This document shows positions 1-43,189 of a stretch of DNA of 43,189 nucleotides, one piece after another. The notes under the pieces are model-generated. The model worked only from the letters and a program-made list of their open reading frames with translations. It did no database searches and had not been told where the DNA came from. The stretch covers positions 1 to 43,189 of the IMG/VR virus record IMGVR_UViG_3300036793_000087, one strand, 5' to 3'. Position 1 is the stretch's first letter. Every line of letters begins with the position of its first letter. A program made the translations under genes and the position numbers. The DNA comes from a virus. Its lineage: Duplodnaviria > Caudoviricetes.

Positions 1-93
1 TGGCGCAACAGGTCTCGACGGTGTTGCCGCTCTGCCTGCTGGTCATTCCCGCAGGCATCGTCCAGGTGCCGGCGCCCACCGCGAAGTTCGATG
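1..93. repeat. Terminal direct repeat (circular assembly overlap), copy 1
   Basis: Bases 1-93 (tggcgcaaca...aagttcgatg) are identical to 43097-43189, and a reading frame runs through the junction. Confidence 0.97.
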
Positions 94-511
94 CGAAGCC
101 GACGAGGTCGGACCCGGTGGTGGCCACGGTGCAGCCAGGGTTGACGCTGGTGGTCGAGTTTGCCGAGCCCTCGATGGTGCCTGGTGCGACGTCGAACGGA
201 TCGCCTGATGTCACCCGGCCGGACAGCAGCACGCACACTGCGCCGCGGTAGGCCGACACGTGGGTGAAGGAATACGTGCCGGTGTCGGCCGCGGTGAGCC
301 GCTTCCAGAACACGTCGATCCGGCCGCGTGTGGTGGACGTGGTCGCCAGCGATGTCTTGAGCGTGAACCCCGTCGGAGGGGTGACCGTGGTCGCGCTTTC
401 CATGTAGTACGCGACCAGAGCAATGTCGTTGATCGCCGCGCCGGTGGGCACCGGTACTGCGCCGTTGACTGCGGTGGCCGAGGCCAGGATCGCGCTAGAG
501 CGAAACGCCAC
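1..511 (-). CDS. 5' part of a ~507-aa virion protein crossing the contig junction (continues 43096->42084)
   Basis: GTG at 511 follows GAGGGGTGA. The frame MAFRSSAILASATAVNGAVPVPTGAAINDIALVAYY...VFWKRLTAADTGTYSF...VGAGTWTMPAG is open and joins ORF 42084..43175 in frame. Not shown in the ORF track. Confidence 0.85.
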   Translation of the reverse strand, partial: MAFRSSAILASATAVNGAVPVPTGAAINDIALVAYYMESATTVTPPTGFTLKTSLATTSTTRGRIDVFWKRLTAADTGTYSFTHVSAYRGAVCVLLSGRVTSGDPFDVAPGTIEGSANSTTSVNPGCTVATTGSDLVGFASNFAVGAGTWTMPAGMTSRQSGNTVETCCA

Positions 512-532
512 GACTCACCCCTCGGCTTTTGC

Positions 533-955
533 TTAGCCCATCTGGTCTGTGAGGGAGCCGATCGGCACCACCACGGTGTCGCCGAGGTTGACCGCCTTGC
601 TGCCGCCGGTGACCGGCGCGTAGGACAGTTCCTTCGGAGTGCCCGTCGAGTCGACCGCCTTACAGCCGGCCCAGGTCCCGGCCGGCGCGTTGGTGATCTG
701 CGCGGCGTTGGTCGAAGCTGTCACCGCGCCGGTGGCGTTGTTGGTTGGCGCGCCCATCGTCAGACCGGAGAAGCCGGTGCCCGCGGTGTAGCCGGCGGCC
801 GTCGCCCATTCGGTGTCGGTGCCGTTGTTCGCCGTGCGGACAACGGACAGGAACAGCACCTTGATAGGGCCGGTTACCGCGTAGGCGGTGCCACCGTACT
901 TCGCGACGAGGTAGCGGTTCGCCTCGGCTGACGGTGCCCCAGAAGTCCCGGACAT
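533..955 (-). CDS. Putative virion structural protein (140 aa, beta-rich, fibre/appendage-associated)
   Basis: T/A/G-rich, ends SKAVNLGDTVVVPIGSL, AGGAGG RBS, lies between head and neck genes. Confidence 0.7.
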   Translation of the reverse strand: MSGTSGAPSAEANRYLVAKYGGTAYAVTGPIKVLFLSVVRTANNGTDTEWATAAGYTAGTGFSGLTMGAPTNNATGAVTASTNAAQITNAPAGTWAGCKAVDSTGTPKELSYAPVTGGSKAVNLGDTVVVPIGSLTDQMG

Positions 956-958
956 GGC

Positions 959-1189
959 TCAGGCCTCCTGGGTGGCGCCGGCGTAGGTGCTGGTGATGTG
1001 TTTCCGCAGCTTGTCGCCGCGCACGCCGGACTTCGCGACCTCGACGATCGCAAGGTTCTGCGCGTTGAGCACGTCGAGGATGAAGGCCGGCGTGCAGTCG
1101 TGGTGGAACTGCTGACGCCCGTAATGCAGCTTCGGGTGGTCGTCGCTCTGGCCGCAGCCGTCGCAGCGGTAGATCACGTGAATGCTCAC
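959..1189 (-). CDS. Small putative Zn-binding protein (76 aa)
   Basis: CDGC...HHDC motif, GGAAGGG RBS, fits the operon. Confidence 0.75.
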   Translation of the reverse strand: MSIHVIYRCDGCGQSDDHPKLHYGRQQFHHDCTPAFILDVLNAQNLAIVEVAKSGVRGDKLRKHITSTYAGATQEA

Positions 1190-1207
1190 GGTCTCCCCTT
1201 CCGGGAA

Positions 1208-1483
1208 TCAGCTGATGAAGACGGAGCCTTCGACGGTGCCGGTGATGACTGCGAAGATTCCGTTGACGAACCGGGCTCCGTCGCTGAAATCACCCCGGTC
1301 GTCGGTCCCCTGCGGCAGCTGGATCGTGTCCAGCAATGTCCCGGAGCCGGCGGTGTTGTCGAACAGCTGGACCACCGCCGGCGCTGCGCCGGTCGTCTCT
1401 CGAACCGTGAACCCGCGGTAGAAGCCGTTGCCGGTGGCGAGTTGCCCCGCCACCAGCGGCTTCGGGGTTGAGGGAGCGGCCAC
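1208..1483 (-). CDS. Hypothetical virion protein (91 aa)
   Basis: GTG at 1483 overlaps the upstream TAG (TAGTG). Beta-strand-rich sequence. Confidence 0.75.
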   Translation of the reverse strand: MAAPSTPKPLVAGQLATGNGFYRGFTVRETTGAAPAVVQLFDNTAGSGTLLDTIQLPQGTDDRGDFSDGARFVNGIFAVITGTVEGSVFIS

Positions 1484-1896
1484 TACCGGATCACGTAGTC
1501 GATCTCGACGATGCACGCCGGGATCACAACGCCGGTACCGGAGTGAATCCGACTGACCGTGAGCACGTCGCCGGCGTTGGCGACTGCGTCGGCCGCGGTG
1601 CCCGAGAGCGCCATGGTGTCGGCCACGAACGCCGTCGAGTTGGTCGCCGCCCAGGAGCGACCGAGCGGCAGTGCCGCGCCGGCCGCAGCTGCGCCGCGGT
1701 TGCGGACCGAGAGCACGGTGAAGTTGGTGACGTTCGCGACGACCGCGGCCAGCGGGATGACCCGGCCGGCCTTGATCGTCGCGTTGGTCGGCAGCACCGC
1801 GACGGGCGTCTCGTCGTCGGTGGCAGCTGAGGCCATCGCCGCCGGGATGAGTGCCCGGATCGTGATGACTCCGGGGGTATCGGCTAAACCTGGCAT
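1483..1896 (-). CDS. Putative capsid decoration protein (137 aa)
   Basis: Directly downstream of the major capsid gene, Ala/Val/Thr-rich, GGAG RBS. Confidence 0.65.
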   Translation of the reverse strand: MPGLADTPGVITIRALIPAAMASAATDDETPVAVLPTNATIKAGRVIPLAAVVANVTNFTVLSVRNRGAAAAGAALPLGRSWAATNSTAFVADTMALSGTAADAVANAGDVLTVSRIHSGTGVVIPACIVEIDYVIR

Positions 1897-1958
1897 GACA
1901 AACTCCGTTCAGTTCTGGTTGAGCCCCGACGGTCCGCCGGGGCCGGGAGCCGTCAGGC

Positions 1959-4571
1959 TCAGTTGCCCCGATAGAAGCCGCGGAATTCGAGCGGCGTGCC
2001 GGAGTAGATGTGCCGGATCTTGTAGGTGATCTTGTCCGAGGTGAACACCGAGCCGACAGTGGCGTCGGACTGCACCAGGAGATCGGGCTCCTGCTTGCCC
2101 TGGTAGAAGCCGAGCTCGATGGTCGGCACCATCGCGGGATCGCCGACGAGGTACCACGTCGCCGAGGCGAGCGCGGAGAAGTAGTCGACGACGATCGGGG
2201 TCAGGCCCTGGTGAATGTTGGGGGTGTTGGTCGGGCCGGCCGGGGTCGCCGGGATCGCCACCGCGGAGGTGCACAGCTGGAATGCGAGTTCCTCCAGGTC
2301 CGGCGGCACGATCAGGAACTTCGGCACGATCGACAGCAGATCGGTGGCGTCGCCGAAGGCCGACTGCTTACGCATCTTCTTGCGGCCCAACGAGAGGTTG
2401 GTCTGCGAGAGGGTGTTGCCGGCGTCGACGTTGTTGTGCCCGGCGGCGAACAGCGCGGTCGAGTCGAAGCTGCAGGTCGCGTTGGTCTGCATCATGTCCC
2501 AGACGAACCGGAACAGCGTCTGTGCGGCCGCCAGGCCGAGCTTGACCGGGATACGGGTAACCGCCCGCAGGTCATCGTTGGCGATCGTCTCGATCGTCAG
2601 GTCCTCGGTGCCACCGCGCTTGGTGATCCCGTAGGTCACTTCCTCGTTGCCGGGCGTGGTGAGCGCCTGGTACGGGGCGCCCTGGTTGACGCCAGGCAAC
2701 ACACCGTAGCCGCCGAGGCGCTCGATGCGCTGCGTCCGGAAGTCGTTGACCGGCACGATCGAGGAGATGATGCTGCGCCAGGTGGACAGCGTCGGCTGGT
2801 TGTACTCGGCGATCATGCGCCGAGTGACCGAGTCGCCGAGGATCGTGTTCCAGGTGCCGGACACGACGGACTCCGTCGAGCGCAGCGAGGAGTCGAAACC
2901 GGCACCGTTGCCGACGGACTCCGCGAGGATCTTGCGGTTGATGTCGGCAGTGTCGAGCAGGCCGGAGCGGTAACCGGTGATGTCGGCATACGCCTCCTTG
3001 AGGGACTTGTATCCCTTGGAGAAGTCGCCGTCGAACGAGGCGTTGAGCGCCTCGATCTTCTTGTCGACCGCTTCTTGGCCGACCTCGACCGATGTGATGC
3101 TGGGGGTCAGGCCCTGCTTCTCGAAGCCGGCCAGCAGACCCTTGACGGTCTCCACCTGAGCGAGCAGCTCGCCCTCGGTGAAGTTCTCCGCCAGCATGCC
3201 GGTGACGGTCTCGACCACGCGTATCGTGGCGGTCTCGGGGAAACCAGCGCCAGACACCGCTTCGCGGATGGCGATCTTGCCCATCAGCGACTTGCTCGTC
3301 AGCTTGGGGGCGTCCGGGTCCTCCACGATCGGAGCGGACTCCGTCACGGGGGTTGGCACTGCAGCCGAGGCGAGACCGGCGGCAGCAAGCTGCTCGGGGG
3401 TCGCGGAGGCGGCGAGCGCGAGCAGCTCTTCCAGCGTCATCTCGTTCTCCTGATCTGTTTCGGTACCGCCGGCCACCATGCGAGTGGCGCGGCCTCCGGC
3501 AGCCGGGTCGGCTACCACGTCCGCGGAATTCACGGAGAGGATCTTGGTTGCTTCCGACAGCCGGCGGACGCCGTCCACGATGGTTCGGTAGTTGGCCATC
3601 ACGTCGTGGCTGATACCGACGAGCCCGGCGAGGCCGGCCTCCTGCGCCGCGAGCGAGGCGTCGAGCGCCTCTGCGGTGTGTGTGGCCGACGGCAGCAGGT
3701 GCAGGTCGCCATAGATGCCGTCGTCCTTTACTTCGACGTCGCGGTAGGAGCCGACGAGGCCGAGGATGGTGGACGTCTTGAGCTCGGCCTCGGTGCGGTG
3801 GTGGTCATAAGCCTTGGCGCCCTCGTACAGCGACGCCGCTTCGGTCAGTACCTCGGCGGGGTAGCGGCGCATGTTCTTCGAGTCACCACTCGCGATGATC
3901 CGGACGCCGAAGATCCGGCCCCCCGCTGCGTCCGAACCCTTCGCCTCGACGAGGTGGCCAGTGATGGAGTCGGCTTCCTTGCGCGACTCGGTCACCGGTT
4001 CCGCTGCGAGCGGCTCATAGGTCGTGGTGGCCTGCACCTCGATGGGCGTGCCGAGCGTTACCGCACCAGCCGCGTCCATCGCGTATGTGACCTTGAACTG
4101 GTCGTCGCTCATTCCGGAGCAGTAGACCGCCCAGTCCGGACCGATGTCGACCACGTAGATGTAGACGTCCTTATCGAGCTGATTGCCGATGGCATCGGCC
4201 TGCTGCTCGAGCTTGTCCTCGATCGCTGCCTGCACGATTCGCCGGATCTCGTCGAACGAGCCGGTGGTGACCGCCTCGGTGGTCGCCTGCGGCGCGGGTA
4301 GCTCGTCGATCTTGGTCAGCTCGGACGACGAGAGCCCGAGGTAGTGACCGGTGGGCTTCCATCCGTCGCCGTCCTTGGCGTACATCTCGACACGCGCAGC
4401 GGGCTCGAGGTCATTGCCTTCGACCTTCACGGGCACGGCCGGCACCTTGCCCTTGTGTACGGACTTGATGCGTCCCTTGGCCACGCCGGTGGATGCCGAC
4501 CAGGACACGAAGTCCTTGGCCTTCACGCTCACGACCGCGCCCTCGGTGAGGCGCCCGCTACGGCGTCGCAT
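1959..4571 (-). CDS. Capsid polyprotein: Tudor-like N-terminal domain + maturation protease + scaffold + Mu gpT-like major capsid protein (870 aa)
   Basis: Protease-like block (VRIIASGDSKN..RYPAEVL..AYDHH..VGISH..SADVVADPAAGG). Capsid block (VNDFRTQR, TIETIANDDL, PKFLIVPPDLE, IELGFYQG, YKIRHIY..EFRGFY). Follows the portal. Confidence 0.9.
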   Translation of the reverse strand: MRRRSGRLTEGAVVSVKAKDFVSWSASTGVAKGRIKSVHKGKVPAVPVKVEGNDLEPAARVEMYAKDGDGWKPTGHYLGLSSSELTKIDELPAPQATTEAVTTGSFDEIRRIVQAAIEDKLEQQADAIGNQLDKDVYIYVVDIGPDWAVYCSGMSDDQFKVTYAMDAAGAVTLGTPIEVQATTTYEPLAAEPVTESRKEADSITGHLVEAKGSDAAGGRIFGVRIIASGDSKNMRRYPAEVLTEAASLYEGAKAYDHHRTEAELKTSTILGLVGSYRDVEVKDDGIYGDLHLLPSATHTAEALDASLAAQEAGLAGLVGISHDVMANYRTIVDGVRRLSEATKILSVNSADVVADPAAGGRATRMVAGGTETDQENEMTLEELLALAASATPEQLAAAGLASAAVPTPVTESAPIVEDPDAPKLTSKSLMGKIAIREAVSGAGFPETATIRVVETVTGMLAENFTEGELLAQVETVKGLLAGFEKQGLTPSITSVEVGQEAVDKKIEALNASFDGDFSKGYKSLKEAYADITGYRSGLLDTADINRKILAESVGNGAGFDSSLRSTESVVSGTWNTILGDSVTRRMIAEYNQPTLSTWRSIISSIVPVNDFRTQRIERLGGYGVLPGVNQGAPYQALTTPGNEEVTYGITKRGGTEDLTIETIANDDLRAVTRIPVKLGLAAAQTLFRFVWDMMQTNATCSFDSTALFAAGHNNVDAGNTLSQTNLSLGRKKMRKQSAFGDATDLLSIVPKFLIVPPDLEELAFQLCTSAVAIPATPAGPTNTPNIHQGLTPIVVDYFSALASATWYLVGDPAMVPTIELGFYQGKQEPDLLVQSDATVGSVFTSDKITYKIRHIYSGTPLEFRGFYRGN

Positions 4572-4774
4572 CAGTCAGCCAGGATCTGCGGCACGGTCGA
4601 GTCGGCCTTGAGCCAGAGGAAGTCGTCGCCGTCGATGAGGTAGCGCTGGCCGTCGAACGTGGTGGCCACGGTGCCCTCGTCGGTCTCGTCGACCGAGGTG
4701 ACCTCGGAGACGTAGACGCTCAGGACCTTCGCAGCGTCCTCGACGCTGACCTTGCTCTTTGCAGCCATGCTCAT
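4571..4774 (-). CDS. Hypothetical protein (67 aa, MSMAAKSKVSVEDAAK...)
   Basis: ATGA overlap with the portal stop, AGGAG RBS, and TGATG coupling to the capsid gene. Confidence 0.75.
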   Translation of the reverse strand: MSMAAKSKVSVEDAAKVLSVYVSEVTSVDETDEGTVATTFDGQRYLIDGDDFLWLKADSTVPQILAD

Positions 4775-6312
4775 GCTCCTTGTTCTTGATCGGTGGTGTT
4801 GGCGGGGTTGGCGTACGGAGAGCTCACGATCAACTTCCGCACAGTCGCCGTGCCGTTTGCGATCCGCGCTTTCGCGGAGTCGTCGACTGCTTGGGTGATG
4901 TCGTCGATGTTGGCGTCCGGGCCGTCGAGCTCGGAGGTGTAAGGGACGCCTGCGTACTGCTCCCACGCCTTCTGCGCGAGGATCTTTCCCGCCTCGACGG
5001 AGAGCGTTTGGTTGGCGAGCATCACGTCGATGCCTTGCGCCAGCTTGAGCAATGTCGTGGCGGTCGCCGACGCCTCGGCCACCGCGATCTCGGGACCGGT
5101 GACCTTCACGGTCTCCGATGGGCTGACCGTCTGATCGCCCACCGCGCCCGACTTGGCGTCGGTGGCCTTCACCTTCGCGGGCAACCGGCCGGCGGCGACC
5201 GCCTGGTCGACGGCGAACCGGGCGAGCTCGGTCTGGTAGGCCAGCCATACGTTCTGTACACCGCTCACGCGGCGCAGTACCGGCTCGGCCATCGACAGCG
5301 AGGTGGCGCGGTTGGCGTTGTCCGGGTCGGCCAGCCAGTGCTTGGCCAGGCCGGCGCCGGAGGCGATCGAGGTCAGGATGTCTTTCGCGGCGCCGGAGTC
5401 TTCTTGCGCACCGGACGGCGCCGACTTCGGGCTCCACACGACCTTCTCGTTGTGCACCTCGATCGTGCCCGAACGCGGGATGTGTGTTCCGCCGCGAGCC
5501 TTGATGAATGCGTCGATCTCGGTCTGGTTCGAGCCGGTCATCTCCACGTCCCACACCAGATAGCGGGCAAGCGCGGTCCGGTCGACCAGGTTCGACAGCA
5601 CGTTGTCGTAGTCGTCTAGCCAGTCCAGGATCGGGCCTAGGAACGGTTGGCCACGACGGTCCTCGAGCGTGGCTTTCCATGACGGCCACCACTGCACGTT
5701 GCCGGCGCGCAAGCCGGTCATGTCGTCGATGCCGGCGACGTCCAAAGTTCGGTCGTCCATGGCGGGTGTGGAGATGGTCAGCTTGGACGGCCACAGTGGG
5801 TTGCCGTTGTTGAGCCCGACGGAGACCACCCGAGTTGTGGCGATCGGTGAGAAGCGGGTGACGCCCGTCAGCGGACCGACCATCATCTCGAGCGCGGTCT
5901 CGCCCATGAGCATGTGATCGCGGAGCAGCAGCTCCTGGATGCCGTTGAGGTTGTTGCGCGGGTCGTTCCAGAAGTCCTGCACGACCGCCATCACATCGGC
6001 GTTGCCGCACTGGATCGTCAGGCCGGAATCGCCGACCACGAATGACGTGTAGGTGTCGATGATTGCCCGCGCCATCGGGTTGAGTCGGTAGGCGGCGACG
6101 GAGTAGGCGCGCTGCTTCTCGAGCGTCCATCCCGGTGTCTCCCGCGAGCCGTTGCCGATCTGGCGAAATCCGACGTCGCCGTCGATCGGGTCGACCGCGA
6201 ATTGGCCTCCGGCCGCACCGGATACGACGAGCTGGTCCAGGGATGCCTCGGTGGCGCGGGCGGGCTGGGCCCGGTTGCGCCGATCCTTGCCCTTGCCGTT
6301 GCCCTTGCCCAT
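4771..6312 (-). CDS. Portal protein (513 aa)
   Basis: Lies between TerL and capsid. Contains YRLNPMARAIIDTYTSFVVG, LMGET, RRGQPFL and ANRATS segments typical of portals. Confidence 0.88.
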   Translation of the reverse strand: MGKGNGKGKDRRNRAQPARATEASLDQLVVSGAAGGQFAVDPIDGDVGFRQIGNGSRETPGWTLEKQRAYSVAAYRLNPMARAIIDTYTSFVVGDSGLTIQCGNADVMAVVQDFWNDPRNNLNGIQELLLRDHMLMGETALEMMVGPLTGVTRFSPIATTRVVSVGLNNGNPLWPSKLTISTPAMDDRTLDVAGIDDMTGLRAGNVQWWPSWKATLEDRRGQPFLGPILDWLDDYDNVLSNLVDRTALARYLVWDVEMTGSNQTEIDAFIKARGGTHIPRSGTIEVHNEKVVWSPKSAPSGAQEDSGAAKDILTSIASGAGLAKHWLADPDNANRATSLSMAEPVLRRVSGVQNVWLAYQTELARFAVDQAVAAGRLPAKVKATDAKSGAVGDQTVSPSETVKVTGPEIAVAEASATATTLLKLAQGIDVMLANQTLSVEAGKILAQKAWEQYAGVPYTSELDGPDANIDDITQAVDDSAKARIANGTATVRKLIVSSPYANPANTTDQEQGA

Positions 6313-6324
6313 TCGATGCCCCCC

Positions 6325-8004
6325 TCAGATTCGCAGTCGTTGGTTGTTGCGGAACGGGTTGCCGCCGGCGGCGTCGGGGTTGGCTGACGAGGTTGCCGCG
6401 GGAACGTCGGCGACTACCCGCTGCGTGGCGATGTCGTAGCCGAAGACGGAGCAGACGATGCCGTCGATGTGCGCCCGGGCGTTCTTCTTGTCCAGCATCA
6501 CGCCGGCGGACGTCAGCTTCGTCGAGCAGTTGTCCGCGTGCCGCGCGAGTGCCGGGTGGCCGTCGTGCGTGAAGGCCTCGCCCATCACGCCGTCGTAGAA
6601 CAGTTGCGTTGCCGGCACCATGCGCGCGGCGGTGTTGGGGTATTCGACAACCGGCACGCCGTCCTCCTCGAGCGTGCGGAAAGTCTCGAGGTAGCGGGCC
6701 GGGTCGAAGACGATGCATTCGACGTTGAGGTCCCAGCGCAGCTGCAGGAACCGGCCGTCGACCTTGCCGCCGGGCTCGACGGGTGTGCGGCGGAATAGCG
6801 CCGGCAGGATCGCATTGACTTCACCGATCGGCACGTGCCAGTCAACGGCCTTGTCCGGCTTCTCCCACAGACCCAGCAGCGTCAGATGCGGCTTGGGGCC
6901 GCCGAGCAGCCACGCGGTGATCGCCGTCGAGTCGTTGCGGAACGATCCGTCGAACTGAACGACCGCGCGCTCGCCGGGGATCGGCGCCCGCCGTGGCCGG
7001 CCGAGCTTGTCCCACTTGCCGTCGCGTAGCCAGGAGGTGGTCTGCTGCACCCAGATGTTGAGCCGCTTGGCCTTGAAGTCGGCTTCGGGCAGCCGTTTGG
7101 CGCGGTCGGCCATGTTGTCCAGGTGCAGGAAGTCGCCCAGTGCGGGGTTGGCGTCCGGCCAATGTTTCTGGTTAAGGTAGTTGTCCGTCTTCTTGAGCAC
7201 GGTTTCGTAGATCCGGCCGCCGAGGCGCAGGTCCTTCTCCTCGCCGGACATGACCTTCTTGACCCGGTCGTACTCGCGCCTGCAGATCGTCGGCGTGCCG
7301 TCGGAGTAGTTCGCGACGCCCTTGGTTGTGATGACCACGACCAGCGGCTGGTCGCGTGTGTCCGAGCCCTGGTTCATCACGTTCCAGAGGTCGTCGTCCT
7401 TCTGTGTGTGCAGCTCGTCGAAGATCACCCGCGACGGGTTGAGGCCTTCCTGCAGGCTCGACTCGCTCGACAGCACTTTGTAGATGGAGCCTGTCTTGGC
7501 GTACTCGATCGTCTTCGACGAGCGGTAGATCCGCAGGTGCCTCGACAGCTCCGGCGACATCTCAACGGCGGCGACCACCTCGTTGTAGACCAGGGCCGCC
7601 TGCTCGCGTGAGCCGGCACAGGAGTAGACCTCGGCGCCCGGCTCGTCGAACAGCCCGTCGAGCGCGAGGCCGCCTCCGATGAGGGACTTGGAATTCTTCC
7701 GGCCGATGAAGATCTCGTAGGTCGTGTACATCCGGACGCCGTTGGCGTTGAGCCGCAGTGCGTCGCAGATGATGTCGCCCTGCCACATGCGCAGCTGGAC
7801 GAGCTCGCCGCGGGCGGCACCCTTGGTCAGCCGGATCGTGGAGCCGATGAAGTCGCAGGTGCGCAGTCCGTCGGTGTTGCGCTCGGTCCACTTAGTTTCT
7901 TCGGGCACCCACAGCGCGGGGCCGCGCGGGAGATCGGCCGGGAACCTGGGCGGGGCGCCGCGGGGCAGTCCTTCGCGCAATGATGTCGTCCTCGACGGCG
8001 GCAC
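6325..8004 (-). CDS. terL: Terminase large subunit (559 aa)
   Basis: LRMWQ adenine-binding motif, Walker A variant IGRKNSKS, Walker B VIFDELH, ITT, ANPALG, nuclease FDGS..NDST and HIDG. Confidence 0.95.
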   Translation of the reverse strand: MPPSRTTSLREGLPRGAPPRFPADLPRGPALWVPEETKWTERNTDGLRTCDFIGSTIRLTKGAARGELVQLRMWQGDIICDALRLNANGVRMYTTYEIFIGRKNSKSLIGGGLALDGLFDEPGAEVYSCAGSREQAALVYNEVVAAVEMSPELSRHLRIYRSSKTIEYAKTGSIYKVLSSESSLQEGLNPSRVIFDELHTQKDDDLWNVMNQGSDTRDQPLVVVITTKGVANYSDGTPTICRREYDRVKKVMSGEEKDLRLGGRIYETVLKKTDNYLNQKHWPDANPALGDFLHLDNMADRAKRLPEADFKAKRLNIWVQQTTSWLRDGKWDKLGRPRRAPIPGERAVVQFDGSFRNDSTAITAWLLGGPKPHLTLLGLWEKPDKAVDWHVPIGEVNAILPALFRRTPVEPGGKVDGRFLQLRWDLNVECIVFDPARYLETFRTLEEDGVPVVEYPNTAARMVPATQLFYDGVMGEAFTHDGHPALARHADNCSTKLTSAGVMLDKKNARAHIDGIVCSVFGYDIATQRVVADVPAATSSANPDAAGGNPFRNNQRLRI

Positions 8005-8512
8005 TCGGCTCCTCCTGCGCGACGAGCCGGCCGCGATCGGAGGGGTTGAAACCGCACAGCGACTCGAGCTTGACGACCTCCGCGTTCAGCGCGCGAAGCT
8101 GGGCAACAGCGGGATGCGCGACGAGTCCGCCGCGTTGTCCCTTCACGAACGGGCCGTCCTCCTCGATCACCAGCCGAAGGTGCGCCTCGTCGATCCGGGC
8201 GCGACAGATTCGGATGAGCACGTCACGGTCGCGGCTGATCGACAGCCAGCTCAGACCGGCCGACCAGAGTCGCGTCCACGTCTCGGCACCGCGATCGGCC
8301 AAGCACACCGAGCACGGTTCGCCGTCGTCGTTGCCGCGCGCGATGAAGCACGTGGCGGCCTGCGCGACGGTGCGCAGTTCACTCGGTACGTCGGGCGCTT
8401 CGTCGGTGCCGGGCATTTGGGTGACGGTCGGGATCTTGCGGCCACCTGAGTCACGGCCGGGTGCGCGGCCGGTGAGGTGCTTCTGCTCGACGGGCTTCGT
8501 GGGCCTGGCCAT
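7892..8512 (-). CDS. terS: Terminase small subunit, P27-like (206 aa)
   Basis: N-terminal RPTKPVEQKHLTG, AHPAVAQL and CGFNPSDRGRL motifs. Directly upstream of TerL. Confidence 0.85.
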   Translation of the reverse strand: MARPTKPVEQKHLTGRAPGRDSGGRKIPTVTQMPGTDEAPDVPSELRTVAQAATCFIARGNDDGEPCSVCLADRGAETWTRLWSAGLSWLSISRDRDVLIRICRARIDEAHLRLVIEEDGPFVKGQRGGLVAHPAVAQLRALNAEVVKLESLCGFNPSDRGRLVAQEEPSAAVEDDIIARRTAPRRPAQVPGRSPARPRAVGARRN

Positions 8513-8641
8513 TGGTGCACCCCCGAGTGATCTTTCTGGACGTAGCGGTGATCCGGCCGAAGTTTTGAGCGTTTACGCGATGAGGGGCTAAGCCTTCAGC
8601 GCCCGGCCGTCCCGAAACGTATTTCCGTTTGCCGATGCTGC

Positions 8642-8923
8642 TCAGTCGCTGCGTGCGCCCTTGCTGGCGTTGTGGCGGCGGCACAGGGTCTGGCGGGGGC
8701 CGGTATGGGATCCACCATTAATCAACGCCAGAACGTGGTCAGCAGTCAGGTCATCGGTGGTACCACACACCGCACACCGTGGCTCAGCCTCACGCTGTGC
8801 CCGTGCGTGTGGCCTGTCGCTGTTGCGCAACGCAACCCATTGGCGCGTGTGTTCTGCACAACGCGAACCATGACCCAATGCGTTGCATGGTTCGCCTGGT
8901 AATCCAAGGCACGGTCGCAGCAT
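8642..8923 (-). CDS. Terminase-associated HNH endonuclease (93 aa)
   Basis: CAVC..DH..GG..LCRRHN..KG motif, next to TerS. Start chosen at a TGATG overlap. Confidence 0.85.
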   Translation of the reverse strand: MLRPCLGLPGEPCNALGHGSRCAEHTRQWVALRNSDRPHARAQREAEPRCAVCGTTDDLTADHVLALINGGSHTGPRQTLCRRHNASKGARSD

Positions 8924-9108
8924 CAGCGGATGTTGCCGGGCCTGGCGCCGCAGGTCAGTGCCTTGTACCGCGCAGCGAAAGGTGTGACCGCGCTTGCACT
9001 GTCCTTGCCCGTCACGTCGTTGCGGGGTTGACGACACCAGGCCACGCACATCAGCGCCCACTTCCACAGCCAATCCAGTAGGCGCTCGATCAGATGACTC
9101 GACGGCAC
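8923..9108 (-). CDS. Hypothetical protein (~61 aa, Cys-rich)
   Basis: Stop is coupled to the HNH start. Start position uncertain. Confidence 0.5.
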   Translation of the reverse strand: MPSSHLIERLLDWLWKWALMCVAWCRQPRNDVTGKDSASAVTPFAARYKALTCGARPGNIR

Positions 9109-9353
9109 GCGCCCGCCGTGGTGATCAGGTAACCGGCTGATCCTTCACAGGAACGGATCATGAGCACACCGTTGTGCAGATAGACCGCGTCGTTGTCCAC
9201 GCCTGCCTAGTACTCAGCGATCAGCGCTGGTGAGCAGACGATCTGGTCTGGCCATTGGTCCTTCATGTGCAGGACCTGGTGGCTGTCGCGCCACATCATG
9301 ATGCCGGGCGCAACGATGACCGGGGTCAGTGGGTTGTCGATCACTTCGGGCAT
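9090..9353 (-). pseudogene. Small ORF interrupted by an in-frame TAG (9207-9209), or two tiny ORFs
   Basis: Reads MPEVIDNPLTPVIVAPG...LIAEY*AGVDNDAVYLHNGVLMIRS...RRVI* in one frame, with AGGGGG RBS. Confidence 0.45.
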
Positions 9354-9375
9354 CGCAACCCCCTGGGCGTGCGAA

Positions 9376-9406
9376 AGGCTCCCGATCGCTGTGGATTCGG
9401 GAGCCT
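9376..9406 (-). terminator. Hairpin just downstream of the putative late promoter
   Basis: 10-bp inverted repeat aggctcccga/tcgggagcct with a short T run on the minus strand. Confidence 0.55.
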
Positions 9407-9431
9407 GGGCATAGTCGTCCTAGCCGCGCTC

Positions 9432-9460
9432 ATGATGACATTCGGACATCACGGACGCAA
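9432..9460 (-). promoter_or_regulatory. Putative late promoter
   Basis: TTGCGT-N17-CATCAT in the intergenic gap at the early/late boundary. Confidence 0.45.
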
Positions 9461-9488
9461 GTACCCGGTTTTCGCGGCGTGGCGCTGT

Positions 9489-10385
9489 TCAGGCACCGAG
9501 CTGCTGATCCCCCACCTTTTGCCGCATTATGTCCAGGACATCGCCGACTCTGTAGAGCGGCTTGCCTTCGGCATCCTCACGCCAGGCGAACAGTTTCTGA
9601 CGCTTGGCCATGAGCCGGATCTGGCCTTCGGTGACGTGGTAGCCGGCATTGCGCAGCGCGCTGGCGATCACGGCAGGTCTGGCCATGTCATCCTGCGCCT
9701 GGTCAAGCGCCCACTGCACACGCTCGCTGGCCGGGTACTCCTTGCCGCAGCCAAGCAGCTCGTTGGTGTCCTCGTCGCGTGCGTTGCAGCGGATCGTCGA
9801 GGCGCCCGGCCGGCTGAACAGCGGCTGATCGCACACGCGCGGTTCTGCGAGCAGCTCGGCCTTGACCGTGCCGTCGCTTACGGTGACGGCCACCATGACC
9901 ATCGCCGTGCACGGTCCTGCGTAGCGCTTGCCGTGGTTGTCCACGGCGTTGGCCAGCGCGTGCTGCAGATCCTTGAGCCCACTCAGGATCTCGCCGGCGA
10001 GCTGGTCCTGACGGATCGCCTCTATGTGGCCGTGCAACCAACGAGCCAGATCGGCGGTCGGCACCGGCCGGCCCGCGTCTTTGATCTGCGGCACGCGCAA
10101 TCCGCGCGATTCGCAGAGGTGCCTGATGTCGCTGACCAAGCCGTTGCGGGCAAGGTCGGCCAGATGCGCCGCGCGAAGATCTATCGGCAACGGCTGCGAG
10201 GCCGCCTTGGTGTGCCCACCGCCACCGCTGCCGCCGGCTCGAGCTTGCCGCGTGATGGTGGTCTGTAGCTCGCTCAGTTGGGCGGGCATCTCAGCCAGGA
10301 TCTTCTCGAGCACTTTCGTGCAGCGCTGGCAGAGGAACGCGTCCGGTGATGGCCGCCCGCAATCACAGCGTGGCTCGTTCGTCAC
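9489..10385 (-). CDS. Putative late-gene regulator with Zn ligands and C-terminal HTH (298 aa)
   Basis: GTGA-coupled start, CDC..CQRC and AGPC..C motifs, C-terminal GQIRLMAKRQKL..PLYRVGDV HTH-like tail. Last early gene. Confidence 0.65.
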   Translation of the reverse strand: MTNEPRCDCGRPSPDAFLCQRCTKVLEKILAEMPAQLSELQTTITRQARAGGSGGGGHTKAASQPLPIDLRAAHLADLARNGLVSDIRHLCESRGLRVPQIKDAGRPVPTADLARWLHGHIEAIRQDQLAGEILSGLKDLQHALANAVDNHGKRYAGPCTAMVMVAVTVSDGTVKAELLAEPRVCDQPLFSRPGASTIRCNARDEDTNELLGCGKEYPASERVQWALDQAQDDMARPAVIASALRNAGYHVTEGQIRLMAKRQKLFAWREDAEGKPLYRVGDVLDIMRQKVGDQQLGA

Positions 10386-10567
10386 GCAGACGTCCGCTTG
10401 GCCTTGTTCATCTTCAACGGGAACCGCGGGTACGTGATTGCTGCCGCTCTGCCCAGCGCCAGCTGGTGGTAGGCCCGGCGGTAGTAGTTCAATCCCCACG
10501 GCCGATGCTCGGCCCAAACGGTGGCCACAGCGGCACCAATGGCGGCTGCGGCGAGTAGTCGGGTCAT
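10382..10567 (-). CDS. Hypothetical protein (61 aa, hydrophobic N-terminus)
   Basis: ATGA and GTGA coupling on both sides. Confidence 0.6.
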   Translation of the reverse strand: MTRLLAAAAIGAAVATVWAEHRPWGLNYYRRAYHQLALGRAAAITYPRFPLKMNKAKRTSA

Positions 10568-13500
10568 GAGGCGTCCTTCCAGGCGTAGGAGGGCTCGGAT
10601 GCCTCGGCTTTGATGGGCACTCCGGCCAGCGTGGTTTCCATGGAGGCCACAAGTGCGGCAGTCGCGTCGGCCGCTTCGGATTCGTCGATTACGGCCACGA
10701 TCTCGTCGTGCACGGGCAGCAGCACGGCGTCGGCCCAACGGGTCTCGCGCCAGCGCATCAGGGTGTCCACCAGCAGCTCGCGGGCAGTGCCCTGGATGCA
10801 GTAGTTGGGCGCCGCGTGCGGGCGCATCTTGGGCAGGTGGATCACTCGTCCGGCGTAGCTCGGGAATTGCGTGTGCCCGCTCTTGACCGCGTCGGACACG
10901 GACCGGGACCAGGCAGTCAGCTGCGGTGTCATCGCATCGAGGGTGTCCACCATCGAGGCCGCCTCTGATTCGCTGATCCCCAGCGTGCGGGCGATGCCGG
11001 GTATGCCGCTCCCGTAGAGGCGGCCGAATACGCCGCGTTTGACGTTGTAGCGATCTTCCTTGCTGGCTTCGGGGCCGTAGACCTGGCGGGCGATCTCCCA
11101 GTGCAGGTCAACGCCGGCGGCCAGCATCTGCTGCAGGTTCTGGTCTCCGGACAGCGCGGCCGCCACCCGGATCTCGACACTGGCGAAGTCAGCGGACACC
11201 AGCAGCGAGCCGGGGTCGGCCGTGATGCAGGCGCGGATGCCGCCTTGGCGGGGCATCTGCTGCAGGTTGGGCCGCACGCACGACATCCGGCCGGTGTCGG
11301 CGCCCAGGGTGTAGATCGTCGGGCGGGCCCGGCCGTCACCGCGCTCCACCAGGACCCGATAGGGCTCGAGGAACGTGCCCAGCACGGTGTCGTGGTGGCG
11401 GTACTGCAGCACGTTGCGGACCAGGTCGCCCACCGCGCCGTCGGCGTTCTTGAACGGGTCGAGCACGCCTTTGGCCACCGACAGCCGCCCGGTGCGCGTA
11501 CGGGGCAGCTCAGCGCCGAGAGCGGCCAGCGCTGCACCCACCTGCGGATCGCTGCCGGGGTTGTCGATGCCGGCCTTGCGGACCAGTTCGCCGGCGGCGG
11601 CCCGGGCGGCGGTGTGCACGGGGATCAGCTCGGCCACGTGCTCGCCGTCGATGCGCATGCCCTCATGAGCCACGCGGGCGGTCATCCGCTGGGCGGTGCG
11701 CTCGCGCTCGAGGACGGCCGACGGGATGGCGGGGAATGTCTTGTGCAGCGCGGCGGTGTCCAGCACGTCGGAGGCGGCGTAACGGACCATCGTGGTACAG
11801 CGTGAATCCACCTGGGCCCAGCCGGAGCGCTCGAGCGGCGTGGTCGGCTTGGTCTCGGTCAGCCACTTGCCGGCCTTGAACAGGGCCGATCGGGCCTCCT
11901 CGGCAGCCGTCGAGACCGCACCCAGACCGAGCACCGCCTCGGCGATCTCCTTGAGGCCGCTAGCGTCCGAACGCGCCGAGCGCGGGTCGGTCAGCTTGGC
12001 CGGGATGACGGTGTCGTGCATGCGATCCCAGAGCGAGTCCAGGTCCAGCGACGAGGCGATCGCCACCGGGATCAGATCGGCAGTTGCTGAGAACGCGTGC
12101 AACATCGCGGCGGCCTCAATCAGACCGCACGCAGCAGCGAGCTGGTCCTGGTCGCCGGCGTCGAAGACCGCCACAACGTGCTCGTTGCCGATCTGGATGG
12201 TGCGCAGCGCGTAGTCGGGGTGCCCGATCGGGTAGCCCGTGTGCTCGACGTCCACGGTGAGCTCGGCGAGCATCCCGAAGGCGTCGACCAGCTCGGCCAC
12301 GGCACCCAGCGCGATCGGGCGGACCGCGCCGTCGCGGGTGACCACGGCCGGCATGGTGAGGATCTCGCCGCCGGCCTCGGCGATCGCATCGGCCAGCGCC
12401 TGAGCCTTGGCGGCGGCCTTCTCGGCGGCGCGCACCGCGGGATCGACCTTGACCCGCTTCGGCTTGGCCGGGACGGGTGCCGCAGCTGCTGCCGCCGCGG
12501 CCGCCTTCTCGTCGTCGAGCCGGTGGGCCTCGGCCTTGTTCGCCAGCAGCAGCTGGGTGAGTGCCGAGACGGCCGGTCTCGCCGGCTCAGGCTTGGCCGG
12601 TGCTGGTTCGCCCGGATTCGCCTCGCCGACCGGTGTGCAGGGGGTGGAGGGGGCTGGTGCAGGGGTTGAACCGGCTGCATCCCCCGTATTTGCTGGGATT
12701 GTGCAGGGTGTGCAGGGGGTGGGGGGTTGGTTGTCCGTCTGTGGCTCATGTATGTGCGTGCGCGCGTGTGCGTATGCGCTTAAATGGTTTGAACCCTGCA
12801 CCCCCTGCACCCCCTGCACCGGAGGGCTGTTTTCCCCAGTGTTTACGGGCGTTTCGGAGGGTGCAGGGGTTGTGTCCGTACCCTGCACAACCCCTGCACC
12901 GGACAGCCACGAACCGAGGGACCTGATGCGTAATGCCCGATAGTGACCGGCGCGCCGCTTGACTACGGGGTAGCCGAGTTTGCCCAGTTCCATTCCCCAC
13001 TTGGTCATGGTGGGTGTGATGCCGTCGCGCATGCCCATGTCGCGGGCCCAGTCCACGAACGCTCTGCGCAGCTCGTGGGAGGGGGTGCCGGCGTCGTCCG
13101 GCTCGCAGGCCGCCTCGATCCAGGCCCTGACGGTGTTCTGCTCGGCCGCGATCTCCTCGGCGCGGTAGCGGTAGCGCTCGGGTGCTGATTCGGTCCTGGC
13201 GGTGGTCTCGTCGGCCAGCCAGCCGGCCGCCTCGCGCATCAGCGCAGCCAGCACGCCGGGGGCCTCGGCCCGCCACGCTGCGCCGGCCGGGCTGCCGATG
13301 GCGCGGCGCGCTGCGATCACCTCGACCGGGTCGCCCTCGCAGGGGACGAGGCGCACCCGCCGGCGCACTGCCGGGTCGGTGAGCAGCGGCGGCTCGTTGG
13401 CGGTCAGCACCAGGGTGTGGGTGGGTGTGAACGTGATCGGGTTGCGGCCCATGTCGTTGCCGGTGAGCTCGCCGCCGCCGGTGAGCTGCTTGAGCCGCTC

Positions 13501-15360
13501 CTGGCTGGCCGAGCTGTCCCGCGGCGCCTCGTCGATGAACGAGAGCCGGCGGCCTTTGAGCGCGGTGACGATCGAGGCGTGCGAGCGATCGGTGCCGCCC
13601 AACAGCCGCGGGTCCGCGGCATGGGCGTAGGAGCCCAGCACGCTCATGATCAGCACGATCACCTGCGTCTTGCCGCGGTCACCCTCGCCGACCAGGATGG
13701 GCAGCACCTTGGCCGCGTCGCCGGTGACGGCGACCGAGAGCACCCGCAGCGCCCAGGCCCGCAGCTCGGGGTCAGGCCACACGGCGGCGGTGAAGGCGTC
13801 CCAGAGCGGCGTGGGCAGCGCGACCGGGGCGACCGCGGCCGCGCGCAGGTGCGGGGTGGCCGGGTCGATCAGCGCCGGGGTGGGCTGGGCGTAGCTGGCG
13901 CGCAGGTCCCAGGCGATCCCGCCGGCCCACAGCAGCCACGGGTCGCGGTCGAGCTCGGCCGCGGCGACCGAGCACGGATGGGTGCCGCCGGCCAGCAGCG
14001 CGCGCATCTTCCTGGCGATCGCGCCGGACGGCCCGCCCGACATGAACCGCCGGCGCCGCGCGGCCTGGATGAACGCCTCCGAGCCTTTCTCGGCGTCCGG
14101 GTCGCCGTGCGGCATGAGCCCGGCGACCTCGGTGACCGCCCACTCGGACAGGTCGGTGAGGTCCTCCCAGTATTCGGGGCCGCGGCGCAGCCAGCCGTGC
14201 GAGTCGTAGGCGTAGCGCATCACCGGATACATCCGCTCGAGCACGCACTGGCCCAGCGGGTGGTCCAAGTGGAAGGGCGGGTCGAACAGCTGCGCGCCGA
14301 TGATCTCCCGGGTGCTCCACGGGCGCGGCGGCGCGATCGGCTCGGCCGGGTCAGCGCCCGGCACGGTTCCCGGTGCGGGTGCGGGCACGAGGGTGAGGCC
14401 CATCGCCTCGAAGCACGGGTCACGGTCGACCGGGGTGGTGCGGGCCAGGCGGGTGACGGCCTTGCGGGCGGCGGTGACGAACATCCGCAGCCACTCCTCG
14501 CCGCGGTCCTCGCCGGCGGTGATCTGCTCCCACAGCGCGCTGAGCTCGGCGAACGCGGCGCCCAGGCCGGGGTGCCCGTCGGCTGAGAGCTGGATCAGGT
14601 TCCAGGCCCGGTCGTCGGCCGCGTCGTGGCGGGTGCCGCTGGTGGAGGCCTCGATGAGGCGCTGGGCGTCGAGCAGGGCGCTGGCCATCTGCGCGCAGGC
14701 GGGCCGATCGTCGTAGAAGATCGCCGACCACATCGCCTCGCCGGCCGACTGCGGCGCTGCCAGGTCGCTGGCGCCGGCCGCGCCCTCGCGCAGGCCGTCC
14801 ACCCAGGCCTGCGGCAGTTCGGGCAGCTCGGTGGGCTTGGGCGGCTCGCAGGCCAGCCCCTGCGGGTCATACCACCGGTAGATCGCGCCGGCGCCGACGT
14901 GCACCGAGGGCCAGACGACGGCGTAGCGGTGGTGGCGCTGGATGATCTCGACGTCCGGGCCGAGCACCGTGGCGTAGCGGTCCACCGGGACCCGGTAGAA
15001 CATGATCTGGCTCGGGCCCGGGCCGGTGTCGCTGCCGCGTGCGGTGCTCGACCAGGTGGCGGGCAGCGGCCCCCAGCGCTGCCAGGCGTCGTTGACGGTC
15101 GCGGCGCCGTGCTTGGTGACGCTGCCTTTGACGTACTCGTCGACGTCGATGCCGATCACGCCCTCAGGCATCCGGACGGCGATCGAGCTGTCGGCGTGGC
15201 TGCCCGCCCAGCGCACCAGCTGCTCCGGGTCGGCGTCGACGCCGCTCGCCCCGGTATAGCCGGCCGGCGGCGGCGTCTTGGTCTCCGGAGGCACCGGGAC
15301 GACAGGCCACCCCGCCAGGGCGTAGGTCGCCACGGCGTCGGCGAACGGGCGCAGGTTCAT
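10564..15360 (-). CDS. Fused replicase: AEP primase-polymerase + D5/SF3 helicase + 3'-5' exonuclease + family A DNA polymerase (1598 aa)
   Basis: Prim-Pol VIGIDVD and RYAVVWPS. SF3 Walker A GEGDRGKT, Walker B SFIDE, motif C TAN. Exonuclease VDVEHTG and YAASD. PolA TGRMSC..PNLQQ, motif A ADFASVEIR, motif B RYNVKRGVFGRLYG, motif C VHDE. Confidence 0.95.
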   Translation of the reverse strand: MNLRPFADAVATYALAGWPVVPVPPETKTPPPAGYTGASGVDADPEQLVRWAGSHADSSIAVRMPEGVIGIDVDEYVKGSVTKHGAATVNDAWQRWGPLPATWSSTARGSDTGPGPSQIMFYRVPVDRYATVLGPDVEIIQRHHRYAVVWPSVHVGAGAIYRWYDPQGLACEPPKPTELPELPQAWVDGLREGAAGASDLAAPQSAGEAMWSAIFYDDRPACAQMASALLDAQRLIEASTSGTRHDAADDRAWNLIQLSADGHPGLGAAFAELSALWEQITAGEDRGEEWLRMFVTAARKAVTRLARTTPVDRDPCFEAMGLTLVPAPAPGTVPGADPAEPIAPPRPWSTREIIGAQLFDPPFHLDHPLGQCVLERMYPVMRYAYDSHGWLRRGPEYWEDLTDLSEWAVTEVAGLMPHGDPDAEKGSEAFIQAARRRRFMSGGPSGAIARKMRALLAGGTHPCSVAAAELDRDPWLLWAGGIAWDLRASYAQPTPALIDPATPHLRAAAVAPVALPTPLWDAFTAAVWPDPELRAWALRVLSVAVTGDAAKVLPILVGEGDRGKTQVIVLIMSVLGSYAHAADPRLLGGTDRSHASIVTALKGRRLSFIDEAPRDSSASQERLKQLTGGGELTGNDMGRNPITFTPTHTLVLTANEPPLLTDPAVRRRVRLVPCEGDPVEVIAARRAIGSPAGAAWRAEAPGVLAALMREAAGWLADETTARTESAPERYRYRAEEIAAEQNTVRAWIEAACEPDDAGTPSHELRRAFVDWARDMGMRDGITPTMTKWGMELGKLGYPVVKRRAGHYRALRIRSLGSWLSGAGVVQGTDTTPAPSETPVNTGENSPPVQGVQGVQGSNHLSAYAHARTHIHEPQTDNQPPTPCTPCTIPANTGDAAGSTPAPAPSTPCTPVGEANPGEPAPAKPEPARPAVSALTQLLLANKAEAHRLDDEKAAAAAAAAAPVPAKPKRVKVDPAVRAAEKAAAKAQALADAIAEAGGEILTMPAVVTRDGAVRPIALGAVAELVDAFGMLAELTVDVEHTGYPIGHPDYALRTIQIGNEHVVAVFDAGDQDQLAAACGLIEAAAMLHAFSATADLIPVAIASSLDLDSLWDRMHDTVIPAKLTDPRSARSDASGLKEIAEAVLGLGAVSTAAEEARSALFKAGKWLTETKPTTPLERSGWAQVDSRCTTMVRYAASDVLDTAALHKTFPAIPSAVLERERTAQRMTARVAHEGMRIDGEHVAELIPVHTAARAAAGELVRKAGIDNPGSDPQVGAALAALGAELPRTRTGRLSVAKGVLDPFKNADGAVGDLVRNVLQYRHHDTVLGTFLEPYRVLVERGDGRARPTIYTLGADTGRMSCVRPNLQQMPRQGGIRACITADPGSLLVSADFASVEIRVAAALSGDQNLQQMLAAGVDLHWEIARQVYGPEASKEDRYNVKRGVFGRLYGSGIPGIARTLGISESEAASMVDTLDAMTPQLTAWSRSVSDAVKSGHTQFPSYAGRVIHLPKMRPHAAPNYCIQGTARELLVDTLMRWRETRWADAVLLPVHDEIVAVIDESEAADATAALVASMETTLAGVPIKAEASEPSYAWKDAS
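12635..12899. repeat. Iteron-like array, putative replication origin inside the replicase linker
   Basis: Ten perfect copies of GTGCAGGG/CCCTGCAC, five in each orientation, around an alternating purine-pyrimidine tract and TTAAATGGTTTGAA. Confidence 0.75.
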
Positions 15361-16460
15361 ACGGTCCTTCCTGAGGGCATCGCTGCCGGGATGTCGTGGC
15401 GTCTGCGGACCTGGCTGATGCTGTTGCCGGGCAGTCCGACGCGCTGGCCTATTTGGCTGTCGTTCAGCCCCTGGTCGGCCAGCTGCCGGATGGCCTCGAT
15501 GCGTTCGGGGCTCCTGCTGCGGAGCGGGACGCGCAGCGAGCCGTTCATGATGCGGTGCACCGCGATCTCGTCGATCGTCACCGGCGGGAGCTCGATGTCA
15601 GCCCTGGCTGTCGGGTCGTCCAGCTCGTCGTCGTCCCAGGCCAGCGGCGGCAGCCAGTTGTGCTGCTTGGCGTAGCCGATGCTGCGGGAGTAGGCGATCT
15701 TGTCCCGGTGCGTATCACGCGGCGGAAGTGTGTTCCAGAGCTGCTCATACAGCGCGGCCACAGCGCGGTGCGTGGTCAGCTGCACGCTGTCGCGCTGCAT
15801 CATGCCGCCGAAGTTGCCGCGCTCCAGGCCGAGGCGATCGGCAAGCTTGGACTGCGACCAGCCGATCGCCACGAGGGCCTGCAGTCGCCGATGGGTGCCG
15901 ATGCTGGGAACACACTGGCCGCCGGCCATCGTCTCGGGGCTAATCGGTATGGCGAGGATGCGCTGAGCCGTCTCCGGCTTGATCCGGCGCGCCGGCGGGC
16001 GCCTGGTGCCGTCGGCGTTGGGGTGGCCGTACATCAGCTTGTTCATCACGCCGCTCGACGGACCACCGAGGCGTGTGATCTGCTTGAGCCCGATGCCGGC
16101 GGCCTGCAGCGCGAGCACGTGCTGGCGGGTCGGCTCGGCGTCGATCAGCCCGTCGAAGCGGCCGTAGAGATGCTTCCTGGCACGGGTGTTCTCGTACTCC
16201 CGGTTGGCCAGCTTGCAGGGCAGGCAGCGGCAGACGTCGAGCACGTAGCAGGCGTGGGTGCCGTGCTGGTGGTCGGCGATCTTGTGCAGACACGGCCGCG
16301 TCTCGCCGGCTGTCTGCAGCTTGCGCCGGCGGCGGGCGTAACGCGCGTCACGGGCCAGCTTGAGCTCGCAGGAGTGCCGATCGAGGGCCATCCGCGCCTG
16401 GTTGGGGCGTAGCGGCCGGGTGGAGTAACCGCAGTCACCGCAACGCATCCTGGTGGCCAT
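15357..16460 (-). CDS. Multi-HTH DNA-binding protein with Cys/His-rich N-terminus (367 aa)
   Basis: HGT..Y..CRCLPC, RRLQALVAIGWSQSKLADRLG, WLPPLAWDDD, and a C-terminal GLNDSQIGQRVG HTH. Confidence 0.8.
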   Translation of the reverse strand: MATRMRCGDCGYSTRPLRPNQARMALDRHSCELKLARDARYARRRRKLQTAGETRPCLHKIADHQHGTHACYVLDVCRCLPCKLANREYENTRARKHLYGRFDGLIDAEPTRQHVLALQAAGIGLKQITRLGGPSSGVMNKLMYGHPNADGTRRPPARRIKPETAQRILAIPISPETMAGGQCVPSIGTHRRLQALVAIGWSQSKLADRLGLERGNFGGMMQRDSVQLTTHRAVAALYEQLWNTLPPRDTHRDKIAYSRSIGYAKQHNWLPPLAWDDDELDDPTARADIELPPVTIDEIAVHRIMNGSLRVPLRSRSPERIEAIRQLADQGLNDSQIGQRVGLPGNSISQVRRRHDIPAAMPSGRTV

Positions 16461-16663
16461 CACGCACACAGCCCGGCGTGCACGGTCCAGCAGCGCCCGC
16501 ACGGCTTCTCACCGGGCGCCAGGTCGGCCGCGGTAAGGGCCGGTGTCGGGCAGTCGACGTGCACCAGGTCGTCGCGCAGGTTGTAGACGACCTCCTGGCC
16601 GGGCACGATCGGCTCGAGGCATTCGGCGCAGGTGCCGTGATAGGCCGCGGTGAAGGGGTTCAT
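16460..16663 (-). CDS. Small Zn-binding protein (67 aa)
   Basis: CAEC..HVDC..CGRC..H..C motif, coupled starts and stops. Confidence 0.7.
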   Translation of the reverse strand: MNPFTAAYHGTCAECLEPIVPGQEVVYNLRDDLVHVDCPTPALTAADLAPGEKPCGRCWTVHAGLCA

Positions 16664-17004
16664 GCTGACGCCTCGACCTTTGTGCGGCGGGCCAGCACTG
16701 CACCGGTGACGCTGTTGCACAGCCCGCATGCCGGCCGGATGTTGTTGCGCCGGTAGGTGCCGCCGAGGCAACCGGGAATGATCCGGTCGACAGTCACCGT
16801 GTCGGCGGTGAGCAAACGTCCGCACCGGTAGCACCGGCATGCTGGGACGCCGTCGTTGATCCAGACCGAGTTGACGTAGCCGTCTGTATCGACGACGACA
16901 TCGCAGTCTGCTCGGAACGTCTCGATCAGCCAGATACGGCGAGCGAGCCGGTCGGCCGACGATCCGCGGTCGTTGCGATTGGTCGTGCCGCGAGAGGCCG
17001 TCAT
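16660..17004 (-). CDS. HNH-fold protein (114 aa)
   Basis: CYRCG..TVDRIIPG..GGTY..NIRPACGLCN; has DR in place of the usual DH. Confidence 0.75.
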   Translation of the reverse strand: MTASRGTTNRNDRGSSADRLARRIWLIETFRADCDVVVDTDGYVNSVWINDGVPACRCYRCGRLLTADTVTVDRIIPGCLGGTYRRNNIRPACGLCNSVTGAVLARRTKVEASA

Positions 17005-17471
17005 CGCAGCGCCGCTTTGCTCATCGGGTCGCGGAATCCGCTCTGCACGGCCGCGTAGAGCGCGTGCCGGGCAGCGTCCCGGGCGTGGCCCATGCCCGCG
17101 GTGGGATCGAGCAGGCCGGCTGCGGCGAGCTTGCGGTCGGTGGCCCACGGCTTGACCTGGCCGGCCGCCCGCAGCACGACGTCGTCGCCGAACTCGGCGG
17201 ACAGCGCGCCGATCAGGTTGCGGGTGATCCGGCCGGCTTCGGCGCTGCCCGAGCGGCCGCTGCGCGGGCCGACCACGAACTGCTCGACGGCCACGATCGT
17301 TTTTGTCGGCTGCATGAAGCCGTGCGCGATCACGTCTGCGAAGAACATCGTGCTGTAGTGATCGCACTGCAGGATCACCGGATCGGACATCGCGTCGACG
17401 TCGCTGAACAGCAGCGCGACGATGCCCGTGGTGGGACCGGGGTCGATCCCGATCACGAGGGTGCTGGTCAT
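17001..17471 (-). CDS. RuvC-like Holliday junction resolvase (156 aa)
   Basis: VIGIDPGPTTG, VAVEQF and HARDAARH motifs, ATGA-coupled start. Confidence 0.8.
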   Translation of the reverse strand: MTSTLVIGIDPGPTTGIVALLFSDVDAMSDPVILQCDHYSTMFFADVIAHGFMQPTKTIVAVEQFVVGPRSGRSGSAEAGRITRNLIGALSAEFGDDVVLRAAGQVKPWATDRKLAAAGLLDPTAGMGHARDAARHALYAAVQSGFRDPMSKAALR

Positions 17472-17638
17472 GAGTCGTCCTCTGCTCCGTGTGGGACCCG
17501 CAGGCCGTTGTCGTCGAAGTACCAGAGCCCGTCGGTGTGATGGCCGTGGTGACCGAGAGGGCGACGGCAGGTCTCGTCTATGTCGACGTCCCACCAATGC
17601 ACCGAGTACTCGCAGAGGGGCTCCGTCGGGAGCGTCAT
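17468..17638 (-). CDS. Hypothetical protein (56 aa)
   Basis: C...CRRPLGHHGHH motif, ATGA coupling. Confidence 0.6.
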   Translation of the reverse strand: MTLPTEPLCEYSVHWWDVDIDETCRRPLGHHGHHTDGLWYFDDNGLRVPHGAEDDS

Positions 17639-17751
17639 CGGGGCTCGCCCCACAGCGGCGGTTCGCCCTTGCGCTCACGGTGGATGTCGATCGCGATGGC
17701 GGTGAGGATCGCCGCGAACACGGGCACGGCAGCGATCAGCAGCACGGTCAC
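17635..17751 (-). CDS. Small membrane peptide (38 aa, MTVLLIAAVPVFAAILTAIAIDIHRERK...)
   Basis: Fills the gap exactly with GTGA and ATGA overlaps. One transmembrane segment. Confidence 0.55.
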   Translation of the reverse strand: MTVLLIAAVPVFAAILTAIAIDIHRERKGEPPLWGEPR

Positions 17752-18494
17752 GACTCGGCCTCGTCAACGTCTGGGTGCGCCGAGCGGATGTGACTCATCA
17801 GGCCGGACTTGGAGCGATTCACCTTCGGGCAGTGCGGGCACGGCGCCGGTGCCTCGGGCGTACGAGGCCGGGGCTCTCGTTCAGCGTCGGCAGGTGCGCC
17901 CCTGAGCAGCGCCCGGGCCGCTCGCAGCTTCTCCTCGAGCTCGGCGATCTCCTGCTGGGCCTGGGCGCGCTGCCGGTCGGTCTCGGCCTTGGCGATCGCC
18001 TCAGCGGTCTCGCTCAGCAGCCGGTCCTTGAGGTCGGCCAGGAGACTCTGGATCTTCTCGGCGAGCTGGCGGGTACGGACCTTAGGCGAGGCCAGACCGT
18101 CGCGCAGCACGCTGCGCCCCGGCGCCTGCGGCGCGGCAAACGCTGACGGCTGCATCGTGGCGAACACCGTCGGCTTGCGTGCCGGTTCGACGCTCGGCGG
18201 CAACGGCAGAGACGCCGCGGCCGGGTTCTGGATGCGCGGCGATGCACCTTGAGCGGGTCCCGGCGGCACGACCGGCAGTGTCATTTCGGCGTCGGAGCTC
18301 GCATACCCGCCCTTCGCCAGCATCGTGCCCAGCACTGTCTTTGGCGCATCGTGGCGCTTCTCCAGGTCGACCGGAGCGTCGGTCTCGCGGAAGTCCATGC
18401 AGCCGCAGCCCGCGGCGACGCAAGCGCCCTCTTGGTCGACGTGGCGCCGCTGCGTGTGGGTGCACAGGCAGGTCACGAACGCCGGCGCGCTCAT
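17748..18494 (-). CDS. Protein with N-terminal Cys cluster, coiled coil and C-terminal C2H2 zinc finger (248 aa)
   Basis: CLCTH..H..C..C.C at the N-terminus; CPHC-x12-H-x4-H at the C-terminus. Confidence 0.75.
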   Translation of the reverse strand: MSAPAFVTCLCTHTQRRHVDQEGACVAAGCGCMDFRETDAPVDLEKRHDAPKTVLGTMLAKGGYASSDAEMTLPVVPPGPAQGASPRIQNPAAASLPLPPSVEPARKPTVFATMQPSAFAAPQAPGRSVLRDGLASPKVRTRQLAEKIQSLLADLKDRLLSETAEAIAKAETDRQRAQAQQEIAELEEKLRAARALLRGAPADAEREPRPRTPEAPAPCPHCPKVNRSKSGLMSHIRSAHPDVDEAES

Positions 18495-18679
18495 GGCTTG
18501 TCCACGGCGGTGACGTGCGGCAGGACCGACAGCGCGATGCGCCGCCAGGCGAGCCTCGTGTTGGCGTTCAAGTCTGTCCAGCGTTTTGGCTGGGCGTTGT
18601 ATCTGATGAACGACTCATAGGCGCTTCGGGCAGCCGCATCGGGGTCGATGGTCAGTGTCAGGCTCAAGTTGCTCGCCAT
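18491..18679 (-). CDS. Hypothetical protein (62 aa, MASNLSLTLTID...)
   Basis: Fills the gap after the helicase; stop is coupled to the next start. Confidence 0.6.
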   Translation of the reverse strand: MASNLSLTLTIDPDAAARSAYESFIRYNAQPKRWTDLNANTRLAWRRIALSVLPHVTAVDKP

Positions 18680-18681
18680 GG

Positions 18682-20457
18682 CTAGGACGCCTTTCGGAGT
18701 TGGCGGATGGATGCGCCACCGAGCAGCTCGGCGACGATGCGCGGGTCCTGGACGAGGTCGGCGAGCTGGCCGGCCTTCTCGCGCAGGACCGATCGCACGC
18801 GGGTGTCGATGGTGTTGGCCGCGACGATGTCGACGATCTCGATCGAGTCGTGGATCTCCGAGCCGATCCGGTGGCAGCGGTCCTCGGCCTGCAGGCTCTC
18901 CACCAGCGACCAGGGCCGCTGCAGGAACACCACGGTGGAGGCCGCGGTAAGAGTGATGCCGACACCGCCGGCGCCGGTGGTGGCGCAGATCAGGTCCAGC
19001 TCGCCGGCCTGGAACTGGGCCACGGTGTCGGTGCGGTCCTTCATCGACTGGCCGCCGATGATGTAGCCGACCCGGTATCCGGCCTTGGTGGCTGAGTCGG
19101 CCGCCAGGCGCATCAGCTGTGCGCTGGGGGCGAAGGCCACGGTCTGCTTGCCGGGGCGCTCCTCGAGCACCTCGAGCAGCGCGTCGACCTTCCAGGACGG
19201 TGCGGCCAGCCGGACCGAGACGTGTTCCTTCTCGGTGCCGTCCTCGACCTGCTCGACGGTGACCGTGACGTCGGCGGCCGCGCTGGCCAGCTGCGAGAGC
19301 CGGGTGAGCTGGGCCAGCACGCTCATGACCGAGATCTCGCTGCCGTCGGGCATCTGCGCGAGCATGTCGTGCTCCATCGCGTCGTATGCCTTGCGGTAGG
19401 GGCCGGGCAGTTCGACGGTGCGCACCGAGTAGACCTTCGGGGGCAGCTGGTCGAGCACGTCTGCCTTGGCGACGCGGCGCTGCTGGCCGAGCAGCGACAG
19501 CCGGAACTCGGCCTCGGTGCCCGGGTTGAGGCCCAGGATCATCTCGCCGTAGTCGGCGGGCACGGTAAGGCAGTAGCGGTTGACCCAGCGCTCCCGCGAG
19601 GGCCACGCGCCCGGCGCAAGGCACACCAGGGTGGGCCAGAGGTCGGCGGGGTGATGGGTGATCGGCGTGCCGCTCAGTGCCACGAACGCCTTGACGTTGC
19701 GGGCCAGCCGGCGCACGGCCTGACTACGGGCCGCCTGCGGGTTCTTGATCAGGTGGCACTCGTCGGCGACCAGGGCGACCGGGTTGAGCGCGATCAGCGG
19801 GGACTTGCCGGGGTTGGTGTCGCCGGCGTCCATCCGCGCGGTGTCATAGCTGGTGACGTAGACGTCGGCCGTGCCGATCATCTCGCGCCGGCGCTTCGGT
19901 GAGCCGCGCCAGGCGGTGGTCGTCCAGTAGGGCGCCCAGTTGCGGAACGCCTCCACCCACGGGTCGACGACACTGGCCGGGCAGACGATCAGGATCGGCA
20001 GGTTCATGCCGTCGAAGTCCTGGGACCATTCGGCCAGGCCGAGGATGGTGGTGATCGTCTTGCCGGTGCCGGGCTCGTCGGTGATCATGGCGTGCCCGGT
20101 GCTGGCGATGAGCAGCGCGCCGTCGACCTGATAGGGGCGCGGTGTCAGGTGCTGCGGCACGTCGATCTGCAGGGAGTCGCGGGCCTGTGCGCTCCGGACG
20201 CCGGCCTGTTGGTTGATCCAGTCCTGCAGCCGCGGCCCGGGCACCCACGCGCCGCCGTAGATCGCCGCGAGCTGCACGACCGCGGGCCAGGTCGCCGGCA
20301 GCACCAAAGCGCCCTTGGGGTCGCTCTGCTTGATCAGCGGCGTCATCTGGCCCAGCTGCTTGGCCGCGTACGCGACGTCGGCGATCGGCCCGGCGGCAAC
20401 CAGCACAATGCGGTCGCCTGCCTGGGTCAACTCGGCGTGGATGGCGGTTGTGGACAT
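18682..20457 (-). CDS. SNF2-family (SF2) helicase (591 aa)
   Basis: DEPGTGKT, ADECH, SGTP, GVGITLT and QAEDRCHRIG motifs. Confidence 0.93.
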   Translation of the reverse strand: MSTTAIHAELTQAGDRIVLVAAGPIADVAYAAKQLGQMTPLIKQSDPKGALVLPATWPAVVQLAAIYGGAWVPGPRLQDWINQQAGVRSAQARDSLQIDVPQHLTPRPYQVDGALLIASTGHAMITDEPGTGKTITTILGLAEWSQDFDGMNLPILIVCPASVVDPWVEAFRNWAPYWTTTAWRGSPKRRREMIGTADVYVTSYDTARMDAGDTNPGKSPLIALNPVALVADECHLIKNPQAARSQAVRRLARNVKAFVALSGTPITHHPADLWPTLVCLAPGAWPSRERWVNRYCLTVPADYGEMILGLNPGTEAEFRLSLLGQQRRVAKADVLDQLPPKVYSVRTVELPGPYRKAYDAMEHDMLAQMPDGSEISVMSVLAQLTRLSQLASAAADVTVTVEQVEDGTEKEHVSVRLAAPSWKVDALLEVLEERPGKQTVAFAPSAQLMRLAADSATKAGYRVGYIIGGQSMKDRTDTVAQFQAGELDLICATTGAGGVGITLTAASTVVFLQRPWSLVESLQAEDRCHRIGSEIHDSIEIVDIVAANTIDTRVRSVLREKAGQLADLVQDPRIVAELLGGASIRQLRKAS

Positions 20458-20495
20458 GGCGATTCCCCTCCTTTCGCGGTCGATGGTTTGGGGGA

Positions 20496-20534
20496 CCGAG
20501 CACCCTGCCGCGGGGAAGTCGGCAGGGTGCTCGG
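20496..20534. terminator. Perfect 15-bp intergenic hairpin
   Basis: ccgagcaccctgccg-N9-cggcagggtgctcgg between the SSB and helicase genes, with no U-tract. Confidence 0.55.
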
Positions 20535-20541
20535 GTGGGGG

Positions 20542-21441
20542 TCAGCCGCTCGGTGTGCCTGTGAGACGCGCGAGCAATTGCTGCTGCTCCGGCGAGAGGT
20601 CTGCCGGCGGCTGAGGTGCCGGTGCTGCTGGGACCTGCTGTGCGGGCTGCTGAGCTGCCGGTGGCGGCTGCGGGAACGGCAACGACGGAGCCGTCGCCGG
20701 TGGCGCGTACGCCTGCTCTGGCTGCGGCGGCTGGGCGTACTGCTGGACCGGAGCCTCCGGCTGGGCGGCCGGAGCCGCTTGCTGGGGTGCAGGTGCCGGA
20801 GCGGCGCCGTCCGGGCGGGTGTAGATGACCTGGAACTGCTTGGCCGGGTTCATCCCCGCGCCCGCCTGCCGATCGCTGACATAGGTGATGTCGATGATCG
20901 AGCCGGCCTCCGGCGGTCCGGCCGGCGCACCGACCTCGCTCATCGCGCGCACCAGCTCGTCGCGCGCCTGGCCCTTGACGAACCAGGTGCCCAGCCCGTC
21001 CGGGTGCTCGGCGCTCGGGTACATCTGCAGCGGGACCTTCATCACGAACTTCGGCCGGCCGTCCTTGAAGAACTGGGGCCGCTGCAGGGTGTCGGTCTGC
21101 TGCTGGATGTCGCCGGGGCCCAGAGGCCGCGTGACGACACCGACGAACCGGGTGCCGATCACCTTGAACGCCAGCGACTTCCCGCCGCCGGCCGAGGGCT
21201 GGTTGAAGAAGTCGTCGATGCTGCCGGTGGCCAGCGGCTGGGCGGGCGGCGCCATCTGGGGCTGCGGGTAGCCCTGCGCCTGGGGGTATTGCGGTGGGTA
21301 CTGGGGCTGCTGCGGGTACCCCTGCTGCGGGTACTGAGGCAGTTGCCCCGGCGCGGCCGGGTAGCTCGGTTGCGCCGGGTACTGCGTCGGCGGCGTAGGC
21401 GGCGGCGTTGGCGGGAAACCGGGATAGGTGGGCTGGGTCAT
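20542..21441 (-). CDS. Putative ssDNA-binding protein with P/Q-rich termini (299 aa)
   Basis: Core GGGKSLAF..GTRFVGVV..QQTD..FKDGRPK..WFVKG..PEAGS resembles actinophage SSB-like proteins. ATG at 21441 follows GAAAGGA. Confidence 0.65.
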   Translation of the reverse strand: MTQPTYPGFPPTPPPTPPTQYPAQPSYPAAPGQLPQYPQQGYPQQPQYPPQYPQAQGYPQPQMAPPAQPLATGSIDDFFNQPSAGGGKSLAFKVIGTRFVGVVTRPLGPGDIQQQTDTLQRPQFFKDGRPKFVMKVPLQMYPSAEHPDGLGTWFVKGQARDELVRAMSEVGAPAGPPEAGSIIDITYVSDRQAGAGMNPAKQFQVIYTRPDGAAPAPAPQQAAPAAQPEAPVQQYAQPPQPEQAYAPPATAPSLPFPQPPPAAQQPAQQVPAAPAPQPPADLSPEQQQLLARLTGTPSG

Positions 21442-21463
21442 GACGAGGATGTCCTTTCGATTC

Positions 21464-22130
21464 TCAGCGGGCGGTGAGCATGCAGGCGTAGGCCTCGGCG
21501 ATCTGTTCGTCGCTGATGACCGGCTGCACGTGTTCGGTGAGCGCCTCGAACAAGTCGAAGGCGCGTTGAGCTTGGGACAGACGAGCTCCCGTCTGTCCAA
21601 CTGCGTCGGCGGCGTAGGCGGCGGCGTAGGCGGCGGCGTAGGCGGCGGCGTCGGCGGCGTAGGCGGCGGCGTAGGCGGCGGCGTAGGCGGCGGCGTTGGC
21701 GGCGTTTTCAGGACTGGGGTCCGAGATCCATTAGCTCGGTTGCTTCGATTGCGCGCAGCGCTCTGTCCCTGCGGGTGTCCGGTACCAGATGAAGAACCGA
21801 TCGCGCCTGGTCGACTGCGACCTTGACCCACACGATGTGGCGCTCGTGCTCGGTCAGCGCCAGCGTCCCTGTTCCGACCGTCCGGTGTCCGAGCTCGAGG
21901 ACGAGCATCGAGCAGGGCGGGCAGAGCAGATCGCCGTCACGGTGCGTGCAGATGTTGTCGTTGACCCCCTGCACGATCCGGGCCAGCATCGGGTCGGCGC
22001 AGCTGGGCAAGTCGGTGATCGTGGTGTCGCCGGACTCCCAGCTGATGAGGTTCATGGCGCAGCCCTTACCGCTGCCTGCGGCGTGGCTACCGACAGCGAG
22101 GCGCAGGGGCTCAGTGATGTTGTTCGTCAT
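21464..22130 (-). pseudogene. Ala/Tyr-repeat protein split by a 1-nt frameshift near 21731
   Basis: ORF 21708..22130 stops early. The +1 frame continues WISDPSPENAANAAAYAAAY...QRAFDLFEALT...MLTAR* to 21464. Confidence 0.7.
21600..21704. repeat. Tandem array of (GCC)2-3(T/G/A)AC units, mostly 12 bp
   Basis: About 9 units of ggcggcggcgta with gtc and gtt variants. Confidence 0.9.
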
Positions 22131-22143
22131 TGCAGGGCTCCTT

Positions 22144-22968
22144 TCAGAGCGTCTTGGGGGTGGCGGTCCCGGGGCATCCGGGACCGCCGTCTCGTGCGGA
22201 CTGCGGCCGGTAGAACGGGCAGAAGTAACAGCTGTCCGAGTCAGGTGTCAGTGGGATGTCGTTGAGCGATAGCCGGCCGTTGATCAGTTGCTCCGCCAAT
22301 TGCTGGCGGTGTGCTGTCTGGGCGAAAACCTCCTGCAGCAGGAGGTCGTCGGCGCTGGTGTATGTCCGCTCCCAGACGTAGAGCCCGTCAAGGCTCGACG
22401 CGGTGCGCGGGTATGCCGCCAGCACGACCCGGCGGACGGGCAAGCCCATGCGCCGGTACCCCTCGCCGTACAGCACGAGCTGCACGACGTACTTCCTCGA
22501 CGGGCCGTTGGCCGATCTGACCTTGGCCATTGACGACTCGGCGAGAAACTTGTGGTCGACCACCGCTTGCTCGGCCGCGTCGTACAGGTCGGCGGTGCCG
22601 GGGTGATCGGGGTGCGGGGTGACCCGTTGCTCGGCCACCCACCGCAGGACGTTGTGCCGCACGTTGTCGGCCGTGAAAGCATCGGCCGCCCAGGCGTGAC
22701 AGGCGGTGCCGACGATCGAGGGCCAGGGGTCCAGCACGTGGTTGGTGGCAGGAAGCCGGGCCATCTTGCCCGCCACCTGCCGGTCACACGGCTCGCCCAG
22801 CTCGGACGGGCCCAGGTGTGACTGCAGGCTGCGCGGCGCCCGGGCGGCGTGCTCGGTGAACACCCGGCGCAGCTCTGCCGCGTAGCGCGATGCCCAGGCC
22901 GAGCTGCCATTCAGCGGCGCCGGCGCTGTCGACATGAACTCCGCGGGGCTGATATTGACGGCTGTCAT
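22144..22968 (-). CDS. Cas4-like / PD-(D/E)xK exonuclease (274 aa)
   Basis: GPSELGEPCDR, GTACH, GTADLY..VVDHK, QLVLYG and CYFCP..C (four-Cys pattern). Confidence 0.85.
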   Translation of the reverse strand: MTAVNISPAEFMSTAPAPLNGSSAWASRYAAELRRVFTEHAARAPRSLQSHLGPSELGEPCDRQVAGKMARLPATNHVLDPWPSIVGTACHAWAADAFTADNVRHNVLRWVAEQRVTPHPDHPGTADLYDAAEQAVVDHKFLAESSMAKVRSANGPSRKYVVQLVLYGEGYRRMGLPVRRVVLAAYPRTASSLDGLYVWERTYTSADDLLLQEVFAQTAHRQQLAEQLINGRLSLNDIPLTPDSDSCYFCPFYRPQSARDGGPGCPGTATPKTL

Positions 22969-23216
22969 GCCTTGCCGGGCCAGGTGTCGGTGGAGCGTTT
23001 GAGGCTTCCTGCGCGCGGTTGACGGCTCCGCGGCACGTCGTCGAACCACGTGGTGAACACGTTCTTGCGGCGCCACTTACCGCTGCGTGGGTTGGCGTTC
23101 GGATGCACGCTTGCGACGTGCCCGCCCAGCTGCGGCCCGGACCTGAACGGCGCGCGGCAGACAGGACAAAGATGCAGGTCGAACACGTCGATCTTCTCGA
23201 CGTCGACGGCGGTCAT
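22965..23216 (-). CDS. C2H2 zinc-finger protein (83 aa)
   Basis: CPVC..F.....L..HVASVH motif. Confidence 0.7.
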   Translation of the reverse strand: MTAVDVEKIDVFDLHLCPVCRAPFRSGPQLGGHVASVHPNANPRSGKWRRKNVFTTWFDDVPRSRQPRAGSLKRSTDTWPGKA

Positions 23217-23422
23217 GCGCTGCACCGCGCGTATCGGTTACGGCGCCGACCCGCGCGGGCCTTCGCAGCCGGCGCGACCAGGCCGAGCGCTTCGAGCACC
23301 GTGCGCGCGTCGTCGGTGTTGGTGGCCATCGAGCAGACGGCCAGCGCGGCGCGGTGCTCGGTAGCCTCGTTGACGGGCGTGAGCGCCAGGTCGATGACCG
23401 GGAAGTTGTCGCTGGACTTCAT
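23213..23422 (-). CDS. Hypothetical protein (69 aa)
   Basis: ATGA-coupled on both sides. Confidence 0.7.
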   Translation of the reverse strand: MKSSDNFPVIDLALTPVNEATEHRAALAVCSMATNTDDARTVLEALGLVAPAAKARAGRRRNRYARCSA

Positions 23423-23598
23423 GACAGCCTGCGCAACGTTCCGTACTTGCCGCTGTCAGTCGCGGACGCGAGGGCCAGGGTGGCGTGGACCTGCGCAGCG
23501 GCCAGCAAGTAGCTCTCGTGGGCGTAGTCGGTCGCGGTGTGATCGGTCGCCATCTCGAGCAGCTGCTCGGCCTGGGCGTAGTGCTCTGCGCCGGTCAT
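23419..23598 (-). CDS. Hypothetical protein (59 aa, MTGAEHYAQAEQLL...AAAQVHATLALA)
   Basis: Not in the ORF track. Fills the gap with ATGA overlaps at both ends and resembles a common small actinophage protein. Confidence 0.75.
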   Translation of the reverse strand: MTGAEHYAQAEQLLEMATDHTATDYAHESYLLAAAQVHATLALASATDSGKYGTLRRLS

Positions 23599-23915
23599 CG
23601 CGACACCGGGGCGAGCCGCCAGCTCGAGGTCTGCACCGCGTAGCGGACGTAGACCTCGGGGGCCTCGGCCTTGAGCTTCTTGGCGTCCACCCGCCAGCCG
23701 GTCACGTTGGACAGGCGCAGCGGTCGGGCCAGCTGGTCGCTGACCAGGTCAATCTCGGTCTCGCCGGGCGCGGCGTTGGTCATCTCGAGCTTGATGGCGT
23801 CGGTGATCGCCTTGAGGTCGTCGGCGGCTTTCTTCGCCTCGGCCTGGGCCATCTCGTACTGGGAGACGAGCTGTTCTAGGCGGCTGTCGGGCGCCGGCGT
23901 GATCGCGGTGCTCAT
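23595..23915 (-). CDS. Hypothetical protein (106 aa)
   Basis: Coiled coil plus RVDAKKLKAEAPEVY..Y, resembling the C-terminal part of YqaJ-type proteins. Confidence 0.75.
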   Translation of the reverse strand: MSTAITPAPDSRLEQLVSQYEMAQAEAKKAADDLKAITDAIKLEMTNAAPGETEIDLVSDQLARPLRLSNVTGWRVDAKKLKAEAPEVYVRYAVQTSSWRLAPVSR

Positions 23916-24265
23916 GAGTACACCGACACCAACAGGCCGACGGCCAGCCAGAAGCCGACCGTGAACAGCGCGGCGCAGCCCAGCACCTTCCAGGCCAGCC
24001 GCCGACGCCGGGCGGCCTCGGTGGCCTGGAACTCGGCGAAGTCGAACGACTTGGCAGCCGGCCGGATCGAAGAGGTCAGGTCCTCGGCGGTGGTTTCTTC
24101 GGCGACGTCCTGGCGGTCGATGGTGTCGAGCAGGTGCACGGCCTTGGCGCGCAGCTCGCGGGCTTCGCGGTGCTCGTGCAGCTCGTCCAGGTCGACGGCG
24201 CGCGAGTGCAGGCGCATGGCCAGCTCGAGGCCGGGATCGTGGAGGGTGGGGAGGACGTCCATCAC
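23912..24265 (-). CDS. Membrane protein with C-terminal TM helix (117 aa)
   Basis: RRRR followed by a hydrophobic C-terminus; coupled genes. Confidence 0.7.
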   Translation of the reverse strand: MMDVLPTLHDPGLELAMRLHSRAVDLDELHEHREARELRAKAVHLLDTIDRQDVAEETTAEDLTSSIRPAAKSFDFAEFQATEAARRRRLAWKVLGCAALFTVGFWLAVGLLVSVYS

Positions 24266-24981
24266 AAGCTCCTGCTCTTGCGGATCGGGCCGTGGTCAGC
24301 GGGCGGGTCTTTGCGGTGCGGCAGGTTGGCGAGCCAGGTCAGAAGCCCGACGAGGATGGCCGCGACCGCCGCGATGAGAGGCAGGCGCAGGTCGACGCCG
24401 GTCGAGGCAAGAGCCGCGGCGGGGGCTGGCGCTGTTGCGGACGGGAGACCGCTTCCGGCCCCCGCCGGGCGTGCTAGGTGGCCGGCTAGCGCAGTGCCGA
24501 TTGAGCTAGACGGCGACGGCGAATGCGCGCCAGCGGGAACCGGCCGTGAAGTAGCGGAGCTCGACCTGCTGGCGCTCGTTGACCCGTTTGGGCGCGTAGC
24601 CGTTGTCCGGACGATCGGTGGCGTCGAGGCTGGCGTGCTTGCCGATGTACTCGGCGGGATGCTGACTGGAATCCGGGTGCTCGCGGGCGCGCTCGACGTC
24701 GCAGGCGGAGCCGACGAGCTCGTGGAGCTGCTGGTCGGTGAGGACGTGTGACTCGTCGATGAACCCGTGGACGTTGTCGGCCATGGCGTGGCTACTTTCG
24801 TTGAGGTGGACCCGATGCAGTGCTGGCCGTGGACGTACTGCCCGGGGCCGCCGTGGTCGCAGGAGTAGGTGGGTGAGGGCGTCGGGCGCGGCTGCACCTG
24901 GCGCGGTGTCGCGCAGGCCAGCATCGCCGGGATAGCGAGGGCGACCGGGATGACCAGCAGCCGGCGGGACAGGCGCATCAT
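24262..24981 (-). CDS. Exported Ser/Thr/Pro-rich protein with LAxTG sortase sorting signal (239 aa)
   Basis: N-terminal signal peptide, S/T/P stalk, then LASTG, a hydrophobic helix and a basic tail (HRK..RKSR). Confidence 0.75.
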   Translation of the reverse strand: MMRLSRRLLVIPVALAIPAMLACATPRQVQPRPTPSPTYSCDHGGPGQYVHGQHCIGSTSTKVATPWPTTSTGSSTSHTSSPTSSSTSSSAPPATSSAPASTRIPVSIPPSTSASTPASTPPIVRTTATRPNGSTSASRSSSATSRPVPAGAHSPSPSSSIGTALAGHLARPAGAGSGLPSATAPAPAAALASTGVDLRLPLIAAVAAILVGLLTWLANLPHRKDPPADHGPIRKSRSL

Positions 24982-25133
24982 CGGTTGCCCCGATTGATGC
25001 GACGGGACTTGCGGGCCACGCGGTTCTTGATCCGCCGATCGGCCTTGACGGCCGCGGGCACCGTGCCGCCGTAGATCATGCGGTTCTGCAGCGCGCCCAG
25101 CGTCATGTGCTGCCAGGCATTGGGCTTGTCCAT
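24978..25133 (-). CDS. Small basic protein (51 aa, MDKPNAWQHM...RVARKSRRINRGNR)
   Basis: GAGGA RBS and ATGA coupling to the next gene. Not in the ORF track. Confidence 0.75.
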   Translation of the reverse strand: MDKPNAWQHMTLGALQNRMIYGGTVPAAVKADRRIKNRVARKSRRINRGNR

Positions 25134-25211
25134 TGCTATCCTCGATTCGTTGTCGGTAGGGCCGCTATTCCTTCGAGGGGGTGGCGGCTCTGCTGTTTGA
25201 GAGGGGCCGGG

Positions 25212-25397
25212 TTAGGTTGCTTCCGGCAGTCGTTTGACCCAGGCGTGCAGGTCGTCGATGTCGATCAGGTACTTCGCGCCGATCATGTGAGCGCGCAGGT
25301 TGCCGGCGTGGATCTCGCGGCGGATGTAGTCAGTCGAGACAGACACGGCCTCGGCCGCTGCGGCGATGCCGTAGGCGATCTTGGCCGGCGCGGTCAT
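25212..25397 (-). CDS. xis: Excisionase-like HTH protein (61 aa)
   Basis: Y.I..AAEAVSVS...IRREI..G.L....IG...LI...L..W pattern; follows the cro-like gene. Confidence 0.8.
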   Translation of the reverse strand: MTAPAKIAYGIAAAAEAVSVSTDYIRREIHAGNLRAHMIGAKYLIDIDDLHAWVKRLPEAT

Positions 25398-25642
25398 GCG
25401 TCCACCGCGTCGAAGATGACCGGGAAGCAGTGCGCCCCGAAGGCGAGCATGGCGCCGGCGATGAACTTGTTGCCCGGCAGCGTGTGCCCGTTCTGCACCT
25501 CGTTGATCGACTTACGGGTGACTCCTAGCGCTTTCGCCCGTTGCAGATCGGTTAGGAGATTCGCTCGCTCGCACTGTTCAAACCAAGCGTCGGTTTTGAG
25601 CAGCACCTTGGGTGAGCGGTCCGTCATGGAGCGTGAGGGCAT
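25394..25642 (-). CDS. Cro-like HTH regulator (82 aa)
   Basis: DLQRAKALGVTRKSINEVQNG..PG..FI HTH. First early gene, divergent from the repressor. Confidence 0.75.
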   Translation of the reverse strand: MPSRSMTDRSPKVLLKTDAWFEQCERANLLTDLQRAKALGVTRKSINEVQNGHTLPGNKFIAGAMLAFGAHCFPVIFDAVDA

Positions 25643-25649
25643 GACCGAG

Positions 25650-25678
25650 AACCTACACACGTGTCACCTACACGTAAA
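25650..25678 (-). promoter_or_regulatory. Early lytic promoter, probably leaderless
   Basis: TTTACG-N17-TAGGTT with an extended TG, 7 nt before ATG 25642. Confidence 0.65.
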
Positions 25679-25778
25679 GGTGACACGCCCAGGTAGTTAC
25701 GTATAAGTGACACAGGTAAGGCACGTTCCTGTTGCACGTGGGGGCAATGTTGCGGGAGGATGTCACCTATGCGTGACA
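25660..25778. promoter_or_regulatory. Operator-like TGTCAC/GTGACA sites in the switch region
   Basis: CGTGTCACCT-N8-AGGTGACACG at 25660-25687, GTGACA at 25707-25712, and TGTCAC-N6-GTGACA at 25761-25778. Confidence 0.6.
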
Positions 25779-26209
25779 CCGAGAACTGGTCAGGCCCAGC
25801 GCTGGCGGCCTACATCGACCGGCTGAGCGATGCCACCAGCGTGCGCTCTTTTCTCAAGAGCAGGGGGATGGACGCCGCGCAGTACTACAAATGGGCCAGG
25901 GGCCAATCGCCGACGCTGCTGCAGATCCGCCTCGTCGCCGATCAGCTCGGCGTCACCCTCGGCCAATTGCTGCTCGAGATGGGGTGGGGCACGGCGGAGG
26001 ACTTCACCGTGGTCAAGTCCGCCGCCGTGCCGCCGCGGCCGCCGAGCGTCAGCGCTGCGGTGACGGTGCTGGCCGAGAATGCGGAGGAGGAGAAGCTGAT
26101 CCGCGACTTCCTCGTGTTCCTGGCCAACATCCGGGCGGGCGGCGAGACGATCAGAGTCTCAGTACAACCCTCAACCAAGAGCACGAAAGCAAAAAGATCG
26201 GCATCCTGA
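25760..26209 (+). CDS. Immunity repressor-like XRE HTH protein (start may be 25769)
   Basis: GMDAAQYYKWARGQSPTLLQIRLVADQLGVTLGQLL; divergent from the cro-like gene. Confidence 0.75.
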   Translation: MSPMRDTENWSGPALAAYIDRLSDATSVRSFLKSRGMDAAQYYKWARGQSPTLLQIRLVADQLGVTLGQLLLEMGWGTAEDFTVVKSAAVPPRPPSVSAAVTVLAENAEEEKLIRDFLVFLANIRAGGETIRVSVQPSTKSTKAKRSAS

Positions 26210-26303
26210 CTTAACAGGCTCCCAACGTTGTGTAACTATCGGTGCGCGCGCCCTTACTTAGGGGGTTCGCCGCGCCGCGTTGCACAGGGAGTTATACGCC
26301 GAC

Positions 26304-26495
26304 ATGAGCAGACAGACCCATCCATACCACGAGTTCGTTTACCAGACAGCCAGAGCCCGGGCTCACACCCGACGCATGCGCGGACTCAAGCGCACAGCCG
26401 CCGCCGGCCTGCTGGTCGCCATCCTGTACGCAGGGTCACCGCTCGAGGAAATCCCGCACTCGAATCCGATCTGCCAGTTGACCCCTTCTTGCTGA
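26304..26495 (+). CDS. Small putative membrane protein (63 aa)
   Basis: ATG after AGGGAG, basic stretch then AAAGLLVAILYAG. Confidence 0.5.
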   Translation: MSRQTHPYHEFVYQTARARAHTRRMRGLKRTAAAGLLVAILYAGSPLEEIPHSNPICQLTPSC

Positions 26496-26590
26496 ACGGG
26501 GGTTAGCGCTCGGTAGCGCTCCTGGCGTTACGGCGAGCTAACAAGGTGTGTCACCAGGCGGATCTGTCGAACAGGCCGTATACGTCAGTC

Positions 26591-26932
26591 GTGACGCGCG
26601 CGGGCTGGGCCAAACTCGGGGAGTTGTTCCGGCGGGAGCGACTGGCGCGCAAGCTCACCCAGCGTGATTTCGGCGCCGTCGTCGGCATGTCCCCGGCCCA
26701 GGTGCGAAACATCGAGAAGGGTTATCGCGAGGGTTACGACCCGGACACCCTCTTTCTCGTTGATCAGATCATGGATTGGGAATCAGGATCAGCCGAGCGG
26801 GTGTCCCAGGGCGGACGGCCACAGAAGCGCACCGAGCCCGAGATGGTCCGCTTGCGCGAGCTGTGGGCCGAGCTGACCCCCGAGCAGCGCGAGACGCTCC
26901 TGCGGCTCATGGAGCACCTCCGTGACCGCTAA
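26591..26932 (+). CDS. Second XRE-family HTH regulator (~113 aa)
   Basis: LGELFRRERLARKLTQRDFGAVVGMSPAQVRNIEKG. Start position uncertain. Confidence 0.8.
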   Translation: MTRAGWAKLGELFRRERLARKLTQRDFGAVVGMSPAQVRNIEKGYREGYDPDTLFLVDQIMDWESGSAERVSQGGRPQKRTEPEMVRLRELWAELTPEQRETLLRLMEHLRDR

Positions 26933-28155
26933 CTAGGCAACTGCAGAACCTGGGCCAGGCCGTCCATCGCCTTCCGGGCGAGCGCCTGCGAGACGTGCTG
27001 ATAACCCTTCGTCGTCACGATCGACGAGTGCCCGAGGATCGCCTTGATCACCTCGGTGTCGATGTTCGCCTCGAGCAGCAGGGTCGCCGTGGTGTGTCGG
27101 GCCTCGTGCAGCTGGTAGCGCCGCCCGACGGTGCCGTCGAGCTTCGCGACCTGGGCCGCGTCCTGCAGATCGCGCCACGCTGCGGAGTCGGCCGAGGCGG
27201 TCTGCGGACGACCGTCCGGACGGGGCCAGATCAGCCCGTGCGGCGACTCCGGCGCGATCGCGCGCCACTGGGCCAGTGCGGCCGCCATCCACGGCACGAG
27301 CGGAATGAGCCGCTGGCCCTTCTCAGTCTTGGGACGTGTCAGGCACAGCGCACCGTCGAGCTGGCGGTACTCGTACCCATCAGGAACCCGCAGCGCTCCC
27401 GAGCGGCCCGAGACATAGGGCAGGGCCTGCAGTTGCCAGCTGATGTCGATGACACCCTTGGCGGTGTCCACCGCGGGCCAGGTCAGGCCGAGACACTCGC
27501 CCTGGCGCATGCCCTGCAGGAACGCCGCGACCCAGCGCGAACCGTCCGGCAGATCCAGGGCCAACCGCAGCAGGTCGAGCGCGTCGGTTATCTCGATGGC
27601 GTCGCGGTCGGACACCGCGGCCGCCGGAGCGTCGACCATCAGCACCCGCGGCGGCACTTGGTGGCCCTCGACGATCGCGTCCTTGAGCATCTTGGTCAGC
27701 ACGACCTGAGCTCGCAGCGCCGTCGAGCTCGAGCGGCCGGCCTTGCGGATGGCGATCGCCACCGAGCGCACGTCGCCGGGCGTCAGGGTGTCGAGGCGTT
27801 TCTGCCCGATCGTCGGCACGATCCAGCGGCGCACGGCTGAGCGGTCGGTCGCCCACGACTTCGGGCGCAGGTGCCGCTCGGTCTGCTCGAGCCAGACGTC
27901 GGCCCAGCTCTTGACCGTGGTGAACGCCGAGACGCCGGCGGTGGGCACGCCCTCGGCGGCGATCTGCTTCTGCTTGGCCTTGAGCCGGCGCTTGACCTCG
28001 GCCTCGCCCTGCTCGGCGGAGCAGGAGACCGTGATCCGGCGGCGCGTGCCGTTGGCGTTGTAGCCCTGGAGGATCGATCCGAACCAGCGGCCGTCGACCT
28101 CGCGCTGGTAGATCGAGCCGGTGCCGTACTGCCGGCGCTTCCGCTCGGTGGTCAC
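26929..28155 (-). CDS. int: Tyrosine integrase (408 aa)
   Basis: N-terminal RRQYGTGSIYQR arm-binding domain. Catalytic GMRQGE, PKT, HEARH, LGH and TKGY. Start moved to GTG 28155. Confidence 0.95.
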   Translation of the reverse strand: MTTERKRRQYGTGSIYQREVDGRWFGSILQGYNANGTRRRITVSCSAEQGEAEVKRRLKAKQKQIAAEGVPTAGVSAFTTVKSWADVWLEQTERHLRPKSWATDRSAVRRWIVPTIGQKRLDTLTPGDVRSVAIAIRKAGRSSSTALRAQVVLTKMLKDAIVEGHQVPPRVLMVDAPAAAVSDRDAIEITDALDLLRLALDLPDGSRWVAAFLQGMRQGECLGLTWPAVDTAKGVIDISWQLQALPYVSGRSGALRVPDGYEYRQLDGALCLTRPKTEKGQRLIPLVPWMAAALAQWRAIAPESPHGLIWPRPDGRPQTASADSAAWRDLQDAAQVAKLDGTVGRRYQLHEARHTTATLLLEANIDTEVIKAILGHSSIVTTKGYQHVSQALARKAMDGLAQVLQLPS

Positions 28156-28169
28156 AGCGGGCCTCCCCG

Positions 28170-28400
28170 TGTAAGCAATCCTGTAAGCAAAGTCCAGCAT
28201 AAGGCACCGGACGCTACCGTAAGCGCCTGCCCAATGAATACGGGGGCTCTGAGCCTGAACCTCGGCCATTCGGGAGCCGTCTGAGACTAACATATTCACT
28301 CGTAATGAGAAGGTCCGGAGTTCGATTCTCCGAGGCGGCTCAACGGTTACAAGGGGTCAGGGGTCACAGGGGATGACGGTGTAAGCAATCCCGTCAGCAA
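28170..28400. repeat. Integrase arm-type repeats flanking the attP core
   Basis: GTAAGCAATCCTGTAAGCAA at ~28171-28190, GTAAGC at ~28219, and GTAAGCAATCCCGTCAGCAA at 28381-28400. Confidence 0.7.
28296..28341 (+). mobile_element. attP core: 3' half of tRNA-Thr(CGT)
   Basis: TCA-CTCGTAA-TGA anticodon arm, CGGAG-TTCGATT-CTCCG T-arm and 3' acceptor strand. The 5' half of the tRNA is absent. Next to int. Confidence 0.88.
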
Positions 28401-28459
28401 TGTTGCAGGATGGTATCGATCGGTGTTCGATCCCCGTCAGGTGTGCCACCCTGTGCCAC

Positions 28460-28795
28460 ATGAAGCTCATCGGCGGTCTGCTGGCTCTGTTTGGTCTAGT
28501 GCTCGTCGCGGTCGGACTCATCCTCGGCCTCGCGACCGTCAGTCGTGACGGGTTGAGCTGCGGCTCGGCGTTCAGCCCACAGTCCGCCACGGCGGCCAGC
28601 CGTGACCTCACCAACGAGGTGAACGGCTCGCCGAGCACGGTCGTTGCCGACTGCAGTGCGGCGACCGGCGATCGCAAGCCCATCGCCCTGGCCGTGACCG
28701 TCGCGGGCGGCTTGCTCATCGCCGCGGGTGGACTGACCGCTGCGGCCATGTACGACATGAATCACCGGACCCCCCGAACGCCGGCGTTACCATGA
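28460..28795 (+). CDS. Two-TM membrane protein with an extracytoplasmic Cys pair (111 aa)
   Basis: TM - CGSAF...C - TM layout, oriented against the late operon. Confidence 0.75.
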   Translation: MKLIGGLLALFGLVLVAVGLILGLATVSRDGLSCGSAFSPQSATAASRDLTNEVNGSPSTVVADCSAATGDRKPIALAVTVAGGLLIAAGGLTAAAMYDMNHRTPRTPALP

Positions 28796-28986
28796 CCGGC
28801 ATGTACTTCGGCGCAACCGACTCGACGCCCTGCCCTCGTTGCGGTGCCGCCGGTAAGTGGTGGCAGACCCGGCACAGCCGTGAGTTCTACCCGCCGCCCG
28901 GGCATACCCTCATCACCCGCAACCCGCTGGTGATGCAATGCCCACTCGATGTCCAGACACACGAAAACCGCCCCACCCGGCCGTAG
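28792..28986 (+). CDS. Small CxxC protein (64 aa)
   Basis: ATGA coupling, CPRC..C..H motif. Confidence 0.55.
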   Translation: MTGMYFGATDSTPCPRCGAAGKWWQTRHSREFYPPPGHTLITRNPLVMQCPLDVQTHENRPTRP

Positions 28987-29008
28987 CCGAGCGGGGCGGT
29001 TCCGTTTT
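28962..29008. terminator. Bidirectional intrinsic terminator
   Basis: aaccgcccc...ggggcggtt stem with A and T runs on the flanks, between convergent genes. Confidence 0.75.
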
Positions 29009-29017
29009 GTCGTGCGG

Positions 29018-29773
29018 TCAGGTTGCCGAGCGGATCGTCCAGAAGTCCGAGGCCAGGTCTGGGTCGGTCAGGAATGTGTAGGGCATCAGGAAGTGGCCGT
29101 TGATTCCCCAGTCGGTGCCCCAACTGTTGCGGACCAGGAACATCCCCTTGGCGTCGTCGTAGCCGACCACGGCGACACAGTGCCCGCCCACGATCTGCTC
29201 ACCCCGCTGAGGCATCGGCACGACGCCTGTGGCCGCAACCTCGGGCGACTCGAAGGACTCGAAGACGGTGAAGCCGATGTCGATCGGGAATCCCTCGGCG
29301 AGACAGGCCCGCATGTGAGTCAGATCCTGCGGGACCCGCCGGTAATCGACGTCGACGTTGGCCGCTGCCGCCTGCACAACCTCGGGCGGTGGCTGGACCG
29401 TGAACTTGTCGATGTCGTATGGCCACAGCGACTCGGGCGCGATGCCGAGCGTGGTCGCCTTGATCGCGTCGCGGATCTGGCCGCCGGCGTCCTGGCCGAC
29501 GGTGCCTTCGATGGCGCGTGTGTTGTAGTACAGCTGCAGCCGCGACAGCATCGGGTCGCCGGCGCCGAGCTTGTTGGCCGCGAACAGGAAGCAGCCCAGG
29601 GTGCCGTGCGCGGTGCACGAGCCGAGCTGCTCCTGATTCCAGATCGGCGGCATCGCCGGGGCGGTGGACAGGTCGACCAGCGCGGGCAGCTGCGCGATCA
29701 CGGGCGCCGGCGCAGCGTAGGTCAGGTCACGTGGGTCGTGATCGTCCTTGATCCAGCCGTAGGCGTTAGTCAT
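29018..29773 (-). CDS. Papain-like (C1) cysteine peptidase (251 aa)
   Basis: Q..LGSCTA (catalytic Cys), GGHCVAVVGYD (His), RNSWG..WG..G (Asn), and YGW..D..D.RD N-terminus. Confidence 0.92.
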   Translation of the reverse strand: MTNAYGWIKDDHDPRDLTYAAPAPVIAQLPALVDLSTAPAMPPIWNQEQLGSCTAHGTLGCFLFAANKLGAGDPMLSRLQLYYNTRAIEGTVGQDAGGQIRDAIKATTLGIAPESLWPYDIDKFTVQPPPEVVQAAAANVDVDYRRVPQDLTHMRACLAEGFPIDIGFTVFESFESPEVAATGVVPMPQRGEQIVGGHCVAVVGYDDAKGMFLVRNSWGTDWGINGHFLMPYTFLTDPDLASDFWTIRSAT

Positions 29774-29936
29774 CGGACCCGCCGCAGTTTTCGGCCGACC
29801 GAATAGCCAGGCTGATGCCGGGTGGCGGGACGTCTGTGAGTCCTTCGGCATAGAGCTTGGTCCAGCTCCGGATCCAGAGCCACATCGCCACTGCGCCAGC
29901 GCCAGGCAGCGCCAGGCCGATCACGAGAATCCTCAC
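29766..29936 (-). CDS. Small membrane protein (56 aa, MRILVIGLALPGAGAVAMWLW...)
   Basis: GAAAGGA RBS, one TM segment, fills the gap. Confidence 0.45.
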   Translation of the reverse strand: MRILVIGLALPGAGAVAMWLWIRSWTKLYAEGLTDVPPPGISLAIRSAENCGGSDD

Positions 29937-29955
29937 ACCAAAACTTCCTTTCGGC

Positions 29956-30186
29956 TCATCGCCAGATCGCGAACACGAGGTGCACGGAAAGCCAGATCAT
30001 GAAACCGGTCAGGAGGACGTGGGCTGTGCCCCACTGCCAGACCGTTTGGCCCGGGAGCACGTTGCACCAACGCCAGATGGCCTCGGACAGCGTCCACTCG
30101 GGATGCTTGGTGACGATCGCGACCGTCTCCACCCCGCCGAATCCGATCAGCAGGAATCCGGCCCAGTACCAGTTGAACCAGGTCAT
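29956..30186 (-). CDS. Trp-rich two-TM membrane protein (76 aa)
   Basis: MTWFNWYWAGFLLIGFGGVE..TLSE..W..WLSVHLVF; TGATG-coupled to the PLD gene. Confidence 0.75.
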   Translation of the reverse strand: MTWFNWYWAGFLLIGFGGVETVAIVTKHPEWTLSEAIWRWCNVLPGQTVWQWGTAHVLLTGFMIWLSVHLVFAIWR

Positions 30187-30728
30187 CACGCCGCCTTTGC
30201 TGCCATGACTTCGAGGATGTGGTCGTGGGCGATGTCGAGGACCGACCGTGCCCTCGCGCAATGCATCGCATCGCGGACGACGGTGAGCTCGTTGTCCTGC
30301 AGCGTCTCGCCGCTGGTGCTCCAGTTCGTCGAGCCGCCGATCCACCACAGGCCGTCGACGATGACCATCTTGCGGTGCACGATGGCGCCCTTCTCGGAGC
30401 GCCCGATCGCCACCGAGTTGCCGGTCATCTCGTGCTTGAACTTCTCGAGGATCGCCTTCTCGTGAACCCCGCCGGCCTGCGACGAGTCGAGGGTGATCTG
30501 CACGTGCATATTCGGGTTCAGCAGCGCGCTGTCGAGCATCGCCGCGAGCTTGTCGTCGTCGTAGCCGAACATCGACACGACGACCGAATGCAGCGCGGAG
30601 CCGATGACCCTCTGGAGCACCAACGGGACCTTGTCGATCGGCGCGTAGAACGACCGGATCATGTCCAGGCTGCCCACGGGCGGGGCAGCGAGCAGGAACT
30701 CGTCCAGGTCGGCGATGCTGAGGGTCAC
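30186..30728 (-). CDS. Phospholipase D-superfamily protein with a single HKD motif (180 aa)
   Basis: HRKMVIVDG-x5-GSTNWS...NE motif. Confidence 0.9.
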   Translation of the reverse strand: MTLSIADLDEFLLAAPPVGSLDMIRSFYAPIDKVPLVLQRVIGSALHSVVVSMFGYDDDKLAAMLDSALLNPNMHVQITLDSSQAGGVHEKAILEKFKHEMTGNSVAIGRSEKGAIVHRKMVIVDGLWWIGGSTNWSTSGETLQDNELTVVRDAMHCARARSVLDIAHDHILEVMAAKAA

Positions 30729-30919
30729 GCTGCTGGCGGGGTGACCGGGGTTTTGGCGTTGGGCACCCGGTACACGCCGAGGGCCGTGGCGACCGAGATG
30801 ACGCAGGTCGCGATGGTCAGCGCGGTGCCGTGCACGAATCCGAGGGACACGAGCTCGGCGACACCGCCGAGGACCGGGACGATGGCCTTGCGGACGGTGG
30901 CGATCTTGGGCAGCTTCAT
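30725..30919 (-). CDS. Putative holin (64 aa)
   Basis: Two hydrophobic segments, RKAIV..ALGVYRVPN, directly after the endolysin. Confidence 0.7.
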   Translation of the reverse strand: MKLPKIATVRKAIVPVLGGVAELVSLGFVHGTALTIATCVISVATALGVYRVPNAKTPVTPPAA

Positions 30920-30929
30920 GTTGTTCTCC

Positions 30930-31874
30930 TTAGTGGGCGGTGAGTTGGATGTGCTGGGCGAGTACGGGCGCCATGGCGATCGCGAGTGCGTTCGCGTCCG
31001 GCTGCCCGGCGGGGTGTGCGGCGACGGCCGCGTTGATGACCGGGGTCAGGTCGGCGACGAGCGCGGTCTCGCTGACGCCCGGCACCTTCGCAGCGACGGC
31101 CGTGGCGATGTTGGCAGGCAGCGTCGCCAGCGAGTTGTAGGTACGGTCCGCTGCGGACGATGCAACCGTCAGCCACTGCGAGGCGGCCTTCGCTGGCCCG
31201 ATCGGCTTGCCTGTGGCGTCTTCCGGTGCGATCGGGTGCTCCCAGATCTGGCCGAGTTCCTCTTGCGTGAGCGTCATTCGTTCTCCCATGAGTCCGAGCG
31301 GGGTGTGCTGGATGTCGTTGACGTCGACCGGTAGCCCGGCAGCGCGCGGGTCGTTGTAGCGCTGCAGCAGGTCCGCGTGGGGCGACGGGCCATAGCTGAA
31401 TGAGGTGGAGTTGGACTGCCAGCCGTGCTTGGCGTGGCCGTGGCTGATGATGTAGTCGATCGCGTAGGAGTTGCCGTACAGGCCCGGGATCGGGATGTGG
31501 CTGGCGAAGGCGGCCATCCCCGCGTCGACCGTGCTCTCCTGTGCGACTGCGGTGTTCCAATCGGCGGCCAGGTACCCGACGAAGCTGGAGAGGTCGTAGC
31601 CGAGGCTCTTGACGCCGGTGGCGAGGTTCGAGCCGAGGTAATGACCGGCTGGGGCGCCGCCCAGGATGTCCTCCGCGCCGTTCTCGATTACGACGCCGAG
31701 CAGCAGACTGTGGGCGAGCCAGTCGTCAACGTTCGCCTTCGTGGCGTTCTTGCGGGTGTCGTCGCACCCCGCGTAACAGATGACGCCGACGCAGCCGCGC
31801 GCTTTGAGCGTCGCGCCGCTGACGTTGTCGTGGCCGAAGGACAGGTCAGCGATCCACGGTGCAATCGTCGTCAT
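30930..31874 (-). CDS. Endolysin with a GH25-like/DUF1906 glycoside hydrolase domain (314 aa)
   Basis: GVICY, YLAADW, GLYG, WQS and VDVN motifs; lies in the lysis region. Confidence 0.8.
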   Translation of the reverse strand: MTTIAPWIADLSFGHDNVSGATLKARGCVGVICYAGCDDTRKNATKANVDDWLAHSLLLGVVIENGAEDILGGAPAGHYLGSNLATGVKSLGYDLSSFVGYLAADWNTAVAQESTVDAGMAAFASHIPIPGLYGNSYAIDYIISHGHAKHGWQSNSTSFSYGPSPHADLLQRYNDPRAAGLPVDVNDIQHTPLGLMGERMTLTQEELGQIWEHPIAPEDATGKPIGPAKAASQWLTVASSAADRTYNSLATLPANIATAVAAKVPGVSETALVADLTPVINAAVAAHPAGQPDANALAIAMAPVLAQHIQLTAH

Positions 31875-32353
31875 GGGCTGGCCTCCTCCGGTGGGAATTC
31901 GGGGTCGAGTCGATTGATCTGGTCCTTGATGGAGCTGCCGCCGTTGGGCTGTACCTCGTGGTGCACGACAGCGACCTGCTCCTCCACCCCGCCGAGTCGG
32001 ACGTCGAGGTCGGCGAGTATCGCGGCGGTCCGCTTCTCCTGCGCGACGAGCGCTGCCTTGACCTCCTCGCGGGTGCGGGCCGATTCGGATTCCGCGGCGC
32101 CCAGCGCGTTCTTGACGTCGACACGGTCATCGCTGAGCGTTTTCTGGTTGGCCTCGATGGATTTGAGCCGCTCCATCACGCCCGGGCGTGCATCGACCCC
32201 TGGTCGGGCCGGGGTTCCCTCGTAGTCGTCGAGGAACAGCACGAGCCTCTTGAACGCTTTCCAGCCCTTGCGGACCGCCCACAGGATCGGCGGGACGAAC
32301 GCGGTGACACCGGCGGCGAGGCCTGCGACTGCGAACCAGAATGTGTCGCTCAT
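31871..32353 (-). CDS. Lysis-region membrane protein (160 aa)
   Basis: N-terminal TM, G.PARPG..RPGVMERL and HEVQPNGGSSIKD motifs. Confidence 0.75.
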   Translation of the reverse strand: MSDTFWFAVAGLAAGVTAFVPPILWAVRKGWKAFKRLVLFLDDYEGTPARPGVDARPGVMERLKSIEANQKTLSDDRVDVKNALGAAESESARTREEVKAALVAQEKRTAAILADLDVRLGGVEEQVAVVHHEVQPNGGSSIKDQINRLDPEFPPEEASP

Positions 32354-32742
32354 CAGCAACCCACCGCCAGCCAGAAGACGAACGACGTGCCGGTGGTGAG
32401 CTGGGTGCCGGCGGTGTTGTAGTTCTTCACGATGATTCCGACCTGGCTGCTGCCGGTGATGTCTGCGCGGCCGCCGCCGTTGAGGGTCACGAACGGCGCG
32501 ACGAGGCCGTTGGGAAACGTGAACGGGAAGTTGATCGTCGTGCCGCCGGCGGCGTTCGCGACTGACGCCGTGCCGGACTGCAACAGCAATGGCGCCACGA
32601 GAGCGCCGGTGTCGATCCCGCCGGTCCCGAACCATCGCGGGGCGTTGTTGACGTCGACGAGGTTGTCCCGGACGTGGGTGTTCATGATCGCCGCGGTGAT
32701 CGTCTCGCCGGCGACCCACGTGCGGGGTGTAGTCCAGGCCAT
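32353..32742 (-). CDS. Minor tail / fibre protein (129 aa)
   Basis: MAWTTPRTWVAGETITAA.MN..VRDN N-terminus, LQSG..INFPFTFP..WLAVG C-terminus. Confidence 0.75.
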   Translation of the reverse strand: MAWTTPRTWVAGETITAAIMNTHVRDNLVDVNNAPRWFGTGGIDTGALVAPLLLQSGTASVANAAGGTTINFPFTFPNGLVAPFVTLNGGGRADITGSSQVGIIVKNYNTAGTQLTTGTSFVFWLAVGC

Positions 32743-33158
32743 CAGCCGACTCCCATCGCACGGTTCTCAGCTCGGATAAGTGCGACGGTTTCGCCGGGCA
32801 GCCAGTTGCGATTGGTCGTCGGCCGGCTGGACAGTGCCCGCTCGAGCGCGGCTCGGTTGCCAGGCCACTTGATCGGCCGCCAGCATCCCTCGAGGGCGCC
32901 GTTGCCGCAGCAGTGGCACATGAACCGCAGGTCGGTCGCGCAGGCCAGCTGCGCGGCGTGACAGTCCGGGCATTCGGCGATCCAGCGGCCCTCGTTGGCG
33001 AACACCAGGATCGGCTTGACCTTGGTCAGCTTCGCCGCCGGCTGGAAGGGGCGATCGGCCGTCCATAGGTCGAGCCGCGCGGGGCACCATTCCGCGCCGG
33101 CAGCGGCCGGAATGTGGCGCACCGCCGGGTGATCGGCGTACCAGGCAGCGTCGCGCAT
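32742..33158 (-). CDS. Tail-region Zn-binding protein (138 aa)
   Basis: NEGRWIAECPDC..CHCC..RNWLPGET motif, TGATG couplings. Confidence 0.7.
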   Translation of the reverse strand: MRDAAWYADHPAVRHIPAAAGAEWCPARLDLWTADRPFQPAAKLTKVKPILVFANEGRWIAECPDCHAAQLACATDLRFMCHCCGNGALEGCWRPIKWPGNRAALERALSSRPTTNRNWLPGETVALIRAENRAMGVG

Positions 33159-35527
33159 CAGTAGGCCAATCTGGTCGTCGAATCGAGCTGGCTGTGGGTT
33201 GCGGAGTCGAGCTGCCAGACGCCCGTCAGCCCGACCGGGGAGCAGTTCGCCATCCACTTCCAGCCGGTGTCGCTGATGGTTTCCGCCCAGCCCTCGATGA
33301 ACATGTCGATCGAGGATGCCGGCGCGGTGCCGGGCAGGGCTTGCAGCGTGATCACACTGCCGACCTCGAGCGCCAGGACCGCCAACAGGAGGGCTGAGTT
33401 GGTGAGCAGGTCCAGGGTGAGGTTGGGCAAGCGGGCCACGACCTGGGCGGTCTGGTTCGCCTTCCAGTTCGCCGCGTCGATGAGCTCGACGTCGGTGTTG
33501 ATCATCAGGGTCGGTGAGATGGCGGCGGTGCCGTTGTCGTCGATCGAGGGCTGGTTGATCGCGCGGAACGTGATGCCGCCCGGTCGGTTGGCCGTGACGT
33601 CGTTGATCAGATACGCGTCGTTGGCGGCGAACTTCGCATCGGCAGCGATGTCGTTCTCACCGAGGGTGAGAACGCTGACCGCGTTGTAGCGCCTCGACCG
33701 CGAGTGGAAGGTGAGCCGGCCGTCACCGGCCATGAACAGAACGCCGCCCTCGGTGGTCTCCATGTCCTGCATCGCCGCGAGCGGGGACTGGCCGCTGATG
33801 ATCGCCGGCGACACCGACGTCGACAGCCCGACATCCAGCGCCTGCTCGGCGGTGGGTATGCCCACGTAGCGGGCGTAACGCGCGACGCGCTGGTCTGACC
33901 GCTCGCCCGAGAACGCCGTGAAGCCGGCCTGGGCGTGCACAGCGATGCGCGTGGCGCCCAGGTCCTTGGCGTACACGGCGACGTGGGAAATGGTGGCGTT
34001 GCAGACGCTGTGGCTCGAGCCGCCCACCGACAGTTTGTTGATGCCAGGAATGCCGCCGACCAGGCCCACGGTGTAGGTGCCCGTGACGTCCAGCGCACCG
34101 TTGATATAGAGCGAAACGGTGACCGTCGAGCCACTCTTGACCTGCGTGATCGCGACGTGGTGGGTGGCGCTATTGGCCAGGACGAACGTCGAGGTGATGA
34201 TGACCGATCCTGCGGCAGCCGCGGCCTGCAGATGCCCGGTCGCCGTGATCGACAGCTCGAGGAACAGATCGCCCTGTGTCACCTCACCGACGAGCACGTC
34301 CGAGGCGACGTTCGACGCGGTGGCCAGGAAGCACTCCATCGTGTTGGCCATATTGCCGAGGACGACGACGCCGGGGGTGACGTCCGCGAACAGGTATTGA
34401 CCGCTGGCGGAGCTGACGGGCGTGAACACGACGGCCGGCGCCGAGTCCATCGGCGGCCCGGTGCCCTGCCCGAAGTTGATGCTGCCGCCCAGTAGGGCGC
34501 CGAGCGCTATCGGTGTGAGGGTGTTGGCGCCGGTGCCGCTGATGTCGCCGGCCATGGTCGAGGTCGACGGCTCACCCAAGGTGTAATAGGCGCTCGGCTG
34601 GTCGAGCAGGATTTCCTCGGCCACAGCCGAGCGCAGCGGATCATTGTTGCCGAGCCGCTTGAACCGGTCGACAGACGTGATGGCGGCTTCGGAGTAGTCG
34701 CCACCGTCGGGCCACTCGGTGGGGAACTCGTCGATGTAGCCGGTGTGCCGGTAGTAGATCGGCGGCGGGTTGGTGCTGAACGGCGCCGGTGTCGAGCCCT
34801 CCTCGAGCAGGTTGTCATCCACCCAGCACTGCTGCCCAGCGCTCGGTGCGGTGTTTGGCTTGAGCTGCACGAACGCGATCGGCGAGATCGCGACGAACGT
34901 GACGACGATCTGCGCCGGCGCGTTCTTGGTGGCCGTCGGCGTACCGGTCGCCAGTGTTATCGCGCCGCCTCCGTCGAGAACGCTGAGCAGGACGTCAGGC
35001 GAAGCAGTCGGCACCCACACCCAGCTGTAGGCGGTATACGTGCGGCCGACGACGAGACCCGTGAATCGCACGGGGTTGGCGAACTGGTTGGCCGCCGTCG
35101 CCCAGGTGATCAGCAGGCCCTTGGTACCCGAATGCGGATGCGTGGCGGAGTTGGCGATCGACTGGAATGTGCCGGCCCACGTCCCGGTCGTGCCGCCCTC
35201 GAAGGTCGCATCCTCGACCGAGTAGAAATTCCCCGTGACCCCACGCGGACGGAAGGTCACGCGCAGCTTCTTGCGGATCTTCACGTTGGGGTAGTAGGGC
35301 GACAGCGTGTAGCCGACGGTGTAGGCCCCCCTGGTGTTGTCCAGGGTCAGCTTGCACATGCCGGTCTGGGCCTTGGAGTATTCGTCGCCGCGGCCGTGCG
35401 TGATGTTGATGCCCGCCGGCGCGTTGACGTCGTCGCTGATGTCGATGAAGGCCGGGTTCGGGTCGTCGGGCTTGGTGGGGAACGCGATCTCTACCCGGAT
35501 GTCGCCGAGGTCTGGGTCGAGCTTCAT
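33158..35527 (-). CDS. Minor tail protein with carbohydrate-binding and LamG-like domains (789 aa)
   Basis: ATFEGGTTGTW..HSGTKGL..WVDD CBM-like block and HHVAIT..LYING..ISHVAVY LamG-like block. Follows the tape measure gene. Confidence 0.82.
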   Translation of the reverse strand: MKLDPDLGDIRVEIAFPTKPDDPNPAFIDISDDVNAPAGINITHGRGDEYSKAQTGMCKLTLDNTRGAYTVGYTLSPYYPNVKIRKKLRVTFRPRGVTGNFYSVEDATFEGGTTGTWAGTFQSIANSATHPHSGTKGLLITWATAANQFANPVRFTGLVVGRTYTAYSWVWVPTASPDVLLSVLDGGGAITLATGTPTATKNAPAQIVVTFVAISPIAFVQLKPNTAPSAGQQCWVDDNLLEEGSTPAPFSTNPPPIYYRHTGYIDEFPTEWPDGGDYSEAAITSVDRFKRLGNNDPLRSAVAEEILLDQPSAYYTLGEPSTSTMAGDISGTGANTLTPIALGALLGGSINFGQGTGPPMDSAPAVVFTPVSSASGQYLFADVTPGVVVLGNMANTMECFLATASNVASDVLVGEVTQGDLFLELSITATGHLQAAAAAGSVIITSTFVLANSATHHVAITQVKSGSTVTVSLYINGALDVTGTYTVGLVGGIPGINKLSVGGSSHSVCNATISHVAVYAKDLGATRIAVHAQAGFTAFSGERSDQRVARYARYVGIPTAEQALDVGLSTSVSPAIISGQSPLAAMQDMETTEGGVLFMAGDGRLTFHSRSRRYNAVSVLTLGENDIAADAKFAANDAYLINDVTANRPGGITFRAINQPSIDDNGTAAISPTLMINTDVELIDAANWKANQTAQVVARLPNLTLDLLTNSALLLAVLALEVGSVITLQALPGTAPASSIDMFIEGWAETISDTGWKWMANCSPVGLTGVWQLDSATHSQLDSTTRLAY

Positions 35528-37812
35528 CCGTCGATCAGCTCGAGGCGGCCGCCCTGTTGCCGCTTGAGCGTCAGCAGGGACTTGTGCACGGTGTGCCCGT
35601 CGAGCTGGTGAATGATCGTGAAGTGCGCGACGTCGCCGCTCGCTGTGCTGCCAGCTGATCCGCCGGAGCCGCCGTAGTGGCCGAGCTGGGCGTTGGAGAT
35701 CACCTTCACCATCGAGCCGTGCTTCTCCAGCAGCTCGATGCCGCTCTCACCGACCGGCGTGATCCCGTCGAACACCGGGCCGCCGCCTGCGCGGCCGGCG
35801 TTGACACCGGCGGAGCCTGCCGCGAGCTTGGCGTTGCCGGTCTGGACGTTCAGCTGCAGCATCGTCTGGTAGTAGTGCGGGATCGCGTTGATCGTCTTGT
35901 AGTAATCCGCGAGTTTGGACATCGCGTCGTAGTTGTCGACGGTGATCTTCGTGCCCTTGAGCTGCGGAATCTTCTTGATGTTGCTGGCCAGGGTTGCGAC
36001 CTGTGTGGCGCTGGCCCCGACGCCCTTGGTCATGTTGTCCGCTTCTGTCTTGGACGCAGCAAGCTGACCCTGCAACGTCGGCAGAGTGCGCACCAAGGCG
36101 AGGGCAGCCGAGTTGGCGTTCTTCTGCGCGGTCGTGGCATGACCGGTGGACGTGACCCACGAGTTGGTCGCCGAGTCCCACGTCTTGGTCGTCTTCGTCG
36201 CGTTGTCGTAGGCGGTGATGGCTGCGTTGACCTTCTGCCGCACCGTTTCCAGCGCGGCGCCTCCGGTCTGGAAGGCGTCGGTCAACTGTGCCTGCCCCAC
36301 ACCGAGCGTCAGAGCGTCGTTGTACGCGTTGGCATCCGACAAGTGTTTGGCGATCGCCGTGCGGGTGTTCACCCCCATGGCGTCGCTGTCGGCCTGGATG
36401 GCGGCTGTCAGATCCTCGACGGGCTTGACCTGGGTCTTGGCGTTATCGCCGAACAGGTGGAAGTGCTGCGCGGCCAGCAGTAGACCGCCGCCGATGACAC
36501 CGACGGCAATGCCGATCGGCCCGAGCGCCAGGCTTGAAGCAGCGCCGGCTTCCCGGGCCGCTCCGATCTCCGTATCCGACGCGGTGACCGACGCAGCTGC
36601 GGCGGCCTCGGCTGCGGTGGCCGTCGTGCCGAGTGCGACTTCCTGCTCCGACGCCGAGGCGACTGTCGCCGCAGCCGTGAGCCGCTCCTGCTCGGCGACG
36701 GCCTGAGCGGCCGCCTTGACCTTCTCGGCGTGCCCCCGATACAGGTCCAGGGCCATGCCGGCGGCCATCAGCATCGGGCCGGTGGCGGTCAGCGCCGGGC
36801 CGAACTTCTGGCCGAACTCCGCCGTCCAGTCAGCCAGTTTGGTCTGCGCGACCTTGAGCTTGCCGCCCCAGTTGTCGACGGAGGCAGAGGCCTGGCCATC
36901 GAGGCGCTTGCCGAGCTGCCCGAGGGCGACGTCGGCGTTCTGCGTCGCAGTCTTGGACCCGTCCTGCGCTGTGGTGAGCTTCTCCGTCTTGGCCTTGAGG
37001 TTGTCCGAGGCGATGGTGACGGCGTTGCGTGCATCGCGCAGCTTGAGCTCGTCAGCGGTCGAGAGTTTCTTCTTGGTGCTGTCGATCGTCTCGAGGTCGG
37101 ACAGTTTCTTCTGCGCCGCCGCCAGGGTGGTGATCGCGGCCTGGTGCTGGGTCTCGGCTGTCTTGAGAGCAGCGGCCTGCTTTGTGGTCGAGTCGAGCGT
37201 GATGCCGTACTGCTTGAGCACCTTGCCCGCGCCGCCGTAGACCTTCGCGACCTGGCCCGCGGCCTCGGTCAGCGATTCGTGCTTCTGCGCCGCCAGGTTG
37301 GCGACCACGGTCATGTCCTCGAGGGCCTTCTTCGGGTCCTGCGTGGCCAGCGTCAGAGCCGCGAGTGCGCCCTTGGTGTCGGCCGCGGAGTGACCGTAGT
37401 TCTCCTGAGATTTGACCGCTTCCTCGATCTTGTCCTTGTAGTCCGCGGCCGCGTTGCCGGTGTCGTCGATCGCCATGGTGAGCTGATCCTGGGCCTGCTT
37501 CTCCTTGGCGCCACCGAGAGTGAGGGCGGCGCCGATGCCGGTGAGCGCAGCACCTCCGGCGGCGAGCTTCTTGCCCATGTTCAGGCCGTGCTCGCCGGCG
37601 GCGTCGAAGCCCTCGCCGACTCTGTTCAGGATCTCGCCGAACTCGCCGCCGATCTGGCCGCCGATCTTGCCGAACGCGCCTCCGATCTTGGCGCCGACGC
37701 TCTCGGCATGTGCCGCGGACTTGCTGCCGGCCGAGTCCAGCTGGCCGAGCGCTCGTTGCCCGCCGGAGGAGTCACCGGAGATGACGACCTTGACCTCGCG
37801 CTTACCGGCCAT
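35524..37812 (-). CDS. Tape measure protein (762 aa)
   Basis: Ala-rich helical sequence, C-terminal RAGGGPV..VGESGIEL, follows the chaperone pair. Confidence 0.9.
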   Translation of the reverse strand: MAGKREVKVVISGDSSGGQRALGQLDSAGSKSAAHAESVGAKIGGAFGKIGGQIGGEFGEILNRVGEGFDAAGEHGLNMGKKLAAGGAALTGIGAALTLGGAKEKQAQDQLTMAIDDTGNAAADYKDKIEEAVKSQENYGHSAADTKGALAALTLATQDPKKALEDMTVVANLAAQKHESLTEAAGQVAKVYGGAGKVLKQYGITLDSTTKQAAALKTAETQHQAAITTLAAAQKKLSDLETIDSTKKKLSTADELKLRDARNAVTIASDNLKAKTEKLTTAQDGSKTATQNADVALGQLGKRLDGQASASVDNWGGKLKVAQTKLADWTAEFGQKFGPALTATGPMLMAAGMALDLYRGHAEKVKAAAQAVAEQERLTAAATVASASEQEVALGTTATAAEAAAAASVTASDTEIGAAREAGAASSLALGPIGIAVGVIGGGLLLAAQHFHLFGDNAKTQVKPVEDLTAAIQADSDAMGVNTRTAIAKHLSDANAYNDALTLGVGQAQLTDAFQTGGAALETVRQKVNAAITAYDNATKTTKTWDSATNSWVTSTGHATTAQKNANSAALALVRTLPTLQGQLAASKTEADNMTKGVGASATQVATLASNIKKIPQLKGTKITVDNYDAMSKLADYYKTINAIPHYYQTMLQLNVQTGNAKLAAGSAGVNAGRAGGGPVFDGITPVGESGIELLEKHGSMVKVISNAQLGHYGGSGGSAGSTASGDVAHFTIIHQLDGHTVHKSLLTLKRQQGGRLELIDG

Positions 37813-37815
37813 CGG

Positions 37816-37989
37816 TCACCTCCTCTGTCGCTGAGCGGCTTGCCTCTGAGCAGCACCGATCGCCGCTGCGGTGGTCAGGTACGTATCGAGCTCGCGGTAC
37901 GTCAGACGGTCGATGTGCCATGGATGAAGGCCGAAATGCATGGAGAGGGCGGGCAGCGTTTTGAGCAGTTCCCGCCTCATGCTTCCGGG
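37816..37989 (-). CDS. Tail assembly chaperone, -1 frame extension (gpT-like)
   Basis: -1 frame relative to the upstream ORF; FGLHPWHIDRLTYRE motif. Confidence 0.75.
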   Translation of the reverse strand, partial: PGSMRRELLKTLPALSMHFGLHPWHIDRLTYRELDTYLTTAAAIGAAQRQAAQRQRR

Positions 37990-38321
37990 GGCGTCACGTC
38001 CTTCGGGTCGACGAAGGAGTAGGTCGTCTCGTAGGTCATCACGGCTGCGACCGCGTCGTAGTCCAGGTCGGGCTCGCCGTAGATCCGGCGGGACAGCCAC
38101 ACGATCGCGGCGACGATGTCGACGTCCATGTCCTGCGTAGCGCGTTTGACCAGGCCGTTGTAGGTGTAGCCGAGCTGGTCGCGCATGGCGCGGACGTCGA
38201 GCGCGGTGAGGTCCTTGGCCGCGATGACGTACTGCGTGCCGTCGACCTCCATCGCGATCCGATGGCCCTGCTCGGCCTCTTCCTTGGCTTCTGCGCGTTT
38301 GCGTCCAGCTGTCGATGCCAC
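37977..38321 (-). CDS. Tail assembly chaperone (gpG-like, 114 aa)
   Basis: GTG after GAGAGG, IVWLSRR motif, ends in the slippery C CCG GAA. Confidence 0.78.
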   Translation of the reverse strand: MASTAGRKRAEAKEEAEQGHRIAMEVDGTQYVIAAKDLTALDVRAMRDQLGYTYNGLVKRATQDMDVDIVAAIVWLSRRIYGEPDLDYDAVAAVMTYETTYSFVDPKDVTPPEA

Positions 38322-38332
38322 GGTCGTACCTC

Positions 38333-38803
38333 TCAGTCGTGAAATACCTGGTTGAGGAGTTCGGTGATCTTCACGTCGTAGGCGTTGACGATGTCGTCGC
38401 CGGAGGCGCGCACGGTGGGGAACACGATGTAGCCGGAGCCCGGGCCGGCGCCGCGCCATTCGGGCAGCGCGTTGTAGCCCTTGTAAGTGCCGCTCTTGCG
38501 TTTGCGTTCGACGTCGTGGCCGGCGCCGAACTCGGCACCCATCGCCCACGGCACCGCCGACGTGGCGGTCATCTTCACCGACGCACCACGCTGCTCGGCG
38601 GCGGCCTTGATCGCGCTGGCCGCCTTCGCGGACTGTGGGCCTAGGCCGGCCGCGCGGCCGCGCGCCTTGTCGGCGACCAGCTGCGCGACGGACAGGTTGA
38701 CCTTGCGGAGCTCGCGCGGCAGTTTCGCGTCGAGCGCCCGCAGGTCGGCCTGCAGTTGTTTCAGGCCATCGATCTGGATGGCCTGCGTGCGGGAGGTGAC
38801 CAC
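38333..38803 (-). CDS. HK97 gp10-like tail component (156 aa)
   Basis: IQIDGLKQLQADLR..PWAMGAEFG..YIVFP pattern. Confidence 0.7.
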   Translation of the reverse strand: MVTSRTQAIQIDGLKQLQADLRALDAKLPRELRKVNLSVAQLVADKARGRAAGLGPQSAKAASAIKAAAEQRGASVKMTATSAVPWAMGAEFGAGHDVERKRKSGTYKGYNALPEWRGAGPGSGYIVFPTVRASGDDIVNAYDVKITELLNQVFHD

Positions 38804-40035
38804 TAGGGCGTGGAGTCGGCCGTCACGTAGGCGATGGTCAGCGCGTCGTTCGTGCCGCCGGCGGTGTTGAGCAGCTTGCCGGCGATCGGAAGGGGCAGCA
38901 GATCCGGGCCGGCCACGACGGGGGAGTCGGAGTCGACGCGGGCGGCGTTGGTGCCCGAAATGAATGTCATCGACGCGAAGGATGCCGCGCCGACCAGGCT
39001 CGGCCCTACGAACGAGGCGACGAAGGTCGCGAGCGCACCCACCCGGTTGACCGAGGCGAATCGCGAGTACTGCAGCATGTCGGTGAACTCCGCCATGACG
39101 GTCCAGTCGAAGATGCGCATCGGGCCCTCGGCCGGCTCACGCTGCAGCGTGTTGGCCCGGATGAAACGCCGATCGGCCTTGTAGCCCATCGTGCACTTGA
39201 GGGTGAAGTCGGAGACGTCGACAGCGACACCGCCGATGCTGATCGTCCCGCCGGCGTAGGTGAGCAGCTCGCTGTTGGTCGGATAGGACGCCGCGGCCAG
39301 CACCACGCTGGTCTGCTCGTCCTGCGCGTCCAGAGTGAGCGTCAGCAGCAGGATGCCATCGAGCGCGCAGGAGAACGTCCAGTCGATGATCTTGACACCG
39401 GGGTAGGTGAACGGCGACACGACCTGGGACTGGGTGAAGGGCTTGCCGACCTGGGCCAGCAGCGACTTGCCGACCATCGCGCCGATCGTCGCGGTGTGCG
39501 TGAACACCGAGTCGGTCGGCCCGGTGGTGGCGATGTTGCCCATCAGGTGCTTGAGGATGCGACCGAACTGCTTGGTCTGCACCTCGAGCACGATCGGGCC
39601 GGTCGCGCCGGTCCGGTTGATCGCCCACTTGTCGGCCTTCTGGACGCGGTTGTTGGCGCGCAGGCCAGCGGACTCGATGCGAGGGCTGGTGAGCTTCATG
39701 CCCTCGCTGACCATGTCGTAGAAGCGGTCCACTGTTCCGCCGCGGCCGTAGATGCTGGCCACGTAGGTGCCCTGCACCGTGGAGTTGCCCAGGCTGGTGA
39801 GCGTGACCACGGTCGCGGTTGTCGTCGTCGGGACCTGGTAGATCGTCCACGTCGCGTTGTAGCCCGACGGGGTGAAACCGGTGAGAGTGATCGTGTCACC
39901 GGGCTGCAGCCCGTGCGCGGACGCGAAGGTCAGCGTGAATATGATCGGCGGTCCGGCCGACGCGATCGCGGTGGATATCGCAGGCGTGGTCTGCGTCTCT
40001 TCGCAGAAGCCGAGTTGCGAGAGAATACCGGACAT
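38803..40035 (-). CDS. Major tail (tube) protein (410 aa)
   Basis: SQLGFCEE..YG..VDRF..SE.M, IESAGLR, HT.T.G and FTYPG.KI motifs; position in the tail module. Confidence 0.82.
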   Translation of the reverse strand: MSGILSQLGFCEETQTTPAISTAIASAGPPIIFTLTFASAHGLQPGDTITLTGFTPSGYNATWTIYQVPTTTTATVVTLTSLGNSTVQGTYVASIYGRGGTVDRFYDMVSEGMKLTSPRIESAGLRANNRVQKADKWAINRTGATGPIVLEVQTKQFGRILKHLMGNIATTGPTDSVFTHTATIGAMVGKSLLAQVGKPFTQSQVVSPFTYPGVKIIDWTFSCALDGILLLTLTLDAQDEQTSVVLAAASYPTNSELLTYAGGTISIGGVAVDVSDFTLKCTMGYKADRRFIRANTLQREPAEGPMRIFDWTVMAEFTDMLQYSRFASVNRVGALATFVASFVGPSLVGAASFASMTFISGTNAARVDSDSPVVAGPDLLPLPIAGKLLNTAGGTNDALTIAYVTADSTP

Positions 40036-40346
40036 TACTTGCTCTCCTCAGCGTCGGCCGACTTGGCGGCGTCCTTCGTTGGCTCGGTCTGCTTGGCTGC
40101 GGCCGATTTCTTGGGCGCGGCCTGCTTCGGCGCGGGGCGCTGCCAGTTCTCGATCTGTGCAAGCAACCCGAACCCGGGGTCGTAGCCCTCGGTCCAGCGC
40201 TCGCCGGACGGCGCCTTGCCCGCGATCGCAGCGGGTACCTCGATCGGCTCACCCGGATACGCCAACTCGGCGACACCATCGATCTCGACCTCATCGTGGT
40301 TACCCACGTAGACAACCAACATGTAGAGCTCCTTAGTGGTGGGCAT
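40035..40346 (-). CDS. Hypothetical protein (103 aa)
   Basis: YVGNHDEV..GEPIEVP..GLLAQ..NW plus a Lys/Ala tail; coupled genes. Confidence 0.7.
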   Translation of the reverse strand: MPTTKELYMLVVYVGNHDEVEIDGVAELAYPGEPIEVPAAIAGKAPSGERWTEGYDPGFGLLAQIENWQRPAPKQAAPKKSAAAKQTEPTKDAAKSADAEESK

Positions 40347-40801
40347 CAGATGCGTGCCTTGATGTCGATCTGCGCGTCGATGTATGCCGTGTAGCCCTGG
40401 TCGCTGACGAACTCGAGGAACTGATTCCACGAGACCGTGAAGGACCAGACGCCCTTGGCGATGACAGTCGGGGTACGGAGCAGTGGGCGCAGCCCGACCG
40501 CGATCGCCGAGTACAGAGCGAAGGCCCGTTCGGTCGCTTCCTGCTGCGTATAGCCGGGCTTGGAAATGTGGATGGCGAACTTGAGGACGTACTCCTCTTG
40601 CATCTTCAGCTGGCCGTAGGGGGCGTACGCGGTGTTCTCCGGTCCGGAGTCGCCGATCCAGATGTGCTCGTTCTCCAGCTTCGCGATGCCGGGGTCGCCG
40701 TAGTCGACAGTCACGCCGGTGAGGTCCGGGAAGTTCTTGAAGATCTCGACCAGCTTGACCTTCGCCGCAGGCACGGTGGATACAGACGGCGAATCTGTCA
40801 T
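40346..40801 (-). CDS. Putative tail terminator (151 aa)
   Basis: Position between adaptor and tube; STVPAAK..EEY..ATERAF pattern. Confidence 0.65.
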   Translation of the reverse strand: MTDSPSVSTVPAAKVKLVEIFKNFPDLTGVTVDYGDPGIAKLENEHIWIGDSGPENTAYAPYGQLKMQEEYVLKFAIHISKPGYTQQEATERAFALYSAIAVGLRPLLRTPTVIAKGVWSFTVSWNQFLEFVSDQGYTAYIDAQIDIKARI

Positions 40802-41760
40802 CGGACTCCGCCGTGGAACACCGAGTACCGCTGCGGGTCCAGGTTCAGCGGCCGCGAGGCGGCCCTCATGCCGGCGCTGCCGCGCTCGCGGAACGAGTAG
40901 CGGTCATACGCTGCGTCCACGTCCGGGATGCCGGTGGAGAAGGCATCAGCCGTTGCGAGCTTGTACGACTGTCCGTTGTCGGCGGTGAACGTCGTGGCCC
41001 GCTCGTTGACGCCGGACTTCTCGAAGTTCAGCCGCGATCGCAGGCGGGTCAGCGCGGCGCGGCGCACGTCGGCCGGCGGCTGGTCCCAGCCGTGCTCGTA
41101 TTCGATGACGATGTTGCCGCGGCCCTCGTCGAAGAATCCGAAGTCGGTGCGGTGCAGCATGCCGTCGGGGTCCCACCGCAGCCCCGCCAGTTGTGCGGCG
41201 GTGAGCGTGAGGAACTGCGTGCCGCCCGGTACTGGGTAGATCTTCACCGAGCGGACGGTGCGGATCATGTTCGCGCCCAGGATGATCTCCGGTGTGGCGA
41301 GACCGTCGAGGATCTCGCGCCGATACCGCGGCACGAACGCCACGTCACAGATCCGCTCCGCTTCCTCCTCGACCTCCTGGCGGGTGGCGAGCAGCAGCGC
41401 ATCGGGGTACTTCGACGAGTTGGCGATGAGTGTGTCGTTGGACGCCCGCGCGTCGGCGAGGTTGAAGTAGTAGCCGCCGACGATCTCGTGCTTCGTGGTG
41501 ACGGTGCGCGCGTTGGGGCCGGCGTCGGTCCATACCGCGGTGAGCAGGTTGAGGGCTGCAGTATTCGCCGCGGTCAGCGGCACGGTGTAGACACCCGTGC
41601 TCGGTGAGCTCGTCGCGGTGCCCGCTGCTATCACCGACGTCCCATCGGCCTGTGTGACGGCCACAGTCAGCGCTCCGGACGCCGCCACCGGAGTGCCGTC
41701 CTGGTCCTCGAGCGTCATCGTCAGCACCGCAGGGGTGCCCTGCAAGACTCGTTGCTGCAC
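40798..41760 (-). CDS. Head-to-tail adaptor with an extra N-terminal Ig-like domain (320 aa)
   Basis: EAERICDVAFVPR, NIVIEYEHGW..PPADV and TGIPDVDA..RY motifs, plus a beta-rich N-terminal ~95 aa. Confidence 0.78.
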   Translation of the reverse strand: MQQRVLQGTPAVLTMTLEDQDGTPVAASGALTVAVTQADGTSVIAAGTATSSPSTGVYTVPLTAANTAALNLLTAVWTDAGPNARTVTTKHEIVGGYYFNLADARASNDTLIANSSKYPDALLLATRQEVEEEAERICDVAFVPRYRREILDGLATPEIILGANMIRTVRSVKIYPVPGGTQFLTLTAAQLAGLRWDPDGMLHRTDFGFFDEGRGNIVIEYEHGWDQPPADVRRAALTRLRSRLNFEKSGVNERATTFTADNGQSYKLATADAFSTGIPDVDAAYDRYSFRERGSAGMRAASRPLNLDPQRYSVFHGGVR

Positions 41761-41770
41761 GACAGCCTCC

Positions 41771-42073
41771 TTACGGTTGGATGGTGAGAGTGCCGGCGGC
41801 GCGCTTCACACCGTTGCCGAGGCTGATCCAGATCTCATAGGTGCCAGGGGTCAGGGTCGCGGTGCCGGTCGGGCCGACTGAACACTTGGCGTAGTACGCG
41901 GGCCCGGGCCACGTCTCCCACGTCGCCGCGAAGTACGTCACGGTGCCCGCTGCCGGTGCGAATCCCATCTGCACCGCGTTGCCGGTCGGATCGGTGGGCA
42001 CACCGTTGGTCAGAGTGGAGACGGGGACGAGGACCGGTTCGGTGTCGGTGACGGACATGCTCACATCGGTCAC
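41771..42073 (-). CDS. Small beta-rich virion protein (100 aa)
   Basis: GAGGAG RBS, DPTG..V.M.F..VGP..LTPGTYEIW pattern. Confidence 0.7.
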   Translation of the reverse strand: MTDVSMSVTDTEPVLVPVSTLTNGVPTDPTGNAVQMGFAPAAGTVTYFAATWETWPGPAYYAKCSVGPTGTATLTPGTYEIWISLGNGVKRAAGTLTIQP

Positions 42074-42083
42074 GAGCTGCTCC

Positions 42084-43189
42084 TCAGAGTTTCGGCCGTC
42101 CGATCTTGGTCGCCGTCCGCGGCGGCCCGGCGTGCCATTCGGTACGGGGCCGCTGGGTGGTGACTCCGCCCGCTCGTGGCCTGCCCACGAACCAGATGAG
42201 CCGAGGTCGGCCGGTGTCCCAGATCAACCGCGGGGAGCCGACCCAGGTCTGCAGGAGCGCGCCTGTGATGAGGCTGCCTGCGAGCGTGACCGTCTCGACG
42301 TCGAGCACTGTGAGCAGCGCGAACATCGTGTCGAGACCGGCCGCGCTGACGGTGCTGGTCTCCACGATGGGGAGTAGGGCCAGGTGCTGGATCGCGGATG
42401 CGACCGTGACAGCTGCAACCTCGGTGGCCGCGATCGCTCCGGACTGGCCGGCCTGGGTGCCGACCGTGACGAGCTCGCCCTCGACGATCGCCACGGCGCC
42501 GCTCGTCGAGTCAGTCCCGGTCGCTGCAACGGTGTCCAGCTCGAGAACACTGATCGCGCCGAGCTCGGTGACCGTGCCGCCGAGGCCGACGGTGGACCCG
42601 CTGGCGATCGCCACGGTCGCGCTAGTGGTGTCCTGGCCGGCGAGGGTGACTGTGTCCAGCTCGGCGATCGCCTCGACGCCGGAGATCGTGTCCTGGCCGG
42701 CCACGCTGACGGAGTCCAGGCTGATCGCTGCCGCCGCGCCGGTGGTCGAATCCATGCCCGCCACGGCCACGGTGTCGACGCTGACGGGCGCGATCGCCCC
42801 GCTGGCGGTGTCCGTACCGGCGAGGGCGACGGTGTCTGTCTCGGTGACAGCCAGCGCGCCCGTGATGGTGTCGCTACCGGCCAGCGCGACGGTGTCGACC
42901 TCGACCGGGGCGACAGCGCCGGTGATCGTGTCAGCGCCGGCCACGCTGACCGTGTCGACCTCAGTGGCAGGTATGACACCGGAGTCGGTCGCGCCGCCGG
43001 CGGGTGTGATCGCGCCCAGGAACGACTTCATCACGCCGGAAGTCGTGTAGGTGAACGTCTTGGTTCCGGTGGCGCCAGAGCCGGCCGCGTCAACGGTGGC
43101 GCAACAGGTCTCGACGGTGTTGCCGCTCTGCCTGCTGGTCATTCCCGCAGGCATCGTCCAGGTGCCGGCGCCCACCGCGAAGTTCGATG
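42084..43189 (-). CDS. 3' part of the junction-spanning virion protein, with ~12 degenerate 20-aa repeats
   Basis: Repeat unit G.IA..E.DTV..AG.DT..; continuous with 1..511 through the overlap. Confidence 0.85.
   Translation of the reverse strand, partial: SNFAVGAGTWTMPAGMTSRQSGNTVETCCATVDAAGSGATGTKTFTYTTSGVMKSFLGAITPAGGATDSGVIPATEVDTVSVAGADTITGAVAPVEVDTVALAGSDTITGALAVTETDTVALAGTDTASGAIAPVSVDTVAVAGMDSTTGAAAAISLDSVSVAGQDTISGVEAIAELDTVTLAGQDTTSATVAIASGSTVGLGGTVTELGAISVLELDTVAATGTDSTSGAVAIVEGELVTVGTQAGQSGAIAATEVAAVTVASAIQHLALLPIVETSTVSAAGLDTMFALLTVLDVETVTLAGSLITGALLQTWVGSPRLIWDTGRPRLIWFVGRPRAGGVTTQRPRTEWHAGPPRTATKIGRPKL
43097..43189. repeat. Terminal direct repeat (circular assembly overlap), copy 2
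   Basis: Identical to bases 1-93. Confidence 0.97.

Follow-up and report, generated by a model that had tools for sequence, protein, structure and literature searches.

A single-gene phage replicase family with a predicted replication origin in the DNA of its linker

The replicase gene and its surroundings

The window analysed here is a whole stretch of 43,189 nucleotides of a soil virus classified in the Caudoviricetes (Duplodnaviria), positions 1 to 43,189 of IMG/VR virus record IMGVR_UViG_3300036793_000087. Its replicase gene, the domains of the protein product (P0001) and the conserved neighbouring genes are listed in Table 1.

Table 1. Positions of the replicase, its parts and its conserved neighbours in the window
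Feature	Position	Strand	Basis
Fused replicase ORF (P0001)	10564..15360	minus	1598 aa, single open frame
Family A polymerase domain, aa 1216-1598	10567..11715	minus	Pfam, alignment
3'-5' exonuclease, aa 1000-1215	11716..12363	minus	Pfam (below cut-off), invariant motifs
Linker, poorly conserved, aa 816-999	12364..12915	minus	alignment
Iteron array, predicted origin	12635..12899	both	repeat search
Alternating purine-pyrimidine tract, 33 bp, array centre	12747..12779		short A+T patch adjoining, near 12780-12790
Winged-helix domain, aa 736-815	12916..13155	minus	model; structural alignments to D5/E5 and SaPI5 PriRep span the region
Codon H806, wing, covaries with iteron base 4	12943..12945	minus	mutual information, independent pairs
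Codon K801, wing, covaries with iteron base 3	12958..12960	minus	mutual information, independent pairs
D5_N and SF3 helicase, aa 345-735	13156..14328	minus	Pfam, model, alignment
Helical bundle after primase, aa 196-320	14401..14775	minus	model helices; matches to pRN1 and NrS-1 primases
Prim-Pol (AEP) domain, aa 1-195	14776..15360	minus	Pfam, model, alignment
RuvC-like by motif only	17001..17471	minus	conserved neighbour, 20/24 loci
SNF2-type helicase	18682..20457	minus	conserved neighbour, 23/24 loci
PHROG 1911 protein	20542..21441	minus	conserved neighbour, 22/24 loci
Exonuclease, PD-(D/E)XK-like	22144..22968	minus	conserved neighbour, 22/24 loci

An earlier note, made from the sequence alone, had described an uninterrupted ORF of 1598 aa with Prim-Pol, SF3, 3'-5' exonuclease and PolA motifs; both the single frame and the motifs were borne out, and across the 120 proteins aligned the catalytic residues of the helicase, exonuclease and polymerase and of primase motif I do not vary. 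Pfam identified Prim-Pol (aa 12-183), DUF5906/SF3 (aa 556-664) and DNA_pol_A (aa 1258-1588), with D5_N (aa 381-528) and the exonuclease (aa 1025-1208) matching below cut-off. The ORF start carries a ribosome-binding-like AGGAAGGA and overlaps the upstream gene via ATGA, and the stop is overlapped by the ATG of the next gene; a scan for promoters and terminators returned matches at chance level only. The stop or frameshift in the linker that the earlier note had proposed looking for was found neither in the assembly of run X1, where a single contig crosses the ORF at a depth of ~24 with 0 differences, nor in any of 119 full-length relatives. Because X1 is possibly the source of the same DNA and relative L001 is near-identical to P0001, the independent support for an intact ORF comes from the full-length relatives, and their intact frame rules out a frameshift or assembly artefact.

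Within the primase, the DxD of motif I (D72/D74) is present in all 120 aligned proteins, position 138, assigned to motif III by position, is E in 115 and D in 5, and Q141, H143, H144 and R145 are invariant across the family. The usual motif II histidine is absent in 120 of 120, the site reading S-Q/R/G-I in the family; a sister front end retains TPSGGxH at this motif, and in other AEP families the motif II His is lost and an Arg lies downstream (PMC5862659). The Prim-Pol model (pLDDT 93.8) matched the pRN1 primase (E 2.6e-5) and NrS-1 (E 6.5e-4) best, with TM scores of only 0.3-0.46. Based on motif I, the motif III acid and the modelled fold, the N-terminus of P0001 is a predicted primase of the AEP Prim-Pol type (PF09250), and the helical bundle that follows it appears PriCT-like by its position and fold.

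The Walker A, Walker B, motif C and arginine finger of the SF3 helicase are invariant in the 120 proteins, with G558/G563/K564 of Walker A, D610/E611 of Walker B, and N655 the same throughout. The helicase model aligned to D5/E5 and SaPI5 PriRep at Z 24-26, the SaPI comparison with 7ola giving Z 24.8 (rmsd 4.9, 382 aligned), and several alignments reach through the last domain, a winged helix searched as part of this model and seen in it as helices plus a hairpin; the wing hairpin comprises aa 799-802 and 805-812. As modelled, D5_N, SF3 and a C-terminal winged helix together correspond to the D5/P4-type SF3 fold. Exonuclease motifs I-III (D1037/E1039, D1095, Y1194/D1198) and PolA motifs A, B and C are all present, with F at motif B position 1445; the five exonuclease residues and D1391, R1437/K1441/F1445/Y1449 and H1551/D1552/E1553 of PolA are likewise the same in 120 of 120. 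No 5'-3' nuclease domain was seen with the P0001 polymerase.

The replicase lies inside a conserved replication/recombination cluster, its neighbours recurring in 20-23 of 24 loci. The SNF2 helicase named in the earlier note was confirmed by Pfam, and its Cas4-like nuclease is an exonuclease by PHROG, for which a PD-(D/E)XK match appeared in 3 of 10 relatives scanned (2 above cut-off). The RuvC assignment kept its GIDPG motif but gained no RuvC family or structure match, the profile of this gene finding nothing significant in solved structures; the SSB was unconfirmed, and a profile search with the PHROG 1911 protein likewise found nothing significant in solved structures.

Relatives and known counterparts

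Primase motif I and the catalytic residues of helicase, exonuclease and polymerase are retained throughout the 119 full-length relatives, which supports a conserved single-gene primase-helicase-proofreading-polymerase family whose primase and helicase are unlike those of PREX. There are also 28 short relatives at E up to 1e-60, most of which stop within the linker or lose the frame and which were therefore not counted as unfused. Members are abundant in soil metagenomes and prophages (Kribbella, Micromonospora and Nocardioides are among the carriers), with no cultured phage among those searched: none of the best-scoring 5000 of 50,697 records covers 80% of P0001, and the best helicase-domain matches among those listed are 27-28% identical. 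A scan of 400 genomes from the class of G001 (four candidates scored per genome; the unpublished G038 included) found no further close member.

The helicase of apicoplast PREX is SF4, and the earlier note was right that P0001, with Prim-Pol and SF3, differs from PREX in both primase and helicase. PREX is, like P0001, a primase-helicase-exonuclease-PolA polyprotein, with a Toprim primase of an unrelated class, and AEP-PolA fusions lacking a helicase exist in another PolA cluster (PMC10201439). The same note's suggestion that an all-in-one phage replicase would be undescribed did not hold, because two phage triple fusions are already in print: Kazlauskas et al. (2016) list phiAsp2 Pas55 (DnaG+SF3+PolA) and 1706 gp55 (AEP+SF3+PolB) (PMC4889955). 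Pas55, of Actinoplanes phage phiAsp2, resembles P0001 in coming from an actinobacterial phage and in carrying primase, helicase and PolA, in this order, on a single chain (PMC4889955), and it shares a PolA group with family members L036, L038 and L109, whose polymerases are of the Pas55 type. However, its primase is DUF3854 rather than Prim-Pol, its alignment to P0001 is limited to the PolA part (25%), and no iteron array stands out from the controls in it, the best word occurring 5 times. By description, gp55 of Lactococcus phage 1706 unites AEP, SF3 and a replicative polymerase in a single chain as P0001 does, whereas its polymerase is of family B rather than family A (PMC4889955). A literature search, mostly without subscription papers, found none on a Prim-Pol+SF3+PolA architecture or on a wing-iteron code.

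Iterons in the linker and residues in the wing

The long Pro/Ala linker of the earlier note is poorly conserved; the note missed both the winged helix and the fact that the DNA of the linker is a mirror-image iteron array. Copies of GTGCAGGG begin at 12635, 12657, 12701, 12710 and 12861 on the plus strand and at 12794, 12803, 12812, 12881 and 12892 on the minus strand, with a single TGGAGGG variant at 12645. The array thus holds 10 of the 12 copies in the genome within 265 bp, five per strand, against 2.9 copies expected genome-wide; 0 of 100 shuffles reached 12, and the array is the top 400-bp window of the genome for such repeats. It begins 16 bp past the winged-helix coding sequence. The lowest 60-bp GC within it is 0.58 and the GC of its centre 0.58-0.63, and an A+T-rich core as in SaPI origins is absent. 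GC skew makes no turn there, although this measure carries no information when the genome has all genes on one strand.

Across the family, the top word of the linker reaches at least 7 copies in 49 of 71 distinct relatives, as opposed to 4 of 250 coding control windows, and GC3 is 0.67 in the linkers versus 0.91 in the controls; ~9 of the 71 linkers have fewer than 5 copies. Stops interrupt both alternative frames, in 69 and 71 of the 71 linkers respectively, so high GC does not explain the read-through.

SaPI PriRep5/Rep1 combine an SF3 ring with a C-terminal winged helix, as P0001 does in the model, and SaPI origins consist of 6-12 short opposed repeats directly after the winged-helix coding sequence (PMC9371898), an arrangement found again here (five plus five). 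PriRep5 reads oppositely arranged iterons with its wing in the major groove (bioRxiv 10.64898/2026.10.17.759575). The SaPI origin follows the rep gene, has an A+T-rich centre and has no polymerase attached (PMC9371898), whereas the array of P0001 has a purine-pyrimidine tract and is translated in frame as the tether to PolA. From its layout, the array is a likely, predicted replication origin.

Iteron words were labelled by a protein-blind rule, which gave a covariation set of 56 labelled loci and 1083 alignment columns; the 15 of 71 linkers without a label stand outside this set. Of the 1083 columns, mutual information ranked residue 801 highest for iteron base 3 (z 9.8) and residue 806 highest for base 4 (z 10.4), a pattern that had been spotted by eye before testing. 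His801 occurs with A at base 3 in 25 of 25 loci, Asn806 with A at base 4 in 15 of 16, and Lys or Trp806 with C in 28 of 28; loci with both His801 and Asn806 have the AA word in 3 of 3 cases. The signal is absent from the columns neighbouring these two residues except 805, each residue predicts a different base, and the model places the two on facing strands of the wing hairpin. Nine phylogenetically independent pairs, with residue groupings chosen after viewing the table, changed in the same direction 8.6 and 8.0 times on average and in the opposite direction 0 times (median p 0.004 and 0.008). We counted 14-16 changes on a 54-leaf tree, which came from a quick tree search and leaves out L009 and L248, whose helicases are short. 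These data suggest a code: at base 3, A accompanies His801, and mostly G or C accompanies Lys or Arg801; at base 4, A accompanies Asn806 (His806 in the analysed phage), and C accompanies Lys or Trp806. Exceptions are L007 (D801/R806 with GA), L117 (H806 with C), five non-His801 loci with A, and Arg806, which occurs with A, C or T.

Between L027 and L029, 18 of 18 variable iteron bases changed, versus 3 of 45 fixed bases and, in the rest of the linker, 99 of 428 bases, and H801R and K806N accompany this change; the comparison of the analysed phage with L004 is less clear-cut, with 13 of 20 variable positions changed. In 19 of 35 cases the nearest masked linker carries a different word, as would be expected if words switch in place and are not imported. 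DNA shared with a polymerase donor starts 6-27 bp past the last iteron in L233/L228 and L116/L247 and inside the array edge in L170/L237; L194/L269 show no break there. In unfused L200, L275 and L276 the array is non-coding DNA directly before polA, and no array was found in the stretches scanned of unfused L198 and L255. Unfused PolAs nest within fused clades (FastTree tree, long branches), so that read-through of an ancestral origin is not established as the direction of fusion. The origin would stay with its helicase while polymerases are exchanged just downstream, and the genes would fuse or split at the linker/array point.

Proposed mechanism, alternatives and meaning

The reading we prefer, with a probability of roughly 0.7, is that one frame encodes primase, ring helicase, winged helix, proofreading and polymerase, and that the linker DNA is likely the origin, two residues in the wing of the same protein being its likely readers. 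By analogy with SaPI PriRep and D5, the replicase would form hexamers, the wings would enter the major groove of the repeats, and one ring would load itself on each side of the array and move 3'-5' on the leading-strand template. The N-terminal Prim-Pol would prime, the C-terminally tethered PolA would extend with proofreading, and the tether would substitute for a clamp. The origin of lambda also lies within the gene for its own reader, gene O, as proposed here; however, O recruits the host helicase via P, whereas the P0001 chain holds helicase, primase and polymerase (PMC4926192). In begomovirus Rep, as here, a few initiator residues are matched to the iterons and differ among close relatives; begomoviruses are ssDNA plant viruses with rolling-circle initiators that change largely by cassette recombination (PMC2974675), in contrast to the winged-helix wing and apparent switching in place of this family.

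There is a small but real chance that the parts encoded in this one frame work separately, the linker being cleaved or PolA arising from an internal start, an arrangement with which the origin reading is compatible. Linkers of 116-372 aa that are barely conserved and the existence of unfused relatives speak for separate parts, as does apicoplast PREX, which undergoes processing. However, the linker shows no conserved motif for cleavage, and just 13 of 71 linkers contain an in-frame start accompanied by a ribosome-binding-like word; these starts are scattered in position, and the analysed phage has none. The stops in the two other frames also count against separate parts. It seems improbable that the array, though bound by the wing, serves as an operator or roadblock limiting expression of the gene itself while replication starts elsewhere. 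Covariation shows matching and not initiation, and the array lies within the transcript and has no A+T-rich core; nevertheless, opposed short repeats directly 3' of the winged-helix coding sequence are the SaPI origin layout (PMC9371898), and the array is the strongest in the genome and is kept as non-coding DNA in unfused relatives.

Very improbable, in our view, is an origin read by another protein, with wing and iterons covarying as one recombination cassette: the wing codons are only 45-60 bp from the array and thus tightly linked, and swaps of Rep and origin as a cassette are known in begomoviruses (PMC2974675), but the confinement of the signal to 801, 806 and 805, the separate base predicted by each of the two residues, and the often different words of the closest linkers do not fit. 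We give hardly any credence to the repeats being a by-product of a low-complexity linker peptide with no DNA function. Pro, Ala and Thr do abound in the linker, as this would have it; however, the same word lies on both strands and in several frames, where it encodes the unrelated peptides VQG, GAG and PCT, it is also non-coding in unfused relatives, and all copies change in concert.

If the wing does read the origin in its own gene, one gene provides not just helicase, primase and proofreading polymerase but also the initiator and probably its own origin. On balance, we lean towards regarding these proteins as widespread self-contained phage replicases, with an origin translated as the helicase-polymerase tether and a separable two-residue wing code (801/base 3, 806/base 4) that was re-tuned on at least 14 occasions, ~10 repeats changing in concert, and thus as orthogonal one-gene replicons readable from sequence. 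The replicase makes testable how the predicted six tethered polymerases per ring would share leading- and lagging-strand work, as well as the joint change of initiator and origin specificity, for which covariation names the exact residues. If the code holds, the natural variants AC, GA, CA, AA and GC would be candidate orthogonal replicons for actinobacteria.

The replicase gene and its family

Direct terminal repeats of 93 bp each bound the 43,189-bp virus record, and Pfam identified integrase, terminase, capsid, and tail genes within it. The uninterrupted replicase ORF claimed in the earlier note (P0001) was borne out, with zero internal stops. The domain series proposed there was recovered in the order Prim-Pol, D5_N, DUF5906 (SF3), exonuclease, and DNA_pol_A, with the D5_N and exonuclease matches falling below the cut-off. 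The predicted model of aa 345-816 (pLDDT 90.8) matches D5/E5, ASFV PrimPol, and SaPI5 PriRep (for the last, Z 24.8, rmsd 4.9, 382 aligned); its C-terminal end, made of helices and a hairpin, is a winged helix absent from the earlier list of domains. The best structural matches to the aa 1-320 model are the pRN1 and NrS-1 primases.

Coordinates of features in the window and in related loci
Record	Positions	Strand	Feature
Window	10564-15360	minus	Replicase ORF (P0001), 1598 aa
Window	12635-12899	both	Iteron array (predicted replication origin), five GTGCAGGG copies on each strand
Window	1959-4571		Capsid protein of 870 aa, capsid domain confined to aa 571-868
Window	21603-21705		Tandem repeat, 12-bp unit, 8.4 copies, upstream of PHROG 1911 gene
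Window	29018-30728		Papain-family protease and PLD-like protein adjoining probable lysin gene
L200	8664-8685		Two TGTGGATAA words immediately ahead of noncoding iteron array of an unfused relative
L014	9191-14782		Region carrying a PolA-domain insertion with Hint and HNH matches
L197	8652-11251		Frame broken between exonuclease and polymerase domains, 2.6-kb gap
L266	4260-5986		Frame broken at the same place, 1.7-kb gap
L033	11104-11339		Frame broken at the same place

Elsewhere in the window, the front part of the capsid protein may be a fused protease or scaffold, and the gene pair beside the probable lysin gene is odd for a lysis region.

A protein search gave 454 matches among 7990 candidates scored, and the best 119 after the query are 1507-2142 aa long. 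In the 120-row alignment, primase motif I is invariant, as are the catalytic residues of the helicase, exonuclease, and polymerase domains. The primase motif II His is missing in 120/120 rows, and Q141/H143/H144/R145 are invariant; because PMC5862659 describes other AEP families without this His, it is plausible by analogy that the primase of P0001 is active. At aa 1090, in the exonuclease motif II region, P0001 has Phe, whereas 119/120 family members have His. Named carriers are all actinobacteria (Jatrophihabitans, Prauserella, Micromonospora, Labedaea, Nocardioides, and Kribbella), and contigs bearing family loci span about 40 to 210 kb. Among cultured phages, 0 of the 5000 best-scoring records cover 80% of P0001, and 400 further genomes of the same class (4 candidates scored per genome) yielded no close member. 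PolA-domain insertions of about 230-350 aa occupy three different sites in L014, L016, L031, L039, L101, and L102, and the L220 helicase carries a LAGLIDADG insertion; all are probable inteins. The frame breaks in L197, L266, and L033 may each stem from an intron, an inserted gene, or a genuine division of the protein.

The PolA clade of P0001 is also fused to a second Prim-Pol subfamily having the canonical His; its further fusion partners are DUF3854, other D5-type helicases, and Prim-Pol combined with AAA_25. Three family members carry a PolA of the type found in Pas55 of phage phiAsp2, and unfused PolAs fall within fused clades of the tree. In 2 of 4 pairs examined, DNA common to the polymerase partner starts 6-27 bp past the last iteron; one remaining pair is ambiguous and the other has no break at that point.

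The iteron array in linker DNA

The linker peptides VQG-VQG-VQG and PCT-PCT are a single DNA word translated from opposite strands. The genome holds 12 copies of GTGCAGGG versus 2.9 expected, and 10 of these lie in the array, where they flank a 33-bp purine-pyrimidine tract. We reduced 172 fused records to 71 distinct loci (helicase identity <97%). The top linker word reached at least 7 copies in 49/71 linkers versus 4/250 control windows of the same genes, and stayed below 5 in 9/71. GC3 was 0.67 in linkers, against a comparison value of 0.91. The two noncoding frames are closed in 69/71 and 71/71 linkers, the coding frame being open by choice of set. The linker coding sequence is also a DNA element, whose word varies among members (TGACGGGT, TGGAGGGT, TGCAGGGT, TGAAGGGT, and TGGCGGGT).

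In unfused L200, L275, and L276, a similar array is noncoding and immediately upstream of polA; none was seen in the stretches scanned of unfused L198 and L255. The L110 frame ends within its own array, close to the contig end. The TGTGGATAA words of L200, which we take to be DnaA-box-like, number zero in the window. A CAGGTCA-like box, a possible second binding site, lies between iteron groups in 50/71 linkers and does not follow the changes of the iteron word; the window version is divergent. Inverted linker arrays of 9-11 copies also occur behind unrelated front halves (P4-type D5, AAA_25) in L206, L228, L236, and L238, and none stood out in the linkers of L216, L220, L256, and L023.

Wing residues and iteron bases

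The covariation between wing residues and the two variable iteron bases was first spotted by eye and tested afterwards. Protein-blind labelling of these bases succeeded for 56/71 linkers, and 15 were dropped. Among 1083 columns, position 801 best predicted base 3 (z 9.8) and position 806 best predicted base 4 (z 10.4); the wing model places them on facing strands. Base 3 is A in 25/25 labelled linkers with His801 versus 5/31 with other residues. Base 4 is A in 15/16 linkers with Asn806 and C in 28/28 with Lys806 or Trp806, and the word is AA in 3/3 combining His801 and Asn806. The window pairs Lys801/His806 with CA; exceptions to the pattern include L007, L117, and Arg806. In a noisier second labelling, which inferred the word from linker peptides (101/120 proteins, a set partly overlapping the 71 loci), GA occurred in 16/17 Asn806 proteins, and AC in 73/74 His801 and 65/74 Lys806 proteins.

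On a helicase tree (winged helix excluded, 54 rows, quick search), the two bases changed 16 and 14 times. Of 9 independent pairs, an average of 8.0 and 8.6 had the residue tracking the base, and none showed the opposite (median p 0.008 and 0.004), with residue groupings picked after seeing the table. Between L027 and L029 (helicase identity 94%), both wing residues differ, and changes affect 18/18 variable, 3/45 fixed, and 99/428 other bases; between the window and L004, the counts are 13/20, 2/50, and 139/432. L029 has Arg801/Asn806, and its array mixes GA and CA, with roughly five copies of TGGAGGG and four of TGCAGGG; its specificity may be in the course of switching.

Proposed mechanism and known systems

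Beyond the observed single frame, motifs, array, and covariation, we propose that P0001 would assemble as a hexamer whose wing binds the repeats inside the gene's own linker DNA. Two rings would load themselves and then move 3'-5'; Prim-Pol would prime, and the tethered proofreading PolA would extend. With no 5'-3' nuclease domain seen in P0001, primers would have to be removed by host enzymes or by the neighbouring nuclease.

The product might instead be a processed polyprotein, which is unlikely and would be compatible with an origin in the linker. An autoregulatory operator would also account for an array inside the gene, and we consider it somewhat less probable. Linkage alone could pair wings with words, an explanation we hold improbable: with variable bases masked, the nearest linker carries a different word in 19/35 cases, which disfavours cassette import as the only cause. 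An array devoid of DNA function is highly improbable.

SaPI origins have 6-12 repeats in opposite arrangement immediately 3' of the rep gene, bound by the winged helix (PMC9371898), and the PriRep5 wing contacts them in the major groove (bioRxiv 10.64898/2026.10.17.759575); they have an A+T-rich centre, whereas the window array does not. An origin within the initiator's gene has its classical case in lambda O (PMC4926192), and matching of residues to iterons is already known for begomovirus Rep (PMC2974675). The suggestion of an undescribed all-in-one system holds only in part, since Kazlauskas et al. 2016 (PMC4889955) reported triple fusions in two phages: phage 1706 gp55 (SF3, AEP, PolB) and phiAsp2 Pas55 (SF3, DnaG, PolA). 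Alignment of Pas55 with P0001 is confined to PolA (25%), and unlike the window linker, Pas55 has no array above control level. Literature searches, with supplements outside their scope, found neither the AEP+SF3+PolA combination nor the wing code. The interest of this replicase lies mainly in a translated predicted origin and a testable code.
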